A stretch of DNA of 64,000 nt, from the IMG/VR virus record IMGVR_UViG_3300037427_004270; one strand, 5' to 3'. The translations under genes were made by a program, and so were the position numbers. Shown piece by piece: positions 1-64,000 of the stretch; the stretch's first letter is position 1, and every line of letters begins with the position of its first letter. The notes beneath the pieces were generated by a model that was not told the DNA's origin, did no database searches, and saw nothing but the letters and a program-made list of their open reading frames with translations. The stretch comes from a virus.

Positions 1-187
1 TCTCGAAGATAGCTTCGTGATTTACATTATTGTTTTTAAGTACTGCGTTCTCACACAATGTGTGGAGAGCCGTACCAAAAGCAGTGTAGATATTTCCCTG
101 AAAAGCTTTTAGCTTATCTACTCTTGTAAGTTTATAATAGAAAGGACAGAATTTCCAGTCTTTGATACCCGAAAAAGATAAATGCAT
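1..187 (-). CDS. PD-(D/E)xK (Cas4/AddB/RecB-like) exonuclease, N-terminal part; runs off window
   Basis: Manual translation MHLSFSGIKDWKFCPFYYKL...YTAFGTALHTLCE matches the typical S-x-S...CP...FGTAxH start of this family; AAGGAG RBS; not in ORF track. Confidence 0.65.
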   Translation of the reverse strand, partial: MHLSFSGIKDWKFCPFYYKLTRVDKLKAFQGNIYTAFGTALHTLCENAVLKNNNVNHEAIFE

Positions 188-206
188 ATTTACTCCTTGA
201 GGTATT

Positions 207-235
207 ATTATATCACTTAGTTGTTGTTTTGTCAA
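207..235 (-). promoter_or_regulatory. sigma70-type promoter
   Basis: TTGACA-17 bp-TATAAT upstream of the exonuclease start. Confidence 0.8.
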
Positions 236-605
236 CTACTTTTGTTTGAAAACTTGTTTTCTTTGCAAAAACAGGCACTTCAGGGCTTCCTTCTGTTGCC
301 GACCTTACCGTTTTTTTGAGTTTTTGTTTTGGTGGTATCGTTTTTTTAGGAACTTTTGGCTTGCTTTGTTGTTGCGATAGCGGAAAGATCCATGTACCTT
401 GGTGCTGACATGTTCCCTTTTCGTTTGAAAGAGTGCATTCTTTTATGAATGTTTTTGAGAAAACAATTCCCTCTTCCTTGAGCAGTTGAATTACATCTCT
501 GGTTGTCACTTGTTTTTGTTCCTGTGTTGCTAGTTTTCTTTTTGGAAGTTTAATAGTTATAGAAACTGTGCCTTCCTTATTATTTATTTTAATATCTTTT
601 TTCAT
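213..605 (-). CDS. hypothetical basic protein
   Basis: 130-aa ORF, co-directional, GGAG RBS. Confidence 0.65.
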   Translation of the reverse strand: MKKDIKINNKEGTVSITIKLPKRKLATQEQKQVTTRDVIQLLKEEGIVFSKTFIKECTLSNEKGTCQHQGTWIFPLSQQQSKPKVPKKTIPPKQKLKKTVRSATEGSPEVPVFAKKTSFQTKVVDKTTTK

Positions 606-616
606 TATTTCTCCTC

Positions 617-1231
617 TTAATGTTCGATAGCTTTGCTTATAATTTTATACACCTTATTGTGCATTTGTTTAAGTCTTGTTTTCTTTTTTTGATAATAACC
701 AACGAGACAATCTGAAAAATATTCTTCTATACTCACAATAGATTCTTCATTTAGAAAGCTCTTTTTTATTTGCTTTGACAGAAGTTCTGTATCTATTTTC
801 GCTATTTGTCTTTCAAAACTATTATTTTTTTCCTCATACAAAAAGTCGCAGAGAGGAACTTTGTTTGTTTTTCCGACAACGCCATAATATAATTCTACTT
901 TTTTGGCAAAATAGAGATCTCTTATCTTTGCAGAGATTCTTTTTTCATTTTCTCGATAATATTCAAGGGAGATCTCTTTTAAGAATGAGGAAAAACATTT
1001 TTCTATATTATAAACTTCGTTAGATAAAAATACAGTACCTTTTTTATAAGAAGCTTTTCTGTCTTCCAGCTTTTCTTGTCTGATGAATATAATTTTTTTG
1101 ATATTCGATAAAAAAACTTTATCTACTTTATCTATCTTTTTTATTAAAATATTGACATCAAAGTTTATGGGAGCGGTATCTCTAAAATATACGGGAATTC
1201 CTTGTTTAGTTTCATAATACTTTCGCTGCAA
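617..1231 (-). CDS. hypothetical protein
   Basis: 204-aa ORF overlapping phoH stop. Confidence 0.7.
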   Translation of the reverse strand: MQRKYYETKQGIPVYFRDTAPINFDVNILIKKIDKVDKVFLSNIKKIIFIRQEKLEDRKASYKKGTVFLSNEVYNIEKCFSSFLKEISLEYYRENEKRISAKIRDLYFAKKVELYYGVVGKTNKVPLCDFLYEEKNNSFERQIAKIDTELLSKQIKKSFLNEESIVSIEEYFSDCLVGYYQKKKTRLKQMHNKVYKIISKAIEH

Positions 1232-2549
1232 GGGAAGCCACCTCTGATCTTTCTCCCTTTTTAAGTGTGATATGCCCGGATATCTGATATTCTTTAAACT
1301 TTTCTACTGCATGAACAAGACCGTTCGAAGTCTCATTGATATAGACATTATCTATTTGTTCGACATCGCCGGTGAGAATAATCTTTGTATTGTCGCCGAC
1401 TCTTGTTATTATAGTCTTAATTTCGTGTCTTGTTAAGTTTTGAGCCTCATCAATTATAATATATGCGTTTGCGATAGATCTGCCTCTAATAAAAGTTAGG
1501 GCCTCTACCTCAATAATACCTTTGTCCATATATTCCTGAAACATCTCTTTGTCATTACCCATCAAGAACTGAAGGTTGTCTTGTATCGGGGATAACCAAG
1601 GGATCATTTTTTCCTCTAGTGTTCCTGGCAAGAAGCCAATGTCTTTCCCTAAAGGCTGTACTGGTCTTGAAATTATAAGCCTGGAGTATGCATCTGTATC
1701 GTTTGACAAAGTTTGCTGTAGGCCTGCAGCGAGGGCACACAATGTTTTTCCCGAACCTGCTCTACCAATGAGGGAAACTACTTTGATGTTCTTATCCATA
1801 AGAAGATCAAATGCAAAGCTCTGCTCTTTGTTTCTTGGCTGTAAGCCCCATACTGAGTCTCTTTTTACAATCTTCCTAAGTGGTGTCTCATAGTCTGTAA
1901 ACCTAGACAGTGCTGTTTTCTTTTCGCTAGAGTTGGATATCAACATTATAAATTCATTGCACTTGTGATTGGGGTGTTGTTCCTTGTCGAGATAAATATC
2001 ATCTCCCGCATAAAACCTGTCTATGAGCTCGTCATCCATCAAAATTTCAGAAAAGCCATAATAAACATCCTCTTCGCTACTAACAACCTTTTCCGTATCG
2101 AAGTCTGCGGATTTCATGCCAATGCATTGACATATGACTCGCATATTGATATCTCTTGATACGACAACAATTTCGTCTAAAATATTTATTTTTCTTGCAT
2201 AGTTGTAGATTGTCTGCAGTATTTGATGATCTGCTATCTCTTGCGAAAGCTCTTTTGGGAGTGCTAGCTCTCCAGTGTCATAAACAACAATAAGGTTTCC
2301 TTTCCCCTCTGTTATCTGAACACCCTCTCTCAAGTCTCCCTTCTCTCGAAGTTCATCAAGGGCTTTGATCGCAAGCCTAGCGTTCATGCCAACAGAGTCT
2401 TGGCGCTTCTTGTGTTTATCTATCTCTTCTAATACTTTTATTGGAAGAACTATGTCGCTTTTACTACCAAAGCTATATATGCAACTTGCGTTTGTCAATA
2501 AAACACTGGTGTCTAAAGCGTAGGTTATGCGTTTTTCTGTCATTAACAT
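1212..2549 (-). CDS. phoH: PIN-domain PhoH-family ATPase (PhoH2/YlaK-like)
   Basis: N-terminal PIN (ALDTSVLL, VLEEID, ADHQIL, SRDINMR); Walker A GRAGSGKT, RGRS, IIIDEAQN. Confidence 0.93.
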   Translation of the reverse strand: MLMTEKRITYALDTSVLLTNASCIYSFGSKSDIVLPIKVLEEIDKHKKRQDSVGMNARLAIKALDELREKGDLREGVQITEGKGNLIVVYDTGELALPKELSQEIADHQILQTIYNYARKINILDEIVVVSRDINMRVICQCIGMKSADFDTEKVVSSEEDVYYGFSEILMDDELIDRFYAGDDIYLDKEQHPNHKCNEFIMLISNSSEKKTALSRFTDYETPLRKIVKRDSVWGLQPRNKEQSFAFDLLMDKNIKVVSLIGRAGSGKTLCALAAGLQQTLSNDTDAYSRLIISRPVQPLGKDIGFLPGTLEEKMIPWLSPIQDNLQFLMGNDKEMFQEYMDKGIIEVEALTFIRGRSIANAYIIIDEAQNLTRHEIKTIITRVGDNTKIILTGDVEQIDNVYINETSNGLVHAVEKFKEYQISGHITLKKGERSEVASLAAKVL

Positions 2550-2559
2550 TCCTTACACT

Positions 2560-2569
2560 TATAAATAGT
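2560..2569 (-). promoter_or_regulatory. putative late-promoter motif ACTATTTATA
   Basis: Recurrent intergenic motif on the coding strand ahead of late-type genes. Confidence 0.55.
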
Positions 2570-2616
2570 TTTATAAAAATATTTTGTAGAATATCACTCG
2601 AAAGTATATTTACATT

Positions 2617-3336
2617 ATGAAGAAAATATTCTTAACGAGCCTGTGTGCACTATTTTTATTATCATCTTGTACAATTTTTAGCACACTCGTTATCAAAAAT
2701 AAGAAAGATTCTTTCGTTCAAGTCCTTTCTATAAAGACGGTAAGCGGTGGAGAGATCGGACTTAGCACTGCTTCCGGAGTAGTTGTTGAAAACCGAGGTA
2801 ACAAGTCCTACATTTTGACTGCTGGTCACTTTTGTCTAGATAAAGACGATATTAATAAAACTATATCGCCTATCGAGGGAGTGGTTATAACTAAATTAAA
2901 CGGAGGGCATGAGAAAGGTCGAGTCTTTGCGATCTCTAGATTGTGGGACATATGCCTGTTAGAATCCCCGAAGCTGGGTCTTGACTCTGTTAAAGTCGCT
3001 GCTCACGATATTGAGGTTGGCGACAACGTAGTAAACATCGCTGCACCTAACGGTTTATTTGGAAAAGATCTTGTAATGTCATATGAAGGACGATATTCCG
3101 GGCATGGCGGGAACGGATATGCTGTGGAGACAGAAGTTGATTTCTATACATTCCCTGTCGCTCCTGGTAGTTCAGGGAGTCCAATATTTAATTTAAAAGG
3201 CGAAATTGTAGGCTTAGTATTCGCCGTAGACGCCAGGTATCACCATATTACCTTGGCAGTAACAAGAGAACAAATAATAATGTTTTTAGAGAGTGTTCTC
3301 GACCTAGACTATATTATAGAAAGACCAAGGAAGTAA
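2617..3336 (+). CDS. trypsin-like (S1) serine protease with lipoprotein-type signal
   Basis: LTAGHFC (His), DICLL (Asp), PGSSGSP (Ser); N-terminal LLSSC lipobox. Confidence 0.88.
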   Translation: MKKIFLTSLCALFLLSSCTIFSTLVIKNKKDSFVQVLSIKTVSGGEIGLSTASGVVVENRGNKSYILTAGHFCLDKDDINKTISPIEGVVITKLNGGHEKGRVFAISRLWDICLLESPKLGLDSVKVAAHDIEVGDNVVNIAAPNGLFGKDLVMSYEGRYSGHGGNGYAVETEVDFYTFPVAPGSSGSPIFNLKGEIVGLVFAVDARYHHITLAVTREQIIMFLESVLDLDYIIERPRK

Positions 3337-3344
3337 CTATTTAC
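3336..3344 (+). promoter_or_regulatory. putative late-promoter motif ACTATTTAC
   Basis: Same motif on the + strand between two + strand genes, showing it follows gene orientation. Confidence 0.55.
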
Positions 3345-3367
3345 CTGTATTAACCTGGTCCTTTCTC

Positions 3368-4042
3368 TTGAAAACAAAAAACAAAAAAAGAAAAATTCTA
3401 AAGTTTGAGTTATTGTCCTTAGACTATCAAGACGTATGTGATGTTTTTGAAACATGCGAAACTGAATTTCATAAGAATTTCTTTGATCCCAAATTAGAAG
3501 AGCAAATAAAAGAACAAGAAGAAGCTATGAAAAAAAGGGAAGAAAAAGATAAGGAAAACAATGCCAAGGAAAAAGAAAAAAAGATGTCCGATTCCACAGA
3601 TATTCAATCTCCCAACAAACAAGAACAGAGCAGCGAGAAAGAAAGCAGCGAACTCGAAGTAAAAGAAGAGAAGATCTCTAAAAAAGTGGTTCGAAAGTTG
3701 TTCAGGGCAATTGCGCTTGAGACACACCCCGATGCTCTATACGGCGAAGATGCAGATACAATAGAATATAAAGAGAGCTTATATAAAAAAGCAGCTCGTG
3801 CTGCCAAAAAAGGTAAGGAGTACGAGCTGCTTGAAATAGCTGTATCGTTAGGTATTACTGATATATTAAACGATACGGAAATTTATTTATTATTAGATAA
3901 AGCCATGATGAACTTGAAAAATAAAGTACATCAACTAAAAAATTCTATAATGTGGCTATGGTATCACGCCAACGGTAAACAGAAAAATATTCTTGAAATA
4001 CAGATACAAAAACAACTTGGCCTTAAAAAAAGAGATGAATAA
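3368..4042 (+). CDS. J-domain (DnaJ-like) protein
   Basis: KLFRAIALETHPD with the HPD motif after a charged coiled coil; TTG start. Confidence 0.7.
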   Translation: MKTKNKKRKILKFELLSLDYQDVCDVFETCETEFHKNFFDPKLEEQIKEQEEAMKKREEKDKENNAKEKEKKMSDSTDIQSPNKQEQSSEKESSELEVKEEKISKKVVRKLFRAIALETHPDALYGEDADTIEYKESLYKKAARAAKKGKEYELLEIAVSLGITDILNDTEIYLLLDKAMMNLKNKVHQLKNSIMWLWYHANGKQKNILEIQIQKQLGLKKRDE

Positions 4043-4043
4043 A

Positions 4044-4226
4044 TTATTCTTCTGAGGCGCAGGCGACAGTAATTTTCTGAGGTTCGAAAACATAGCTTGT
4101 TTCTGTTCCCGAGTCTTTTTCATTGCCAGCGTCTGGAATGCCTGCATCTGGGCTGTCTACAACCAGAGGGTTGCACGATAGGCAAGTCAATGCCAAGAAA
4201 GTAAGGGTACTTGCTCTTTTTTTCAT
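4044..4226 (-). CDS. small lipoprotein
   Basis: MKKR n-region, LALTCLSC lipobox, PDAGIPDAG linker. Confidence 0.6.
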   Translation of the reverse strand: MKKRASTLTFLALTCLSCNPLVVDSPDAGIPDAGNEKDSGTETSYVFEPQKITVACASEE

Positions 4227-4288
4227 TTTAATGTCCTTTGTTTTGAAATATTAGTAAAAAATAAGATGTATTAGCTGTATAAGTAGTA

Positions 4289-4807
4289 TCATACTACGTC
4301 AAAATCCTCTTTGCGGCGCTTAGAAAACCATTTTGGGATCTTTTCTTGTGGATACCGCATCTTTGGCTTGTCAGAATAGAAGTCACGATATGACTTGACA
4401 ACGTTGTCACTCTTATATTCATCGGGCATACACAGAGGAAGTTGCGTAGGCTCGTGGCTTGGGAACTTCGATACATCGAACAACTCTTTGCAAATGTTTA
4501 ATACACGCTCACACTTGTGAACTTTGTGTTGGCCGAAGCGCAACTTGTATTCTTCCAACATAGCCTCGGTATGTTTTACCAAGTTAAGGAAGTTGGCAGA
4601 AGACTCGCGCACCCATTTTGTAGATGGGTGGTTGAAGTGTGCATTACGATAAGGTGTCTCGAAGCCGTGATGGTTGAGAGTTGTGCAAAGCATTTGACAG
4701 CTTTCTAATATCATCTTGACAACACGATAGTTGTCTAGCTCACGAGCTGACTGTTCCCAGTCGATAGTTCCGGTTTGTTCGCATCCACTAATAGCAAAAA
4801 TATTCAT
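4289..4807 (-). CDS. pyrimidine-dimer DNA glycosylase/endonuclease V-like protein
   Basis: MNIF..., VVKMILESCQMLCT, YRNAHFNHPSTKW, YRDFY motifs; GGAGG RBS. Confidence 0.78.
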   Translation of the reverse strand: MNIFAISGCEQTGTIDWEQSARELDNYRVVKMILESCQMLCTTLNHHGFETPYRNAHFNHPSTKWVRESSANFLNLVKHTEAMLEEYKLRFGQHKVHKCERVLNICKELFDVSKFPSHEPTQLPLCMPDEYKSDNVVKSYRDFYSDKPKMRYPQEKIPKWFSKRRKEDFDVV

Positions 4808-4829
4808 ATGATCCCTCCTAGAGAGTCAT

Positions 4830-4858
4830 ATTATACTACATGTGTGGATATTTGTCAA
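4830..4858 (-). promoter_or_regulatory. sigma70-type promoter
   Basis: TTGACA-17 bp-TATAAT. Confidence 0.85.
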
Positions 4859-4864
4859 GTATGT

Positions 4865-5779
4865 TTATTCTGCGTCGGTGAATGTAACGATTGTTCCGTC
4901 ATCAAGCTGCAGGCTAGCTAGCCAGTCTATATCACCGTTCTGATCTCTTTGAATTGGGGAGTCATCTCCAGTAAAAAGATCTCTCATACTTTTTGTGCCC
5001 TTTTCAATTGTAGCTTTTGCGTCTCTGCCATAGGATTTCTCAACATGAGATTCTGCGGCCTCTACACTAGGAAACGTGGTTGGTGTATTTGCTTGTGCAC
5101 CTGTGCCGAATAGGGATGCAGCCATTATGCCGCCTATCACCAGAGGAACACCAAGTTTCCTTTTCAGAGAGCTAACAAATTGCTTTGCTCCCTCATTTAA
5201 ATGTAAATCATATTCTTCAAGGAGAGTATCTATTTCTTCTTCCAATAGTTGCTCGTCCAATTGCTTTGAGAATCTTTCGATGATGTCTTCTTCGCGCATT
5301 GCTTGAGTGGTTGAAGCACGATCTGTCCTTGTTTTGCTGGGCACTGTGTCTGCACCACTCTTAACGCCCGGCATTGAACGAGTATTTTCATCATCGTCAT
5401 CATATATGTCATCTAGTGTGGCTTTTGGTAAAGTATCTGTGATGTTCTTTGCCATGATCTTCTGGACGCCTGGATCAAAGATGATACCCTTAACAATCTT
5501 TTCAATTGTTTTTATCATCTCTGGGGTTACTTTGTTTTTTCTGAATTTGTCAAGAAAACTAGATTTTTTAGCATCGTCTGGTGTGACACTTTTCACTGCT
5601 TGATCTACAGTGTTCATTCTTGAGTCTTTCGACTGCTTTTTAAGGAGTGCGCGGTAAACTTTTGGATCGTTTGGATCTAAGCCCTGACGCTTGAGGGCCG
5701 CTATTCCTGCGGGACTAAAGTTTATCCCGTCTCCTGGAGCTTCTTGTACTCTTCCTCTTTTAACAATAACCTTTTTCAT
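4865..5779 (-). CDS. putative internal virion protein
   Basis: 304 aa; acidic L-x-E cluster (LDEQLLEE..LLEE..LNEG) followed by a hydrophobic segment. Confidence 0.6.
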   Translation of the reverse strand: MKKVIVKRGRVQEAPGDGINFSPAGIAALKRQGLDPNDPKVYRALLKKQSKDSRMNTVDQAVKSVTPDDAKKSSFLDKFRKNKVTPEMIKTIEKIVKGIIFDPGVQKIMAKNITDTLPKATLDDIYDDDDENTRSMPGVKSGADTVPSKTRTDRASTTQAMREEDIIERFSKQLDEQLLEEEIDTLLEEYDLHLNEGAKQFVSSLKRKLGVPLVIGGIMAASLFGTGAQANTPTTFPSVEAAESHVEKSYGRDAKATIEKGTKSMRDLFTGDDSPIQRDQNGDIDWLASLQLDDGTIVTFTDAE

Positions 5780-5808
5780 ATCTCACCTCGATATTATATA
5801 TAGAAGCT

Positions 5809-7212
5809 TTATTCTGAAAAATACTTTATCTTTGGCATGCCAGTATATTTACAAGCTTCCTCCAGGGCAGCTCTTAGCATTTGTTCTCTCTTTTTGGGAT
5901 CTTTCCAGTCCTCTTTCATTGACGGAGATAATGTTCGTAGTGGGTCAACATATGTAAATAATTTACCTCGCTTTACAGCAGGTGCCTTAAATACTGATAT
6001 GCCAGTTTTTCGGTCGTAATGTTCGTAGCTGTGTGCATCTCTTTTTCCGCCACCGCCCATTGTATCCACAATAAACAAAGGAACATTAAAGCCTGCAGTA
6101 GAACCTCGGACTTCTTTCTCTAGGTCAATAGCTGTTTGGACTGTGGTTCTAAGATCTTCCGTTCCTCTAACCAAGTCGTGTACATAAACATAATATGGAT
6201 GCACATTGATGTAACTTAGTTTCTTAATTAAGTCTCCCATGAGTTCTGGAGTGTCGTTTACTCCTGCCTGTAATACCGTTTGGTTGCGAACAGTGATACC
6301 CCTCTCAAATAATAGGTTCATGGCATCCTGAGAAATACCCGTCACTTCGTTTGGGGTATTGAAGTGAGTATGTATAACAACTTCTTTGTGAAGCTTTCTA
6401 CCTCTCTCCACGATTTCAGTTACTGCGTCCGTCCATTCTGTGTCAGTTAAGATCTTCATAGGCTGAATGGCCAGACCCTTAGTGGCAAAGCGGAATCTCC
6501 TGACATGTGGAATATCTAACAATGCATGGCCCAACTCAAGAACTTGGCTTGGCTTTAAACGATACATGTCGCCACCGCTGATGACAATATCTTCTAGCTC
6601 TTTGCGTTCCTTAATATACTGAAACGCCTTGTCCCATCTTTCTTGGTTTGCTTTGAGCTGTACTTTCTCGACGGTATCTGTATCTAAGCCAACAGCATAG
6701 GAGCGAGTACAAAAACGACAATACACTGGGCATGTGTCCAGAGCTAGAAACAGGGCTTTGTCTGGGTATCTGTGAGTAAGGCCGTCAACAGGTGCATCGG
6801 CCTGCTCATGTAGTGAATCCAAAGTTAGGAGAGGGTGGTCTTCTTCTAGTTGAGAGCCCACTGGAAGGAATTGCCTTCGTATAGGGTCTGTGTAGGGGTT
6901 TTCCCAATCAATGAGAGAAAGCAAATAGGGAGATATTCGAACTGCCATAGGTGCAGCACCAAAGCCAGCTTTGACATCTTCAATAAACTCTTCTGATACA
7001 ATATCCTGAACTGCTGCTATGAGCTTCTTTGGTTTTGTGATAGCATTTCTCTCTTGCCACTTATGGCTCAAGAAAGTTTCTTCATCTATCTCTTTCCAAG
7101 CTGGTATTCTCTGCCAGAAGGCATCTCTCCTTAAATTTCTCCACGAAAGACTCTGTTCCGAAACTTTTGGCTTTAAGTGATTTACCTTCTCTTCTACTAT
7201 CTTCAAACTCAT
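5809..7212 (-). CDS. kamA: KamA-family radical-SAM lysine 2,3-aminomutase
   Basis: HRYPDK, CPVYCRFCTR (CxxxCxxC), ISGGD, NQTVLQAGVND, PYYVY, GGGGK PLP-lysine; start at 7212 chosen from GGAGG RBS (7227 is an alternative). Confidence 0.92.
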   Translation of the reverse strand: MSLKIVEEKVNHLKPKVSEQSLSWRNLRRDAFWQRIPAWKEIDEETFLSHKWQERNAITKPKKLIAAVQDIVSEEFIEDVKAGFGAAPMAVRISPYLLSLIDWENPYTDPIRRQFLPVGSQLEEDHPLLTLDSLHEQADAPVDGLTHRYPDKALFLALDTCPVYCRFCTRSYAVGLDTDTVEKVQLKANQERWDKAFQYIKERKELEDIVISGGDMYRLKPSQVLELGHALLDIPHVRRFRFATKGLAIQPMKILTDTEWTDAVTEIVERGRKLHKEVVIHTHFNTPNEVTGISQDAMNLLFERGITVRNQTVLQAGVNDTPELMGDLIKKLSYINVHPYYVYVHDLVRGTEDLRTTVQTAIDLEKEVRGSTAGFNVPLFIVDTMGGGGKRDAHSYEHYDRKTGISVFKAPAVKRGKLFTYVDPLRTLSPSMKEDWKDPKKREQMLRAALEEACKYTGMPKIKYFSE

Positions 7213-7232
7213 AAGGGCCTCCAACATTGCAC

Positions 7233-7261
7233 ATTATATCATACATAGCATTTTTTGTAAA
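7233..7261 (-). promoter_or_regulatory. sigma70-type promoter for kamA
   Basis: TTTACA-17 bp-TATAAT, overlapping the upstream terminator T-tract. Confidence 0.7.
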
Positions 7262-7286
7262 AAAAAAGAGCCCCTTTCGGGGCTCT
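7259..7286 (-). terminator. intrinsic terminator
   Basis: AGAGCCCC-GAAA-GGGGCTCT followed by a T run on the minus strand. Confidence 0.9.
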
Positions 7287-7308
7287 CTTGCTTCTAAGGG
7301 CCGAAAGC

Positions 7309-7950
7309 TTAGAAGTTAATTCCCGCCGACAGTGTAACAACGTTTGCGTCGTCACCTTCGGTATTCTGTTGACGGAAGTATTCTGCACGAACACTAACGC
7401 CTGCGCCCACTTCTGTTGACGCTCCGGCAAGGATGCGGTTCTCTGATACACCGTCTTGGTTAACGTGTACTTCATCGCCCACGGATACATCAACGGTTGC
7501 GATCTTTAAGTCCAAAGACTTTGTGAGCATAATTTGCTCACGAACTCGCATTTGTTCTGTGCCAACGGCAGTAACGTCGCCATGCTCATCTAGTTGCAGG
7601 CGCAGTCTGTTGGCTAATGTAATACCGAGTGGTAATGCCACATCGTTATTTACATCTAAAGAAACTCGGTTCTCTGATGTGCCATTAGTATTAGTGTTTC
7701 GGATGCGTAACTGTAAATCCATATTCTCAGTTAAGTCACGAGACACTGCGAACACGGTGTGTTCATAACCAGCGGCCTTCGTAACCATGTCCTCACTAAT
7801 GCTTAGATCATGGCGAACTTGCTCTTCTGCTGAGAGTGTAAAGCCGCCAAGCTTTGCAGATCCAGCGGTAGCTTCCAAACGAAGTTCGTCTGCATAACTA
7901 ACGCTACTTACCAAAAACGCCATAACGGTCGCTAATAGTGCTTTTTTCAT
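7309..7950 (-). CDS. outer-membrane beta-barrel protein (DUF2490-like)
   Basis: Signal peptide MKKALLATVMAFLVSSVSYA, alternating beta-strand pattern, RLRLQL and ENRILAG motifs, C-terminal Phe; AAGGAG RBS. Confidence 0.75.
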   Translation of the reverse strand: MKKALLATVMAFLVSSVSYADELRLEATAGSAKLGGFTLSAEEQVRHDLSISEDMVTKAAGYEHTVFAVSRDLTENMDLQLRIRNTNTNGTSENRVSLDVNNDVALPLGITLANRLRLQLDEHGDVTAVGTEQMRVREQIMLTKSLDLKIATVDVSVGDEVHVNQDGVSENRILAGASTEVGAGVSVRAEYFRQQNTEGDDANVVTLSAGINF

Positions 7951-8005
7951 AGTTTTCTCCTTTTCATTCACCCGCTTAATTGCGGAGTGATGTTAAGTTG
8001 ATATA

Positions 8006-8034
8006 ATTCTATCACGGTTCGTATATTATGTCAA
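8006..8034 (-). promoter_or_regulatory. sigma70-type promoter
   Basis: TTGACA-17 bp-TAGAAT. Confidence 0.75.
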
Positions 8035-8096
8035 GGGGTGTATCTAAAGTAAAACTTTAACTTTGACGCAATGGGTCATACGAGGAGAAAAAGTGT

Positions 8097-8142
8097 AATA
8101 AAAACAAGCATTTAGGATGGTTTGTAAGTACTTGTTTTTATT
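8097..8142. repeat. 12-bp perfect inverted repeat with embedded GTAAGTAC motif
   Basis: AATAAAAACAAG (8097-8108) / CTTGTTTTTATT (8131-8142). Confidence 0.7.
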
Positions 8143-8149
8143 GCGTTTT

Positions 8150-9229
8150 TTACCACTTTCTACAAGACCAATATCTAGCTTTTGTCTTAGGTCCTGGATT
8201 CTTGCAATTGTGACGGGCTCTAAAGCTCTTTCTTCTTTTTGGGTTTGACTTTTTAATTTTCATTCCCTTTTGTCCGAAGTTTACTTTCTTGACGTTTCCT
8301 GTCTTTGGATCTTTCACATAAACTTTGAATTTCTTAACGTCGCCGCGCATAGGCTTGTTGAGCTTTACTTTGCGTCCTTGGTACTCTGCTTCAGCAACAA
8401 CGTCGTCCCAGAACTCCATGTTCTCTTCAACAGGAGTGCCGTCATCATAAGTAGCGTCAGAGATATGATAATAAGTTTCCAACATTCTGAACTGTTCGTC
8501 TTTTAAAATTTCCGCTACGACTCTAGCGATAAAGTTTTGTTCGTTTTGCATCTCAATCGACTCCTTTTTCTTTCCCCACTTTTTTCCTTTTCCCTTTGTC
8601 CCACACGCTGATGGCGTTGGTCGGCAGGATGGATATTTAGATCTTTTTTCTCCATCTTTTCTTCCGCAAGACTTGCAGGTCTTTCTTCCCGTCTTCTTGT
8701 CTTTCCTGCAGGTGTTGCAGTCAACCCAGCCTTTGCTTTTACCTTTCCCGCCTTGGCGAGAAAACCAACCATGAAGGCCATCTTTCTTTTCTTTGGAATA
8801 GTCTGTCTTGGCTTTCTTCTTTTTTACTTTTCTCTTCTTTTTCTTTTCTTCGATGCTCTTTCTTATTTCTTTCTTTATTTTAACTGGTTCTGCTTGTGCG
8901 CCTCTACCAAAAAACTTTTGCCTCATACCTACTGATAGAGTATCCTCGCCAGAAAGAACTGATGCTAAATAATCAATGCTGGCGTCGAGGTCTTCGAGGG
9001 TGTCTAGCTTGTTACTAATTTGCCTTAACAGGTTTAGCTCTTCTGTGTTCTCTTCTGTCTCTTCGACTTCTTTGATACCTTTCCAAATTTTACCTTGTCG
9101 GCATTTTACAACAGCTCCGGAAGCATAAGCGGATGGCCACACATCATATTTTCTTTTAGCAATACGAGTGCATCTATCTGATTTTTTCTTTTTTACTTTA
9201 CGCTTTTTCTTTTCTTCGATATCACTCAT
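8150..9229 (-). CDS. multi-module basic/Cys protein of T4-like marine phages (DUF5872/DUF6321-like), putative head protein
   Basis: RKYDVWPSAYASGAVVKC, LHGWFSR..KGWVDC, YPSCRP and AEYQGRKVKLNKP...KARYWSCRKW modules. Confidence 0.7.
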   Translation of the reverse strand: MSDIEEKKKRKVKKKKSDRCTRIAKRKYDVWPSAYASGAVVKCRQGKIWKGIKEVEETEENTEELNLLRQISNKLDTLEDLDASIDYLASVLSGEDTLSVGMRQKFFGRGAQAEPVKIKKEIRKSIEEKKKKRKVKKKKAKTDYSKEKKDGLHGWFSRQGGKGKSKGWVDCNTCRKDKKTGRKTCKSCGRKDGEKRSKYPSCRPTPSACGTKGKGKKWGKKKESIEMQNEQNFIARVVAEILKDEQFRMLETYYHISDATYDDGTPVEENMEFWDDVVAEAEYQGRKVKLNKPMRGDVKKFKVYVKDPKTGNVKKVNFGQKGMKIKKSNPKRRKSFRARHNCKNPGPKTKARYWSCRKW

Positions 9230-9396
9230 TTTTTCTTGCCTCTTTTCTTAACCTTTTTTTCCACTTGCTCTAAACGCACTTTTATAAGTTCGTTATCAAT
9301 TTCAAGCTGGCGTATAGTAGTCAACTGATATGTCATAACTCCCACAACAAGCGTTGTGACGAGTGCAGTGGCTACTTTTGTAAGATCTATATGCAT
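9226..9396 (-). CDS. small membrane-anchored coiled-coil protein (56 aa)
   Basis: Manual translation MHIDLTKVATALVTTLVVGVMTYQL...; TGA overlaps next ATG; late motif 3 nt upstream; not in ORF track. Confidence 0.65.
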   Translation of the reverse strand: MHIDLTKVATALVTTLVVGVMTYQLTTIRQLEIDNELIKVRLEQVEKKVKKRGKKK

Positions 9397-9446
9397 ACAA
9401 TAAATAGATGCGTATTTCTTAAAGTATTTGGTTGTTGTTTATTTTT

Positions 9447-9632
9447 TTAATATAAGATGCCGATGATCATACATTCAGACAAGGTATGTGATGATTTCGA
9501 GACACATTCAGCAAACAAGATAAGAGACTCCGCGATAACTTTCACTACTAAGGCCCCGAGGATAGCACCAACCGTCACTCTCCCTATCCCTGCAGCTAAG
9601 GCTGGCCTGCATATGTCTATCAGCTTTTTCAT
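9447..9632 (-). CDS. small hydrophobic hypothetical protein
   Basis: 61-aa ORF filling the gap between co-directional genes. Confidence 0.45.
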   Translation of the reverse strand: MKKLIDICRPALAAGIGRVTVGAILGALVVKVIAESLILFAECVSKSSHTLSECMIIGILY

Positions 9633-9649
9633 GCAGAGTATATAGGGTC

Positions 9650-10042
9650 TTATTCTTTAAAATATTTACCTGGACTATATTTCTTTAGAAGTCTAGACCA
9701 AGCTTCTTCTTTTAATCCTAAGAAGTCTCTGGCATCGTTTAAAGAATTACATTTGCTGAGGGCATATAAGATAATTGATTCATTAACAATATCTCTGACA
9801 GCATTCCAAATATTAAAGCCAAAATACTTGCCATGACACTTCTTAGTAGTTAATTCTAATTTAAGAGAGATCAATTCTTCTAGACTTAAAGAATTAATAG
9901 CTATCTCTACTTTTTCATCAATTACATTATCAGCATAGAGTTTGTTTCTAACTGAGTAATCTTTATTTAATCCTTGAGTGTGCTTAGATCTAATCATAAC
10001 TGCTTTAGTGCTTAGGCATAGTGCATTGCCTCGCCCACCCAC
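9650..10042 (-). CDS. hypothetical protein with Fis-like HTH C-terminus
   Basis: IILYALSKCNSLNDARDFLGL resembles the Fis-type HTH. Confidence 0.5.
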   Translation of the reverse strand: MGGRGNALCLSTKAVMIRSKHTQGLNKDYSVRNKLYADNVIDEKVEIAINSLSLEELISLKLELTTKKCHGKYFGFNIWNAVRDIVNESIILYALSKCNSLNDARDFLGLKEEAWSRLLKKYSPGKYFKE

Positions 10043-10085
10043 ACCCTAAGCTTAATATAGAATATAAAATTAATTAAGTAACGAT

Positions 10086-10952
10086 TTATAAATTATCTAA
10101 ATCAAGTTCAGGTTCTTCTTCAGCAGGCTCTTCAGTAGGTTCTTCTTCAGTACCTAAGTCATCTAAATTTAGATCCCCTAATCCTGCATCGTCTTCACCA
10201 GCAGATCCCAAGCCAATATCACCACTAGAAACTTCTTTTTCTGCATCGTCATATTCAGGATTTGTTGGTTCATCTACGCTAGTTGAGAGCTCATCTTCAA
10301 ATCTATCAAAATATAATTTTAAGTTTGCAGTCAAATAGTCGTAGAATAGATCACTGTCAGAGGGATCAGCTAAGAGCTTGTAGGAGTCCAAGATGTTTTT
10401 TTCAATTTTCTGGAATGTAACCATTGCAAAGTTACGACCAGTTTCATCAGCACCAGAGATGCCAAAAGAATCAGCGTCCTGCTTCTTACCGCCACTCGTT
10501 GTGATGTCGGGCTTTGTTTTTCCGTATATGTCAATGAACTTATTTAAGATGTTTTCATCTTCAACTTCATCTTCCATCACGACAGATGCATCTTCAGAGA
10601 GGCCAGACCTTTCCATACCAATTTCAGGCAACAATAAGTTTTGGACAGCCTTTACAATGTGTGCCCTAAAAGATTCCCTCTGTTCAGAGCTGGAGGTTAA
10701 AGTTTTAAAGTCTTGTTCGAGGACAGGAATAATTTTCTTTAATAATTTCTCTAGCTCGTTGATACCAGTGTTTTTGTGCGGAGAATTCTCTACATCTTCA
10801 GCAACCATCTTCTTGATGGCTTTTCTAATTTCTGTCTCGCTGATAAGCTTCTGTAAAACTTCTACATCTTTTTCAGCAAACTTCTTTGCGACAGATTCTC
10901 TAATAGCTTTACGAAGGTATATTTCTTCGTGCATGTCTTTTCTACTAAGCAT
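10086..10952 (-). CDS. acidic putative internal virion protein
   Basis: 288 aa, IxE/LxE-rich N-terminus, very acidic C-terminal tail. Confidence 0.6.
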   Translation of the reverse strand: MLSRKDMHEEIYLRKAIRESVAKKFAEKDVEVLQKLISETEIRKAIKKMVAEDVENSPHKNTGINELEKLLKKIIPVLEQDFKTLTSSSEQRESFRAHIVKAVQNLLLPEIGMERSGLSEDASVVMEDEVEDENILNKFIDIYGKTKPDITTSGGKKQDADSFGISGADETGRNFAMVTFQKIEKNILDSYKLLADPSDSDLFYDYLTANLKLYFDRFEDELSTSVDEPTNPEYDDAEKEVSSGDIGLGSAGEDDAGLGDLNLDDLGTEEEPTEEPAEEEPELDLDNL

Positions 10953-13017
10953 TTTTACGTCTCCTTCGAACCTTTTTGGTGGCCTTACCGCTGTGCCCTA
11001 CAGCACTACCAATGGCCATTCCCGAAATTTCTTTAAGTTTTCTTTTTACAATTTTAATTTCTCTCTTCACCGGAACAACAGCGATCCCTTCAGCATCCTC
11101 CGGCTCGCTCTCTTCTTCAATACTGGCCCACCGTCTTCGTGTGGACGGATAAGCTTCGTTAACACATTGTAATACAATATCTTGTATTTCTTTACCTTCA
11201 ATAGTTAAAGCCTCATTCAGACCAATGTTAGATCTAAGCAAAGAAAATATTTCCATCGCATCGTCGCGCTTCGTTTTATCCTGGTAAATATCGGGCATCA
11301 TTTTTAAAAATGTTTCAAAGTCATCTTCCCGAACCGAGTTGCGAACATCGGTGGCTCTTGCAAAACGACCTGCGACAACTTGGTCTATAACAATATCGTC
11401 CCTGTCTTTTCCAGCATTATTGTATCTTCCGTCCTTGACATCATCTTCACCGATGACAAGAACAATGCGTGAGTTAGCCGGTGCATTATCAATATAGTCG
11501 TAAACAGCTTGTATAGGGGAAGGAACATCAGTTGTCATCAATTCATTATGAAAAAGGGGGATAATATCTCCCTGCAAACCATGATGCTCAACAAACAGTT
11601 CCCAAACCTGCCTTGAGAGCTCCGGAGAGAAGTTCTCATGCGTTTTCTCGGATATTGCCACTAACACCTCGTCCGTACTCTGCAAAGCCTTTAGAGCGGC
11701 GTCAAAGTGGCCTTTGTGTGGTGGCTTAAACTTACCTGGGAATAATGCGATGTTTAATGGTCTATCCGAACCTTCTTCTTTAATACTTTTAGGGTCTACC
11801 TTTTTGGTTCTACCAAACTTTAAGATACCGAGTATTTGGTTTACGGGTGCAAAGTTTCCGGTAAACTTATATACGTTTCCTTTATAATTGAAAACAAAGC
11901 CCTCCGACGCAGTGGTGATATTGTCGAAGTCTTTAATTTTTGAAAGTTGCTTTCTTAGGATATTAAGCTCGCCTTCGTCATTAGCTGACGTGATGGCATC
12001 TATTGCTTGTTTCAATTGCTTCTTTAATCTTTTTACCTCTGCTCTGTTGTCAAGGACATACATGCTATTGAGGTTCTTTAACATCTCTACGGCAAAATCA
12101 TGAATAGTATCTTCTAGTGGATAAACAATCCCACTTAGCATCTTGGGGGATTCTTTAATAAAGTCTTTAACTGCGCTGCGAACACCAACATCATCCTTTG
12201 GGATCATTTTCATTATTTGTGGAATACCTGCGCCTTTTACCTTAAAGACTCTTCTAATAACCTCGACACGAACATCATCTTCAATGCCCGGTATTGCTTC
12301 CCTTAATTTCTCATCCACGTTCTTTACCATGAAATCACCAACAGTGTCTCCATCGCTAAGGTTGTTTCTGTCTAGCAAGCTATCTATCCTATCAAGAGCC
12401 TTATCCAAGTGTTTGCCGTCGGACAATGCTTTGAGTCGTATATAGGCGCTCACATGTACCTCATGTTCTCCCTGCTGGCCAAGCTCTCCTACCTTGTTGA
12501 GGATATTCTCGATGGTGGCAATATTATCATCATTCTCTAGCGGAGTCATTTCTTTTGTCTTGGGATCAATACGAACATGACCACTTCTATGTAATGTAAT
12601 ATATTTTCCGCCCAAGTTTACAACATTAGCAGTTCTTGGGTCCATTATTTCAACACTATAGAATTTGTCAGCATCACGTCCAAAGACTTTTCTCTGGGCC
12701 GAGTATGGAAGACTTCTACAGAAGTTCTCGAAAGCTGCAAGAGCCTCGGAAAAAGTAAACTCTAAGTCTCCTCTTCCCTTGAACTTATCCACTAGCTGGT
12801 CTACATCTAAGCCACCATCTTTTATATTGGATTTATTTCTAGCAGAAACAGCTTTATCTCTCGCAATAGAGTAAGATACAAACAGGTTCTGTCCATCTGT
12901 CTTTTCTGTACCAACAAGTTCACCCTGACTTGCTTTGCTGAAAAGTTCTTTTATCTCAGCGAATGTCAAATCAGGGTTATCATGTAGGTGCATCAAGTGA
13001 CCATAAAGTCCACCCAT
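10945..13017 (-). CDS. ligase-like nucleotidyltransferase (KxDG, DUF6267-like) fused to HxGH cytidylyltransferase-like domain
   Basis: GHLMHL..TEKTDGQN and SEGFVF..YKFTG motifs; LFPGKFKPPHKGH; start coupled to upstream stop (TAATG). Confidence 0.78.
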   Translation of the reverse strand: MGGLYGHLMHLHDNPDLTFAEIKELFSKASQGELVGTEKTDGQNLFVSYSIARDKAVSARNKSNIKDGGLDVDQLVDKFKGRGDLEFTFSEALAAFENFCRSLPYSAQRKVFGRDADKFYSVEIMDPRTANVVNLGGKYITLHRSGHVRIDPKTKEMTPLENDDNIATIENILNKVGELGQQGEHEVHVSAYIRLKALSDGKHLDKALDRIDSLLDRNNLSDGDTVGDFMVKNVDEKLREAIPGIEDDVRVEVIRRVFKVKGAGIPQIMKMIPKDDVGVRSAVKDFIKESPKMLSGIVYPLEDTIHDFAVEMLKNLNSMYVLDNRAEVKRLKKQLKQAIDAITSANDEGELNILRKQLSKIKDFDNITTASEGFVFNYKGNVYKFTGNFAPVNQILGILKFGRTKKVDPKSIKEEGSDRPLNIALFPGKFKPPHKGHFDAALKALQSTDEVLVAISEKTHENFSPELSRQVWELFVEHHGLQGDIIPLFHNELMTTDVPSPIQAVYDYIDNAPANSRIVLVIGEDDVKDGRYNNAGKDRDDIVIDQVVAGRFARATDVRNSVREDDFETFLKMMPDIYQDKTKRDDAMEIFSLLRSNIGLNEALTIEGKEIQDIVLQCVNEAYPSTRRRWASIEEESEPEDAEGIAVVPVKREIKIVKRKLKEISGMAIGSAVGHSGKATKKVRRRRKNA

Positions 13018-13265
13018 TACTTTTTCTCCTGCAGAGGTTTTTGCTCTTCCTCTAAGACCTTCACCCTCTCTTGAAGCCTCTTCGCATGCTTGCGACATTG
13101 CTTGATGCTTTCTTTCGCAACCGCAATCCTTCGAGCCTCTTGCTTGGAAGCAGGTCTAATACTAGAAAGAATTTCTCCGACATGTTGAATATATTCCAAC
13201 AAGCCAGGTTTGTCAAGTGACTCCCCCATGAGAAATCTTCTGGTCATCTTATCATAATCAATCAT
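13017..13265 (-). CDS. hypothetical protein
   Basis: 82-aa ORF, translationally coupled on both sides. Confidence 0.7.
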   Translation of the reverse strand: MIDYDKMTRRFLMGESLDKPGLLEYIQHVGEILSSIRPASKQEARRIAVAKESIKQCRKHAKRLQERVKVLEEEQKPLQEKK

Positions 13266-13476
13266 TAAGAATTTCCCTTATACTTCTAGCCTTCTTTTTG
13301 GGAGCTTCGACCACCTCTTCAACTACTTCTTCTTCTGCAGTCTCAACTTCGGCAACCTCTACGGGCTCCTCTACAACAACAACTCTCTTAGGAATAACCT
13401 CAGTTACTGTTTCTCTTTCTTGTTCTCTCAAGAGCATTGCTCTAGCTCTCTTCTTTCTTTGCTTTGGACTTGCCAT
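13258..13476 (-). CDS. hypothetical protein
   Basis: 72-aa ORF, basic N-terminus, acidic core. Confidence 0.6.
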   Translation of the reverse strand: MASPKQRKKRARAMLLREQERETVTEVIPKRVVVVEEPVEVAEVETAEEEVVEEVVEAPKKKARSIREILND

Positions 13477-14746
13477 ATCTAATCACCACCTTTCGTTTTT
13501 TATTTTCTCGTAACATCCCTTCCTTAAAAGGGATATTGTTAATTTTAAATTCTCCTGCCAATGCCTGAAGGACTTGTTTGATAGCATCTCCGGGAATATT
13601 TCTACTTTTCATAGTGTCTTTAAGGGATTGGCTCCCTTTCACTTTAGTATTCCCCACTGCAGATGGACCTCTTGTTAGGGGTGCAGTTTTTGCATCGAGT
13701 TGCTCGTCGTCGCCTTTTAGCTTTGGCGCAACTTTCATATATTTGGAAAGAACGTTTTTCAGGCCCGTTGCTATGTCTGAAGGGTTTGGTATCTTGTCGT
13801 TTACTATATCTGTAATTGCTGTAATCACTTCTTCATACTCAGCTCTGCTATTGATGAGAGCGAGTTGCCTTATCAGAGCGGGATTCTTTCCCATATAAGT
13901 TTGCAATCTCTTTGCATCAGAAGTTTTGTACCCACCAAGAGCCTGCTCAATATCTGCCTTAACTGCCTCTTCGTTCATGCTTGTGAGTTTGTTTGTGAAG
14001 TTGAACACATTTGGTGCGGTCCAGGCAGCATTGGCTTTCCAATTGGTTTTGGTATTCCCCCAGTTTCCTTTGGCGGGATCAAAATAGGAATCCATAGCCC
14101 TAGCTAAAGATTTTAGGGCTCCTGGCTCTACGCCGGGATAATCTTTAAGCCACTTGATAATACCCAAAGTATCAATCTTTCCTTTTTCTCCTGCTAGCTT
14201 TAGAGGAGGATATTTATCAGGAGCAAGTTCAACATCTGCAGGAACTTCTTTAGCAACAGCAGTAACATCTGTTGCATCAAGCTCGCCGTCCTGGGCGACC
14301 TTCTTAATGTTATCTATAGCTTTCTCTGTTTCTTCTGGGGGCTTGTCGGCCAACATACCAGCAAGCTTGCCGAGGAGGTCCCTTGTATTACTTTGTAAAT
14401 CAGTAAGACCAAGACTCGCAACTTGTTGCATAAGCCGATCAGCCTTTTCCTTATCGGACACTGGAGCCTCTTCCTTCTTTAGTTTTCCTGTTGAATGCCA
14501 CCATTCGGCTGCAGCTTGATATAATTGTTTTTCAGCTTCAGGATCTGACATACCGGAAGAAGCAATATCCCATGCGTCTTTCCAGGCATCCTCGCCAGTG
14601 GAACCAACAACTGCTTGCTTGAAACTACTGAGTCTTTTGCTGAGAGAAACCTCGTTGAGAGTGTTATCTTTTTTCAAAGAAACACCTTGGTTCTCCAAAA
14701 GCCTTTCAAACAGCTTCAGGTTTCTTTTGTCAAAGACCTTCTTCAC
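13442..14746 (-). CDS. putative internal virion protein
   Basis: GTG start overlapping upstream TAG; leader KRNLKLFERLLENQG..LNE. Confidence 0.65.
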   Translation of the reverse strand: MKKVFDKRNLKLFERLLENQGVSLKKDNTLNEVSLSKRLSSFKQAVVGSTGEDAWKDAWDIASSGMSDPEAEKQLYQAAAEWWHSTGKLKKEEAPVSDKEKADRLMQQVASLGLTDLQSNTRDLLGKLAGMLADKPPEETEKAIDNIKKVAQDGELDATDVTAVAKEVPADVELAPDKYPPLKLAGEKGKIDTLGIIKWLKDYPGVEPGALKSLARAMDSYFDPAKGNWGNTKTNWKANAAWTAPNVFNFTNKLTSMNEEAVKADIEQALGGYKTSDAKRLQTYMGKNPALIRQLALINSRAEYEEVITAITDIVNDKIPNPSDIATGLKNVLSKYMKVAPKLKGDDEQLDAKTAPLTRGPSAVGNTKVKGSQSLKDTMKSRNIPGDAIKQVLQALAGEFKINNIPFKEGMLRENKKRKVVIRYGKSKAKKEES

Positions 14747-15159
14747 TACTCGTCTTCCTTCGTAGAACAATGAGCTTCGTCTACTTTTTCCTCGCCACTG
14801 AGCTTTGCGCCACAGTTCGTGCAGTGGTTGTTAGCTTTGCTATTCAAAGTTCCGCACTGAGGACAGTGCATGGCCATGATGCCTTCTCTAACTTCTTCTT
14901 GCTCTTCTTTCATCTCACACTCACAAGGAGACTTGCCACACTTGGGACACACTTCGCCTTCAGTGACTTCTTTTTTGGCTTTTGCGTCTTTTGCAGCTTT
15001 TTCCATTGGCTCGTCTTTGTTGCCATCACCGTCGAGATCTCGATAATCAGGCTTCTTTTCTTCTTCCTTGATGGAACTCTCGTGTTTTAAACCTTGGTTT
15101 TCAAGCAGTCTATTGAAGAGTTTTTCATTTCTGTTATTTAATAGCTTATGTCGTTTCAT
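14746..15159 (-). CDS. small putative virion protein with zinc ribbons
   Basis: Leader NRNEKLFNRLLENQG; DLDGDGNKDEPM motif; CPKC..CEC and CPQC..CTNC. Confidence 0.7.
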   Translation of the reverse strand: MKRHKLLNNRNEKLFNRLLENQGLKHESSIKEEEKKPDYRDLDGDGNKDEPMEKAAKDAKAKKEVTEGEVCPKCGKSPCECEMKEEQEEVREGIMAMHCPQCGTLNSKANNHCTNCGAKLSGEEKVDEAHCSTKEDE

Positions 15160-15548
15160 TTTTTAATACTCCCGTATTTTATTCCATCTTCCCAATCTCG
15201 CAGGAGACAGTTACCTTCTAAGTAGGCTTCTTTTTCCATTAATCTCAAATGTTCGTTGTTTTGCATATATCCCTCTGTTGCAGGGCCAGCGTTATCAAAC
15301 TCACCTCGACAGTTCTGTGCGTGATGTACCAGCTCGTGTGCAAGAGAACGCATACAGTCTTTCGGCTGTCTGTTTGTTGTGTATATCACAATCTTGTTTT
15401 CTGCAGGAGAATAGTGAGCAGTCATCCCCAATAATAGTTTAGCATTTTCAGGGTCATGACGCAATACGACTCTCACAGGCTTATTATATCCGAGGACACC
15501 CTGTGCATACGGAACGAATTCCTTTATCATATCTTTTAGATCTTTCAT
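15156..15548 (-). CDS. zincin-like metallopeptidase domain protein
   Basis: RSLAHELVHHAQ (HExxH) plus downstream EKEAY. Confidence 0.7.
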   Translation of the reverse strand: MKDLKDMIKEFVPYAQGVLGYNKPVRVVLRHDPENAKLLLGMTAHYSPAENKIVIYTTNRQPKDCMRSLAHELVHHAQNCRGEFDNAGPATEGYMQNNEHLRLMEKEAYLEGNCLLRDWEDGIKYGSIKK

Positions 15549-15551
15549 GCA

Positions 15552-15561
15552 TATAAATAGT
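15552..15561 (-). promoter_or_regulatory. putative late-promoter motif ACTATTTATA
   Basis: 3 nt before ATG. Confidence 0.6.
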
Positions 15562-15564
15562 ATT

Positions 15565-15900
15565 TTATAGTGCTACTTGCACTAAAATAATGATTATACA
15601 CAGTACAAGGCATATTCCGGTCTTAATTGTTACGGTTTCACCGAGAAAAAAATAGGTCATAAAAGTGAAAACAATTGTACCGATAGTAAAGCCCATGATG
15701 CGACAAGGCCAGAGATTTTCCTCAAAAACTTCATAGCCAAGTCTCGTAGCTTGAATAAAGATATATGAAAATGGAATACCAAGGAGACACAGCAGCGGAG
15801 TGTTATCTCTAAAACTTTTCCAAACAAGTTGGCCACTACTCTGTAGCCAGACAAGAATATGCCCTAAGAATACTAAGCCAACAAATGTCAGGAGTTTCAT
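15565..15900 (-). CDS. small 4-TM membrane protein (DMT/SMR-like)
   Basis: Four hydrophobic helices; FFLGETVTIKTGICLVL resembles the DMT C-terminal signature. Confidence 0.6.
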   Translation of the reverse strand: MKLLTFVGLVFLGHILVWLQSSGQLVWKSFRDNTPLLCLLGIPFSYIFIQATRLGYEVFEENLWPCRIMGFTIGTIVFTFMTYFFLGETVTIKTGICLVLCIIIILVQVAL

Positions 15901-18900
15901 TACGCACCAGAGCCAGGAGGAGCACTCTTACTTCTCTTGGTGGGTGCAAGCTTGTGCCCCTTATCAGCCGTTTTTCCAGGAACTCTTATAAGCAGGCCCT
16001 TCCTCGTGGAGTGTTGTTTTTTAGCCGGACTATTCTGGTAGTCTTTTGCTTCTTGAGCTGGCTGTGGAGCTCCCAACGTTGCACCCACTGGCTCTCCTGC
16101 TTGGACACCTGCGAGCTTTCTGTCGGCATCAAAATTATTATCTCTTCTGATACTCTGAGGGTTCATCTTTATCCATCTCTCAGTAGCAGACTGAAGAGAG
16201 GCTTGCCAGAGCTTCCAGTGTTTGTCGAATAGTCTAGTTCCGTCAACAATAGCGTCGAGTTCTTCCTCGCTGTATTTGGAGAGTTCAACGGATATATCCA
16301 TTTTAGCTGTTGTCTTATAAACTATCATGTAACCCACCAAATCATTTCTTTCCGAAACATACATGATTCTATCAATGATATCGTCTGTGTCCTGCTCCTC
16401 CATACCTGGTAGAGAAGGCTGTCTTTGTAGAAGCTTTTGAAAGACATTTAGTCCTCTTCTGAGTATTTTCTGAGCTCCGTCATTACTTGGCCTATCACCA
16501 ATAATTTGTGTCTTGTCTTGCTGTACTTCTTCCGGTGGTGGATAAGGAATACTAAATTCCATCTCGCCATTTTCCGGGTCAAAAGATATCAAGTGAAGAT
16601 TCTTATATTGTTCTTCAAACTCATCCTGTAATTCTTTTGCAGTTTTATCTTCAACTTCTCTGCCGTCGTCTTCGGGGTCATATACTTGAACTTCAGCATT
16701 CTCACCCTGACCATAAAGCAAAGTATCATATTTTGTGAAAGGTAAAACACCTCCCTCAATGAGAGTTGCCCTTATTTTTCCTTGGCATGCTTCATATTTG
16801 TTATCGGGACCATACTCGACATTGTTGAAGAAGTCTTCTGCTCCTTCTATACCACTTTCTCCATAAAAAGAGCCATAGCATTCAATTGTTACTTTCACAG
16901 TTCTTCCACTAACGTGGATATCAATATACTGCATAAGATCTTGCATGATGGCCGGGTCTTCCTGATTGCCAATCATGAGGTTCTGATTTGCATCCTGAAA
17001 CGCATCCCGAAGGGCATCGAGCTCATACATATCCAAGTCTTCTTTCCCGTCAAACTCTCCTGAGTCGTAGATAAAAGATATCGTTGCTTCCACATTGATA
17101 GTCATATCTTCGTAGTCGTCGTATGTATCGAAAGCTAGCGATATTCTATTTCCATGATCGAGGCGCTGTTCTGCTGCTTCCATTATCTCTTTCAGTTTAC
17201 TATCGTAATCAATCATCTCATAATCGAATACAGTATCAAACCTACCTTCAAAGCCATTGTCTTTAAGTACATCTTTTAATTTACCATGTAATATTTCAAA
17301 CTCATCCCCGCGCACAGGAGTATCTGTTACATCCATAAACTGCTTTGAACCATAATGAAACTGGAATCTGTCTCCGTCATCTTCGGGATCATCACGAGTA
17401 TCTCCCGGAGTATGGATATAAAACAACGGGTCATCCTCGCCACCGTAGTATTGATTAAAATAATCTAAGCCAGGAGAAGCAGTGCACCAGCTAGTCTTTT
17501 TACCTAGTAAACATGCAGCGCCCTTTCCATGAGCTGCAGCAATAACCCAGCCATCCTTACTTCTTCTAAACTGAGGGATGCCCTGCTCGTCTCGAAGAAC
17601 TTGGCCCTTGTCATCTAACTTATACCCACCAGCGAAAAACTCTGTTCTGCCAACAGCATCATTTGCCATCTTCTTGTCGTTTTCTGCATCAATAGAAGCC
17701 TGTCCAGCTTTGACGACATCATCTAGCATTTCTTTAGTTTTTATTTGCCCGATGTCAGAAACTTTCATATGTCTTGGGTGCTGAAAGAACGTTTCGAAGT
17801 TCTGACGGATAAGTATAGCATCACGGTTGGCCAGCGGGTACTGTCCTGAGAGTATTCTGTCTCTCAGCTCAGTGTCTGTTTTAAGATACCTCAGCCACCA
17901 AAATATTATCTGAGCTCGGTTTGAATCTTGTATGGATTTGTGTTTCTCCGGTTGGTGGGTGCGAGAAATGTTACCAGGAACTACATCTGCCGGAGTATAT
18001 GTCAGAGATATTACTGAATGCAATTTCTTGTGTAGTCTATTATAGTCATCACCGGGATCTTTACCTTGATCAAAGTTATAGCTTTTGATAATCTTCTTTC
18101 CGGCTTTGCCTCCGAGGGAACTCATTGCGTCGTCAAGACTGACTTCTTGCAACAACTCCTCTCCAAGTAGTTTTACTAAAATTCTTTCTTCTAACTTCAT
18201 AGCACTTTCCTCTAGACCTAACTGGCCCATAATAGCATCAATACTGTCTCGCGTACCTACGAGCTCTTTTTCTGGAGCCTCTCGCGGATGATTCTTTATC
18301 CACTCTTTCGCAAGTTTTGTAAACTCTTTAAAAGCTTTCACGTCCATCTTTTCGGGCCACTCATTAGCGGCGGGACCGGTCGTTGCTGGCAAATCTGAAC
18401 TCAACGAATGTGAGAAGTTTCTCAAATCGCTGATAGCACCTGCATAAAGCCTATCCATTTCTTCTGCTGGAATTTTGCTTTCGGGGTCTGTGATCATCAC
18501 TGACCAGCGCATGTCCATAATAATATATTCTTGCTTTCCTTTGCGGCCAGTAATATCAAGCTTTGGTTCTCTTATTTTGGCCTTGAAAACTCTATCCACA
18601 GGAACTTCGCCATTATCATATTTTTCCTTACCACTGTTGAATGTATGTAATGCAACGCCTTCAACCATCTTAGAATATTCAGGAAGGTCCATTTTCATTC
18701 GGAGGTAACTCACAAACTGCTCGTTCCTTGATCTGTCGTTACCTCGGAATTCCTCGTGTCCTGTCATCTTCTCATAACCACCGATTTCATCTGGTATGGG
18801 CAAATAAACAAAATTCTTAATATTTGCAACGAGCCTTCCAGCTTCAACCTCAGTGGCAGACATATATGCGTGTGCACTTGGTTTGTCCGGAGCTTCGTTG

Positions 18901-19970
18901 TGTAGGGGAAGAACTTTGTCGTGATAGTTGCTTTCCCATTCTTTAGTCAACTTGTCCATCAGGTCTGAATATTTCTTTTGACGTGATGCTGCAGGGTTTG
19001 GGTTTTTCTCTAGGTCATCTTCCAGTGTATCAAGCAACACATCCACCATCATTTCTATCTTGTCTTCTTCAACACCCCAAGCTTTAAGAGCACCATCAAG
19101 AAAGTCAATGTCGTGCTGCTTATCTTCTGCGTCGAATATTTCCATCCGACCGTTGGCGTTGAACACAAGCGCGACTTTATCGTAGCGAGTTCGATCTTTA
19201 GTCTTCGTCGGCTTCTTTTCTTTCCCAGGTTTTTCTTCTCGACCGATAAAGGGGAGAAGTTCGTGGTATTTTTTGATGAGGTTTGTGACTCTGTTGCGAG
19301 CAAACAACTCTCTTCTTCCGCTGACCTTGCCATCGTCGTCCAGCACAACTATATCATTTGCGTTTTTAACCATCCAGGCTAAATATTTGTTTTTTCCAGA
19401 AGGGTCTTCTTGTGACATCTTGTCAATACCCCTTGGGCCACTGTATGTCTTATTCCAGTCTTCATAATCTGATAGAACCCATTGGGGGTATTTCTTTTTT
19501 AAGTCTTCGAGTTTGCCTTCAAACAGGTCGTCGAGCTGAGCGTTGAAGTCTTCAACCTCATCATCAGACATGTCTCCTGCTCTACCAGCATCAACACTTT
19601 TCGGAAGAATGTAATAGAGAGTTACGCCATGACGGTTATAATATCTATCAAACATATTTGATTCTTTGGAACCAGCCGTACACCACTTTGTCCCAGAACC
19701 ATAGTGACAAGAAGCTTCTGTTGTTTTCGGTGCGACAATTTGAAATGCATCACTAGGACTTTCTACTTTTCTGTATTCTTCTGGGGGAACACTTTTCTTT
19801 GCTTTCTTTTCTTGAGAGGCTTTCTTTAAGCTTGCGGCCTTCTGAATGACGACTCCCATTTCCCTGGGGGTGAGAGTAGTGTGGTCTTTAGGGTTTGACT
19901 TCTTTCCTTCTTCTATCTCGTTGTCTGGCTTTCTTGTTATTTTAGCATATATCTTTTCTTCTAATTTCAT
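15900..19970 (-). CDS. large two-module protein with duplicated xKWCT (PcfJ-like) domain; putative virion cargo
   Basis: ASCHYGSGTKWCTA and AACLLGKKTSWCTA; MKLEEKI start repeated internally as MKLEERI. Confidence 0.75.
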   Translation of the reverse strand: MKLEEKIYAKITRKPDNEIEEGKKSNPKDHTTLTPREMGVVIQKAASLKKASQEKKAKKSVPPEEYRKVESPSDAFQIVAPKTTEASCHYGSGTKWCTAGSKESNMFDRYYNRHGVTLYYILPKSVDAGRAGDMSDDEVEDFNAQLDDLFEGKLEDLKKKYPQWVLSDYEDWNKTYSGPRGIDKMSQEDPSGKNKYLAWMVKNANDIVVLDDDGKVSGRRELFARNRVTNLIKKYHELLPFIGREEKPGKEKKPTKTKDRTRYDKVALVFNANGRMEIFDAEDKQHDIDFLDGALKAWGVEEDKIEMMVDVLLDTLEDDLEKNPNPAASRQKKYSDLMDKLTKEWESNYHDKVLPLHNEAPDKPSAHAYMSATEVEAGRLVANIKNFVYLPIPDEIGGYEKMTGHEEFRGNDRSRNEQFVSYLRMKMDLPEYSKMVEGVALHTFNSGKEKYDNGEVPVDRVFKAKIREPKLDITGRKGKQEYIIMDMRWSVMITDPESKIPAEEMDRLYAGAISDLRNFSHSLSSDLPATTGPAANEWPEKMDVKAFKEFTKLAKEWIKNHPREAPEKELVGTRDSIDAIMGQLGLEESAMKLEERILVKLLGEELLQEVSLDDAMSSLGGKAGKKIIKSYNFDQGKDPGDDYNRLHKKLHSVISLTYTPADVVPGNISRTHQPEKHKSIQDSNRAQIIFWWLRYLKTDTELRDRILSGQYPLANRDAILIRQNFETFFQHPRHMKVSDIGQIKTKEMLDDVVKAGQASIDAENDKKMANDAVGRTEFFAGGYKLDDKGQVLRDEQGIPQFRRSKDGWVIAAAHGKGAACLLGKKTSWCTASPGLDYFNQYYGGEDDPLFYIHTPGDTRDDPEDDGDRFQFHYGSKQFMDVTDTPVRGDEFEILHGKLKDVLKDNGFEGRFDTVFDYEMIDYDSKLKEIMEAAEQRLDHGNRISLAFDTYDDYEDMTINVEATISFIYDSGEFDGKEDLDMYELDALRDAFQDANQNLMIGNQEDPAIMQDLMQYIDIHVSGRTVKVTIECYGSFYGESGIEGAEDFFNNVEYGPDNKYEACQGKIRATLIEGGVLPFTKYDTLLYGQGENAEVQVYDPEDDGREVEDKTAKELQDEFEEQYKNLHLISFDPENGEMEFSIPYPPPEEVQQDKTQIIGDRPSNDGAQKILRRGLNVFQKLLQRQPSLPGMEEQDTDDIIDRIMYVSERNDLVGYMIVYKTTAKMDISVELSKYSEEELDAIVDGTRLFDKHWKLWQASLQSATERWIKMNPQSIRRDNNFDADRKLAGVQAGEPVGATLGAPQPAQEAKDYQNSPAKKQHSTRKGLLIRVPGKTADKGHKLAPTKRSKSAPPGSGA

Positions 19971-20554
19971 TTGATGTCCTCGTTGAGAAAGATTTCTGTT
20001 TTCCCAAACTTGGGAGTATCAAATATGTCTACTTTCTCTATTTCGAATTTTGCTGCAGCGACATAGCAGCAATCGTATATATCTGCTGAGTCTATCATCC
20101 ATTCATTTTTGTCTACCTTGTTTGGTAAACGATAGTCACACCAATATTCTTGGCCGTTTTTCTCGTATATACATAGTGCATGGGCAGACATCTGTCCGTT
20201 GCCCTTTTTAAGCATAGAATAATATCCGAACCACACTCTGTCAACGAGGTTGGACTTTTTCAAAACAGTAGCCCAAAATATAGCATGGTCGTCACAATCG
20301 CCAAACAGCTTGCCGGAGTCTATATTATTTTGCAGACGTGAAGGATGAGTAAGATAGTCTAGCATTCCATTTACAGGATCTTTGCGATACTTTGTACCCC
20401 AATCAAAAAACTCGGGTATCTCACAAATGTCATTCATTTTTCTTAGTGTAACATTGTCTCTAGTTAGAAACATGGTAAGTCGATACCACACTTTTGCAAA
20501 TGAGACGTTTAGTGAGAATAATTTTTTGGTGAGGAATATCTTAATTTTCTTCAT
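19967..20554 (-). CDS. transglutaminase/papain-like cysteine protease domain protein
   Basis: GDCDDHAIFWA (Cys), AHALCIY (His), WCDY (Asp). Confidence 0.65.
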   Translation of the reverse strand: MKKIKIFLTKKLFSLNVSFAKVWYRLTMFLTRDNVTLRKMNDICEIPEFFDWGTKYRKDPVNGMLDYLTHPSRLQNNIDSGKLFGDCDDHAIFWATVLKKSNLVDRVWFGYYSMLKKGNGQMSAHALCIYEKNGQEYWCDYRLPNKVDKNEWMIDSADIYDCCYVAAAKFEIEKVDIFDTPKFGKTEIFLNEDIK

Positions 20555-20556
20555 GA

Positions 20557-20566
20557 TATAAATAGT
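20557..20566 (-). promoter_or_regulatory. putative late-promoter motif ACTATTTATA
   Basis: 2 nt before ATG. Confidence 0.6.
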
Positions 20567-20569
20567 TTT

Positions 20570-20797
20570 TTAATACACAACTTCTAAAAAGTTTTTATAC
20601 ATGAAGCAGGAATAGGGTTTTTGATCAAAACTGAATGGCGCATCGGGCCGCCAAAGCCAACTAACTTTCACCATTCTTGGGTCCGGTGACAAGCCACTGC
20701 ACTTCAAAATAATACCATATCTTTTTGGGGAACACTTGCTGCTCACTAATGTTCCGACATCAATTTTATTACTCTTAACAGGTTGGACTGATTTCAT
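20570..20797 (-). CDS. small SH3/KOW-like protein
   Basis: DVGTLVSSK..YGIILK..VKVSW pattern. Confidence 0.55.
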   Translation of the reverse strand: MKSVQPVKSNKIDVGTLVSSKCSPKRYGIILKCSGLSPDPRMVKVSWLWRPDAPFSFDQKPYSCFMYKNFLEVVY

Positions 20798-21053
20798 CTA
20801 TTTCTACTCCCATAATAAACAGATTTAACAAAAGTTCTTCATACTCTACTTCATCTAACACAAACATCATATAAGATAAGAATTCTTTAGCATCACTCCT
20901 ACACAGTGTATCTATATGATAACATATAAATGTCATTATCTCTGCGTCGATGACTTCTGGTATTTCCGGAAGGCTCTCGATAGGTATATTGAATTTATAT
21001 TTTGAAATTTCTTTTTTTACTTTAGCTATCTTTTCACTTCTTTTTTCAAACAT
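20775..21053 (-). CDS. hypothetical protein
   Basis: 92-aa ORF overlapping both neighbours. Confidence 0.6.
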   Translation of the reverse strand: MFEKRSEKIAKVKKEISKYKFNIPIESLPEIPEVIDAEIMTFICYHIDTLCRSDAKEFLSYMMFVLDEVEYEELLLNLFIMGVEIDEISPTC

Positions 21054-21573
21054 TTTCTTCCATTAAGCCCTCATAGTATTCGTCCAGCTCCTCTTCTGTC
21101 ATCCATTCTGTAGGTATAAAATCTGAAGTGTTTATCTTTCCTGCGCCGGGCAAAGGAACACTCTCTTTTGTTATTTCATCTTCCCATTCAGAATATAGCT
21201 GGTCTTCTTCCTTATCAGTACGTATCTCTTCGTCTTGTTTTTCAGGCTCGGAAAAAACGTGTCTTAAAATATCATCTCTTGCTTTTTTGCAAACTCTTTC
21301 ATGTTCTTGCAATTGATCGCAAGCTCTTTTAATGCTTTCGTCATATATTATATCATACTTCTCTACTTTAATGCAATAAGAATCTAACGCCCATGCTTCT
21401 CTGTTTTTATATTTTATCCTTAAAAATATAACTCCCTGGTGTGAGCGGCTGGATTTTACATCTATGACTTCACAAACATTTCCAGGTATCATGTTATTTG
21501 ATGCCTTCCAGTATTTCCACCACTTTATTCTATTAGCTATTTGAACCCAATCACCCTTACTAAAGCTCGCCAT
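21046..21573 (-). CDS. SH3/KOW-like domain with acidic tail
   Basis: FSKGDWVQI..VCEVIDV pattern. Confidence 0.6.
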   Translation of the reverse strand: MASFSKGDWVQIANRIKWWKYWKASNNMIPGNVCEVIDVKSSRSHQGVIFLRIKYKNREAWALDSYCIKVEKYDIIYDESIKRACDQLQEHERVCKKARDDILRHVFSEPEKQDEEIRTDKEEDQLYSEWEDEITKESVPLPGAGKINTSDFIPTEWMTEEELDEYYEGLMEENV

Positions 21574-22165
21574 TGTTAACCCCCAAGAACCGAAACCATT
21601 CAGTCTTTTTAAAGCGCCTTGCGTAGTATCTAAAAAATTTAATATCGAAACATAAAGGCTTTGGTCTTTTAAGTAGTTTCATGTTACATTGTAACAGAGT
21701 CTTACTGCCTTTTAAATTATTGCACTCTTTGCAGCTCGTTGCTGCATTTGCCCATGACATCTCTCCCCCTTTGGACTTTGGGATAATATGATCCACGGTC
21801 GCATGGCCTTGGGATAACTTTATTCCGCAGTATTGGCACTCGTACATATCTCTGATAAATATGTTCATCTTGGTACATGAGGGAGAGCGAGTTCTTTTTT
21901 GAATATAGTTTTTAAGTATTATTATTTTTGGAATTCCAAACACACTGCTTACTGAGCGAAGAACTTCGAAGTCTGCATCCCTCATTTCATTCCTGTGTTT
22001 CGAATGTCTCATCCACTCTTCGAGAGTAAAAACATTATAGTCATTATCTATCACATTTGCTGCTTCTCTGAAAACAAGATAAATGGCCCCGCGAACGCTT
22101 GTTATTCTTATGGGGCGATAGTTTTTATCTAAGACTAATACCTTCTTATTAAGAATCAAAGGCAT
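21560..22165 (-). CDS. HNH endonuclease (McrA-like)
   Basis: VLVLDKNYRPI, IFIRDMYECQYCG, TVDHIIPKSKGG, SCKECNNLKG. Confidence 0.92.
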   Translation of the reverse strand: MPLILNKKVLVLDKNYRPIRITSVRGAIYLVFREAANVIDNDYNVFTLEEWMRHSKHRNEMRDADFEVLRSVSSVFGIPKIIILKNYIQKRTRSPSCTKMNIFIRDMYECQYCGIKLSQGHATVDHIIPKSKGGEMSWANAATSCKECNNLKGSKTLLQCNMKLLKRPKPLCFDIKFFRYYARRFKKTEWFRFLGVNNGEL

Positions 22166-22255
22166 GGCAGCATCCTCGGCAAACTCCCTCCTACGGGCGT
22201 AGTGCCCTATGAGGACACCACCATATTAATATATATGATAGAAGAGATATTTTAA

Positions 22256-25200
22256 CTATCCCAAATTTATAAAGTTTACATTGGCAGGCACAGATTCCGC
22301 TTTAATCATGAGGGGCGCATATCCGGCTCCTGCCTTTACTTGTACATTTTCGTTCGTGCTATCAACTTTCATTTGGAAATACATTGTTTTAGATTCCCCA
22401 GCAGCCCAGTTGTGGGTTCCGTCTGTCCCATCAAAATACCACTGAAGAACATATATGCCGAACTTCTCTTCTGTGTGTCCGTTTATTTGTTCATCATTCC
22501 AATCAGAGCCCCAGCTTCCCTCAGTGGATTCAGAGTCGCTATCGGTTATTCTACATCTCCAAAGATTCTCTGAAGAATCAAAATCTCTAATAGACATCTT
22601 GAGAGTCACCAGCACCTTGCGGCTCGCTGGGACAGTGAAAGTGATAGAGGGCTTAATGTTGGCATCACTATCACTATTAATTTGTTTATAGGTCGTTGTG
22701 AAACTGCCGCAGGAAAATGTAGTAGTTGCACCGTCCATAATTGTTTGTGACAAGAGAGTTGAACCGCTGACGATATCGAGAGGAACTTTCGGGTTATTCG
22801 TTCCAATACCTACATTTCCGGAGCCACTAATGAACAAAGAGTTTGCAGTTGCTTTTCTACTTATCGACAACACATTGGTATCTGATGTGGAGTTATCTCT
22901 GACTCCCAAATGAAGCATTCCATTGTGAGGAGAAGCGGCATCACCGTCATAATCTAGAAATGCGCCATAGGTCATAACTTGACTTCCGTTAGTATCCTCT
23001 GCCATCTCTAGCCGACCAGAAAAGTTTGATGCTGAACTGTTGTCTCCACCGAGGCGTATTGAAACTACTCCGCCATCTGCATCGCCCTCAATTGATAAGT
23101 TAGCATAAGGGCTGGTCGTACCAATTCCTACCTTGTTGCCGCTACTATCAACATATAGAGTGTCTGTATCAAACGTCGCATTACCGGTGAAAGTCGGACT
23201 TGCAGTAGGCGCTTTCGCATCAAGCTGAGTTTGAATAGCACTGGTCACACCGTCAACATAATTTAGTTCTGTTGCTGTAGCTGTGACTAAAGTACCGCCC
23301 AGGGATAAGCCTGCCGAAGAGCCGTTATGTGATGATATATCAGCGTCGCCAGTTACAGTGAGATCATCATTTACAAACATATCATCAGTGCATCTTATAT
23401 CTCCGTTCACGTCCAAGGTATAACTTGGGGTACTATCAAGGATGCCAACAAAACCGTTTGTTCCTTTGATGCTTATTGCTGTGTTTGTCGTGCTGTCTCT
23501 TTGTCCAAATATTAAATTACCACTAGAATTATAATAAATAGGAAACCAATTATCTGCATCTGATTTTTCAAGCCTGATGCCGCCTGTGCTATCTTGGGCC
23601 GACTGTTTAATATGAAATTTAGAGTCCGGGTCGTTGGTACCAACACCAACATCACCATCATTCTGGATTCTCATTCTTTCAGTATCGTTTGTGCCGAAAT
23701 AGAGGTCGTAGTTTGTTGATACATTCAGGTAAGTGTTACCGTCGGTATTTATAGAATTGCCGTCAATATACATGTTGGTACTGCTGTCTGTTATTTTTAC
23801 AGTAGCGTTACCTAATGTAAGCCCACCTATATCTCCAACTGTAGCATTTCTGTCAACGTGCAATGCTGCAGCCGGAGAAGTTTCATTGATGCCAACTCTG
23901 TTCAAACTTGGGTTGTAAGAAATACCAGCGTCGGTTTTTAATTGTTGTGTTGCAGCAGTGCTATCAACAAAGGTTAGGTAATGAGATGCGTTGCCGCTAT
24001 CCGTTGCGGTAGTGACGTTAGTAGCGTTAGTAGCGTTGGTAGCAGTTGCGGCATTGCCACCGGTTGCTAATTTTCCGTCTAATTGAGTTTGGATGGCGGA
24101 GGTTACACCGTCAACGTAATTTAGTTCTGTTGCAGTTGCAGTGACTAATGTGCCACCAAGTTTAAATCCATTGGCAGAACCGTCGTGAGTGCTGATATTA
24201 ACATCTGCTCCGAAGGTAGCATCACCATCTTGGTCAACCAACAATGCGTTTACATCTGTGCCACTCTGATTATCCATAATAAGAGCAAACTGGTTTGCAT
24301 CACCGTCATTGTCTCCAAGATACCTAATTGCCCACCCATGCGTTTGGACGCCGCTTTGTAATACCCTAATTACGTCTGCATCCGTATCGTTGCCTCCATT
24401 CATAATTATCGCGGGAGTTGTTTCTGTGAGTTTGGTGATGGTGAGCGAAGCACCATCCCATGTAAGATCACTGTTTCCTTTAAAGGAGCCTGTGCCAGTT
24501 GCTGTAAGGACTCTGTTGTTTGCTCCGCTCGACATAAAGTCAGTAACGTCTACGGATAGATGATCTCCAGTTAAGTCAAGCCCGTTACCTACTGCTAAGT
24601 TTGTATTATCACTTATATCAATTGAGCTGAGTGTTGCCAACGATCCTAAGCCTAGTGTAGCTCTGGCTGTCGAAGCATTTGCGTCGTCGATAAGAGTTTT
24701 ACCGAATGCAGATACGGTCGTTGTGCCAATAGTCAAGTCGCCATCTATCTGCAAGTTTCCGGACTCATCAAGATTTAAAATTTCCGTATTATAAGCATTG
24801 ACAGTAAACTCATTAGATGAATTATTATTTGAGTCTATAACAAGATTTATATCGCCATAAGATCTAATATTGAGATCACTGGTGGTGCCATTTATATCTC
24901 CGCCCTCGACCACGATATCCTTGTGAGCAGTTAAATCTCCTTCAACTCTTAATGTGTCTCCAAGAGTTGCCGCTCCGGAGCCAGAGATGGTCCCTTCGAC
25001 AGACAAGTTATTGCCTAAGCTTGTTGCGCCTGCAACTTGCAAAGTACTAGAGCCGGAAATAGCAGCAGCAGCCAAGTTTCCTGTGAAAGTTGGGCTCGCT
25101 GCAGGCGCTTTCGCATTCAACTGAGTTTGAATAGCACTGGTAACACCGTCAACATAATTTAGTTCTGCTGCAGTTGCAGTAACTAATGTGCCGCCGAGCT

Positions 25201-26311
25201 TGAAGCCATTGGCAGATCCGTCGTGAGTGCTGACATTGACATCTGCGCCGAAAGTGATGTCACCGTCTTGGTCTGCAAGAATTGCATTAACTGGCGTTCC
25301 GTCTTGATTATCCATTTTAAGGGCAAAACGGTTGGCATCACCGGTTCCAGTTCCCATGTACTTAATCTGCCATCCGTGGGTATCTGTCTGGCCCTCTCTT
25401 GCTCTAAGGATGGTGACATCATTATTATCACACTCCGCAACGAAGGCAGGATTATTATCACTCTCTTTGTTTATGGTAAGGGTATTGCTAGAATTAAAAG
25501 TTAAGTTCGCTTCGCCGCTTATTGCAGAAGCCCCCGTTGCGGTTACTACTCTATCGTCTAAACCGTTTGATAGTGTGGCACCACCACCAGCCGAAGGGAG
25601 ATTAGAAATTAAAACTTTCTTAGTAGAGTTGTCAGTTACATCTTGTAAGACAACATAGTCCGAGGTTGCCGCCGTTGTGCCCAAGGCAGATAGTTCATTT
25701 ACATCCAGCGACAATACCCCGCTTGATGCTGCGAGGCCATTGCCAGCCATAAACGTAGCGACATCATCAATACTCTCTAACTGTTCGGTAGAACCGTCGG
25801 AGTCTAAAACTAAAAACTTATCACCAGAGGCTATTTGTACATCTGAAAACTCGCTTATGTCTACATTTAAAGTTGCAGCTCCAGAGTTCGCTCCACCAGA
25901 TAAGCCAGTACCCGCAATAACAGAAGTTATGTCAGCGTCGATGGTGCTTGTAAGGTTTGAAACGGTTACTTTTTTTGTAGAGTTGTCGGTGATGTCCTGC
26001 ACCACGATGAAGTCACCGCTAGCAGGCGCTGTGCCCAACGCTGTTAGCTCGCTAGCATCGAGGGCTAGCGATACCTCACCCGCAGTCCCACCCCCGGAGA
26101 GGCCGACTCCGGCGCTCACAGAGGTAATGTCACCATCACCTCCACCGGTATGAAAGTCAAATATCTCTGTCTCGACACCTTTGATGACTTGAAAAACTTT
26201 AAGATTGTCATCGTCGCCCACACGAATATCGAAATATGTTCCCTTGCTTCGGGCTTTATTCAATATTTTGAGGGTTTCGGACCAAAGGTTGCTTAGTTTG
26301 TTTGAAGGCAT
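22256..26311 (-). CDS. long tail fibre / receptor-binding protein with internal repeats
   Basis: Gly/Ser/Thr-rich; VGIGTxxP..L repeats; GTLVTATAxELNYVDGVTSAIQTQL x3; start moved to MPSNK (26311) from RBS and late motif. Confidence 0.85.
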   Translation of the reverse strand: MPSNKLSNLWSETLKILNKARSKGTYFDIRVGDDDNLKVFQVIKGVETEIFDFHTGGGDGDITSVSAGVGLSGGGTAGEVSLALDASELTALGTAPASGDFIVVQDITDNSTKKVTVSNLTSTIDADITSVIAGTGLSGGANSGAATLNVDISEFSDVQIASGDKFLVLDSDGSTEQLESIDDVATFMAGNGLAASSGVLSLDVNELSALGTTAATSDYVVLQDVTDNSTKKVLISNLPSAGGGATLSNGLDDRVVTATGASAISGEANLTFNSSNTLTINKESDNNPAFVAECDNNDVTILRAREGQTDTHGWQIKYMGTGTGDANRFALKMDNQDGTPVNAILADQDGDITFGADVNVSTHDGSANGFKLGGTLVTATAAELNYVDGVTSAIQTQLNAKAPAASPTFTGNLAAAAISGSSTLQVAGATSLGNNLSVEGTISGSGAATLGDTLRVEGDLTAHKDIVVEGGDINGTTSDLNIRSYGDINLVIDSNNNSSNEFTVNAYNTEILNLDESGNLQIDGDLTIGTTTVSAFGKTLIDDANASTARATLGLGSLATLSSIDISDNTNLAVGNGLDLTGDHLSVDVTDFMSSGANNRVLTATGTGSFKGNSDLTWDGASLTITKLTETTPAIIMNGGNDTDADVIRVLQSGVQTHGWAIRYLGDNDGDANQFALIMDNQSGTDVNALLVDQDGDATFGADVNISTHDGSANGFKLGGTLVTATATELNYVDGVTSAIQTQLDGKLATGGNAATATNATNATNVTTATDSGNASHYLTFVDSTAATQQLKTDAGISYNPSLNRVGINETSPAAALHVDRNATVGDIGGLTLGNATVKITDSSTNMYIDGNSINTDGNTYLNVSTNYDLYFGTNDTERMRIQNDGDVGVGTNDPDSKFHIKQSAQDSTGGIRLEKSDADNWFPIYYNSSGNLIFGQRDSTTNTAISIKGTNGFVGILDSTPSYTLDVNGDIRCTDDMFVNDDLTVTGDADISSHNGSSAGLSLGGTLVTATATELNYVDGVTSAIQTQLDAKAPTASPTFTGNATFDTDTLYVDSSGNKVGIGTTSPYANLSIEGDADGGVVSIRLGGDNSSASNFSGRLEMAEDTNGSQVMTYGAFLDYDGDAASPHNGMLHLGVRDNSTSDTNVLSISRKATANSLFISGSGNVGIGTNNPKVPLDIVSGSTLLSQTIMDGATTTFSCGSFTTTYKQINSDSDANIKPSITFTVPASRKVLVTLKMSIRDFDSSENLWRCRITDSDSESTEGSWGSDWNDEQINGHTEEKFGIYVLQWYFDGTDGTHNWAAGESKTMYFQMKVDSTNENVQVKAGAGYAPLMIKAESVPANVNFINLG
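23185..25330 (-). repeat. three diverged coding repeats within the tail fibre
   Basis: Copies near 23190-23340, 24080-24360 and 25085-25330 share TGAGTTTG..AT..C..GGT.ACACCGTCAAC.TAATTTAGTTCTG. Confidence 0.85.
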
Positions 26312-26327
26312 AAAAAACTCCGTCCCA

Positions 26328-26336
26328 ATAAATAGT
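26328..26336 (-). promoter_or_regulatory. putative late-promoter motif ACTATTTAT
   Basis: Upstream of tail-fibre RBS. Confidence 0.6.
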
Positions 26337-26411
26337 GAGGAACGGAGCATTTGTTGCTTATCGGCAGCGAAGCGCCGAATTTTTTGCGATTTTTTTTGCG
26401 CTAAATTTTTT

Positions 26412-26624
26412 CTAGAGGCTTAAATTGTATTTTTTGCTCAAATAAGCCTTAATTTCTTCCGGGCTTGAGGCTGTCATGATAGGTCGCTCCTCATTGTGAA
26501 GCATATAAAGCTCCCTACCGTCCTTTGTTCCCATAGTAACGTGCAAATTTAGGCCATTTCTCTTAATAGAGAACACTTCTCTTACTTCATCCCACATATC
26601 TAACTCCAAAATAAACTTATTCAT
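26412..26624 (-). CDS. hypothetical protein
   Basis: 70-aa ORF overlapping upstream stop. Confidence 0.6.
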   Translation of the reverse strand: MNKFILELDMWDEVREVFSIKRNGLNLHVTMGTKDGRELYMLHNEERPIMTASSPEEIKAYLSKKYNLSL

Positions 26625-26817
26625 CCACTTTTTGTTCCGTTACGTCCAGAGTACCAGCGAAATTCGCCCTTTCAGAGACTTTTGCAGTACCATCCATAAG
26701 ACTTTCGAGGTCATAACCTAAATTTTCGAGCGTATCTCGCATAATTTCTGCTTTTTTCTTAGCTTTGCGTTTAATTCGCTCTTCTCTTTTGGTAAACTTC
26801 TTCATCATTTTGCCCAT
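26617..26817 (-). CDS. hypothetical protein
   Basis: 66 aa, GGAG RBS. Confidence 0.6.
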   Translation of the reverse strand: MGKMMKKFTKREERIKRKAKKKAEIMRDTLENLGYDLESLMDGTAKVSERANFAGTLDVTEQKVDE

Positions 26818-26826
26818 TATTGTCTC

Positions 26827-27138
26827 CTATTGTTGTAAGTATGGGGAAACGAGGTCTATCTCCTCGTCAAAAAACTCTTCTTTGCGTCCATCCGGTAAAA
26901 GTACGAGATATAATGGAACATATTCGAACGGTTCATCAGGACTATTATATATTTCAGGGTGCTCGCGGTACAATTCAATATCATAATATCTCTCACTATA
27001 AAAAGGAGACTCCAGCTCGTGACATACATTCAAGACAATGCCAACGTGATGGTACATATCCTTATTAACGAAAGCAGGCTCCCTTATCTTAACTAAGTCT
27101 CCCTTCATGTACTTCGGTTCCTTCTTCTTGACACCCAT
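26827..27138 (-). CDS. SH3/KOW-like protein
   Basis: YMKGDLVKIRE..VGIVLNV..YLVLL. Confidence 0.65.
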   Translation of the reverse strand: MGVKKKEPKYMKGDLVKIREPAFVNKDMYHHVGIVLNVCHELESPFYSERYYDIELYREHPEIYNSPDEPFEYVPLYLVLLPDGRKEEFFDEEIDLVSPYLQQ

Positions 27139-27146
27139 AGCACACT

Positions 27147-27175
27147 ATTGTAGCACAGATACTCACAAAAGTCAA
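27147..27175 (-). promoter_or_regulatory. sigma70-type promoter
   Basis: TTGACT-17 bp-TACAAT. Confidence 0.7.
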
Positions 27176-27178
27176 ATA

Positions 27179-27358
27179 TTATTTAATAAGAGATACTTTA
27201 TCTTCCACATACCATGAGTTACCACCCGCCATCTTGATGAAACCAATAGTAGGCTCAACGTAGTACCATATATCCTCATGGGCTGAGACTCCCCTTACTT
27301 CTCCCTCGAAAAGCAACTCACCATCTTTTACAAGTACCTTGTCTCCAATACTAAGCAT
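27179..27358 (-). CDS. SH3/KOW-like protein
   Basis: MLSIGDKVLVKDG..FEGEV..WYYV. Confidence 0.6.
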   Translation of the reverse strand: MLSIGDKVLVKDGELLFEGEVRGVSAHEDIWYYVEPTIGFIKMAGGNSWYVEDKVSLIK

Positions 27359-27483
27359 GTACCTAACCCTCCTATGAAACTCTCTTAGAGAAGCTTCTGT
27401 TAGCTTACACAAATATGCTAAGCATTAGTACATAGTATTAGATATATGCTATTGAAAAAACTCAAAAAATAACAAGCAGAATT

Positions 27484-27840
27484 TTAGCAGCCTTCCCATG
27501 ACTCCAAATCATCGTCGTTGTAGGCCATCTCATAAGTATCTGTCTCTTCATTGTACCTAAGAGGCGATAGGTTGTTGTGTCCCATCCACATAGAGCGACA
27601 ACTAAGCTGCTTTACCGCACTTAACATGTCGTCTTTCTCTATCTGTTCTGCTATATCGTGTATTAGGCCCTCGTCTATCCAAGGTTTTATCTTATAATAC
27701 ACCTGATCTAAGTTTACACTGGTCCATGACAATGAAGGATCTTCTTTTATCTCTAGTATTTCCGCTGCATAGCAATAGTCTTTAACAATCTGGCTAGTCG
27801 GCCAACGGTTGACCAACACAATATCACCTATCCTATACAT
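27484..27840 (-). CDS. SH3/KOW-like protein
   Basis: MYRIGDIVLVN..AEILEI..YYKI. Confidence 0.6.
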   Translation of the reverse strand: MYRIGDIVLVNRWPTSQIVKDYCYAAEILEIKEDPSLSWTSVNLDQVYYKIKPWIDEGLIHDIAEQIEKDDMLSAVKQLSCRSMWMGHNNLSPLRYNEETDTYEMAYNDDDLESWEGC

Positions 27841-28090
27841 TCCCTTCATCCTTCTCATTAGGTTCCCCATCCCAATTTTCCATGTATTGGTAAATAGGTG
27901 CCAACTTGACTAACCTCTGAGGATGCCAATCAACTTTTCCTGATGCGTTGTTTGGAATGACCTTGTAGAACACCTCTTTGTCGTGTGCCCTCTCTGCGAC
28001 ATCTGCGACAATGCCCTTAAAACCCATTGATGGTGCGCGTTGCATTACTACAACCTCTGTACCGATGCCTATTATCATGCTATTTGTCAT
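27833..28090 (-). CDS. SH3/KOW-like protein
   Basis: IGIGTEVVV..FKGIVADV..FYKV. Confidence 0.6.
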   Translation of the reverse strand: MTNSMIIGIGTEVVVMQRAPSMGFKGIVADVAERAHDKEVFYKVIPNNASGKVDWHPQRLVKLAPIYQYMENWDGEPNEKDEGNV

Positions 28091-28229
28091 ACTGGCTCCA
28101 CTCTTCGTTGAATACCCATCGTCTTACGCCCGTCTTGTTGCTCATCATAAGTGCATGGTCAAAGTACAAGTCCAATACGAGCCACGATGTCTCATCCATT
28201 CTTCTTATTAGTAAGTCACCTATTTTCAT
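28080..28229 (-). CDS. SH3/KOW-like protein (49 aa)
   Basis: Manual translation MKIGDLLIRRMDETSWLVLDL...; AAGGAG RBS; not in ORF track. Confidence 0.6.
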   Translation of the reverse strand: MKIGDLLIRRMDETSWLVLDLYFDHALMMSNKTGVRRWVFNEEWSQYDK

Positions 28230-28288
28230 GCTGTCTCCTTAATTCTCAAAAATTGGGCCGTGTGTTACGAACGCCCTTAGCTTGCTTT

Positions 28289-28360
28289 ATACCCCCCTAG
28301 TAGGTAGTAGTACCCACTCTCCGGGTACCCCCCCGGTGGGGGGTAGGGGTAGGGGGGTGT
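28289..28360. repeat. G/C-rich nested palindrome with G-quadruplex-like runs
   Basis: ATACCCCCCTA/TAGGGGGGTGT outer stem; GTACCC/GGGTAC and TACCCCCC/GGGGGGTA inner stems; G6-G4-G6 runs. Confidence 0.85.
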
Positions 28361-28368
28361 GCCCTTGC

Positions 28369-28647
28369 TTAGAACACCTCGTCACGCTTGCCCATTTGAT
28401 ATGTCAATGGCCTAAACCAATGGCGACCCTTGCATAGGTTAGGGTGCTGCCTCCTGCATGCATCAAGTGGCTTCTCCTTGGTATCTTCTAAGTGTACCTT
28501 AACATGCACCGCTTGTGTCATGTCAGGATACACGCTGCCATACTTAGTGTTATACTTATACGGCGCAAGGATAGCAGTGAACTCACACAGCATTGCCTTG
28601 ATCGCACCGCGCTTTAACTTCTTACTCTTTGTACTTTTTCTAGCCAT
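28369..28647 (-). CDS. hypothetical basic protein
   Basis: 92 aa, AGGAG RBS, promoter upstream. Confidence 0.65.
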   Translation of the reverse strand: MARKSTKSKKLKRGAIKAMLCEFTAILAPYKYNTKYGSVYPDMTQAVHVKVHLEDTKEKPLDACRRQHPNLCKGRHWFRPLTYQMGKRDEVF

Positions 28648-28677
28648 GTGATCTCCTAAATGAAATACTTACCTACT

Positions 28678-28706
28678 ATTATACCAAGAATGAACCAGCA
28701 TGTCAA
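28678..28706 (-). promoter_or_regulatory. sigma70-type promoter
   Basis: TTGACA-17 bp-TATAAT. Confidence 0.85.
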
Positions 28707-28783
28707 GTCTGCTAGGTGTGCTACTAATAGTTTTCTGTTATGTCTCTCGCATACTTTGAGCCACTGATATGTATGATCGTTCA

Positions 28784-29221
28784 TTATGCTTGCTCCCTTA
28801 CATATGTCATCACCCATCGTGATGCATAGTTGTTATATTCTTCTTTGTTTATGTTTATTTTTAATCTACCCGCCAACTTTAGTCCACGCTTCCATGCGTC
28901 TAGCTCCTCCGCGATAACTTCACATCGGTATGCATTGCGGCGCTTGTTGACCTTGCTATCCTTGAAGCGATAGGCAGCGAGGGTAGGGAAACTTTCCTTG
29001 TAACCTTTGCTGTTGTACGCAATCGCATGACCACATTCGTGAAGCAGGGAATAGACTTGGTTCTTCTTGCTCTTGATCTTAGAGTTATAGACAATATGTT
29101 TCTCCTCATGTAGATAGGCATCAATGCCATAGCTCTTGTATACCTCGAAGCCACGTCTATGTGCCCATGCTTCCAGTTTAGCTAATGCTGTAGTATATTC
29201 TTTCTTGTTCATACTTAACAA
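28784..29221 (-). CDS. zincin-like (ImmA/IrrE-like) metallopeptidase
   Basis: SLLHECGHAI (HExxH) and EELDAWKRG. Confidence 0.7.
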   Translation of the reverse strand: MLSMNKKEYTTALAKLEAWAHRRGFEVYKSYGIDAYLHEEKHIVYNSKIKSKKNQVYSLLHECGHAIAYNSKGYKESFPTLAAYRFKDSKVNKRRNAYRCEVIAEELDAWKRGLKLAGRLKININKEEYNNYASRWVMTYVREQA

Positions 29222-29245
29222 ATACCTTCTTTTATGTTATAATTA

Positions 29246-29467
29246 TTATAGTTTTGTTCCCGGCAAAACAGGTTGCTCAGTCTCAGCATCGTATATGATC
29301 ACGGGGAGGTCTTGTGATCGAAGCTTGAGCTGAAGTGCTTGCCTAGCATCTTCCAATTCACTGAAGATGGCTACTGTAGTGTGCCCAAAGTGTGGGCTGA
29401 TGGTCCTTAACTCATAGCGAGAGAAGGTTACGTTAGGATGTTTTTGTGAATATAGTTTGTTAGTCAT
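29246..29467 (-). CDS. hypothetical protein
   Basis: 73 aa, GGAG RBS. Confidence 0.6.
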   Translation of the reverse strand: MTNKLYSQKHPNVTFSRYELRTISPHFGHTTVAIFSELEDARQALQLKLRSQDLPVIIYDAETEQPVLPGTKL

Positions 29468-29468
29468 G

Positions 29469-29792
29469 TTATCGTTCTCCCGCCACAGTATTCATGCGGC
29501 TTTCAGGTGCTAAAAAGGTTTGCCATTCACGGCCATGAAGCTCGGACAGGTCCATAGGCGCACCACGATCATCATAGCGGTTACACATACGCTTGAAGGC
29601 GTTGATGTGCTTGCTTGTGGTTGTGGAATATCTTTCTGCGGTTTCGTGTACGGTTGCGTCACGGTAGTTGACAACTAACACAGGCACACCATAGGAGAAA
29701 TAAACATCCTTGTCCCAAGTGAGGTCCAGTTCTTCATCTGGAATTTGCACAATAACGCGAGTTTGGTTCTTACCTAAGTTTTCTAATTTCAT
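29469..29792 (-). CDS. conserved phage early protein
   Basis: VYFSYGVPV..YSTTTSKHIN motif, common in phage early regions. Confidence 0.7.
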   Translation of the reverse strand: MKLENLGKNQTRVIVQIPDEELDLTWDKDVYFSYGVPVLVVNYRDATVHETAERYSTTTSKHINAFKRMCNRYDDRGAPMDLSELHGREWQTFLAPESRMNTVAGER

Positions 29793-29794
29793 AT

Positions 29795-29938
29795 TTACTC
29801 CTCTTCATATCCGTCAAACCAGCCATCGCCGGAGGTTGCAGGGTCTTTACAGTGGGCTTGTGCTTGTTCGAGAGTTAAACCTCGCTTGATAACACGGTTA
29901 TTGCCTTTAAAACGAAACCTAATAATCTTATATGTCAT
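29795..29938 (-). CDS. small conserved phage protein (47 aa)
   Basis: MTYKIIRF..GLTLEQAQAHCKDP..WFDGY; GAGG RBS. Confidence 0.7.
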   Translation of the reverse strand: MTYKIIRFRFKGNNRVIKRGLTLEQAQAHCKDPATSGDGWFDGYEEE

Positions 29939-29939
29939 A

Positions 29940-30272
29940 TTATCGCACCTCTTCTTTAACTTCAAGTGAATTGTATTCAGGGCTACGTTCGCGAGTAAAG
30001 AAATAATACTCGTTGTCAAAGCTCCCGAAATACAGGGCATGCTCAGGCTGAGGCTCGCGAGCGTCGGGGTAAGCCTGAGTTTCATTTACCATGCTAGCAA
30101 GATCACCAATGGTGTGCTTTGCCTCATGGTGTGTCCACATAAGGCGAGCAATGGCTAGTTCCATGATCTCGCTCTTGGTCAAACACTTGTTGACCATGTA
30201 TTCGGCCACGGCTTGGCTCACCTTGGTTTGATTGACTTTTGTATTGGGGATAGTGAGGTATTTGTTTTCCAT
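29940..30272 (-). CDS. hypothetical protein
   Basis: 110 aa, AGGA RBS, first gene after promoter. Confidence 0.65.
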   Translation of the reverse strand: MENKYLTIPNTKVNQTKVSQAVAEYMVNKCLTKSEIMELAIARLMWTHHEAKHTIGDLASMVNETQAYPDAREPQPEHALYFGSFDNEYYFFTRERSPEYNSLEVKEEVR

Positions 30273-30311
30273 GCTTATTTCCTTTTCGGTTTCGCTGTTT
30301 AATATGGGTTA

Positions 30312-30339
30312 ATTATACACTTCTGAGCGAGGATTGCAA
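30312..30339 (-). promoter_or_regulatory. sigma70-type promoter
   Basis: TTGCAA-16 bp-TATAAT. Confidence 0.6.
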
Positions 30340-30357
30340 GAACTTTCTTTCCTTATA

Positions 30358-30470
30358 TTCCGGGCACTTACGGATAAAGCGACAATTGAGTGTTTTCGGG
30401 GGGTTGCGCGGGAATGCTGGGACTTACGTGGATCTCCATTGAGGGCAGATCTGCATCGCCATGTCGCACT
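30358..30470. repeat. structured non-coding element, copy 1
   Basis: Blocks TTCCGG..ACTTACG..AAAGCGACAAT...ACTTACGTGGATCT..AGATC..CATCG.CATGTCGCAC shared with 39020-39140. Confidence 0.8.
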
Positions 30471-30610
30471 AGCATTAAAAAGACACCCACAACTAGAGTA
30501 GGTTTAGTCATGGGTGCCTCAAAGATAAGGGGGTTTGATCCTAGCCCCTATCATATGTTGTTAAGGCTCGCCGAGCGTAGGAGGGGAACAGCGACATGCC
30601 TAACTTAAAC

Positions 30611-30639
30611 ATTATATCATGACGACGAGGGTATGTTAA
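30611..30639 (-). promoter_or_regulatory. sigma70-type promoter
   Basis: TTAACA-17 bp-TATAAT. Confidence 0.65.
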
Positions 30640-30812
30640 GTGGTGACGACGTTATTTGTTACTCTTTTTTAACGCAGTGCGTATATACTATGTAACGTGC
30701 GTGTGCTAGATACATGGCATAGTTCACCACCATTTACCACTTTATTCCACAGAATACCACTAAAGTAGCAACCCCTACCACAGGGCATGCAAAGCTATCA
30801 CCCATCTTTTAG

Positions 30813-31001
30813 CTACTCATCATCATCTTCTTTATCGGCATCGAGCTCCGCAGCAAGCATCTCTTTAAAGTGTTTAAGCATAGTCTCAGTACCAACAATG
30901 GGCATGCCTTGTATAGACTCAGTTACCATCTTCTGCTCATAGTCTCTTATCCTATACTCAAGGTATTCTATCTTCTTTTCTTTCTCTTCTCTATTAGTCA
31001 T
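30813..31001 (-). CDS. hypothetical protein
   Basis: 62 aa, overlaps upstream stop. Confidence 0.6.
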   Translation of the reverse strand: MTNREEKEKKIEYLEYRIRDYEQKMVTESIQGMPIVGTETMLKHFKEMLAAELDADKEDDDE

Positions 31002-31248
31002 CTTCTTCTACTTTCTTTAATTTAAACTCTTGTAGACCATAATGCTCAGGGTTACTCAGTATGTCCCTACACTTGTCTTTCCATATAAGCTTCTGTATGT
31101 ATACTTGTACCCATTGCCTATTCTCATAGGAACCTCTTTGGTCTGGTTCTAGACCTAGCTTCCTTCTCTTATCCTCTGGTACTGAGTTGTACCTTGTACT
31201 ATACTCTGCTTCTACTTCTTTTACTATTTCATTCCAGCTTTTTATCAT
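30994..31248 (-). CDS. hypothetical protein
   Basis: 84 aa, AGGAG RBS. Confidence 0.65.
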   Translation of the reverse strand: MIKSWNEIVKEVEAEYSTRYNSVPEDKRRKLGLEPDQRGSYENRQWVQVYIQKLIWKDKCRDILSNPEHYGLQEFKLKKVEEDD

Positions 31249-31259
31249 GATACTTACTC

Positions 31260-31520
31260 CTACCCAAGTATAATGTTGTCTGTGTTCTTCATGTACTTTA
31301 CATGTACTAATTCTATTTTATTATTTACTAATACCCTATAGCATTTATTCTTTATATCCCTCGGGTCATTCCATTCTTCTCCCGCCCATTCTAGGACGAT
31401 GCCCACTGTGCCATGTAGTCGCATCTTGCTGAATACTCCAAGCTCTTCGTACAGGCTGTCTCTTGGTGTGGTATCCCTAATGGAAACCAAGTCACCCTTC
31501 TTAAACGTGTTCTCTTGCAT
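31260..31520 (-). CDS. SH3/KOW-like protein
   Basis: FKKGDLVSIRD..VGIVLEW..YRVLV. Confidence 0.65.
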   Translation of the reverse strand: MQENTFKKGDLVSIRDTTPRDSLYEELGVFSKMRLHGTVGIVLEWAGEEWNDPRDIKNKCYRVLVNNKIELVHVKYMKNTDNIILG

Positions 31521-31532
31521 TGGTGTTCTCTC

Positions 31533-32195
31533 TTATAGGTTTATAAGCTTAAAGTATAAGTTCATTCTTCTTATAAACTGACTATGTTTCTTTGTCCATC
31601 CGCCAAACCTTACACCAACGTGGTCCGGGTCGCAATGAAGGTATCCGTTCTCGGTGCATATGGCGACATGGACGAGCTCGTGGACAAAGCTTGTGTTATG
31701 TAATTTGATGTTCTTTGCCCCTCTCGTTGACACCCATATCCTTGCACCATTTCCCAACGTCAACCCATGCAGTGGAGTCTCCCTCAAGAAACGCCCTTTC
31801 GAGTCGTATACGTTTTGCGCGACAAGCTTCCTTGAGCTAAACTCTATCTCAAGAGAGCGCAAGTCGTCTAAGAGTTGTTGCCTTGTCTCGTCCGTGTGGC
31901 AGAAGCCCTCGTCCACCCAAAAGGAATAGAACAAAGATAGACCCATTGCCAAGTCAAACTTGTCAACAGGGAAGAAGCAAGAGTCTTGCTCTAGCGTTGC
32001 ATTACCGAAGCCAACGATAGTAGACTTGGCTGTCCTGAGACACTTTCTATCATCTTCGAAGGTGTGAATGAAGCCTGTCTTGACATAGTTGCTCCACTCA
32101 CTGTGGTAAAAGCCATACTGGTCTGCTTGCGGCGTGTAGGCCGAGGCAAGGAATAGTATGGTTGCTGCAATGTATGCTTTCATCATCTTCCTCAT
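31533..32195 (-). CDS. secreted zincin-like protein
   Basis: Signal peptide AYIAATILFLASA; FVHELVHVAI (HExxH). Confidence 0.65.
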   Translation of the reverse strand: MRKMMKAYIAATILFLASAYTPQADQYGFYHSEWSNYVKTGFIHTFEDDRKCLRTAKSTIVGFGNATLEQDSCFFPVDKFDLAMGLSLFYSFWVDEGFCHTDETRQQLLDDLRSLEIEFSSRKLVAQNVYDSKGRFLRETPLHGLTLGNGARIWVSTRGAKNIKLHNTSFVHELVHVAICTENGYLHCDPDHVGVRFGGWTKKHSQFIRRMNLYFKLINL

Positions 32196-32410
32196 CTTTC
32201 CATGATGATAAAGGCTAGCATGGCCAAGTAGATAACTGTAAAGATGGCGTCTGTGCTCCTCTTAAACAAATAATATGTATAAAGCTTTAAGCCCGTCAAT
32301 GTTAGCATGGCAAAGATGAATAGTTGCGTGTGCCCTGTGAACAAGGTTAGCAACATAGCAATGATGGCCATGAGTTGTAGGCGGTTTATTAGTGTTTCGT
32401 TTATTTTCAT
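32192..32410 (-). CDS. small membrane protein
   Basis: Three hydrophobic segments; start MKINE. Confidence 0.6.
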   Translation of the reverse strand: MKINETLINRLQLMAIIAMLLTLFTGHTQLFIFAMLTLTGLKLYTYYLFKRSTDAIFTVIYLAMLAFIIMER

Positions 32411-32421
32411 ATGTACTCCTG

Positions 32422-32694
32422 TTACTTTACTGCCCGAAAAACATAGTCGGTTATCCACTTCGAGCAGGTTGGCCCTTCCTTGACAGCTATCTTCAAGAGG
32501 CTACGGTAGTAGCTTTCAAGACTCTCATGATGCCATATGGACTTGCCTGTTCTATTCTTTTCACGCGAACATGAGCGGTGAAACTCTATCTTCTCTTGCA
32601 AGAAGGATATATGTTCCTCGTAACCCTCACGCAATAGGGCTGTTCGCTCATCATATGATAAGGTATCTTCCATTTTATCTTCGCTATCTGACAT
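32422..32694 (-). CDS. hypothetical protein
   Basis: 90 aa, GAGG RBS. Confidence 0.6.
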   Translation of the reverse strand: MSDSEDKMEDTLSYDERTALLREGYEEHISFLQEKIEFHRSCSREKNRTGKSIWHHESLESYYRSLLKIAVKEGPTCSKWITDYVFRAVK

Positions 32695-32833
32695 ATTATG
32701 CCTCTGTTTGGAAAAAATTTGGGGCGAAAAGCTTTTTAGTCTGAGGACAAAAGCTCCCTTGCCTCCAACATAATCTTTTCTGCCGCGATGAGAGCCACGA
32801 CATACCCGGCGAGTGCTGTCTCGATGAGTGCCG

Positions 32834-33136
32834 TTAACATGCCATCATCCTCATTTTATTTTGACGTCTGGCTGCAGCCTCAATAACATTAAGACCGGCA
32901 GAGATAGCTACGTTATCTCCCATCGGGTCGCGCAATTGAGCCTCAAGGCGAGCGTCAATGTAATCGGAGAGAGTGAAGCCAAGGTTTGTGAACATGTATT
33001 TCTCATCCTTCAGGCCTGAATAGTATTTATCGTGGTAGGTAAAATACTCCAAAAGGCTATCCCCTTGTTGTAATAGTTTTAACTTTTTTCTTTCCTGCTG
33101 ACTTTTTACGGGCAGCTTCTTTTTCTTAAAAGGCAT
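32834..33136 (-). CDS. hypothetical protein
   Basis: 100 aa, AGGAG RBS. Confidence 0.6.
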   Translation of the reverse strand: MPFKKKKLPVKSQQERKKLKLLQQGDSLLEYFTYHDKYYSGLKDEKYMFTNLGFTLSDYIDARLEAQLRDPMGDNVAISAGLNVIEAAARRQNKMRMMAC

Positions 33137-33296
33137 TTATACTCCTCTCAGTGTTAATAAAGAACAACAACACCAGTGGCGTGTAATACTGTAATGATGC
33201 CGAAGGCCGTTGCAGCTCCTCGCAAATACCATCGACTCAAGTCTGACAACGTGGCAAATAGCGCCATTGCCACTTTCTTTGTATCAATTTCTACGT

Positions 33297-33524
33297 TCAT
33301 AACTTTGTACCATTCCTTTCGCAAACAAGATCAGTGTCGTGCTTTTTCTCGACAACACTTGTTGACATATAGTTAATTATGCCCTGCAAGGCATTAATTG
33401 AGGTTTTCATCTTCTTTTTGTGGTTATCATCAGCAGTGGTAAAGTGCTCAGAGCCTATTTCTTCGTGCATCTGTTTCAGAATTTCCTTAATCTGATCTTG
33501 ATATTTTATTAATGTCCTAAACAT
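33297..33524 (-). CDS. hypothetical protein
   Basis: Start MFRTL with AGGAG RBS. Confidence 0.55.
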   Translation of the reverse strand: MFRTLIKYQDQIKEILKQMHEEIGSEHFTTADDNHKKKMKTSINALQGIINYMSTSVVEKKHDTDLVCERNGTKL

Positions 33525-33742
33525 TGCTGGCTCTCCTGAGTGGGTCTTGATATTAGTTCTAAGTCTTGGTATGGAACACACTTAACTGTCCCTATCTCGT
33601 CCTCGATGAAGGTGTCTAGCACATACACTAGGACAACTGCCTTGCCTCTCTTCTCCTCAACATCCTTTACTATACCCAATGGAATAGATTTTGGATACTT
33701 CGCATAACCAACAAGATCATTCTTTTCAAATTTATTAAACAT
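33509..33742 (-). CDS. SH3/KOW-like protein
   Basis: FEKNDLVGY..LGIVKDV..VLVYV. Confidence 0.6.
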   Translation of the reverse strand: MFNKFEKNDLVGYAKYPKSIPLGIVKDVEEKRGKAVVLVYVLDTFIEDEIGTVKCVPYQDLELISRPTQESQQCLGH

Positions 33743-33751
33743 ATTCTGTCC

Positions 33752-33780
33752 ATTCTATCACACTTTGGTAACATTGTAAA
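33752..33780 (-). promoter_or_regulatory. sigma70-type promoter
   Basis: TTTACA-17 bp-TAGAAT. Confidence 0.65.
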
Positions 33781-33783
33781 GCA

Positions 33784-33918
33784 TTATTCTTCTCTTACTT
33801 TTTCTCTGCAAATGTTACGGTTCTTTTCTTTCTTCTTGTCCTTGAATATTTGGTTCTTATGATCGTTCAACTTGGGGACAAGAGGGTTTCTTGGTAGTCT
33901 TTCTTTGCTTTTTGTCAT
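33784..33918 (-). CDS. small basic protein (44 aa)
   Basis: Manual translation MTKSKERLPRNPLVPKLNDHKNQIFKDKKKEKNRNICREKVREE; not in ORF track. Confidence 0.6.
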   Translation of the reverse strand: MTKSKERLPRNPLVPKLNDHKNQIFKDKKKEKNRNICREKVREE

Positions 33919-33920
33919 GA

Positions 33921-34256
33921 TCATACCCCGAAAGAACTTCCACAACCACACTTCTTCTTGGCGTTTGGATTTATAAACTGAAAGCCGCTGGCCATAAAGC
34001 TCGTTCCGTAGTCAAGCGTAGTCCCTTCTAGCACCACCGCACTGTAACCATCAACAACAACCTTTAAACCAGATACCTCTGTGATGTGATCGTGATCGAA
34101 ACTCTCGGTGTCTATCTCCAGCTTGTATTGAAGCCCGGAACAGCCGCCGCCCTGAATGGCTGCTCTAAGGAATGAACCTTCTTTGCCCTCTACTTCGATA
34201 GCTTCCTTGGCCTTCTCTATTGCGGCCTCAGTTAATGTCAGTGGGAAATTACTCAC
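33921..34256 (-). CDS. iscA: A-type Fe-S cluster carrier (IscA/HesB family)
   Basis: LTLTEAA, GGGCSGLQY, LDYGTSFMASGFQFINPNAKKKCGCGSSF. Confidence 0.93.
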   Translation of the reverse strand: MSNFPLTLTEAAIEKAKEAIEVEGKEGSFLRAAIQGGGCSGLQYKLEIDTESFDHDHITEVSGLKVVVDGYSAVVLEGTTLDYGTSFMASGFQFINPNAKKKCGCGSSFGV

Positions 34257-34440
34257 GCTCTTTCTTCCTCATTGCTGTTAAAAACAATTCTGCATGTGTT
34301 CGATATTTAAAGTCTGCTATGCTAGAATTATATATGTCTCCTGCAGAATCTGTCAACACTCGGTATACCGTATATCCACCGGGGCCAAATGTTGTGTTGT
34401 ACCCAAAAGTACCTGGCTTGTTTCCAACGTCATATTTCAT
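34249..34440 (-). CDS. hypothetical protein
   Basis: 63 aa, GAGG RBS, overlaps iscA start. Confidence 0.55.
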   Translation of the reverse strand: MKYDVGNKPGTFGYNTTFGPGGYTVYRVLTDSAGDIYNSSIADFKYRTHAELFLTAMRKKERE

Positions 34441-34548
34441 AACAAATACCTCATGGCGAATGCGTCAATATATAAACAAGAAGATTACAACCTGCTATCA
34501 AAAGAGTTATGTATAAAAAGATCGCGGCGTGTCCGTCCATACATATAA

Positions 34549-34866
34549 TTAGTACACTTCTTGGAATTCAAGAGTATCGTCCAAGTCAAGCTCTGGCGGC
34601 TCGTCACCCGGATCGATGGTTGCGTCAGCCGACAGAACCGCTGCACCATACTTCTTTGCTGCAGCAACCTTTGCTGCTCTGACAACTTCATTAACAGCAT
34701 AGTTCCTGTCCACTTCCACAACGATGTTGCAAAACTCGGGAAACCATTCGTCTCCCACGTTGTTCACAACTCCCGTCCTGCTTGCCCAAGTAATGTTTCT
34801 CAGAGTCACAACGTACTCTTTCTCCAGGGGCATATCAAATACATCAATTTTACTTGTCACGATCAT
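34549..34866 (-). CDS. hypothetical acidic protein
   Basis: Start MIVTS with GGAG RBS. Confidence 0.6.
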   Translation of the reverse strand: MIVTSKIDVFDMPLEKEYVVTLRNITWASRTGVVNNVGDEWFPEFCNIVVEVDRNYAVNEVVRAAKVAAAKKYGAAVLSADATIDPGDEPPELDLDDTLEFQEVY

Positions 34867-34980
34867 ACTCCATAGTTTTGCAAATACAAATATAAAACAA
34901 CATTCCAACTATTATCCATTCCATACTAAACCTCTATTCCGTATAACATCAATATAAAATAATAAATGAACACCAAGAAC

Positions 34981-35328
34981 TCATACATCCTTCGATTCTC
35001 CACCTTCTTCTGCGACAGGCTCAACCTCGGTGATGTAAGACGTCAAGTACTCAGTCATTATCGTCTTTCCTGGTTGCACTTGCCAACACACTCTAACACC
35101 TTCTGGCATCTCTTCGTAACTGTCTCCTCCCCAGCCGCCCATTGAAATACCAGTCTTAATAACAATCCCAATCCACTTGTCCGTGTGAGGCCCATACCAA
35201 TATTCCATGTCACTCATGTTCGCCGGGCCAGGGGCACTCTGCCTCTCAGACAGGCTCATCTCGTAAAAGCGGCGCTTGAAGCGAACCAAGTCTCCCACTT
35301 TAGGCTTGTACTCCATCATGAGCCCCAT
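34981..35328 (-). CDS. SH3/KOW-like protein
   Basis: PKVGDLVRFK..IGIVIK..VRVCW. Confidence 0.65.
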   Translation of the reverse strand: MGLMMEYKPKVGDLVRFKRRFYEMSLSERQSAPGPANMSDMEYWYGPHTDKWIGIVIKTGISMGGWGGDSYEEMPEGVRVCWQVQPGKTIMTEYLTSYITEVEPVAEEGGESKDV

Positions 35329-35687
35329 CGGTTCTCATCACTAATAAGCTTCCACCAGTCTGACCTCTTGGTCACACCACGAATGTGCTTATGACGGATA
35401 AAGAACCGTCGGTACATGCCTTTTCGACCCTCGGTAGGGAGGAAGGTGCAGTGGTTCTCAGGAACCAACACTAAGCAGCCCCTTGGGGTTGCTGCAAAGC
35501 TATTGTCGTTAACGACCTCCGCCAAAATATGAGGATCAACCTCCCTCTCACCCGCTTTACGGATGAACTTAGGCTTAGTGCCATGTACGTCTACGAGCTT
35601 AATGCACTCGATAGACGAGCCGTCAGGACGCATATCGCCCATGATCTTTTCTACCATATCTCTAGCTAAGAAGTCTGCTGCTCTCAT
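35316..35687 (-). CDS. hypothetical protein
   Basis: 123 aa, AGGAGG RBS. Confidence 0.65.
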   Translation of the reverse strand: MRAADFLARDMVEKIMGDMRPDGSSIECIKLVDVHGTKPKFIRKAGEREVDPHILAEVVNDNSFAATPRGCLVLVPENHCTFLPTEGRKGMYRRFFIRHKHIRGVTKRSDWWKLISDENRWGS

Positions 35688-35696
35688 AATATCCTC

Positions 35697-35909
35697 CTAT
35701 GACTCAATGGTGGTTTCGTAATAAGCATCATCATCATCTGTGATGCGAATGGTACATTGGGAATGCTCCGATGCTACCTCCCTGGCAAGTGATAGTGCCT
35801 CTTCTTCTGAGGCGATATCCTCTTTCAAAACTTCCCAAGATGGGTCATCAGATAGTCGCCCATTGGTGGATGCCCAAGGGCAATACTTGATACCTACTTT
35901 ATATGCCAT
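35697..35909 (-). CDS. hypothetical acidic protein
   Basis: 70 aa, AAGGAG RBS. Confidence 0.6.
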   Translation of the reverse strand: MAYKVGIKYCPWASTNGRLSDDPSWEVLKEDIASEEEALSLAREVASEHSQCTIRITDDDDAYYETTIES

Positions 35910-35918
35910 GACATCTCC

Positions 35919-36059
35919 TTAAAGAGTCTGTTGTCGCTTGTCGCCTTCGACTCGCTTTTTGATAACCTTTTTGTACGCATATTCCATTATTTTAAAAAAC
36001 TGTTCTTCAGTTACATTTAAAGACTTGCATACTAATTCTAATTCTTCTTGGTCTGTCAT
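35919..36059 (-). CDS. hypothetical protein (46 aa)
   Basis: Manual translation MTDQEELELVCKSLNV...; AGGAG RBS; not in ORF track. Confidence 0.55.
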   Translation of the reverse strand: MTDQEELELVCKSLNVTEEQFFKIMEYAYKKVIKKRVEGDKRQQTL

Positions 36060-36060
36060 T

Positions 36061-36258
36061 TTATTCTCCTGCAGCTACTTCAATGTAGCCCTGATTGATG
36101 AGCATTTCTGCGTGTCTCTGATAGCTTCCCTGTAGTGAGTTCAGGATGTTGAGGTCAACGAGTTCCTGGAAAAGGTCTACGACCTCTCCTTCGTCTAGTC
36201 GCCCTTCTTCATACGCCATGATCTTGTCCACAATGCTATGATATTTTCTCAAGTTCAT
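36061..36258 (-). CDS. conserved small phage early protein
   Basis: AYEEG.LD..EVVDLFQELVD...LQGSYQR motif. Confidence 0.7.
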   Translation of the reverse strand: MNLRKYHSIVDKIMAYEEGRLDEGEVVDLFQELVDLNILNSLQGSYQRHAEMLINQGYIEVAAGE

Positions 36259-36285
36259 TATATCACTTCCCCTTCTTTATGTCAA
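36257..36285 (-). promoter_or_regulatory. sigma70-type promoter
   Basis: TTGACA-17 bp-TATAAT; -10 abuts ATG, so possibly leaderless. Confidence 0.75.
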
Positions 36286-36390
36286 ATTTATTATCTATCC
36301 GGCATTTTCCGTAGTACATGATCCCTATCCAAATAGAGAACAAGATACCATCAGTATACGTCAATTCGTGCCATACGTCAAGGAAATTCA

Positions 36391-36690
36391 TTAGTTGATC
36401 TTCTTTTTGTCAATGGCGAACTCGCCAAAAGCAGTGTATTCATTGCTCCTTTGAGGCAACATTGGGCTTGAAGCCTTTGCCAAGTCTTGGTATACATCGA
36501 ATTCAAACCTCTCATCTCGCATGGGACTGAAGGCTCTCAAGAGGTATTTAATGAAGTCATACTTGAGATCGATATACTCTGACTTCAACTTGTATGCGTC
36601 TTCTGGGCTCATTCTATCTTGTGCTGCGAGCAACTTGTGCTCAAAGCGGTTAAGAGTTTCGTTTAATTCTACTTCCATTTTGTTTTTCAT
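36391..36690 (-). CDS. hypothetical protein
   Basis: 99 aa, AGGAG RBS. Confidence 0.6.
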   Translation of the reverse strand: MKNKMEVELNETLNRFEHKLLAAQDRMSPEDAYKLKSEYIDLKYDFIKYLLRAFSPMRDERFEFDVYQDLAKASSPMLPQRSNEYTAFGEFAIDKKKIN

Positions 36691-36698
36691 ATTATCTC

Positions 36699-36917
36699 CT
36701 ATTGAATTTTGTTTAATTTTCTAACGTCAAACCATGTTTTCATGCTCACCCGATGGGCTCCGCTATCATTAAGCCAAAAGACTTGTGCAACGCGCTCCAC
36801 TTGGTCTGAACTTAGCTCTTTCATCTCGCGCACGATACCCATTAAAGGCGGGTATCCGTACTTCTCCTGCTTTGCTGATAAGCCATCGTGAGTCACTGTA
36901 TCGCCTACTTTGATCAT
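36699..36917 (-). CDS. SH3/KOW-like protein
   Basis: MIKVGDTVTH..MGIVREM..AQVFW; GGGGAG RBS. Confidence 0.65.
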   Translation of the reverse strand: MIKVGDTVTHDGLSAKQEKYGYPPLMGIVREMKELSSDQVERVAQVFWLNDSGAHRVSMKTWFDVRKLNKIQ

Positions 36918-36918
36918 T

Positions 36919-37179
36919 TTAATACTCCCCCACATCTGCGTCAAAGCACCATTTTTCAATCTTAGCCTCTTCAAAGAGATCATCTTGGCAGGACTGGCAA
37001 AGGCCAGAAATTTCAAACTCCTTAGCATCCGCATTAGTGCGGAATTTGGTCACAGGCATGCCGCAACCAATGGGTGCGGATACGCAAACCTCATCAAGAA
37101 TGGCTTGCTCGCGGTTAACGCCGAACGTGGCCTTGAGATGGTTGTCAATACGGGGGCTTTTAATAGTTGGAATAAGCAT
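36919..37179 (-). CDS. small Cys4 zinc-binding phage protein
   Basis: CVSAPIGCG..EFEISGLCQSCQD; AAGGAG RBS. Confidence 0.65.
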   Translation of the reverse strand: MLIPTIKSPRIDNHLKATFGVNREQAILDEVCVSAPIGCGMPVTKFRTNADAKEFEISGLCQSCQDDLFEEAKIEKWCFDADVGEY

Positions 37180-37190
37180 AGTGTCTCCTT

Positions 37191-37424
37191 TTAGTCTCGA
37201 TAACAGCCATAGTCCCAAGCATCTGGGCTAGACTTTTCAATCTTGTGGTCATAAGTAACGCGAGCGAGCTGCAGAATGCGGTCGCGGCTTTCATCATCGA
37301 GTTCCCCCAAGTCAGAAAGAAAGCTCAAAAAGTCAATATCTGCAAAAGAGTTCACAGACTTTTTGAGGTGTTGTTCGGTTGCGCTCATGCGCTCTTCAAG
37401 ATATAATTCGTGTGCTGTTTTCAT
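37191..37424 (-). CDS. hypothetical protein
   Basis: 77 aa, AGGAG RBS. Confidence 0.6.
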   Translation of the reverse strand: MKTAHELYLEERMSATEQHLKKSVNSFADIDFLSFLSDLGELDDESRDRILQLARVTYDHKIEKSSPDAWDYGCYRD

Positions 37425-37433
37425 TCGAGTCTC

Positions 37434-37679
37434 CTATAAAGAAAATACTGCTGATACTTCGTTGTTAATTGCTTCTACATAATGCATGCCAGGTAGCTCG
37501 TTAGACACTTGTCCCCACTCAGTAAGACGGCTAACAGAAGGCATACCATTGGTATGGTATATAATAACCTCAGCGGAGGGTGCCCACTCGCCGGGGTCTT
37601 CGCTTGCAGGGCAAATGCACTGTGGATTGACCGTCATGCAGAATACTTTTTCAATTGCTTTTGTTACTTGATGTTCCAT
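37434..37679 (-). CDS. hypothetical protein
   Basis: 81 aa, AGGAG RBS. Confidence 0.6.
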   Translation of the reverse strand: MEHQVTKAIEKVFCMTVNPQCICPASEDPGEWAPSAEVIIYHTNGMPSVSRLTEWGQVSNELPGMHYVEAINNEVSAVFSL

Positions 37680-37682
37680 ATC

Positions 37683-37979
37683 TTACTCTCCTTCTGTTAA
37701 TAGTGTTTCTTCAACTTCATCAACCGGAATCCAGCCGAACCATCGAGGGTATTTTGCCTGCTTGGGATCTCTCTCTAGGCTGCAAAATGCCTGACACTTG
37801 CGGCCCTTGAACCCAAAGACGTTTTCTGAAAACTCGTCTCCACGGTTGCCAATTGGCCCTTCTTCCTCTGAGAAGGGGATGATAGTATGCTCCCTGAAGC
37901 GGTTCTTTGTTCGCTTGGTTGCGTTTTTGCTAGGCTTAAACATTATTGTTGCTCCTGTTCCAAAAGGTCGTCGTAACAA
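37683..37979 (-). CDS. hypothetical protein
   Basis: 98-aa ORF in co-directional array; start uncertain. Confidence 0.5.
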   Translation of the reverse strand: MLRRPFGTGATIMFKPSKNATKRTKNRFREHTIIPFSEEEGPIGNRGDEFSENVFGFKGRKCQAFCSLERDPKQAKYPRWFGWIPVDEVEETLLTEGE

Positions 37980-38164
37980 CCACCATGTTGATCAAAAATT
38001 TGGTCTTTCAATTGCTCAAGTGTATACTCGGTGTAAAATTGCTGATGAAGTGTTTCTATTGCCATCGTAACAAGGGTATCCATATCCATATCATCAACTA
38101 AGCGGGTCGCATAGTTTTCTGCTAAAGTGTTGTGTGTCATTTTGTCGCTTGAGTTATTAACCAT
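37943..38164 (-). CDS. hypothetical acidic protein
   Basis: 73 aa; ends LEQEQQ like 38387..38725. Confidence 0.6.
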   Translation of the reverse strand: MVNNSSDKMTHNTLAENYATRLVDDMDMDTLVTMAIETLHQQFYTEYTLEQLKDQIFDQHGGCYDDLLEQEQQ

Positions 38165-38387
38165 TGATAATATCCTTCGAGTTAAAGAGTTTAGATGGGC
38201 ATTCGCTCATAACAATTGTTTGAATGCGAGGCTTTGTGATACCAAAGTTCTTAACAAGCTCATCGCGGGTGGCGTGTGCCTGTGTTGATGAGTTAATTCG
38301 AGTACACAAAAGCGACTCTTCAATACCATCGGGGATAATACCCCAAATTGCATATTCTACTTCACTGGTTATATCTTTATCGTTCAT
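38157..38387 (-). CDS. hypothetical protein
   Basis: 76 aa, coupled to upstream stop. Confidence 0.6.
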   Translation of the reverse strand: MNDKDITSEVEYAIWGIIPDGIEESLLCTRINSSTQAHATRDELVKNFGITKPRIQTIVMSECPSKLFNSKDIING

Positions 38388-38725
38388 TATTGTTGTTCCT
38401 GTTCTACTGCCATTCGTGCTGCTGTTTTCAAAATACTTACCAAACCCGCTTGTGTTGGGAAGTCTTCAACCATGTCCCATTCAAATTTATTGGGCAAGAA
38501 GCCATTAACGCTTGCGGTTGCGGCTGCATTGTCCCACTTCTGCAGCGAGATATGATTGAAGTGTCCGTCATTGCGAGTATCGGACAACCACTTAGTGGTA
38601 AATACATCTTTTACAAATTCAACCAAAGCAGGTTTAACCAATTGACGATAGTATGTCTGATGATCTATCGAGCTTCTAAGATAGTCGCTTCTGGTATAAA
38701 TGAATGGTTTTAAGATATTCGGCAT
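38387..38725 (-). CDS. hypothetical protein
   Basis: 112 aa, AGGAG RBS. Confidence 0.65.
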   Translation of the reverse strand: MPNILKPFIYTRSDYLRSSIDHQTYYRQLVKPALVEFVKDVFTTKWLSDTRNDGHFNHISLQKWDNAAATASVNGFLPNKFEWDMVEDFPTQAGLVSILKTAARMAVEQEQQ

Positions 38726-38734
38726 AATAAACTC

Positions 38735-38932
38735 CTATTGGCTTTCGGTGAATTGGTCATAAGATGCAGACTTTTCTGATGCTTTGTAACCATTGTTATA
38801 TCCATGCTCAAATGCGGCGCGGTTTGTATCAAATATTCTTTTATAATAAGAACCATTAATATCCTTATATACGCCCAAGACCTTCGAACGATCTCCAACG
38901 GTTGTTACATACGTTTTGAACTCTTTCATCAT
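38735..38932 (-). CDS. hypothetical protein
   Basis: 65 aa, first gene after promoter. Confidence 0.55.
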   Translation of the reverse strand: MMKEFKTYVTTVGDRSKVLGVYKDINGSYYKRIFDTNRAAFEHGYNNGYKASEKSASYDQFTESQ

Positions 38933-38964
38933 TTTTGTTTCCTTTGCCTCTTTAAGATGTACCC

Positions 38965-38992
38965 ATTATACCAAGCCTGACAGAAATAGCAA
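38965..38992 (-). promoter_or_regulatory. sigma70-type promoter
   Basis: TTGCTA-16 bp-TATAAT. Confidence 0.6.
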
Positions 38993-39019
38993 GGCTTTTT
39001 TCATCTTTTTTTCTCTTTA

Positions 39020-39140
39020 ATTCCGGCAACTTACGCAAAAAGCGACAATCAGGTACTTACGCGCATTTGCTTGACTTGTGGCCACTTTCAGGTACTTACG
39101 TGGATCTGCTTTTGGGGGTAGATCCATCGGCATGTCGCAC
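39020..39140. repeat. structured non-coding element, copy 2
   Basis: Homologous to 30358-30470; contains 13-bp direct repeat TCAGGTACTTACG at 39049 and 39088. Confidence 0.8.
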
Positions 39141-39144
39141 ATAC

Positions 39145-39171
39145 AAAAAAACCCCCTAAAAACAGGGGGTT
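39145..39171 (-). terminator. intrinsic terminator
   Basis: AACCCCCT-6 nt-AGGGGGTT followed by a T run on the minus strand. Confidence 0.8.
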
Positions 39172-39187
39172 ACGTAAGTACTTGTAT

Positions 39188-39493
39188 TCATTGAAGTTTT
39201 CTCTTCCAGTGTTCTATGGTCTTGACCTTCTTGCCCACCGGACAGATCTCGTATGTTCCACCGTTAAAGGCCGTCATAACAAAACGTATGCCCTTAACAT
39301 TCACAAGGATCTTCCTCTCCCACATATCAACATCTTCCACCACCGCTATGCGACAATGGAAAGCGTGAACAAATGCATCAATATACTTTTCCACCTGTGG
39401 CAGTGTCGGAACCTTTGCTACTATCGGCAAAGATACAATAGCAAAGGAAAAGACACACCCCAGAAAAAAGCTTAGCACATTGCCTCGGCTCAC
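39188..39493 (-). CDS. exported hypothetical protein
   Basis: N-terminal hydrophobic segment FFLGCVFSFAIVSLPIVA. Confidence 0.6.
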   Translation of the reverse strand: MSRGNVLSFFLGCVFSFAIVSLPIVAKVPTLPQVEKYIDAFVHAFHCRIAVVEDVDMWERKILVNVKGIRFVMTAFNGGTYEICPVGKKVKTIEHWKRKLQ

Positions 39494-39819
39494 ACATCCC
39501 CAGCCTTTGCTGATGCGGCGTACTCATTGAACCTTTCGATGATCTGCTCAAAAGTTGCCTTGTCTTTTAAAGAAAAGCTGGTTGTCACAAAACGAATGTC
39601 CACATTCTCTGTGTCAATCGCTGTGTTTCCTTCTTCATCTTCTTTCAGAACTTGCTTGGGTAGGTAGAATTCGTTTACTCCCTCTGGTTTTAAAACAATA
39701 ACATAGTCTTCACTATCGTTGATGTTATATTTGTCTTCCATTTCGATATTGCCCTTCATTGCTTCTTCTTTTTTTGTCATTCGACTTCCTTTCGTTTTTA
39801 TCTTAATTGTAATAGGCAA
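39490..39819 (-). CDS. hypothetical protein
   Basis: 109-aa ORF; start uncertain. Confidence 0.6.
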   Translation of the reverse strand: MPITIKIKTKGSRMTKKEEAMKGNIEMEDKYNINDSEDYVIVLKPEGVNEFYLPKQVLKEDEEGNTAIDTENVDIRFVTTSFSLKDKATFEQIIERFNEYAASAKAGDV

Positions 39820-40045
39820 AAGAGTCAGAACTCTTTCGCTTTCTTAGGCGAGTTTCTTTCTCCACAACGACGAGTGCTTTGCGAACTTCGGTCAGAGAAG
39901 CTGATGGCATCTCTTGTCTCTCAAGGATGTCGTTTACCTCTTCTCTTATCTGTCTTGCTGTTTTGAAGTGTATGTACGACAGAACGTCGATCACACACAA
40001 TTCTATTTCTTTTCTCTCTGCTTTGGTCATAGGGCCTCCTCCCAT
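39803..40045 (-). CDS. small winged-HTH-like protein
   Basis: FKTARQIREEV..SLTEVRKAL helix pattern. Confidence 0.45.
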   Translation of the reverse strand: MGGGPMTKAERKEIELCVIDVLSYIHFKTARQIREEVNDILERQEMPSASLTEVRKALVVVEKETRLRKRKSSDSFAYYN

Positions 40046-40239
40046 TATCCAAGAACTTTGACTAAAAATGTAACGTCGATATAATTGCTTATTAATACTT
40101 TATCACATAAAGAAGAAACTTTAATATATTTTCTTTGCATGGTGCCATAATCTATGGTTTTTATCTTTTCTTCTAGTATTATGACGACGGAGCCATCAAC
40201 TAAAGAGACGAGCTCACCTCTCTTGTATCGAGCTTCCAC
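40045..40239 (-). CDS. SH3/KOW-like protein
   Basis: YKRGELVSL..VIILEE. Confidence 0.55.
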   Translation of the reverse strand: MEARYKRGELVSLVDGSVVIILEEKIKTIDYGTMQRKYIKVSSLCDKVLISNYIDVTFLVKVLG

Positions 40240-40241
40240 AA

Positions 40242-40442
40242 TTAACCTGAAATTTCCTGCAGCTCTTGTGGCTGGAAGTATAAAACCTTCTGAGTATTTC
40301 CCCTGGAGATTGGGACAGAAACGGCAACTACGTCACCCTCGCAGAATGTCTCTATTGACACAACGCTCCCCTGTAAACCAATCAGCTCATCGCTAATGCC
40401 AAGTAGATCTTCTTTAATTAAAACAATAGAACCTATTTTCAA
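40242..40442 (-). CDS. SH3/KOW-like protein
   Basis: MKIGSIVLIKE..QGSVVSI..VAVSV. Confidence 0.6.
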   Translation of the reverse strand: MKIGSIVLIKEDLLGISDELIGLQGSVVSIETFCEGDVVAVSVPISRGNTQKVLYFQPQELQEISG

Positions 40443-40729
40443 AACTGCTCTCCTCTTTCGTTAATCATTTCATAGTACTTAACTATCCACTTCAATGTCC
40501 TCATGAATGCTGCCCTCTTCTTTTTCAAATCCTTTGCCTCGTCTTTGTCAACACAATGATACGTCCTCACTGTTGACTCTATGCATGCGAACAGGCTATA
40601 GAGATAGCAGTTCACAAGGAGGGATGACTTATCTGGCTCATTCTGCCAGCCTTCGTCATCGTCAGCGGAGAGAATTTTCCAAAGGTTCCCCTCGTTCCCT
40701 ACCTCTAACGGTTTTAAGTGTGTCGCCAT
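40439..40729 (-). CDS. hypothetical protein
   Basis: Start MATHL with GGAGG RBS. Confidence 0.6.
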   Translation of the reverse strand: MATHLKPLEVGNEGNLWKILSADDDEGWQNEPDKSSLLVNCYLYSLFACIESTVRTYHCVDKDEAKDLKKKRAAFMRTLKWIVKYYEMINERGEQF

Positions 40730-40910
40730 GTTTGTACCCTCCGGAAGATATTTCCATAAAACATTCTCGATGCTCAACACATTTACGAATGTCGCGGCCA
40801 CAAAGCCAAGCTACTCGATAAGTGTTCTTTTCTCTTCCTGGCCCGACAACGACTCCCACTCCGTAGGAAACATTCCAAGGCTTTACTCCGAGAACAAGAG
40901 CTCCGTCCAT
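40662..40910 (-). CDS. possible SH3-like protein
   Basis: GVGVVVG..TYRVAW pattern; overlaps next gene. Confidence 0.4.
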   Translation of the reverse strand: MDGALVLGVKPWNVSYGVGVVVGPGREKNTYRVAWLCGRDIRKCVEHRECFMEISSGGYKHGDTLKTVRGRERGEPLENSLR

Positions 40911-40913
40911 ATA

Positions 40914-42098
40914 CTAAATACCCAGAACCTTCTCATTCCCGCATTTAAAATTTGTATAAGACATAACTCTTTTCGGAGCGATCCAAAGACGCTTGCACAT
41001 ACTTCGGCCTGGAGTCGGGGCTCCAAGGTCTGTAACGACGATATGAGCATCATAATTGTGCTCATTCACATACTTTGTCGGTGCATCAAAACATGTACCT
41101 CCAGTCAATACTCTCTCTCGTTTTACGCTATGTCCCTTCTTTACTCTGACAATCTTATCCTCGTGGACCCTTGTATCGAAAGGTATAAGATCAAAGTCAA
41201 CAATGCTGCTCAGTACACTAATCTCAGAAAAGAATTCGGCCAACATCTTATCGTCAACCGAGCCGGACTGATCTAGGCTCAGGGCTATCTTTGCAACTCT
41301 TCTAACTTTCTTGGCTGGAAAGACGTATGGAAACCTCTTGTTTATTTTTCTAACTGTGCTGTTCTTTTCCATTCTTTGGGAAGTCTTACAGAAATACCTG
41401 AGTACTTTTTGCCAACTAACTCTTGCTCCAACATATTTGTCGATAAGTTTGTTTTTCATCTCCGCTGTAACGGTTCCCCACCTGTTTGTCTTTGAACAGT
41501 CGCTAACTGCTTTCGAGATAGCATCCTCTAGCTTGCTGTTTGCTATCTCAGAGCCTACAGAGGCTTTTGCATCGCCCGGTGTATCACCAGTCGCCGGTGC
41601 CCACTCCTCGTGGCTGTCGAGCTCTGAGACACCATCAACATCCTCGTCGGACATCTGGGAAAGTATGGCCTGATAATACCACTCTGAGGTTTTTCCAGCA
41701 GGCATGTTCTCAAAAGGACCTTTTCCTGGGAAGCATGCAATATCTGGTAGCTCGCCCTCCAGGTGACTGTTGATGGCAAGATCTGCAGCGATGTTCCAAA
41801 CCTTATGGTTTGTTCTCTTTTCTGCAGTGACGTGGTTAAAGATAAGATGATAGAACTCGTGCTTTAGAACGCCCAAGATCTCTCTAGCTGGTAATGAATT
41901 TATAAACTCTTCATTGTAGAGAAGTTGAAAGCGGCTCGTCGATTCGTTGAAGCGAACTCCGCAAGTGGGCACACTGCTGTCACTTATCTTATCTATCTGT
42001 AGAGAAATGTATGAGAAAAACGGCTCGTCCCTCAATAGGGCAGACAAGTGCTTTCTCATATCAAACTTTCTTTTACTCATCTTTCTGGTCCTCGACAA
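40914..42098 (-). CDS. DUF2201-type metallopeptidase/vWA protein
   Basis: LKHEFYHLIFNH (HExxH), WNIAADLAINSHL, LDQSGSV MIDAS, GGTCF, VVTDL. Confidence 0.88.
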   Translation of the reverse strand: MSRTRKMSKRKFDMRKHLSALLRDEPFFSYISLQIDKISDSSVPTCGVRFNESTSRFQLLYNEEFINSLPAREILGVLKHEFYHLIFNHVTAEKRTNHKVWNIAADLAINSHLEGELPDIACFPGKGPFENMPAGKTSEWYYQAILSQMSDEDVDGVSELDSHEEWAPATGDTPGDAKASVGSEIANSKLEDAISKAVSDCSKTNRWGTVTAEMKNKLIDKYVGARVSWQKVLRYFCKTSQRMEKNSTVRKINKRFPYVFPAKKVRRVAKIALSLDQSGSVDDKMLAEFFSEISVLSSIVDFDLIPFDTRVHEDKIVRVKKGHSVKRERVLTGGTCFDAPTKYVNEHNYDAHIVVTDLGAPTPGRSMCKRLWIAPKRVMSYTNFKCGNEKVLGI

Positions 42099-43194
42099 AG
42101 CTCAAAATGTCAACGATATATTCACGAATAACAGTACCATCCGCTGTTTTAGATTTGTGAAATGCCACAATGTTTTTAAGTTCCCCCGAACCGATGATCG
42201 ACCAAAGCTTGGCAGCGGCCTCGGAAGGAACCTTGACAAAGTATTCACACACGTTTGCAAGCACCTCTTCTTCGATCTCTTCAGGGCCGATGAAAAGAGC
42301 TGAATTCTCCTCATCTAATTTCTCGATAAGATCGCAATGCTCTGATAGGGTGAAGTCCTCCACCAAGTCCAGCTTACCATCATAAAACACATCCTCGATA
42401 GAGACTTTTCTTTCGCAGTTTTTCAGATAGTCAGCAAAGGACACAGATGCCTGCATGCCAACAAAAGAGCATGAGATGTTGTAAATGGACTCTAGAACGA
42501 ATTCATCCTTATTGTGCATGTATTGTTGAATGAGCTCACCTACCGTGGTGCTTAGTCGATCCCAAGATCTTCGACTAGGATATACGGTGCCGGGAGAGTG
42601 CTCCTCTGCAAACTCTAAGAACTTTGGCTCTCTGTCCAGGAAGTCAATAATTTCCGAGACAACTTTTCCTTTGGCCCAAGCCTTCCAATCTTCATGCGAA
42701 GGGTCAACATCAAAGACCGACCACCTGTCTAACTCTGCAGGGTCCATCTCTCCCACTTGGTATGAAGAGCTTTCCTGAGCTCCTCCGTTAATGGCTGCGA
42801 AGATGATGGTGTCCGGGTGTAGCGTCCAGCCTGCCAGCTTTCTGCTGTCCGTTAACTCAAAAATACCCTGTCGGACTTCGAGGACCGCACGATCAATTTC
42901 GTCGAAGAAAAGCACAACAGGCTCAGTGCATGCTTGCACTAGCCATGAAAACGGTCTAAACCTTGATGCCTTCTGGCCATTGACATCGTAAGACTCCTGG
43001 CTCGGGATACCAAGTAAGTCACCCTCTGTCATCTGAGAAGCTCGGCGCTCTACAACTGGAAGCTCGACGGTATTCGCGAACTGGTATATAACCTGGCTTT
43101 TTCCAATCCCATGCTTCCCTCTAAGAAGCACAGGCAACCTAGCACTGGTTACTAACGGAAGGCATCTATTCAACGAAGAAAAAGAAATGCTCAT
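42073..43194 (-). CDS. MoxR-like AAA+ ATPase
   Basis: Walker A GKHGIGKS, Walker B LFFDEIDRA, MDPAELDRW, PSRRSW. Confidence 0.9.
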   Translation of the reverse strand: MSISFSSLNRCLPLVTSARLPVLLRGKHGIGKSQVIYQFANTVELPVVERRASQMTEGDLLGIPSQESYDVNGQKASRFRPFSWLVQACTEPVVLFFDEIDRAVLEVRQGIFELTDSRKLAGWTLHPDTIIFAAINGGAQESSSYQVGEMDPAELDRWSVFDVDPSHEDWKAWAKGKVVSEIIDFLDREPKFLEFAEEHSPGTVYPSRRSWDRLSTTVGELIQQYMHNKDEFVLESIYNISCSFVGMQASVSFADYLKNCERKVSIEDVFYDGKLDLVEDFTLSEHCDLIEKLDEENSALFIGPEEIEEEVLANVCEYFVKVPSEAAAKLWSIIGSGELKNIVAFHKSKTADGTVIREYIVDILSFVEDQKDE

Positions 43195-43216
43195 TTTTTA
43201 TCCTTTTGTGTTTTAG

Positions 43217-44218
43217 TTAATAGTTGTTGTACTTGCGGCTTGATGAGATCATCTCATCAGTCCTCTTTATGAAGGCTCTTGCTATATCATACCACTGTTG
43301 TTCGGTAATGTCAATAGCTAGATCAATGTTTTTTTGATTTTCTTGTATTGGCTCTCCGGATGGAGAAATAACCTCAACATTACTAGACAGTTCTATAAAC
43401 TTATATCCGCTGGCCAGCTCTGCATGCAAGCTTTCGAGCAACGTTCCGAGAACCTGCATCGCGCTTCTCTCTCCCTTTGACAGCTCTTCAATAGCGTTGA
43501 TGTCGTGAGCCTCAAGTTGTCGATACAAAGCTGCAACCTGCCTCTGAGAGTAAAGGGTGCATGCATGAAGAAATGGTGTGTTTATCTTTATGATTTCCCT
43601 CTCTCGAAAGTCACACTTATGATATGCAGTAGAGTAGGCATTGTGAGTCTTTGTCTTTTTTTTGGGAGGAGCAAAAGGTAGAGAGCTAAGTTCTATAAAC
43701 TTGTCTCTTGCATACACTCCCTTTAGCATCTTCCTAAAAGATTTGTCACTCATTCCCCTGGGCTTTTGTCTCTTCATATCCGCACTCAATTCGTGCTTAT
43801 AGTTGTGCACTGCCCACAAATTGTAATACATCTTTTCTGCCATCCTTCGAAGAATAGGAAAGGCGTTGGTGAACGAAGGACCAAACAAGCCAGAGTTTGC
43901 GAGAGGGAGAGCAGTGACAGCGAAAGTATTCGTGCTGCCAGTCTTGGATGAGTCATACAAGCTGCTACCTAAAGTTCCTGGAGTAAAGCTTCTACTTGGT
44001 TCGTAGACATATTCATTGCTTGTCTTCGAATAAAAATAGTGGGGTTTATTTTTTATCTTCAAGATAGACATGTGGCCAACACCATTCTTATTGAGTTCCT
44101 CGAATAGACCTCTAAAGAAAAGCTTAGCACACTCCCGAACAAGGGGAATGTGCTTTGCTTTGTGTGGACACTTTCGAATATCGTGAGTCGGCTCTTTGCA
44201 GTACGAGCATTTTCTCAT
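43217..44218 (-). CDS. zinc-knuckle (CCHC) protein
   Basis: RKCSYCKEPTHDIRKC at N-terminus. Confidence 0.65.
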   Translation of the reverse strand: MRKCSYCKEPTHDIRKCPHKAKHIPLVRECAKLFFRGLFEELNKNGVGHMSILKIKNKPHYFYSKTSNEYVYEPSRSFTPGTLGSSLYDSSKTGSTNTFAVTALPLANSGLFGPSFTNAFPILRRMAEKMYYNLWAVHNYKHELSADMKRQKPRGMSDKSFRKMLKGVYARDKFIELSSLPFAPPKKKTKTHNAYSTAYHKCDFREREIIKINTPFLHACTLYSQRQVAALYRQLEAHDINAIEELSKGERSAMQVLGTLLESLHAELASGYKFIELSSNVEVISPSGEPIQENQKNIDLAIDITEQQWYDIARAFIKRTDEMISSSRKYNNY

Positions 44219-44226
44219 ATTCTAAC

Positions 44227-44571
44227 CTACTTCTTTTTCTTGGTAGATGTCTTTGTCTTCTTGGCGGGTGTTTTTGGTTTTGGCTTTGCTTTAGGTTGGG
44301 CCTTCTTTGTCGGCGGGGCCACAGCCTTAGTCGCTCTATCCTTCAAGGATTTCACTTCTTGTTTTGCTTCGTCCAATTTTGACTTTAAGTACAGCACTTC
44401 GTTTTCAAGGGAAACCTTGTCATACAAAGCTGCTCGAAGTCTTGCTTGTGCTTCTTCGTACTTCTTTTCCATGTCTATCAATGCTGCATTAACTTTCTTT
44501 TGCAGATCGGGGGACAAGAGTCTTGAAGTGTTTTGTGCCACACTTTTCATGGCTTCTCTTAAACTAGGCAT
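44227..44571 (-). CDS. coiled-coil protein with Lys/Pro/Ala-rich (histone-H1-like) tail
   Basis: KKAQPKAKPKPKTPAKKTKTSTKKKK C-terminus; AGGAG RBS. Confidence 0.65.
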   Translation of the reverse strand: MPSLREAMKSVAQNTSRLLSPDLQKKVNAALIDMEKKYEEAQARLRAALYDKVSLENEVLYLKSKLDEAKQEVKSLKDRATKAVAPPTKKAQPKAKPKPKTPAKKTKTSTKKKK

Positions 44572-44607
44572 AATATTCCTCTCCTTATGTGAGATCGTGT
44601 TTTCAAT

Positions 44608-44636
44608 ATTATATCAAATTTATTGTGGAATGTAAA
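44608..44636 (-). promoter_or_regulatory. sigma70-type promoter
   Basis: TTTACA-17 bp-TATAAT. Confidence 0.7.
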
Positions 44637-44646
44637 GTTATTTTTA

Positions 44647-46587
44647 CTAGAAGCAGACGTCTTGGAAAATATCCTTTAAAATTTCAGTATATCGAGAGCC
44701 GCTTGGTGGGTGAATATCAATTGTTCTATCCGGATCTCCGTATGCTGCAGCCATCCAGGATGACAAATAATTGATCGCATCAATAAAAAAGATCTCTACT
44801 GCATCGCCCGGCTCGCATCCGGCTATACCACATGGGGAGGCCAGCGCAGATATATCTTGAGGCTGATTTCCCCAAGTTGTTTGTGGCCCCTCATCGCTAA
44901 TGCTGATCACATACGGAAAAGCATCACTTCTCCAAGGAATAGCCAGGGGGTTTACGGGGTCTACGGCTGCAGCAACGACATCAGATGTTCTCTCCCATCC
45001 GCCTCCATGACAACCCAAGCTTGCAATGATGCTGGTAAGTGATGCGGCATCAACCATCCCGGCCTGAGTCATTACGACTGCATTGCCATAGGAATTTGAA
45101 TGATGCTGGCTTGGGTGCATTATTAACCCGAAACGATGGTCTGTTTCTTCAAAGTCAGCAACATATGATGCAATGCCTTCTGCTAGAGCTTCGATGTAGG
45201 GACACATGGAGCCTGAAGTGTCAATGACAAATACCATGTCCACTTTGTCATGTGCATTCAAGTCTTCGTCTATCTCTCCGTCACAGTCATTGTCTATCTG
45301 ATCGCACACCTCTTCTTCTGGCAGTATCTCCCCTACGCAGTTACCCCAAGCACCTACTTCGCAGGTGGTGGTGCCCAGACGACACTGGCCAATGCCATGC
45401 AAGTTTGGATTGTTGCCGCACATGGAAACTATCCCGTCGATGTTGCCGTCACAGTCGTTATCCCAGTTGTCGCAAATCTCCGGCTCGATGCCTTGGTAAA
45501 CACATGTTCCCCAAACTCCAAACTCATCACAGACCTGCATACCAAAGCCACAGTTGAGGAGGTTGCCCTCAGTGTCGTAAATGTCTTCTCTGCACACCTG
45601 TATTTCGTCCTTTATACAAAGGCACCCCTCGTCAATTTCTCCGTCGCAGTCGTTATCAATCTCATCACAAAGCTCTGTTGTGGGTTGTGGGGCGTCACAG
45701 AAAGCCCATCGACCGAGGAGGCACTTTTCCATACCTGGGCCACAAATAGACTCGCATGGTTGAAATAAGTTCTCGTCCGTCGCTCCGTCACAGTCATCGT
45801 CGAGGTTGTTGCACGTTTCATTCATTGGCATGACAGCATCAAAACATTTAAGATCTCCTTCAACACAATATTCCAAGCCATAGGCGCAAATACCGACATC
45901 GCTGAAACCGCATACCCTCTGGTTCAGTGAACTAAGTTCAACAGGGTCGTCGTCAACAATACCGTTACAGTCATTATCAACTCCGTCGCACCTTTCCTGC
46001 TCATCTAACACTTGCCCCTCACAGTTCGTCATTTGCCCGTCAGTGCATCTCATGATGCCAGTGGCACACGGAGTGGTATCGGAGAAGATAACGTCTTCAG
46101 AGCCCGTCCAGCACTCCACAGGGGGTATCTCATCTATCTCACCGTTGCAGTTATCATCATAACCATTGCAAACCTCAGTTCTCATTGGTCTAATGTCTGG
46201 ATTTGTGTCATCGCAGTCTTGTGCATTCAAGCACGACTCTAATGAGTTGAAGCCATCGCCGTCCTTGTCTTCTGACAGGCCATCGTCGATAAGGCCATTG
46301 CAGTCATCGTCCTTTTCGTTACACTCTTCGTCTTGTGGTCCGAGGTATTCTTCGCAAGTAACTGAGTAGTCTCTATTATCGCACACCGTTGTGCCAAAAG
46401 AACACTCGCCCAACTCAGTCAGGCCTTGAAGGTCAATGCCTATCAAGACTTCTCCGTCTGTGCCGGTGGCACAAGGTTCTGGTGGTGGGCAAAAGCGTGT
46501 CAGTTGTTCATCGCACTGTGGGCATGCAGCTAACACCAAAAGCATTATGGCGCTAACCGAAAAAAACCTAGACATTTTTTTTCTCAT
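44647..46587 (-). CDS. lipoprotein with seven Cys/Asp 'putative metal-binding motif' (MopE-related) repeats and C-terminal vWA domain
   Basis: LLVLAAC lipobox; seven E.C(D/N)..D(N/D)(D/N)C(D/N)G..D repeats; FVIDTSGS MIDAS..SISDEG. Confidence 0.88.
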   Translation of the reverse strand: MRKKMSRFFSVSAIMLLVLAACPQCDEQLTRFCPPPEPCATGTDGEVLIGIDLQGLTELGECSFGTTVCDNRDYSVTCEEYLGPQDEECNEKDDDCNGLIDDGLSEDKDGDGFNSLESCLNAQDCDDTNPDIRPMRTEVCNGYDDNCNGEIDEIPPVECWTGSEDVIFSDTTPCATGIMRCTDGQMTNCEGQVLDEQERCDGVDNDCNGIVDDDPVELSSLNQRVCGFSDVGICAYGLEYCVEGDLKCFDAVMPMNETCNNLDDDCDGATDENLFQPCESICGPGMEKCLLGRWAFCDAPQPTTELCDEIDNDCDGEIDEGCLCIKDEIQVCREDIYDTEGNLLNCGFGMQVCDEFGVWGTCVYQGIEPEICDNWDNDCDGNIDGIVSMCGNNPNLHGIGQCRLGTTTCEVGAWGNCVGEILPEEEVCDQIDNDCDGEIDEDLNAHDKVDMVFVIDTSGSMCPYIEALAEGIASYVADFEETDHRFGLIMHPSQHHSNSYGNAVVMTQAGMVDAASLTSIIASLGCHGGGWERTSDVVAAAVDPVNPLAIPWRSDAFPYVISISDEGPQTTWGNQPQDISALASPCGIAGCEPGDAVEIFFIDAINYLSSWMAAAYGDPDRTIDIHPPSGSRYTEILKDIFQDVCF

Positions 46588-46651
46588 AATATAAATATGA
46601 TCAAAAACTATTATAAATCACTTTTCCAAGGCTTACAAGCGGTTTTTTTTG

Positions 46652-46846
46652 CTATTCCTGGCCTAGTTTGTCCAAGATCTCCACTTTAAGTGTGCATTCA
46701 TCCATATCATTTAAGTACCTTACCACAGTTTTGAAAGAAGCTTCAACAAAAATATTACCATCAATATCACAATAGTGACAGCTCAGGCCTCGCTTCCCTC
46801 GACAAGTCATACAGGCACACTTCACATAAAGCTTTTTATCTGCCAA
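46652..46846 (-). CDS. small Cys-rich (zinc-finger-like) protein
   Basis: CACMTC..CHYC. Confidence 0.55.
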   Translation of the reverse strand: MADKKLYVKCACMTCRGKRGLSCHYCDIDGNIFVEASFKTVVRYLNDMDECTLKVEILDKLGQE

Positions 46847-46910
46847 GTGCTGTCCCTCTGAATTCTCGGTATGTCATATAGTAAATATGAGTACAAAAGA
46901 CAAAGGGCTC

Positions 46911-47078
46911 TTAAAAAAATTGTAAAGTTTTTTTATCGTCGTCGGTGAAGGTTCTGTCATCATCAACAAGGGTAATGTCGAAGTCTTCAGGGATGGTCTG
47001 ATCAGGGTCGAGCTTCATGTGGTCCAGCCTTTTCATAAAAACTTCATTGATAAATTGTTCAGGTAATTTGTTCGACAT
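46911..47078 (-). CDS. small acidic protein (55 aa)
   Basis: Manual translation MSNKLPEQF...DDDRTFTDDDKKTLQFF; not in ORF track. Confidence 0.55.
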   Translation of the reverse strand: MSNKLPEQFINEVFMKRLDHMKLDPDQTIPEDFDITLVDDDRTFTDDDKKTLQFF

Positions 47079-47134
47079 ATTATAACTATATCAGAAAAGT
47101 AGAAAAGTTATGTGTCAGGTGTGTGAAATGTGTA

Positions 47135-47779
47135 TCAAAGCTCTCTTTTTATGTGTCTTTCCTCACATACCACCAGAGCTTGCCTCTTTCCGACCAAAAC
47201 TATGCTGTACTTCTTCGAGCCTTTTGCGAAGGATGAGATATATTGGTAGTTGTTTTTTATGACAATGGCCAAGTGACCCCTCATGTCCTGCCTAACAGTG
47301 GCTGCAGAGCGCAACATGATAAGAGAGCCGATGGAATACTTTGGTTCTCTGGTAATTTCATGATATGCCTTGTTTGCATACTTGTTGTCGCACATCTTTT
47401 CATATGCTGTACGAGAAGGTACGAACTTGTCATCAGTTAGAATGCGAGTAGACATGGAGGCATAGTATCCTCCTGGGCCGAAGAAATATTGGTTGGCAAT
47501 CACGAGAGCCTTTTCTCTGTGTTCCTTTCTGTACTCTTCTTTCCACTTGTTATGTTCTTCTATCACTTCAGGCTTTGTAAAACTTTCTATCTTTTCGAAA
47601 GCTCGGTGCTGGCGGTAGGTGAGTCTCCCGTATGTATGGTAACTATTAGCGAGGGACTGCAAAAAGTCTATAATACTTTGGTCTTCTGGGTCATTCTCTT
47701 GTTTAAAACGAATGGCTTCTTCAATTCTTTCGTCTAAAGTGATCTCTTGTATTTCCATGATGCCTCCCGGTTGGGACAT
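47135..47779 (-). CDS. hypothetical protein with C-terminal SH3-like barrel
   Basis: FLQSLANSY..LTYRQ motif; YSIGSLIMLR..LAIVI..YSIV; start may be 47758. Confidence 0.65.
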   Translation of the reverse strand: MSQPGGIMEIQEITLDERIEEAIRFKQENDPEDQSIIDFLQSLANSYHTYGRLTYRQHRAFEKIESFTKPEVIEEHNKWKEEYRKEHREKALVIANQYFFGPGGYYASMSTRILTDDKFVPSRTAYEKMCDNKYANKAYHEITREPKYSIGSLIMLRSAATVRQDMRGHLAIVIKNNYQYISSFAKGSKKYSIVLVGKRQALVVCEERHIKREL

Positions 47780-47807
47780 TATAACACGAAGTTGAACGGA
47801 ATGTCAA
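47778..47807 (-). promoter_or_regulatory. sigma70-type promoter
   Basis: TTGACA-18 bp-TATAAT. Confidence 0.7.
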
Positions 47808-48271
47808 GCACTCTTGGTGAAAGCATACTTATACAAGCGAGTAAGAAAAACTTCTCGCCCTCCCTCGTTCTTTAGCTGATTTACTTCACACGATGGAACT
47901 GGGGACCGTAGATGCATGGTCCCCTTCATCACTGAGCCTCGACTCTTAACACCAACAGACATGCCGCACGAGGGCGAGTTTGCAATACCAATGAAACCAA
48001 CTGCATCCGGATGCCTGGAGAATATCTCTTCCGACTTTGACATCATAGATGGATAGACATTCTCTCCTCCCATCTTTCCGTGAACCTCGTCGCCAATTTG
48101 CATCAGTCTTATATTCTGGCGAGGGGTACCAAAAAGTTCGTGTTCTGGGCAAACAGGTACAAGTGTTATACCATTCTCTTTCGCCCACTCTTGAACGTCT
48201 GGTCTGTGTTTGTCGGCACCATTCCACCTGACCTTGTTGCCCAGAACACATGAACTTATTAGTACTTTCAT
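47804..48271 (-). CDS. tudS: DUF523 / 2-thiouracil desulfurase family [4Fe-4S] protein
   Basis: ISSCVLGNKVRWNG, PVCPE, GTPRQNIRL, SPSCG. Confidence 0.85.
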   Translation of the reverse strand: MKVLISSCVLGNKVRWNGADKHRPDVQEWAKENGITLVPVCPEHELFGTPRQNIRLMQIGDEVHGKMGGENVYPSMMSKSEEIFSRHPDAVGFIGIANSPSCGMSVGVKSRGSVMKGTMHLRSPVPSCEVNQLKNEGGREVFLTRLYKYAFTKSA

Positions 48272-48287
48272 CGGCTATCCGTTATGC

Positions 48288-48364
48288 TGGCACACTCGGC
48301 AGGACTCGAACCTGCAACCCTCGGCTTAGAAGGCCGATGCTCTATCCAGTTGAGCTACGAGTGC
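48288..48364 (-). tRNA. tRNA-Arg(TCT)
   Basis: Full cloverleaf GCACTCG...anticodon loop CTTCTAA...GGTTCGAGTCC...GTGTG-CCA. Confidence 0.95.
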
Positions 48365-48374
48365 TTAAAAAAAA

Positions 48375-48471
48375 GGGGGTTCCGGAGTCGAACCGGAATG
48401 AGCAGCATCGGCATGCCATTAGCCACCGTCGTGACCATTGCCTTGCCCCCCACAAGTTTCACTACGGAACC
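48375..48471 (-). ncRNA. tRNA/tmRNA-like element (degenerate)
   Basis: Perfect T-arm TTCCGG-TTCGACT-CCGGAA, G6/C5 ends, but no canonical anticodon arm or CCA. Confidence 0.4.
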
Positions 48472-48550
48472 ACATAACTGCTCAACGAGAGAAGAAACAG
48501 TCCCGTAACAAAAAGGGTTGAGAACACTATTATTATAACATCTAGAGCTT

Positions 48551-48820
48551 TCACGAGTTGCAGTCCTTATACTGAAGCTCCCACTCACAATCCTGTGAAC
48601 CATAAGCACAGTAGTCGTATCTGCAGGTACCTCCGTCAGACTCGTCAAATGTCCAAGAACAACAAACGCCATAAGAATTGGACGTGCACTCGTCGGGAGC
48701 TTCCTCAAAGGGATACTCGTGAGAACACTGAGGTGGTTCTGGGTCTGGTGCTGCGACCCATTCTGGCATTGGCTCCACGCAAGCGATTGCGCCAAATGCT
48801 ATAAGTAAAATACTTTTCAT
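48551..48820 (-). CDS. Cys-rich lipoprotein
   Basis: IAFGAIAC lipobox; six further Cys; AGGA RBS. Confidence 0.7.
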   Translation of the reverse strand: MKSILLIAFGAIACVEPMPEWVAAPDPEPPQCSHEYPFEEAPDECTSNSYGVCCSWTFDESDGGTCRYDYCAYGSQDCEWELQYKDCNS

Positions 48821-48847
48821 ATTTCCTCCGAATAAACTGTTTTTTAT

Positions 48848-48876
48848 ATTATAACGTATCTTAAAAGCTGTGTCAA
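48848..48876 (-). promoter_or_regulatory. sigma70-type promoter
   Basis: TTGACA-17 bp-TATAAT. Confidence 0.8.
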
Positions 48877-48880
48877 TACT

Positions 48881-49339
48881 TTATTTGCTTTTTATTGTGT
48901 AGTATACGTTCATCACTCTCTTGACGTAGGAATATCTCATCTTTTTAAAGCAGATATATCCTGCATTATATGCACATAGGGCTAGTTCTCGATCTCCCTT
49001 TGCGCGATCCAGCCACCAGCGGAGGGCCTTTGTGCCGACCTTGATGTTCGTCTTAGGATCTTTTAACTCTTCACAAGTATAAAGAGAGCCATCCTTCTTT
49101 GGATTCCACTTTGGTATCACCTGCATCAAGCCACAAGCGCCTGCTTCTGACACTGCTTTCGGATACCAACTGCTCTCAACCTGGATGATTGCAGCAACGA
49201 GCTCTGGCTCCAGGTTGCTCTGCTTTGCATGTTCGATAATTGTTGGGGTATATTCTTGTATTTTCTTTTCTGATATTGTAGTGTGCGACACAAGAAACGC
49301 TATAATAGCCGCACTAGACAAATTTGATACTAAACTCAC
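48881..49339 (-). CDS. SLT-family lytic transglycosylase
   Basis: AAIIQVESSW, AGACGLMQV, NIKVG, ALCAYNAG; N-terminal signal anchor. Confidence 0.92.
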   Translation of the reverse strand: MSLVSNLSSAAIIAFLVSHTTISEKKIQEYTPTIIEHAKQSNLEPELVAAIIQVESSWYPKAVSEAGACGLMQVIPKWNPKKDGSLYTCEELKDPKTNIKVGTKALRWWLDRAKGDRELALCAYNAGYICFKKMRYSYVKRVMNVYYTIKSK

Positions 49340-49617
49340 GCTTCACCATCTTTCTCCGTTATATAAAGACCACTTGCTCTGGCAACCATGTCCATTCCTG
49401 CCCTCTCTGCTGTCTTTTTGAGGCTATCGAGCTGGTCATGGCTTAGGCCTATATCCAACATTTTTCTGTGAATGAGTTGGTGGATCATTTCAACAGCAGC
49501 ATATATGTAAATATACCCCTCAATGTTTGTGGTGTGACCCTTTTTCATCATTTGGCTTAAAAATTCGGTATAAATCTCTTCAACCTTATCAATGTCGAAA
49601 TGAACTTTGTTAGACAT
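49336..49617 (-). CDS. hypothetical protein
   Basis: 93 aa, coupled to neighbours. Confidence 0.6.
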   Translation of the reverse strand: MSNKVHFDIDKVEEIYTEFLSQMMKKGHTTNIEGYIYIYAAVEMIHQLIHRKMLDIGLSHDQLDSLKKTAERAGMDMVARASGLYITEKDGEA

Positions 49618-50110
49618 CTTTCTTTTTTCTCGTGCTTTTCTTTTTTGCTTTTGGTTGAGAAGCCTGAGCCTTCAAAGAGTTTTCCGCATCTATCACTCTC
49701 TTCTCAAGTTCTTTTATAGTATCTTCTCTGGCCTTTATAAGAGAGTTAAACTCTTTAGTTCTTTCATCAATGAGTGTCTGGGCCTGCTCTTTTATTGCTA
49801 TTGTTTGCTCTTCGATCATTTCGCTTGCTTTCATCTTCAACTCTTCGTCCTTTAATTTCTGAGCCACGTCTGCGTAACTCTTTAGATAGTCCAGAAGAGA
49901 TTCTATCTTGTCGTATACTTGGTTTAAATCTTCTACGCAACCTTCTACTACGATGCGGCCCACGTTGATTTGCTTTATATCATCGACTATCTCAACGTCT
50001 TCAATTTTCTTGCTTATCTTCGCAAGGAGCTCCGCAATTTCTTGCTTATTCTTTTTAAGCTCATAAGGGATCTTCTTAACGTCGATATCATAACTCATTC
50101 TTACTTTCAT
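49610..50110 (-). CDS. coiled-coil protein
   Basis: Heptad-rich; start MKVRM with AGGAG RBS. Confidence 0.65.
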   Translation of the reverse strand: MKVRMSYDIDVKKIPYELKKNKQEIAELLAKISKKIEDVEIVDDIKQINVGRIVVEGCVEDLNQVYDKIESLLDYLKSYADVAQKLKDEELKMKASEMIEEQTIAIKEQAQTLIDERTKEFNSLIKAREDTIKELEKRVIDAENSLKAQASQPKAKKKSTRKKKDV

Positions 50111-50120
50111 CTCTTTTCTC

Positions 50121-50408
50121 CTATTGAATAGTATCAAAAAACTCTTTAATAAAGAAAGTCACGAGGCTTACCATGCCGGTAACGAGCATCCAGGTCATTT
50201 TGGTGGAAGTTGATTTCCACTGCTCTAAGTCTCTTATTCGAGCATATATTCCCTGATCTGGACCGTATATAGATTCTTTTACTTTTTGAAGGGCCATGTT
50301 GCTCTCTTCTTGTTTTTCTTTTAATTCGTCTATCTTGATATTCAGGACATCCAGCTTGCCAAAAATCTTGGCTAAGACTGTTCCTATATTGAGCTCGTCG
50401 CCATGCAT
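50121..50408 (-). CDS. coiled-coil protein with C-terminal TM (holin/XhlA-like)
   Basis: IYARIRDLEQWK followed by WMLVTGMVSLVTFFI. Confidence 0.5.
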   Translation of the reverse strand: MHGDELNIGTVLAKIFGKLDVLNIKIDELKEKQEESNMALQKVKESIYGPDQGIYARIRDLEQWKSTSTKMTWMLVTGMVSLVTFFIKEFFDTIQ

Positions 50409-50445
50409 GGTACATTCCTCCGACTACTATAAGTAGTTTGCGGAG

Positions 50446-52023
50446 CTAGGACTTATCATCTACAATAGCATATTTCGTGTTCAACAAAGTTGATGCAGCG
50501 GAGGATGCATTGAGTAGGGCATTTTTTGTCACCTTTACTGGATCTAGCACCCCGCGCTCAACGAGATCTTCATACTTCTGTGTAGAGAAATTATAGCCAT
50601 AGCTGTGTTCTTCCTTGTTATTAACATTCTCTATAATAACATCCGCACTAACGCCGGAGTTCTTTGCCATCTGTTTAATGGGATGTGAGCAAGCCCTGGC
50701 GACGATATCAAGGCCACAACGCTGCTCTGGACTATCAAAAGCAACACTCTTCAGGAGGGCACTTCCTCTCAACAGAGCTACTCCGCCGCCTGGAATAACG
50801 CCTTCTTCTTGAGCTGACTTCACTGCTTCCAGCGAGTCCTCTATTCTGTGCTTCTTTTCTATCATTTCAATCTCAGTTGGTGCACCGACATTAATAATGG
50901 CCACGCCTGCAGCCAAGCGGCTGAGTCGTTCTTGCAATGTATGACACAAGTTAATGTCTTCTGTACTTTCAATCTCTGAAGATATTTCTGCAATCTTCTT
51001 TTCTATAACTTCTGGATCTCCAGCGCCGCCAATAAAAGTGGTTTCAAACTTGCTGGACTCTACATGTTTTGCTGTGCCGAAGTGCTCAAGCTTCACCTCT
51101 CTCAAGGAAACCCCAGTCTCTCTGGAGATGAGGGTGGCTCCTGTTGAGGCACACAAGTCTTTTATAATGTTTCTTCTCTCTTCTCCGTATCTCGGAGCTT
51201 TGACTGCGGCAACCTTCATGGTGCCTCTGATAGAATTCATAATAAGGGCTGCTAATGCCTGTCCTTCGATGTTATCAGCAACAACAACGAAAGGTCTTTT
51301 GTCCCTAGCAGCGATCTCCAAGGCTGGGAGTACATCATCTACTGCATCAATCACTTCGTCTGTCACTAACACCAATGCATTATCATATTTGAGAAGACCT
51401 CGACGCTCGTCAGTAGCGAAAGAAGCGGCAACGATGCCACTATCAAAACGAAAACCCTCAACAACCTCAAGATGTGTATCATTTGTTCTTCCTTCCCGAA
51501 TAGAAATGGAGCCATCAACTCCAATAAGCTCAATGGCCTTGCCAATAAGTTCACCAATGGTCTTGTCGCCATTGGCTGAAATGGTGGCAATGTTGACAAT
51601 ATCGTCCAGACTCTCAACAGGCTTTGCCTCTTGGGTCAGTCCTTCGCAAACAATCTCCACAGCTTTATCAATACCACGCTTAATTTCAGCGGGTGAATAG
51701 CCAGAGGCAATATACTTCTGGGCTTCTACCATGATAGCTCTCGTAAGGATGGTTGCAGTGGTAGTTCCGTCTCCGGCGACTGCATTTGTTTGGCGAGATG
51801 ACTGCTTTACAATTTGTGCACCAAGGTTTTCAAACGGGTCTTCAAAGTCTACAAATTCTGCGACAGTAACCCCGTCTTTGGTAATGATAGGTTGGCCGTC
51901 GCTGCCCTGTAGGATGACGTTCTGGCCTCTTGGTCCCAATGTGCTGGCTACGTTGTCTGCCAACTTGTTAATACCTTCTAGAATTTTATCTCTCAAGCTC
52001 TGGCTGTCGTCATATACTTTCAT
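50446..52023 (-). CDS. groEL: phage group I chaperonin (GroEL-like)
   Basis: STLGPRG, ITKDGVTVA, AGDGTTTAT, KAPRYGEERR, PGGG, DPVKV; no GGM tail. Confidence 0.96.
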   Translation of the reverse strand: MKVYDDSQSLRDKILEGINKLADNVASTLGPRGQNVILQGSDGQPIITKDGVTVAEFVDFEDPFENLGAQIVKQSSRQTNAVAGDGTTTATILTRAIMVEAQKYIASGYSPAEIKRGIDKAVEIVCEGLTQEAKPVESLDDIVNIATISANGDKTIGELIGKAIELIGVDGSISIREGRTNDTHLEVVEGFRFDSGIVAASFATDERRGLLKYDNALVLVTDEVIDAVDDVLPALEIAARDKRPFVVVADNIEGQALAALIMNSIRGTMKVAAVKAPRYGEERRNIIKDLCASTGATLISRETGVSLREVKLEHFGTAKHVESSKFETTFIGGAGDPEVIEKKIAEISSEIESTEDINLCHTLQERLSRLAAGVAIINVGAPTEIEMIEKKHRIEDSLEAVKSAQEEGVIPGGGVALLRGSALLKSVAFDSPEQRCGLDIVARACSHPIKQMAKNSGVSADVIIENVNNKEEHSYGYNFSTQKYEDLVERGVLDPVKVTKNALLNASSAASTLLNTKYAIVDDKS

Positions 52024-52046
52024 TCGTTATTACCTTTCATTAGCAA

Positions 52047-52122
<76 letters not shown>

Positions 52123-52189
52123 AAAAAAAGCAGGACAAAGTGTCCTGCTTCTATTATAAACATATTTTTGAGAAAGTAAAGTCTTTTTC

Positions 52190-54052
52190 CTAAATTTCTT
52201 CGCCTGGGATCTCTTTCCCTGTGCCGCGAGTTCCGCCTGCTTCGTAAGATTTAACTTCTGTTTCGATCTTCTTTGCAACGTTGGCAGCGTTCTCTCTGGC
52301 TTTTTGCCCCTTGGCAATTGCCTTGTTTCTAGATGCATCCCCTTCAGGAGCAAAGAAGTATCCATTAACATTCTCCGACAGAGACTGGACCTCTTCGAAA
52401 ATTCCAGCTAAACTTTTCTCCAAAACATCAATATACCTCTCGGCCATTTTAAAAAGAGCATCGCCTGAATAGGGGAGCGTACCAATTGTCTCGTGGTCAA
52501 TGCCCCTTATACCTGGAAGCTGTGCTGTTGAGATGTTCCATTGTGTTCCGCCAGCGCCTTCGGTGAGGAGCTTTGTTTGTTCCTGGTGGTATTTCCAACT
52601 GGTTCTGTTCTCCTCCACGGTGTAATAGGTTTTGTCTTCCTGAACTATTTCTTCCTTTTTGTCCATCAAGGCGTTAAAGAGATCGGAGAACTTATTTATT
52701 TGCCCATTGTCGTAGTCTGCCTTAACTGGCCTCAAGTAACTTTTTTCGAATTTCCTCGTCATTTTGCCAAGGTTCTTCTGTAGTGGCTTTTCCCAATCTT
52801 TTAGCCCATCATAGGCAGTATTATAGAAGAGGGTTATATCCCGAACCAGCTTTAGTGTGCGAGAGTCCAGCATCTCCTCTTTGTCTCCAATGCCTCTCCA
52901 CAGATTCAAAAGTGGTTTTTCTACTCCCAGCTTTCGGCTAAAGTATATATCAAATTTTTCCGATCTTTCTGGTGCACCCCATCGGGTTGGATCATTAAAT
53001 GCAATATCAACGTTGCCAAAGTCGCGACCAGTTCCATCATCTTCAACATCGGCTTTGGTCTGCTCCTTGTCGCTTCTGGTGTATCCCTTTGTCATTTTCA
53101 AGAGAGCGTATGCACCTTCTTCATCCTTCGCTTCAATTGCTTTTTTGATCCTATTTATCATACCCTCGGCACTTCTTGCGAGTCTACCAGTCTTAGGGGC
53201 AAAGAGCTTGGCACCCGATGCAGAGAGTTTGCCCTCCTCAACATAGGCAATTGCGTTAATGAAGTTGTCCTTTCGAAGATCAAAAGACTCCAAAGACATT
53301 TCTTTTCCGTCCTTACGGGCGATCACATACAGCATTCCATTTGGCCAGTCTGTCCACAGGGCATCTACTAGGTTTGTATAACTCCCCTCGATGTCCGTTC
53401 CTTGACCAAGGAGTTTAAGGCTAACTGCTTTTTCACCCCCCGCTGCATTGATAGTGGTGAATGCAACCAAATCCTCAATAGGTAGGTTTCCCTTTTCCGA
53501 TCTTTCAGATCTTTGCTCGCCTTGAAAAAGTGCTGCCAAGAAGCCCTCGAAAACGAAACCTGCTGAAGCCTCGTTAAAACTTCTAATAACTGAAGTGAGT
53601 GACTCAAGAGCAATAAGGCCGGCCAAGATCTCTCTAACGCCGCCACGAGAACCAATAGTGCCTGTGGGGTTGTAAATAACCCTGTTAAAGTTTTTCAGCC
53701 GATCTGCCACTGTTGCTCCGCCACGAGACAAAGCTTTGAAGATACTATTAATCTGCTTTCTTTCCATAGACTTTGGGTCGCCCCAAGCTTCGGTGGGAGT
53801 ATACTTTGGGAGCGATAAAATAAACTGCTTTACCGCCTTTTTGCTCACCTTCTCCTTGGCTTCATTTTTGAGTTCTTCCGGCTCTTTTCTCCTGAACTTT
53901 GACTCCTTGGTGGAGTTCCACGTTTCATCAATAAGGGAGGGCATTTCGTCTATGATGCCTTCGATAAGCTCTTGAAGACCTGGGGTCGTTTCAGCGGTCT
54001 TTGTTTTCTTTTTGTTATCGTAATAATTTTTAATGTTCTTATCCCAACTCAT
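52190..54052 (-). CDS. putative virion protein with restriction-endonuclease-like (PD-(D/E)xK variant) core
   Basis: AGFVFEGFLAALFQG..PIEDL..AVSLKL; LxE/IxE-rich leader. Confidence 0.55.
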   Translation of the reverse strand: MSWDKNIKNYYDNKKKTKTAETTPGLQELIEGIIDEMPSLIDETWNSTKESKFRRKEPEELKNEAKEKVSKKAVKQFILSLPKYTPTEAWGDPKSMERKQINSIFKALSRGGATVADRLKNFNRVIYNPTGTIGSRGGVREILAGLIALESLTSVIRSFNEASAGFVFEGFLAALFQGEQRSERSEKGNLPIEDLVAFTTINAAGGEKAVSLKLLGQGTDIEGSYTNLVDALWTDWPNGMLYVIARKDGKEMSLESFDLRKDNFINAIAYVEEGKLSASGAKLFAPKTGRLARSAEGMINRIKKAIEAKDEEGAYALLKMTKGYTRSDKEQTKADVEDDGTGRDFGNVDIAFNDPTRWGAPERSEKFDIYFSRKLGVEKPLLNLWRGIGDKEEMLDSRTLKLVRDITLFYNTAYDGLKDWEKPLQKNLGKMTRKFEKSYLRPVKADYDNGQINKFSDLFNALMDKKEEIVQEDKTYYTVEENRTSWKYHQEQTKLLTEGAGGTQWNISTAQLPGIRGIDHETIGTLPYSGDALFKMAERYIDVLEKSLAGIFEEVQSLSENVNGYFFAPEGDASRNKAIAKGQKARENAANVAKKIETEVKSYEAGGTRGTGKEIPGEEI

Positions 54053-54065
54053 AGTTGTTCCTCAC

Positions 54066-54683
54066 TTACTTCTTGAATAGTTTTGAAAAGTCGAACCCCA
54101 AAGGGTCTGTTTTGTTTGATGAAATATGATAATGCCCAAGCACTCCCTTAAACTTCTGAGGGTCTTTGATTGTGCCCTTCCATGACGGAGTGATGATGGG
54201 AAGGCTGTAGTATCCACACAATGTCTGGACCAACGCCCTCAATGCCTCTTCTTGAATCGGATAAAAACCTAGACGGTCTGGGGCTTGTCTGCGATGTACT
54301 TTGTCTGCTTTCCATATTGGTCTTGGGTTTTCTTTGTTTTGGTATTTTAGGAATACAGGGTTTGCGACTTCAACACCGACACTCTGGGTGTTTACGCCAC
54401 GGGCATGCCAAGCAATATCATTGGCATCCATTAGCTGTATTATTGTGCCGTCCGTATCAATGCAAAAATGCACTGAAAGGCCACGGTTTGTAATTACTCG
54501 GTGGCACATCTCTGAATCTAGGCAGCCATCCCAATGTACAACAACACTTCTAACTCCTCTGTGGGAGTTTCTTTTTTTCATGTTGTCTTCTGGTAGTCCC
54601 CACTCTGGGTTTGTCTTGTAAGTTACGACCTTATCCCACTCTATGGATATTTCTTTGTCGTCAATGATAATAGAAGATTTCAT
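54066..54683 (-). CDS. N-acetylmuramoyl-L-alanine amidase (family 2)
   Basis: VVVHWD, SVHFCIDTDG, AWHARGVN, SVGVE, GHYHI..DP; start 54683 from GGAG RBS (54815 is an alternative). Confidence 0.88.
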   Translation of the reverse strand: MKSSIIIDDKEISIEWDKVVTYKTNPEWGLPEDNMKKRNSHRGVRSVVVHWDGCLDSEMCHRVITNRGLSVHFCIDTDGTIIQLMDANDIAWHARGVNTQSVGVEVANPVFLKYQNKENPRPIWKADKVHRRQAPDRLGFYPIQEEALRALVQTLCGYYSLPIITPSWKGTIKDPQKFKGVLGHYHISSNKTDPLGFDFSKLFKK

Positions 54684-54735
54684 TTCTTGTTCTCCGAGCA
54701 CTTCACTTGGTGTAGTATATAGTGCTTCAGAGCTT

Positions 54736-55083
54736 CTAATCGTTATTTTTGGTCTTTTTCTTGCGGGACTTATAATGCTTAGGAGGGTCCGTAGGAATGT
54801 AAACAATGTTTCCATCTTGCCACCTTATTTCTACTTTATCATCAAGAAACCTGTTGAGGTTCTTGAAGTGTCGGAGAATTTCACTCTCGGACATTTTCTT
54901 TCCTAGTCTGTTAGCGAGACAATGGCGGAGTACTGAATTTATTAGAAATGCTTTCTCGGCATGGTAGACTCCCATCTTAACATAGCAAAACCTTCTGTCT
55001 TCCATGAGCTTGTCAAGGAAGCTTTCTACCAGTTCAGTTTCATAGTTATCAGACTTCATCTCCATCGTGTTCCCTGCTATCAT
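54736..55083 (-). CDS. hypothetical protein
   Basis: 115 aa, AGGAG RBS, ACTATTTAC motif at 55114-55122. Confidence 0.65.
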   Translation of the reverse strand: MIAGNTMEMKSDNYETELVESFLDKLMEDRRFCYVKMGVYHAEKAFLINSVLRHCLANRLGKKMSESEILRHFKNLNRFLDDKVEIRWQDGNIVYIPTDPPKHYKSRKKKTKNND

Positions 55084-55483
55084 CTTTCTCCTGAAGCCTC
55101 TTGGCTTCTATAAGTAAATAGTAGGCATTAACGTTATTCATGGCTTCTTCCCATGTTCTGTGAGTAAATTCTCTACGAACGTGCTCCGGGAAGTTCTCAG
55201 AGATGATCTCGATTACCTTCTTCCTCCACTCGTTCAAGTCTCCACTGTCCTCGTTTTCATATAGCTTTAGAATCTCTTTGCTGTCGCCACGTTGAATACA
55301 ACGGTCGCGCAGACTTGTTAGCCTGGCTGTCACTCTCGTGTCAACCTCTCTTGCAAGATTGAGGGATTCCATCTCAAGTATGACGCCTATCTTGGCGAAA
55401 TACAACCCTATTCGTGATAGACTCTGCAACCAACTTAAAGTATATCCGATGAACAAACACAAGGCACATAATACAAATGTCAT
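55049..55483 (-). CDS. membrane-anchored hypothetical protein
   Basis: N-terminal TM FVLCALCLFIGYTLSWL; GGAG RBS. Confidence 0.6.
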   Translation of the reverse strand: MTFVLCALCLFIGYTLSWLQSLSRIGLYFAKIGVILEMESLNLAREVDTRVTARLTSLRDRCIQRGDSKEILKLYENEDSGDLNEWRKKVIEIISENFPEHVRREFTHRTWEEAMNNVNAYYLLIEAKRLQEKDDSREHDGDEV

Positions 55484-55557
55484 TTTAACTCCATAAAAAA
55501 AGCTCGCAATACTAACCATTGTAGCACTACGAGCTCAAAAAATTAAGGGAGCTTTTT

Positions 55558-56208
55558 TTATTTCTTAGAAGCCTTCGCCTCTTCTTTGAGAGCGGCGATA
55601 ACTTTAGCAACAATGTTTTCCATCATTGGGTCTGCTTCTTCTTTTACTTCTTCGGTGTCTTCTTCGACCTTCTCTTCCTCTAGGGGAAGTTCTTCGTCTC
55701 CAGGCTCACCTTCAGGAGCGTCCATGTCGTCAGGCATTTCCTCTTCTGGTTGTGCGTCTCCGAGAAGTTTTTGTAAAACAGCGGAAGCTTGTGATAGTGC
55801 TGCGATGTCTGCATCTGAAAGCTCGACAGTTTCGGACTCTTCGTCACCCATGTCGTCAACTACTTCTTCGTCATCCACAACTGGGTCTTCCATGGCAGGC
55901 TCTTCTTCGCCCATCTCGTATCCTTCGTCAGTGGTGTCTTCTTCGTTTACTTTCTCTTCGCTTTCTTCGACAGTCTCTTCAGATTCAGAAACTTCTTCTT
56001 CTTTAAGCTCGACTTCTTCGTCAATAGCTTCGTCTTTGGCTTCAGAAGTTGTCTCTTCTTCTTCCGTAATTTCTTCTTCTTTAATTTCTTCTTCTTCCTT
56101 AACGAACTTGTCGGCAACGAAGTTTTCAGAAAGGCTGTCAATGTTAGCAAGCGTCATAAAGCGACGAATAGTGCCTTCATTTAAAAGTTTTTCTTTTTTG
56201 TTAGTCAT
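55558..56208 (-). CDS. highly acidic prohead-core/scaffold-like protein
   Basis: Extremely Glu/Asp-rich; LLNEG and many (L/I/V)xE sites; late motif upstream. Confidence 0.6.
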   Translation of the reverse strand: MTNKKEKLLNEGTIRRFMTLANIDSLSENFVADKFVKEEEEIKEEEITEEEETTSEAKDEAIDEEVELKEEEVSESEETVEESEEKVNEEDTTDEGYEMGEEEPAMEDPVVDDEEVVDDMGDEESETVELSDADIAALSQASAVLQKLLGDAQPEEEMPDDMDAPEGEPGDEELPLEEEKVEEDTEEVKEEADPMMENIVAKVIAALKEEAKASKK

Positions 56209-56260
56209 TTCAAAGATCTCCCTTTTTGAGTTTTGTGGCCCACAGGGGGCAAAATACACC

Positions 56261-56270
56261 TATAAATAGT
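56261..56270 (-). promoter_or_regulatory. putative late-promoter motif ACTATTTATA
   Basis: Intergenic, upstream of the acidic protein. Confidence 0.6.
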
Positions 56271-56304
56271 GTTCAAAGTTAGTAAAAGTACTAAAAGTAA
56301 TAAT

Positions 56305-56610
56305 TTATTCTTCTGAAAATGCCTTATACATCTTTTGTATGGCGGTATTTTGTATTTGCAGTATTCTCACGTTGCTCAAGCCCCCTAGTCGAGATGCTGT
56401 TTCACTGAGCGTTAGTTTTTCGTTATTTTGAACCGATGCGTAAGCACAATTATAGTCCTTTTTGTATTTAATCCACCCTCGGCATGTCTTATTCGGACAC
56501 GCAGTATCGTATCTGTAGCACATGCGGGTACATTCTGGCACCTCAAAGTTGTCTATTAGCTTACTGTCGTTCGCCACCAACTCTTCGACAATGTTAAATT
56601 TATATTTCAT
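56305..56610 (-). CDS. Cys-rich protein with sigma70 region-4-like HTH
   Basis: CTRMC..CPNKTC..NC; LTLSETASRLGGLSNVRILQIQNTAIQKM. Confidence 0.7.
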   Translation of the reverse strand: MKYKFNIVEELVANDSKLIDNFEVPECTRMCYRYDTACPNKTCRGWIKYKKDYNCAYASVQNNEKLTLSETASRLGGLSNVRILQIQNTAIQKMYKAFSEE

Positions 56611-56965
56611 CTAAGTCCTCCTCCTCGTTGTCAATAAAATCATATATCTTTTCTAGCTCCTCTTCTGTCAAGCCATGCATAAACTTTCTGTGAATTTCTT
56701 TTCCCACTTCTCTCTCTTCGAGGGAGATCTTGCGATATTTAGGATAGTTCTGAATGTTCTTTATTTCCTTCATCTCTGCAACTATCTCCACTAGCCTTGG
56801 GTCGTCATCAATATAACTCTGAACCAACGTTCTCATGAACGTGCCAAAACCAACACCATCGAAGACCAGTTTGTTCTTGAGCTTTACATACATCTCGTCG
56901 AAAGACTGGAAGTATAACTTCTTTGGCATTTTAATGCGGCCATACTCTGGCTTCTTGTCAGTCAT
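56600..56965 (-). CDS. putative ribbon-helix-helix-like protein
   Basis: KKLYFQSFDEMYVKLK..FGTFMRTLVQSYI pattern. Confidence 0.45.
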   Translation of the reverse strand: MTDKKPEYGRIKMPKKLYFQSFDEMYVKLKNKLVFDGVGFGTFMRTLVQSYIDDDPRLVEIVAEMKEIKNIQNYPKYRKISLEEREVGKEIHRKFMHGLTEEELEKIYDFIDNEEEDLDEI

Positions 56966-57987
56966 CACTTCCATCCGTTATCCAAGATATGTGGCCGGCT
57001 CTCTGTTGTTCCAGCCCCTGTCTGTTGAACAAACTCAGCTGTCGTTTGTAGCTCTTTAATGTTCTTTGCCCCAGAATAAGACAGGCCACTTGCCACACCA
57101 GAAGCAAAATCTTTTATAATTTTTTCCACAGGCCCCTTGCATGGTACTCGATGCGACACACCCTCAACGACAGAAGTTTGGCCTCGCCAGTCTTTTTGTG
57201 CCTTTTCCGATGCCATGCCGCGCAACTCCTTATATGACTTGCCCTTCCTATCCTTTTTACGCTTCCCAGGAGCCTCGTCAGTCCCCGCTAGCAGCGAGCC
57301 TACCATCACAACGTCGGCACCTGCCGCAAGAGCTTTAACGGCGTCTCCGGAGCTCCTAATGCCACCGTCAGCAACGATGGTAAGTCCAGTGTCTGCTGCA
57401 GCACATTCTTGCACCGCTGTAAAGTTTGGCATGCCATGCCCAGTAACAATTCTAGTAGAACAACAACTGCCGCCGCCAATGCCAACCCGAACAGAGTCTG
57501 CCCCCCATTCCTGCAGGTCTTCGCATGCAAGAGCGGTAGCAACATTGCCTGCCATGACGTGTACGTTGTTGTGGAAAATAGCCTTCAAGTCTGTGATGGC
57601 CTTCTTTACATGGAGGTGATGTCCGTGAGCAGTGTCGATACAAAAGAACTCACATCCAATAGTAAACAAAGCCTCGGCTCGCTCCATGAAGTCTCCGGTA
57701 GCACCGATAGCTACGCCGCATTCTGCGTTCGCCTCGCGCACGTCGCCAAACATCGCCACCTGTTCTTCAATGCTGTTATAGCGATGTAAGATACCGATGG
57801 CTCCATTTAGATATAGTGCCTTTGCCATGTCAACTCCGCACACGGTATCCATGGGTGCGGCTATCAATGGCACGTCCAACTTGGTGTACTTATCCATCGT
57901 GGCAGACACGTCAACCTTTGTGCGAGTCTTTATTTTACTATACTTTGGTACGATTAACACGTCATCGTATGACAAACCCAACTTCAT
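56965..57987 (-). CDS. IMP dehydrogenase / GMP reductase family protein lacking CBS domains
   Basis: LSYDDVLIVP, IAAPMDTV, IDTAHGH, GNVAT, GIGGGSCCSTR, DGGIR, RGMAS, LSYSGA. Confidence 0.92.
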   Translation of the reverse strand: MKLGLSYDDVLIVPKYSKIKTRTKVDVSATMDKYTKLDVPLIAAPMDTVCGVDMAKALYLNGAIGILHRYNSIEEQVAMFGDVREANAECGVAIGATGDFMERAEALFTIGCEFFCIDTAHGHHLHVKKAITDLKAIFHNNVHVMAGNVATALACEDLQEWGADSVRVGIGGGSCCSTRIVTGHGMPNFTAVQECAAADTGLTIVADGGIRSSGDAVKALAAGADVVMVGSLLAGTDEAPGKRKKDRKGKSYKELRGMASEKAQKDWRGQTSVVEGVSHRVPCKGPVEKIIKDFASGVASGLSYSGAKNIKELQTTAEFVQQTGAGTTESRPHILDNGWK

Positions 57988-58036
57988 ATGCTGTCCTTTA
58001 GAAAAAAATTTGGGGCGATTTCGGCGGCGCAAGCGC

Positions 58037-58345
58037 CTAAGCCTCTAATAATACCCACCGCTCGGAAAACCCGCCTCGGTCGCGGCGCTTCTTGAGGCGC
58101 TCGTCGTCGAGGTCGGCCTGAGTATATCCAAGTTCAAACGCGAGGGTGAGGATGACCTCGTGGATATCCGCCAACTCCTCAATGCTCGGATCTGTCAAGA
58201 ACTCTGCCACTTCTTCGACAAGCTTATTTCTCAAACAATAAAAATACTCTCTATCGCTTTTCGCTTTTTTAAGAAAAAAATCACCTCCCTCTTTTTGCAA
58301 TATGTCGGGAATGCCATCCCGAACAAGTTTATTGTACTTTTTCAT
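58037..58345 (-). CDS. MazG-like nucleoside-triphosphate pyrophosphohydrolase
   Basis: YNKLVRDGIP, KLVEEVAEF, EELADIHEV, KRRDRGGF. Confidence 0.85.
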   Translation of the reverse strand: MKKYNKLVRDGIPDILQKEGGDFFLKKAKSDREYFYCLRNKLVEEVAEFLTDPSIEELADIHEVILTLAFELGYTQADLDDERLKKRRDRGGFSERWVLLEA

Positions 58346-58830
58346 TGGGCACCACCGTCAGTGCTACCAAGAGCTCCTTCACCACGCTCTGAGATGGTGA
58401 TAGGGTACCAATCATATGGCTCTGCATTTGTCTCCAGGGCTCGGAAGTGGACCACGGGAATCATCACTGCTTGTGCAATCTTGGTTCCTGGCTCTACAAC
58501 TTGCGTCTTTTTGCCAATGTTGTGGATATTAACAAAGACCTCTCCGTCGTAGCCACTGTCAACAACGCATGCACCGACAACAAGGCTTCTCTTAGAAGCA
58601 ACGCTACTACGGTTCTTGATCTCCAGCATATAGCCATGAGGGACACCAAAGCGATAGCCAGTCTGCAGTAACACACTGTCTCCAGGCTCGATAGTAACTG
58701 CATCGCGCTCAGGGTGAGGAAGCAAGCCCTCATACCCAGGGTTGAAATACAAGTCTAAGCCTGCGTCGCTTGGGTTTGAACGAGTTGGTGGTTTAATGTT
58801 CTCTCGAACTCTTTTCATTTCAATAATCAT
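58342..58830 (-). CDS. dut: trimeric dUTPase
   Basis: AGLDLY, NRSS, VVDSGYDGEV, KIAQAV, RGEGALGST. Confidence 0.95.
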   Translation of the reverse strand: MIIEMKRVRENIKPPTRSNPSDAGLDLYFNPGYEGLLPHPERDAVTIEPGDSVLLQTGYRFGVPHGYMLEIKNRSSVASKRSLVVGACVVDSGYDGEVFVNIHNIGKKTQVVEPGTKIAQAVMIPVVHFRALETNAEPYDWYPITISERGEGALGSTDGGAQ

Positions 58831-59897
58831 TTTAACTCCTTTTCGATAACAATGACGAACTCAACGTTCTTCTTTTTCTTGGCCTTCTCAGCCTTGTCTC
58901 CGCCTGCACCAATTCTGGACATGACGTGACGATCATGAATCTTTGAATGGACTTTGTAACTCTTGTACTGCTCGCAAAGACCAATCATTTCCTCGTAAGA
59001 GATAAGACCTTCGTCGCTATAAGAGAATACACAATACTGAACTGGCAGTCTGTCTACCAGCTTCTTGGTTGCATCCAATGCTCCCTTTGCGGAATACCAA
59101 GGACTGGCCATATTCATATCTCTCTTCTCTCCGGACTTAACCCTGTCAATGCGTCTATTTGTTTTTAGCCCGACCTCTGGCTTGTCCCACTTAGTAATGC
59201 TATCCCATATGTGATAGTAAGTGGAGTAATCAGCCGCAGTGTATGGCGGGTCAATGTACGCAATTGATGCTTCTGGATATTCCAACAGCAAGGCATCGCC
59301 AGTGAGGTGTTCTCCGGTTGGCCCTGGGACAGTTTGCAACATCTTGAACCTCATATCTTCGCTGGAGCGGGTACTCTTCCACTCTTTCAAGTATGCTTGC
59401 TGCAGGCCAACAGTGTTGTCAACCTTATCAAGAGCAAATATAATGCAAGCAATAAGATAGTGCTTATCAACGTCTGAGATGTCTAGTGACTCAACATAGT
59501 CTCTGGCTGCATCTGCTCTCATACCGTTCTTCTTTTTCCATACCCGGACAACATTATCGTTGCCGTCCTTCGACAAGACGTCACAGTAGTTATCTGTTAG
59601 CCAGCCTGCAGTGGGCTCGATCTTGTTCATGATGTCGATGTGCTCTTCGAGATGGCTCATGTTACCATTGTTGCAAATGAAAGCCTTGCTGTATGCTTCG
59701 GTAGCCCAAGCCATGTCGCTGGTCGTTACCTTGTAGCCAAGCTTCTTGAAAGTCTGAGCTACTCTGGTCGTGCCTGCGAACACATCTATTAATGTTTTAT
59801 CTTTTACCTCTAGTCCCTCAATAACTTCTGCAATGAGGGGCATGATCTTGTTCTTTGAGCCGAGGTATCGAACTCCGTATGTTGTGTAATCAGTCAT
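58827..59897 (-). CDS. N6-adenine DNA methyltransferase (D12 class, FokI/NlaIII-like)
   Basis: RYLGSK, DVFAGT (motif I), YIDPPY (motif IV), FSYSDEG. Confidence 0.92.
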   Translation of the reverse strand: MTDYTTYGVRYLGSKNKIMPLIAEVIEGLEVKDKTLIDVFAGTTRVAQTFKKLGYKVTTSDMAWATEAYSKAFICNNGNMSHLEEHIDIMNKIEPTAGWLTDNYCDVLSKDGNDNVVRVWKKKNGMRADAARDYVESLDISDVDKHYLIACIIFALDKVDNTVGLQQAYLKEWKSTRSSEDMRFKMLQTVPGPTGEHLTGDALLLEYPEASIAYIDPPYTAADYSTYYHIWDSITKWDKPEVGLKTNRRIDRVKSGEKRDMNMASPWYSAKGALDATKKLVDRLPVQYCVFSYSDEGLISYEEMIGLCEQYKSYKVHSKIHDRHVMSRIGAGGDKAEKAKKKKNVEFVIVIEKELK

Positions 59898-60853
59898 TGT
59901 TTCTCCTGTTGCAGACGTAACTCTGCATCTGTATATCCGTCACCAACCGCCTGTGTACCACCGCCGCGCTTGGTCTGTGGTTTAAAGTTGATATTATCGC
60001 ATATCTTCTTCTTGTTGTCAAGGCTAATATCATTTATCACGCAAACAGAAATGCCTTGCTCGTGTGGTTTAAAGAACATTAGGGTATCAAAGCCATCAAT
60101 GAGTTTGTATTTTCTCATTATCTCAAAGCCGACGGCTTGCTTCCTCTCGTGAATTTTCTCTTTCATGGGAAGTTTTACAGTCTCTGCATAACACCCAATG
60201 ATACGCTGTTCCGCTGCATCGTCAAGCTCGTAAACACACTCCAGCATCTTTTCTACCAACGAGATGTCATCAGTCTCGAATTGAGCTGCAGAGCCCCTCA
60301 CCTTTCTTCGGCCTGGGTAGTATTCATCGAGATAGGCGTCGAGGGCTCGGAGAGATGCATCTGATGTTCCCTTCAATGTTGCGTTGCCTGCCTTCACTTC
60401 GATGTGACGGTTTTTGTCTTCGGTGGAAACGCTAACATCTTCATCCCCAATGGAGGGGACTGCACCTTTCAGGATCATTAAGGAGAGAAGCTCTGCCTTT
60501 CCCTTCCCTTTGTTTGATATCTCTAGCATTGTATATCGAAACTTTTTGAAAGTTTCGTTCTCCCGCAAGATATGGCCCTTGGGAAAAATGTCGAGTATTT
60601 CGAATCTCTCAACTGCTCCGGTTGGCAGGTCTGCCAGATTTTCCTCGTCAAGCAGTGCCCTTAGCATTTCAAACCCGTCGTAAGTCTTGCAATGGATGGC
60701 AAAGGCGGTGTTGTAGATCGCATCCTCAATCTTGGCCTGCAGGCTTTCTGAGCCTGACAGGGCTACCATCTTGTCCACCAGTGGCTTAGCTGCTGCGTAC
60801 CAGGCGTTTGAGTGCTCTTCTAAGAAGTTCTTTTGTTCTGTGTTTAATAACAT
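59894..60853 (-). CDS. putative PD-(D/E)xK endonuclease
   Basis: GKGKAEL..GDEDV..HIEVKAG; ATGA overlap with the MTase. Confidence 0.55.
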   Translation of the reverse strand: MLLNTEQKNFLEEHSNAWYAAAKPLVDKMVALSGSESLQAKIEDAIYNTAFAIHCKTYDGFEMLRALLDEENLADLPTGAVERFEILDIFPKGHILRENETFKKFRYTMLEISNKGKGKAELLSLMILKGAVPSIGDEDVSVSTEDKNRHIEVKAGNATLKGTSDASLRALDAYLDEYYPGRRKVRGSAAQFETDDISLVEKMLECVYELDDAAEQRIIGCYAETVKLPMKEKIHERKQAVGFEIMRKYKLIDGFDTLMFFKPHEQGISVCVINDISLDNKKKICDNINFKPQTKRGGGTQAVGDGYTDAELRLQQEKQ

Positions 60854-60862
60854 ACTCTACTC

Positions 60863-60988
60863 CTACTCTTTGTCTTTCTTCTCGTTAATCTTGTCAATAG
60901 TATAAAGGACTCCGAATGTTATCCCCGTTACGATCACAAAGTTTATTGCTGTGACTACCATAAGGTCGCCTAAGAATGCAAAACTCAT
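60863..60988 (-). CDS. small membrane protein (41 aa)
   Basis: Manual translation MSFAFLGDLMVVTAINFVIVTGITFGVLYTIDKINEKKDKE; AGGAG RBS. Confidence 0.6.
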   Translation of the reverse strand: MSFAFLGDLMVVTAINFVIVTGITFGVLYTIDKINEKKDKE

Positions 60989-60996
60989 ACTCTCTC

Positions 60997-63900
60997 CTAT
61001 CCCAACATCTTAAACTGATGTCGGATGCTTCTGCAAGAAAAACCCCATTGTTCGTCATACTGCAGTCTAGCCATGTAAGGGTGATTAATAGTAATCGAAT
61101 CCTTACCCTCTTTTATACCCCAACACTTGATACTTGTCAAGACATTATTTTCATCAATTACTTCTACGATCCAATAAGTCTTGTCATTCTTGGTCTTTCT
61201 CGACGTCACTTTGCGTGGAATGAACCACACAGCACCTAACTCTGGATCGTATTCTGAGATGGGTGGAACGTATCTTTCTCTCAACCTGCGGATAACCGAG
61301 TCGTTGACAACCAAATGCATGGGAAAGATCCCTGTCAAGTTTACCAAGTTCTCGATCCTCTCCTCATTAGAGAAGTCCAAGCCTTCGCCTTCGGACAAGA
61401 GAAAGTCTTCGGCCTTCAGCAAGTTTTCCTCAAGGTTCTTCTCCTTGCGAGGTCTATCGAAAGCGACACAGAACCAGAAATGGCGATCTCCCTTGAAGCG
61501 GTCATCCATTAGAGGCTTCAATGCACCAGAGCGACACAGCACGTCGAGGGCCTTCTTGTTTAATTTACTGTAGGTAATCTTCTCATTGAAAAGAAAGTCT
61601 TCAACATCCTTAAACGGACGGGCTCCCTCTATCTGCTCAATGGCCGTGAGTCCCAAGCCCTTAATTGATGTAAGGGGCTGAATGAGCGTAGAGCCATCCT
61701 CGGAGATTTCCCACACCCTACCGGAGTTGTTGATATCCAAACTTCGAATAGCAAAGCCCTGGCTCTTGGCAGTGTTGATAGCTGCCTCTTTTCTGTTCTC
61801 GGGCTCTTTATCCAAGAATGCTGCAGTCCACTCTGCTGGATAGTAGTTCAACAACCAAGCACACTGATAGGATAGAGTCGCATATGAAACTGCGTGACTG
61901 GCGTTGAAGCCATAGCCAGAGAAGAATTCCATCTTCTTCCAGATGATCTCTGCGTCTTCAAGGCGCATGCCTTTATCGGTGCAACCCTCAAGAAACTTCT
62001 TCTCGATCTTGTCCAACTCCTTCTTGCCTTTGCCGGTGCCTTTCTTTGTCAGCAACTTTCTAAGTAAGTTACCTTCATCAAGAGAGACATTCTTTCCCAT
62101 CTTGTGAGCGATCAATGCCAACTGTTCTTGAAAAATAATGAAACCATAAGTCTCTTCGAGAATCTCCTTCAACAGTGGGTGGCCATACTCTACCTCATCA
62201 GGGTTCAGTTTCGCTGCAACGTAAAGCTTATCTACATTTGCAGACAATGGACCCGGACGGAAGATAGAGGTAATGGCGGAAAGGTCCATTAGCGACTCTG
62301 GCTTTGCTTGTTTACAAAACTTCTGAGCTCCATCATTAGTGAATTGGAATACTCCTGTCCACTTTCCTTCATGAAAGATGTTCTTCCAGACCTCTTGGTT
62401 ATCAAAGTCGATAGCTCCAGGGTGAAGCTTCTCGTTGTAAAAGTTCTGGACGTCTTCAAAGGTTGGGTTCTCAACCTTCATATGTCTCTTTAAGATATGT
62501 CGGATAGCTCCCTCGACCATACGGAGACTGGCTAGTCCAAGAATATCAAATTTAATAAAGCCCATGGGCTCCAAGTGTCTGACGTTCTGTCCTTCGGACC
62601 ACGGAGTCTGCCTTACCCCACCAGAGGCGATGATGGGCATGTACTTCGTAAGCTGCTCACCAACGAGACAACCACCAGCGTGACGCGAGGCAGAGCGCAC
62701 TTGGCCATACAGATTTAAAACATGAGTCTTCACGTCGGGATACTTCTCAAGAAAGTTCCTCAGACTATCGCTATACTGCATGACCTCCTCAAAGGTCGGA
62801 ACATATACACCCGCAGTCTGCCCCTTGGCAGCCTTAGCTTTTGGAGTAGCCTCACGCATCATCTTGCTGGTCACTGTGTTGACCTCAATAAAGGGAATGC
62901 CGTATAACTTCGAAATGTCTTTGATAAGCGAGCGCAACTGCAATGTGTTCCAGTTGGTAATTGGGACAACGGTGTCCTCGCCCCACTCTTCAATAAGCAT
63001 CTCCTTTGCTTCCATTGGTTCGGAGCAGTCATAATCGATATCGGGATAGTCAGTAGCATCTTTGCGTAGAAACCTCTCAAACTGGAGCTTGTACTTGATG
63101 GGGTCAATTTGTGTAATGTCCAAAACATAAGACACCAGTGACCCTGCAGCAGAACCACGTCCTGCGCCGACAAGCTGTTTAGATGATACTCTATCAGAAA
63201 TAGCTTTCATTGTCAAGAAGTATTTACTAAAGCCGCGATCTGAGATGACCTCTAGCTCTCCCTTTAGTCTATTGACATATTCCATATTCTTTGCCATGCC
63301 CTTCTTCTTTAGGGCCTCGATACATTGAGAGATGAGAGCGCGGTCTGCGGTCTGGCCTTTTGGTACCACAAAGTCAGGCAAACGAACAGTGTTATCCGGG
63401 AAGAAGGCTTTTATCTTCTCGTGAGCAATCTGGTGTGTTCTTTCGATGCTCCCCAACACCAACTTATCGTCATACTCGACACCACACTTCTCAGAGTATC
63501 TCTTGTAGGACTCCCACATCTCATCACCGTTCTTGGGGTATAACTCATAAGACATGTCACTCAGGCTCTCTGGGAGTTCCGAGTCCATGCCCTTTCCTTT
63601 GGAAATCCACCCAAGCTTCTTATAAAGCTCTCGATCTTTCCATAGGTCTGGCGATGGGTAGTGACTATCCGCAGTAGAGATGAGAGGAACATTCATCTCG
63701 CCGCACACCTGAATAACATACTTGTTAATTTCATGCTGTTCGGGAATGGCGTTCCACTGCAGCTCACCGTACCAGTTGTCACCAAATATTTCGACCATGC
63801 GTCGAGTTGTCTCGCGCATAGCATCGAGGACAGCCTCTTCGCTCTCTTCGCGGTTCTCCCAGAAATCTCCAGCGTAAATACCACCCATGCAAGCAGAGGC

Positions 63901-64000
63901 GGCAATGATGCCCTCGGAGTTCTCAGCAAGGAGTTCATAGTCAACGCGAGGGTATCGAAAGAAGTTCTCTGGGGAATATGACTTTGATATCATCTTGAAT
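60997..64000 (-). CDS. dnaE: DNA polymerase III alpha subunit (family C), 5'-truncated by window
   Basis: PHP ADSHY, GRGSAAGSLV, LQFERFL, DYPDIDYD, RHAGG, KFDILGL, GYGFNASHA; frame stays open to the window end. Confidence 0.96.
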   Translation of the reverse strand, partial: FKMISKSYSPENFFRYPRVDYELLAENSEGIIAASACMGGIYAGDFWENREESEEAVLDAMRETTRRMVEIFGDNWYGELQWNAIPEQHEINKYVIQVCGEMNVPLISTADSHYPSPDLWKDRELYKKLGWISKGKGMDSELPESLSDMSYELYPKNGDEMWESYKRYSEKCGVEYDDKLVLGSIERTHQIAHEKIKAFFPDNTVRLPDFVVPKGQTADRALISQCIEALKKKGMAKNMEYVNRLKGELEVISDRGFSKYFLTMKAISDRVSSKQLVGAGRGSAAGSLVSYVLDITQIDPIKYKLQFERFLRKDATDYPDIDYDCSEPMEAKEMLIEEWGEDTVVPITNWNTLQLRSLIKDISKLYGIPFIEVNTVTSKMMREATPKAKAAKGQTAGVYVPTFEEVMQYSDSLRNFLEKYPDVKTHVLNLYGQVRSASRHAGGCLVGEQLTKYMPIIASGGVRQTPWSEGQNVRHLEPMGFIKFDILGLASLRMVEGAIRHILKRHMKVENPTFEDVQNFYNEKLHPGAIDFDNQEVWKNIFHEGKWTGVFQFTNDGAQKFCKQAKPESLMDLSAITSIFRPGPLSANVDKLYVAAKLNPDEVEYGHPLLKEILEETYGFIIFQEQLALIAHKMGKNVSLDEGNLLRKLLTKKGTGKGKKELDKIEKKFLEGCTDKGMRLEDAEIIWKKMEFFSGYGFNASHAVSYATLSYQCAWLLNYYPAEWTAAFLDKEPENRKEAAINTAKSQGFAIRSLDINNSGRVWEISEDGSTLIQPLTSIKGLGLTAIEQIEGARPFKDVEDFLFNEKITYSKLNKKALDVLCRSGALKPLMDDRFKGDRHFWFCVAFDRPRKEKNLEENLLKAEDFLLSEGEGLDFSNEERIENLVNLTGIFPMHLVVNDSVIRRLRERYVPPISEYDPELGAVWFIPRKVTSRKTKNDKTYWIVEVIDENNVLTSIKCWGIKEGKDSITINHPYMARLQYDEQWGFSCRSIRHQFKMLG

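What the first reader, a model, noticed from the sequence alone, without database searches (positions are those of the whole stretch)
44647..46587. Myxobacterial-style Cys-repeat/vWA surface lipoprotein: possible hijack of host social or adhesion machinery
The protein has a lipobox, seven Cys/Asp repeats of the MopE-related putative metal-binding motif (strongly expanded in Myxococcota) and a vWA domain with an intact DxSxS MIDAS. In Myxococcus, the gliding adhesin CglB is a vWA lipoprotein held by OM beta-barrels, and the kin-recognition receptor TraA carries Cys-rich repeats. With the phage's own beta-barrel (7309), Cys-rich lipoprotein (48551), PDAG-linker lipoprotein (4044) and lipoprotease (2617), this suggests a phage envelope-remodelling set. 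Such a set could alter adhesion, motility or cell-cell exchange to spread progeny or exclude rivals. The host assignment and function are inferences.
Basis: partly seen in the sequence, partly recalled or inferred. Interest (0 to 1): 0.72.

Follow-up and report, generated by a model that had tools for sequence, protein, structure and literature searches.

The report
Phage-encoded integrin-like surface lipoprotein
An uncultured marine T4-like phage, probably infecting myxobacteria-like hosts, encodes a lipid-anchored, cysteine-rich stalk topped by an integrin-type binding head; hundreds of related phages carry the same gene and a gliding myxobacterium has a longer counterpart, so it is probably a copied host adhesin of untested function.

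Summary
The ORF at 44647-46587 (-) encodes 646 aa. It has a lipoprotein signal (LAAC, Cys22), seven CxxxD[DN]DC[DN]G (MopE-type) repeats and a C-terminal vWA domain with the MIDAS motif DTSGS. The fold was checked by profile search, AlphaFold2, Foldseek and VIA (Z 17).

It is one member of a large family that the Atlas records as viral. At least 439 IMG/VR stretches match, and nearly all of the best 80 keep the lipobox, 4-9 repeats and DxSxS. The carriers form one uncultured phage lineage of about 190 kb, and the three complete genomes checked each have one copy.

A full-architecture cellular counterpart exists in a Myxococcaceae MAG: a lipoprotein with 14 repeats and a homologous vWA domain (hhalign E 8.6e-42). 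The phage's Lon and KamA-like genes also have only Myxococcota or 'Deltaproteobacteria' among their named best cellular hits. The host guess is therefore supported but not proven.

The function is untested. My best reading (about 0.4) is an exported mimic of a host adhesin that works like M. xanthus CglD/CglB. Superinfection exclusion is the main rival.

First readers of this scan noted the same kind of gene in two other genomes.

The parts
44647..46587 (-). Whole gene: 646-aa lipoprotein with MopE-type repeats and a vWA domain
   Evidence: ORF. It has more than 100 full-length homologues at 36-90% identity. It is syntenic in L001-L005.
46522..46587 (-). Lipoprotein signal peptide, aa 1-22, with lipobox LAAC and lipidated Cys22
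   Evidence: Read directly from the sequence. The N-terminal signal followed by Cys is kept across the family.
46333..46521 (-). Membrane-proximal linker, aa 23-85, with CxxC just after the lipid Cys. It is the most variable part of the protein.
   Evidence: Mean pairwise identity is 30%, against 49% for the repeats and 42% for the vWA domain.
45253..46332 (-). Seven Cys/Asp repeats of about 50-60 aa each (aa 86-445). Each ends in E-x-C-D-x-x-D-N-D-C-D-G-x-I-D-E. They probably form a disulfide-bonded, Ca-binding stalk.
   Evidence: PF11617 scores E 3.8e-26. Motif positions are and the invariant Cys, Asp and Gly columns. The model has pLDDT 85-92 with short beta-hairpins. Calcium binding and the stalk shape are inferences.
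44650..45252 (-). vWA (integrin I-domain-like) head, aa 446-646
   Evidence: Profile against PDB gives E 1.2e-5. Foldseek TM(target) is up to 0.74. VIA gives Z 17.0.
45208..45222 (-). MIDAS motif D456-T-S458-G-S460
   Evidence: These are invariant columns in 66 sequences. DxSxS is present in all 115 full-length homologues.
46610..46638 (-). Sigma-70-like promoter TTGTAA-17-TATAAT, ending about 22 nt before the ATG. There is no Shine-Dalgarno sequence.
   Evidence: Relatives keep a sigma-70-like -35/-10 pair here, often with the -10 box ending 7 nt before the ATG. This is a consensus match only. The number of such sites in the region is not above that in shuffled sequence.
46590..46597 (-). TATTTATA (read on the coding strand) 2 nt before the start codon. 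It is a variant of the strand-biased ACTAYTTA motif.
   Evidence: Its role is unknown.
46652..46846 (-). 64-aa ORF with two CxxC pairs, directly upstream. It is a conserved neighbour.
   Evidence: It lies upstream of the vWA gene in 12 of 73 distinct loci and downstream on the opposite strand in one more. It has no Pfam hit.
2617..3336 (+). Trypsin-like serine protease with its own lipobox. It is a probable functional partner encoded 42 kb away.
   Evidence: Trypsin_2 scores E 2e-17. Its homologue lies directly beside the vWA gene in 9 diverse loci. It is present in 4 of 5 large related records.

Best explanation
The gene encodes a lipoprotein made in the infected cell and exported to its envelope. 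Its build resembles an integrin: an N-terminal lipid anchor, a variable linker, a rigid stalk of seven disulfide-bonded repeats that probably bind calcium, and a distal vWA head.

The head would bind an acidic residue of its ligand through a metal ion held at the MIDAS site (D456, S458, S460, D565).

It is a shortened phage version of a class of myxobacterial surface lipoproteins (lipobox, MopE repeats, vWA).

I infer that host RNA polymerase transcribes it from a sigma-70-like promoter, that it crosses the inner membrane through Sec, and that it is lipidated and sorted to the outer membrane.

There it would act as a mimic or competitor of the host's own vWA adhesins, as CglD and CglB act in Myxococcus. 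This would change what the infected cell sticks to, or whether it keeps moving. It may work together with the phage's lipid-anchored trypsin-like protease.

Shown here: the domain anatomy, the family, the cellular counterpart, and the affinity of two auxiliary genes for Myxococcota. Inferred: export, location, ligand and benefit to the phage.
For: Anatomy.

The lipoprotein signal and about 50 Cys are kept across 115 homologues and nearly all of 80 viral loci. This fits an oxidising, extracytoplasmic location.

The Atlas records the family's clusters as viral. The three complete genomes checked each carry one copy. The gene is kept throughout a lineage whose DnaE is still 64-66% identical where this protein has fallen to 27-31%.

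Cellular counterpart: the 1203-aa protein of L034 has lipobox LLAGC, 14 MopE stretches, DNSGS and ...VTDE. hhalign gives probability 100% and E 8.6e-42 over 523 columns. A 372-aa Myxococcaceae vWA lipoprotein matches with probability 95%.

Host-type genes: Lon is 60-64% identical to its best cellular hits, and all 9 named hits are Myxococcota or Deltaproteobacteria. The KamA-like gene is 68-72% identical to its best named cellular hits, and all 3 are Myxococcota.

The regions flanking the MIDAS site are the best conserved part of the head, so the ligand is probably conserved.

The promoter-like site, the missing Shine-Dalgarno sequence and a position outside the structural module argue for a non-virion, host-transcribed gene.

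Analogues with experimental data: CglB and CglD are surface lipoproteins rich in disulfides, and the MIDAS motif of each matters for its function (PMC9946355; 10.1101/2023.10.19.562135).

Link to the protease.
Against: Nothing here shows export, surface exposure, a ligand or any phenotype.

The host is not identified. The lineage's GC (26-55%) is far below that of most Myxococcota loci (55-75%). The nearest cultured phages by TerL infect Flavobacterium and Microcystis.

The vWA head alone has no close cellular relative. It found nothing in the order of the repeat-rich marine MAG and scored E 0.004 or worse in other Myxococcota MAGs.

Nearly all known functions of phage lipoproteins are superinfection exclusion or lysis, not adhesion.

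The TATTTATA/ACTAYTTA-like motif before the start codon may mean late rather than early expression.

The protease lies next to the gene in only 9 of 73 loci.
Confidence: 0.4

Rival explanations
1. Superinfection exclusion or receptor masking. The lipoprotein sits in the envelope of the infected cell, and its vWA head binds and occupies the phage receptor (an outer-membrane protein, a pilus tip or a polysaccharide-linked protein). The partner lipoprotease may cleave that receptor. Later phages could then not adsorb, and progeny would not be lost on cell debris. T5 Llp does this at FhuA.
For: By my own knowledge, characterised non-lysis phage lipoproteins (T5 Llp, Cor of phi80/N15, Ltp of TP-J34) are exclusion proteins. 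The gene has an early-type sigma-70-like promoter. It diverges fast and changes genome position compared with the replication genes. One 267-kb relative has three ORFs carrying the repeats. A lipid-anchored protease travels with it.
Against: The head is not hypervariable, and the MIDAS surroundings are the best conserved part. Earlier unchecked notes report that the fibre genes of this lineage are highly variable. Exclusion genes are usually small and sporadic. This one is 600-800 aa and is kept lineage-wide in one copy. It has no similarity to known exclusion families: the only PHROG hit has E 0.47, and a PADLOC search was not run.
Confidence: 0.25
2. A periplasmic envelope or lysis role. The lipoprotein is anchored on the inner face of the outer membrane. 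Its fixed-length stalk spans the periplasm, and the head binds peptidoglycan-associated or inner-membrane partners. It would help to tie together or break the envelope at lysis (spanin-like), or help the export of another phage protein.
For: It is a lipoprotein of fairly constant length within the close clade: 584-662 aa with 4-7 motif matches. It lies within a few kb of an SLT transglycosylase, an Amidase_2 and an 89-aa Cys-rich lipoprotein.
Against: It has no C-terminal membrane segment, which a unimolecular spanin needs. The small lipoprotein next to SLT is a better o-spanin candidate. The linkage to SLT is not kept in relatives. The repeat number ranges from 4 to 9 in the wider family. vWA domains with a MIDAS site are typical of extracellular adhesion.
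Confidence: 0.1
3. A virion-associated adhesin. The protein decorates the capsid or fibres and binds surfaces or host cells.
For: Earlier unchecked notes say this phage has many fibre and lectin-like genes. An ACTAYTTA-like motif, also seen before some structural genes, lies upstream.
Against: The Sec/lipoprotein signal is conserved and the roughly 24 disulfides would not form in the cytoplasm. The gene lies among replication, chaperone and small early-type genes, not in the structural block. It matches no PHROG structural family.
Confidence: 0.05
4. A copper or other metal-scavenging protein like MopE of methanotrophs.
For: The Pfam name of the repeat is Cu-binding_MopE. A weak profile hit to MopE chain 2vov (E 0.03) covers only the 43-residue motif.
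Against: The match is limited to the short Asp/Cys motif. As I recall, the copper site of MopE lies in a different part of that protein (His and kynurenine). The protein here has only 1.2% His. The motif occurs by the hundred in giant surface proteins of Myxococcota, where it acts as a structural repeat.
Confidence: 0.03

Closest known systems
CglD of Myxococcus xanthus, a beta-integrin-like gliding-motility surface lipoprotein (bioRxiv 10.1101/2023.10.19.562135)
   Same: Both have an N-terminal lipobox, Asp-rich Ca-binding repeats, a Cys-rich disulfide-bonded stalk and a vWA domain with a DxSxS MIDAS motif. Both are from a Myxococcota context.
   Different: CglD is cellular and 1130 aa long. 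It has COMP/TSP3-type DxDxDG repeats and EGF-like modules rather than PF11617 repeats, and it works with the Glt gliding machine. The phage protein is 646 aa, encoded by a virus, and has no known partner. Sequence homology to CglD was not tested because no reference sequence was at hand.
[quoted passage not shown]
   Same: Both are lipoproteins with a vWA domain and a MIDAS motif shown (for CglB) to matter for function. Both are Cys-rich with disulfides. In CglB the MIDAS motif lies about 35 residues after the lipid Cys. The same holds for the 372-aa Myxococcaceae lipoprotein that matches the phage head.
   Different: CglB is 416 aa. It has a beta-jellyroll domain and no repeat stalk, and it is held by the GltA/B/H/K platform. 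I did not establish whether the matched MAG protein is CglB.
Uncharacterised myxobacterial lipoproteins with MopE repeats and a vWA domain (example: L034 7557-11168, Myxococcaceae MAG)
   Same: The order of parts is the same (lipobox, PF11617 repeats, vWA) and the vWA domain is homologous. hhalign gives probability 100% and E 8.6e-42 over 523 columns at 30% identity.
   Different: The cellular protein is about twice as long. It has 14 repeats and 107 Cys, an extra C-terminal beta-rich tail, and GC about 73%. Its function is unknown.
Phage lipoproteins that block receptors (T5 Llp, Cor)
   Same: They are phage-encoded, lipid-anchored in the envelope of the infected cell, and bind a host surface component.
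   Different: They are about 60-80 aa with no vWA domain and no repeats. There is no sequence similarity.

Membership tests
vWA / integrin I-domain superfamily | Rossmann-like alpha/beta fold of about 200 aa | tested here: met
   In the AF2 model the C-terminal blocks are mostly above pLDDT 90. Foldseek TM(target) is 0.66-0.74 to integrin, CMG2 and LapA vWA domains. VIA gives Z 17.0, rmsd 2.7, 172-176 aligned residues.
vWA / integrin I-domain superfamily | MIDAS site: DxSxS, plus a later Thr and a later Asp | tested here: met
   D456, S458 and S460 are invariant. D565 of ...SDE aligns with the integrin ...TDG Asp. The residue standing in for the Thr was not assigned; E532 is an invariant candidate.
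vWA / integrin I-domain superfamily | Pfam gathering score for a vWA model | tested here: not met
   The single sequence scores 13-15 bits against cut-offs of 23.8-27. The family profile reaches E 1.2e-5 against integrin I-domains. Some homologues carry precomputed PF00092 or PF13519 hits.
PF11617 MopE-type putative metal-binding repeat | Pfam gathering score and a repeated C-x3-D-N-D-C-D-G motif | tested here: met
   91.4 bits against a cut-off of 27, with 6 stretches. Seven motifs were found by pattern.
Bacterial lipoproteins (Lgt/Lsp substrates) | Signal peptide ending in the lipobox [LVI][ASTVI][GAS]C | tested here: met
   LAAC with Cys22, conserved across the family. Lipidation itself cannot be tested with these tools.
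Myxobacterial lipoproteins with MopE repeats and a vWA domain (L034 type) | Same domain order and a homologous vWA domain | tested here: met
   hhalign gives probability 100% and E 8.6e-42 for query aa 64-620. L034 has lipobox LLAGC and 14 PF11617 stretches.
CglB/CglD gliding adhesins | Orthology to CglB or CglD and association with the Glt outer-membrane platform | not tested
   No reference sequences were available by id. I made no search for glt genes in the phage. Only the architectural likeness is documented.
TraA kin-recognition receptor | Variable (PA14-like) domain, TraA-type Cys-rich repeats and the MYXO-CTERM sorting tag | tested here: not met
   Pfam shows only PF11617 and weak vWA hits, and NCBIfam shows nothing. 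The C-terminus ends ...QDVCF with no hydrophobic tag. The TraA layout is taken from PMC13184517.
Spanins (o-spanin or unimolecular spanin) | Small outer-membrane lipoprotein paired with an i-spanin, or a lipoprotein with a C-terminal transmembrane segment | tested here: not met
   The protein is 646 aa with no C-terminal hydrophobic segment, and it has no PHROG lysis hit.
MoxR-type AAA+ ATPase with vWA partner | A cytoplasmic vWA protein encoded next to an AAA_5/MoxR ATPase | tested here: not met
   The nearby AAA_5 ATPase (42073-43194) already has its own DUF2201 vWA-like/metallopeptidase partner (40914-42098). The target carries an export signal.

The most novel reading that the evidence does not exclude
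A whole lineage of uncultured phages of about 190 kb that infect marine Myxococcota-like bacteria carries a miniature integrin copied from the host. The protein plugs into, or competes with, the host's focal-adhesion and surface-adhesin machinery, together with a lipid-anchored protease. It thereby stops or redirects the movement and sticking of infected cells in a swarm or on a particle. Because myxobacteria exchange outer-membrane lipoproteins with kin, it might even reach uninfected neighbours ahead of the virus.
Probability: 0.12. Interest if true: 0.85.

Novelty: new variant of a known kind. Interest (0 to 1): 0.56.

Why it matters
vWA/MIDAS lipoprotein adhesins are central to gliding in myxobacteria, and lipoproteins are a known tool of phages for changing the host surface. 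I found no description of an integrin-like vWA lipoprotein encoded by phages. The held paper library gave none and 50,697 GenBank phage records gave no match.

In this lineage the gene is a conserved, usually single-copy gene of a large uncultured aquatic phage group. It may therefore mark a common and unstudied step of infection in a host group for which very few phages are known.

The gene also helps with host assignment. Together with Lon and the KamA-like gene, it points these phages towards Myxococcota.

The work gives a defined target for testing whether viruses of social, motile bacteria manipulate adhesion or movement.

Tried and rejected
- GenBank phages gave no match to the protein.
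- The nearest cultured phages by TerL are Flavobacterium phage immuto (47%) and Microcystis phage Mel-JY01 (45%). Both are too distant to assign a host. About half of the genes have a Shine-Dalgarno sequence, which argues against a Bacteroidota host.
It is not a census.
- The repeat-rich marine 'Deltaproteobacteria' MAG NP119 (425 repeat matches, GC about 51%) looked like a host candidate. Its order has no match to the vWA head, and its Lon is only 52% identical, below the 64% of the best hits.
- The best weak vWA hits in Bradymonadia and Nannocystaceae MAGs proved to be Ig-repeat proteins, not CglD-like ones.
- The 'provirus' flag on a related 188-kb record gave no host flank. The sampled regions have uniform GC of about 39% and carry phage-like genes.
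- The genes around the cellular counterpart were uninformative.
- A MoxR-vWA pairing was rejected.
- A copper-binding MopE-like function was rejected (see the rival explanations).
- The VIA wide search only re-found the vWA head, so the fold of the repeats was not tested on its own.
- No dN/dS analysis was attempted, because synonymous sites are saturated at these distances.
Full report
**1. The observation**

The minus-strand ORF 44647-46587 encodes 646 aa. It begins with a basic n-region, a hydrophobic core and LAAC, which makes Cys22 the lipobox Cys. It has 50 Cys (7.7%) and 12% Asp. Seven C-x3-D-[DN]-D-C-[DN]-G motifs start at aa 89, 140, 200, 259, 307, 372 and 428, and the sequence DTSGS lies at aa 456-460.

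Pfam gives PF11617 (Cu-binding_MopE) at E 3.8e-26 with six stretches. The vWA models stay below threshold for the single sequence (E 0.04-0.09). NCBIfam and PHROGs give nothing useful.

I checked the vWA domain in four further ways:
- A 66-sequence family alignment (A1), used as a profile, hits integrin alphaX and alphaL I-domains at E 1e-5 to 1e-4. In that alignment ...SDE of the phage protein lies on the integrin ...TDG.
- AlphaFold2 on A1 gives mean pLDDT 85.8. The C-terminal 200 residues form an alternating beta/alpha domain with blocks mostly above 90.
- Foldseek places that domain on integrin I-domains, CMG2/ANTXR2 and the LapA adhesin vWA domain, with TM(target) 0.66-0.74.
- VIA gives Z 17.0, rmsd 2.7 A over 172-176 residues, for aa 443-646.

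**2. The genome**

The window is part of a 158-kb IMG/VR virus record that is 87% complete, with GC 42%. Almost all genes lie on one strand. The window holds a DnaE-type polymerase, GroEL, PhoH, an AAA_5 ATPase with a DUF2201 partner, an SLT lysozyme, an Amidase_2, a KamA-like radical-SAM enzyme, a DUF2490-like beta-barrel and two tRNAs.

Earlier agents of this scan called it an uncultured marine T4-like phage. Its TerL is 47% identical to Flavobacterium phage immuto and 45% to Microcystis phage Mel-JY01, so it has no close cultured relative. One close relative has direct terminal repeats at 191,133 bp, which fixes the genome size at about 190 kb.

**3. The family**

The large protein collection holds more than 100 full-length homologues of 584-662 aa at 36-90% identity. 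They come from Tara, JGI and ENA metagenomes, on contigs of up to 190-305 kb. Nearly all have a hydrophobic N-terminus followed by Cys. All have DxSxS and 44-53 Cys. The ESM Atlas records its nearest clusters as viral (97-100% of members with a record).

Nearly all of the best 80 encode a lipobox, 4-9 repeats and a DxSxS motif in proteins of about 540-815 aa; four lack a detected MIDAS motif and several are cut by contig ends. Their contigs have GC from 26 to 55%.

The flanks of even the most distant copies carry homologues of this phage's replication genes. DnaE is 64-66% identical where the vWA protein is only 27-31%. The gene therefore belongs to one broad phage lineage, evolves faster than the replication core, and has moved within the genome. 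It lies beside GroEL in the close clade, and beside DnaE or other genes elsewhere.

The three complete genomes checked have one copy each, and a 267-kb relative has three ORFs carrying the repeats.

In the close clade this protein (65-78% identical) is better conserved than GroEL (57%) or the AAA ATPase (51%).

Within A1 the membrane-proximal linker is the most variable part (30% mean identity). The repeats (49%) and the head (42%) are similar to each other, and the MIDAS flanks are among the best conserved segments. There is no hypervariable tip.

**4. Cellular relatives and host**

It returned 80 loci at 27-43% identity, mostly covering only the repeat region. Most are Myxococcota or 'Deltaproteobacteria' MAGs with GC 55-75%.

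The giant proteins that lead the exhaustive HMMER search have 10-30 repeat stretches at 42-49% identity. Where they are named, they are 'MopE-related protein', a 'transporter' or 'MYXO-CTERM domain-containing protein' of Deltaproteobacteria or Myxococcales MAGs. One marine MAG of 10.8 Mb has 425 matches.

One cellular protein matches over the whole architecture. In a Myxococcaceae MAG (L034) a 1203-aa protein starts with lipobox LLAGC, has 14 PF11617 stretches and 107 Cys, and ends in a vWA domain with DNSGS and ...VTDE. hhalign of A1 against it gives probability 100% and E 8.6e-42 over 523 columns, spanning query aa 64-620.

A 372-aa Myxococcaceae lipoprotein with a vWA domain just after its lipid Cys matches the phage head with probability 95%.

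Searched alone, the head finds nothing closer. It has no hit in the order of the repeat-rich MAG and scores E 0.004 or worse elsewhere.

Two unrelated auxiliary genes point the same way:
Its best cellular hits are 60-64% identical, and all nine that carry an organism name are Myxococcota, Myxococcales, Myxococcaceae or Deltaproteobacteria. Lon of single MAGs named Saprospiraceae, Kiloniellales, Nitrospirota and Terriglobia reached 47-51%.
- The KamA-like gene has named cellular best hits at 68-72%, and all three are Myxococcota.

Other observations bear on the host:
- The phage uses Shine-Dalgarno sequences at about half of its genes.
- It encodes an outer-membrane beta-barrel, so the host has two membranes.
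- The gene's GC (48.6%, GC3 48.7%) lies within the range of other phage genes. It is not a recent import from a high-GC genome.

I put the odds of a Myxococcota, or closely related, host at about two in three. The low GC of the lineage and the absence of any direct link keep this open.

**5. Neighbours and partners**

No neighbour is universal. A 64-aa ORF with two CxxC pairs lies directly upstream in 12 of 73 distinct loci, including this one, and on the other side in one more.

A homologue of the phage's lipobox-bearing trypsin-like protease (window 2617-3336; Trypsin_2 E 2e-17; His, Asp and Ser motifs visible in the translation) lies directly beside the vWA gene in nine loci. These loci differ in GC (35-50%) and protein length (621-740 aa), and the protease is upstream in two loci and downstream in seven. 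The protease is present in four of five large related records, including distant ones. This is moderate evidence for a functional link.

The DUF2490-like beta-barrel is confined to close relatives. The 89-aa Cys-rich lipoprotein lies beside the SLT lysozyme and could be an o-spanin. The neighbouring AAA_5 ATPase has its own DUF2201 vWA-like partner, so it does not explain the target.

**6. Expression signals**

A sigma-70-like promoter (TTGTAA-17-TATAAT) lies just upstream, and there is no Shine-Dalgarno sequence. Several relatives keep a sigma-70-like promoter whose -10 box ends 7 nt before the ATG, which suggests a leaderless mRNA.

In addition, TATTTATA lies 2 nt before the start codon. It resembles ACTAYTTA, which occurs 18 times on the coding strand and once on the other strand, mostly just upstream of ORFs, some of them structural genes. 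The timing of expression is therefore unsettled.

**7. Mechanism**

A conserved Sec/lipoprotein signal and about 24 potential disulfides place the mature protein outside the cytoplasm. The domain order puts the vWA head at the far end of a stalk rooted in a membrane by lipid. A complete, invariant MIDAS site implies metal-dependent binding of an acidic ligand residue, as in integrin I-domains.

The closest characterised proteins are M. xanthus CglD and CglB. Both are surface lipoproteins rich in disulfides, and the MIDAS motif of each matters for gliding adhesion (PMC9946355; 10.1101/2023.10.19.562135). CglD also has Ca-binding repeats and a Cys-rich stalk.

Because a myxobacterial protein with the same architecture exists, I read the phage gene as a shortened copy of a host adhesin. 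It would act on the infected cell's surface as a mimic or competitor, possibly with the lipoprotease (confidence about 0.4).

The main rival is superinfection exclusion or receptor masking (0.25). What is known of phage lipoproteins favours it. The conserved head, the large size and the lineage-wide retention count against it. A periplasmic or lysis role (0.1), a virion adhesin (0.05) and copper binding (0.03) are less likely.

**8. Novelty**

All the parts are known kinds. The combination, as a conserved gene family of a large uncultured phage lineage, is not described in the papers I could search and is absent from GenBank phages. First readers of this scan noted the same kind of gene in two other genomes. 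I rate it a new variant of a known kind, of moderate to good interest. The anatomy and evolutionary setting are solid, and the biology is untested.

Noticed in passing
window 2560-2567, 15552-15559, 20557-20564, 46590-46597 and 56261-56268; whole genome G000: ACTAYTTA occurs 18 times on the coding strand and once on the other strand, mostly 3-56 nt before ORF starts. In five window genes (PhoH, two small ORFs, a 233-aa ORF and the vWA gene) its TATTTATA core ends 1-10 nt before the start codon and there is no Shine-Dalgarno sequence. It may be a phage-specific promoter that gives leaderless or near-leaderless mRNAs.
   Followed up: partly
L090, L092, L097, L101 and L102, upstream of the vWA gene: In several related phages a sigma-70-like -10 box ends exactly 7 nt before the ATG of the vWA gene (for example TTGTAA-17-TATAAT-7-ATG). 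This suggests leaderless transcripts made by host RNA polymerase.
   Followed up: partly
window 40914-43194 (-): An AAA_5 (MoxR-like) ATPase is followed by a DUF2201_N putative metallopeptidase with a DUF2201 vWA-like domain. This is a second, cytoplasmic vWA-type system in the same phage. The ATPase is 44-52% and its partner 41-43% identical in the more distant relatives, where these were found.
   Followed up: partly
window 48551-49339 (-): An SLT transglycosylase with a hydrophobic N-terminus is followed directly by an 89-aa Pro- and Cys-rich lipoprotein. These may be an endolysin and an o-spanin. An Amidase_2 lies at 54066-54815.
   Followed up: no
G000:C1:150604-152940 (outside the window) and window 5809-7227: A full-length Lon protease and a KamA-like radical-SAM enzyme are 60-64% and 68-72% identical to their best cellular hits. 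Every named hit is from Myxococcota or 'Deltaproteobacteria' MAGs. These genes are useful host markers for the lineage.
   Followed up: yes
window 46652-46846 (-): A 64-aa ORF with CxxCxGxxG and CxxCxxxG motifs (DnaJ-like zinc-finger style) is conserved next to the vWA gene in 13 loci, directly upstream in 12 of them. It has no Pfam hit.
   Followed up: partly
window 4044-4226 (-) and 7309-7971 (-): A 60-aa lipoprotein has a DSPDAGIPDAG linker after its lipid Cys. A 220-aa outer-membrane beta-barrel is DUF2490-like (E 1.5e-10). The barrel is kept only in close relatives (63-67% identity).
   Followed up: partly
L034 7557-11168 (+), Myxococcaceae MAG: A cellular 1203-aa lipoprotein has 14 MopE repeats, 107 Cys and a vWA domain homologous to the phage head. 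Its function is unknown and its neighbours are uninformative (a PPC/EGF-like giant protein and a DUF1588/DUF1552 pair).
   Followed up: partly
G001 (MAG 'Deltaproteobacteria bacterium NP119', 10.8 Mb): The query matches 425 places in one marine genome of about 51% GC. This is an extreme expansion of MopE-repeat surface proteins.
   Followed up: no
G022 (IMG/VR record of 267 kb): A larger relative carries three ORFs with the repeats (821, 716 and 564 aa). Two of them also match the start of the vWA region.
   Followed up: no
window 47804-48271 (-), 48288-48364 (-) and 52048-52122 (-): A 2-thiouracil desulfurase-like (DUF523) gene lies next to tRNA-Arg(TCT), and tRNA-Gly(GCC) lies after GroEL.
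   Followed up: no
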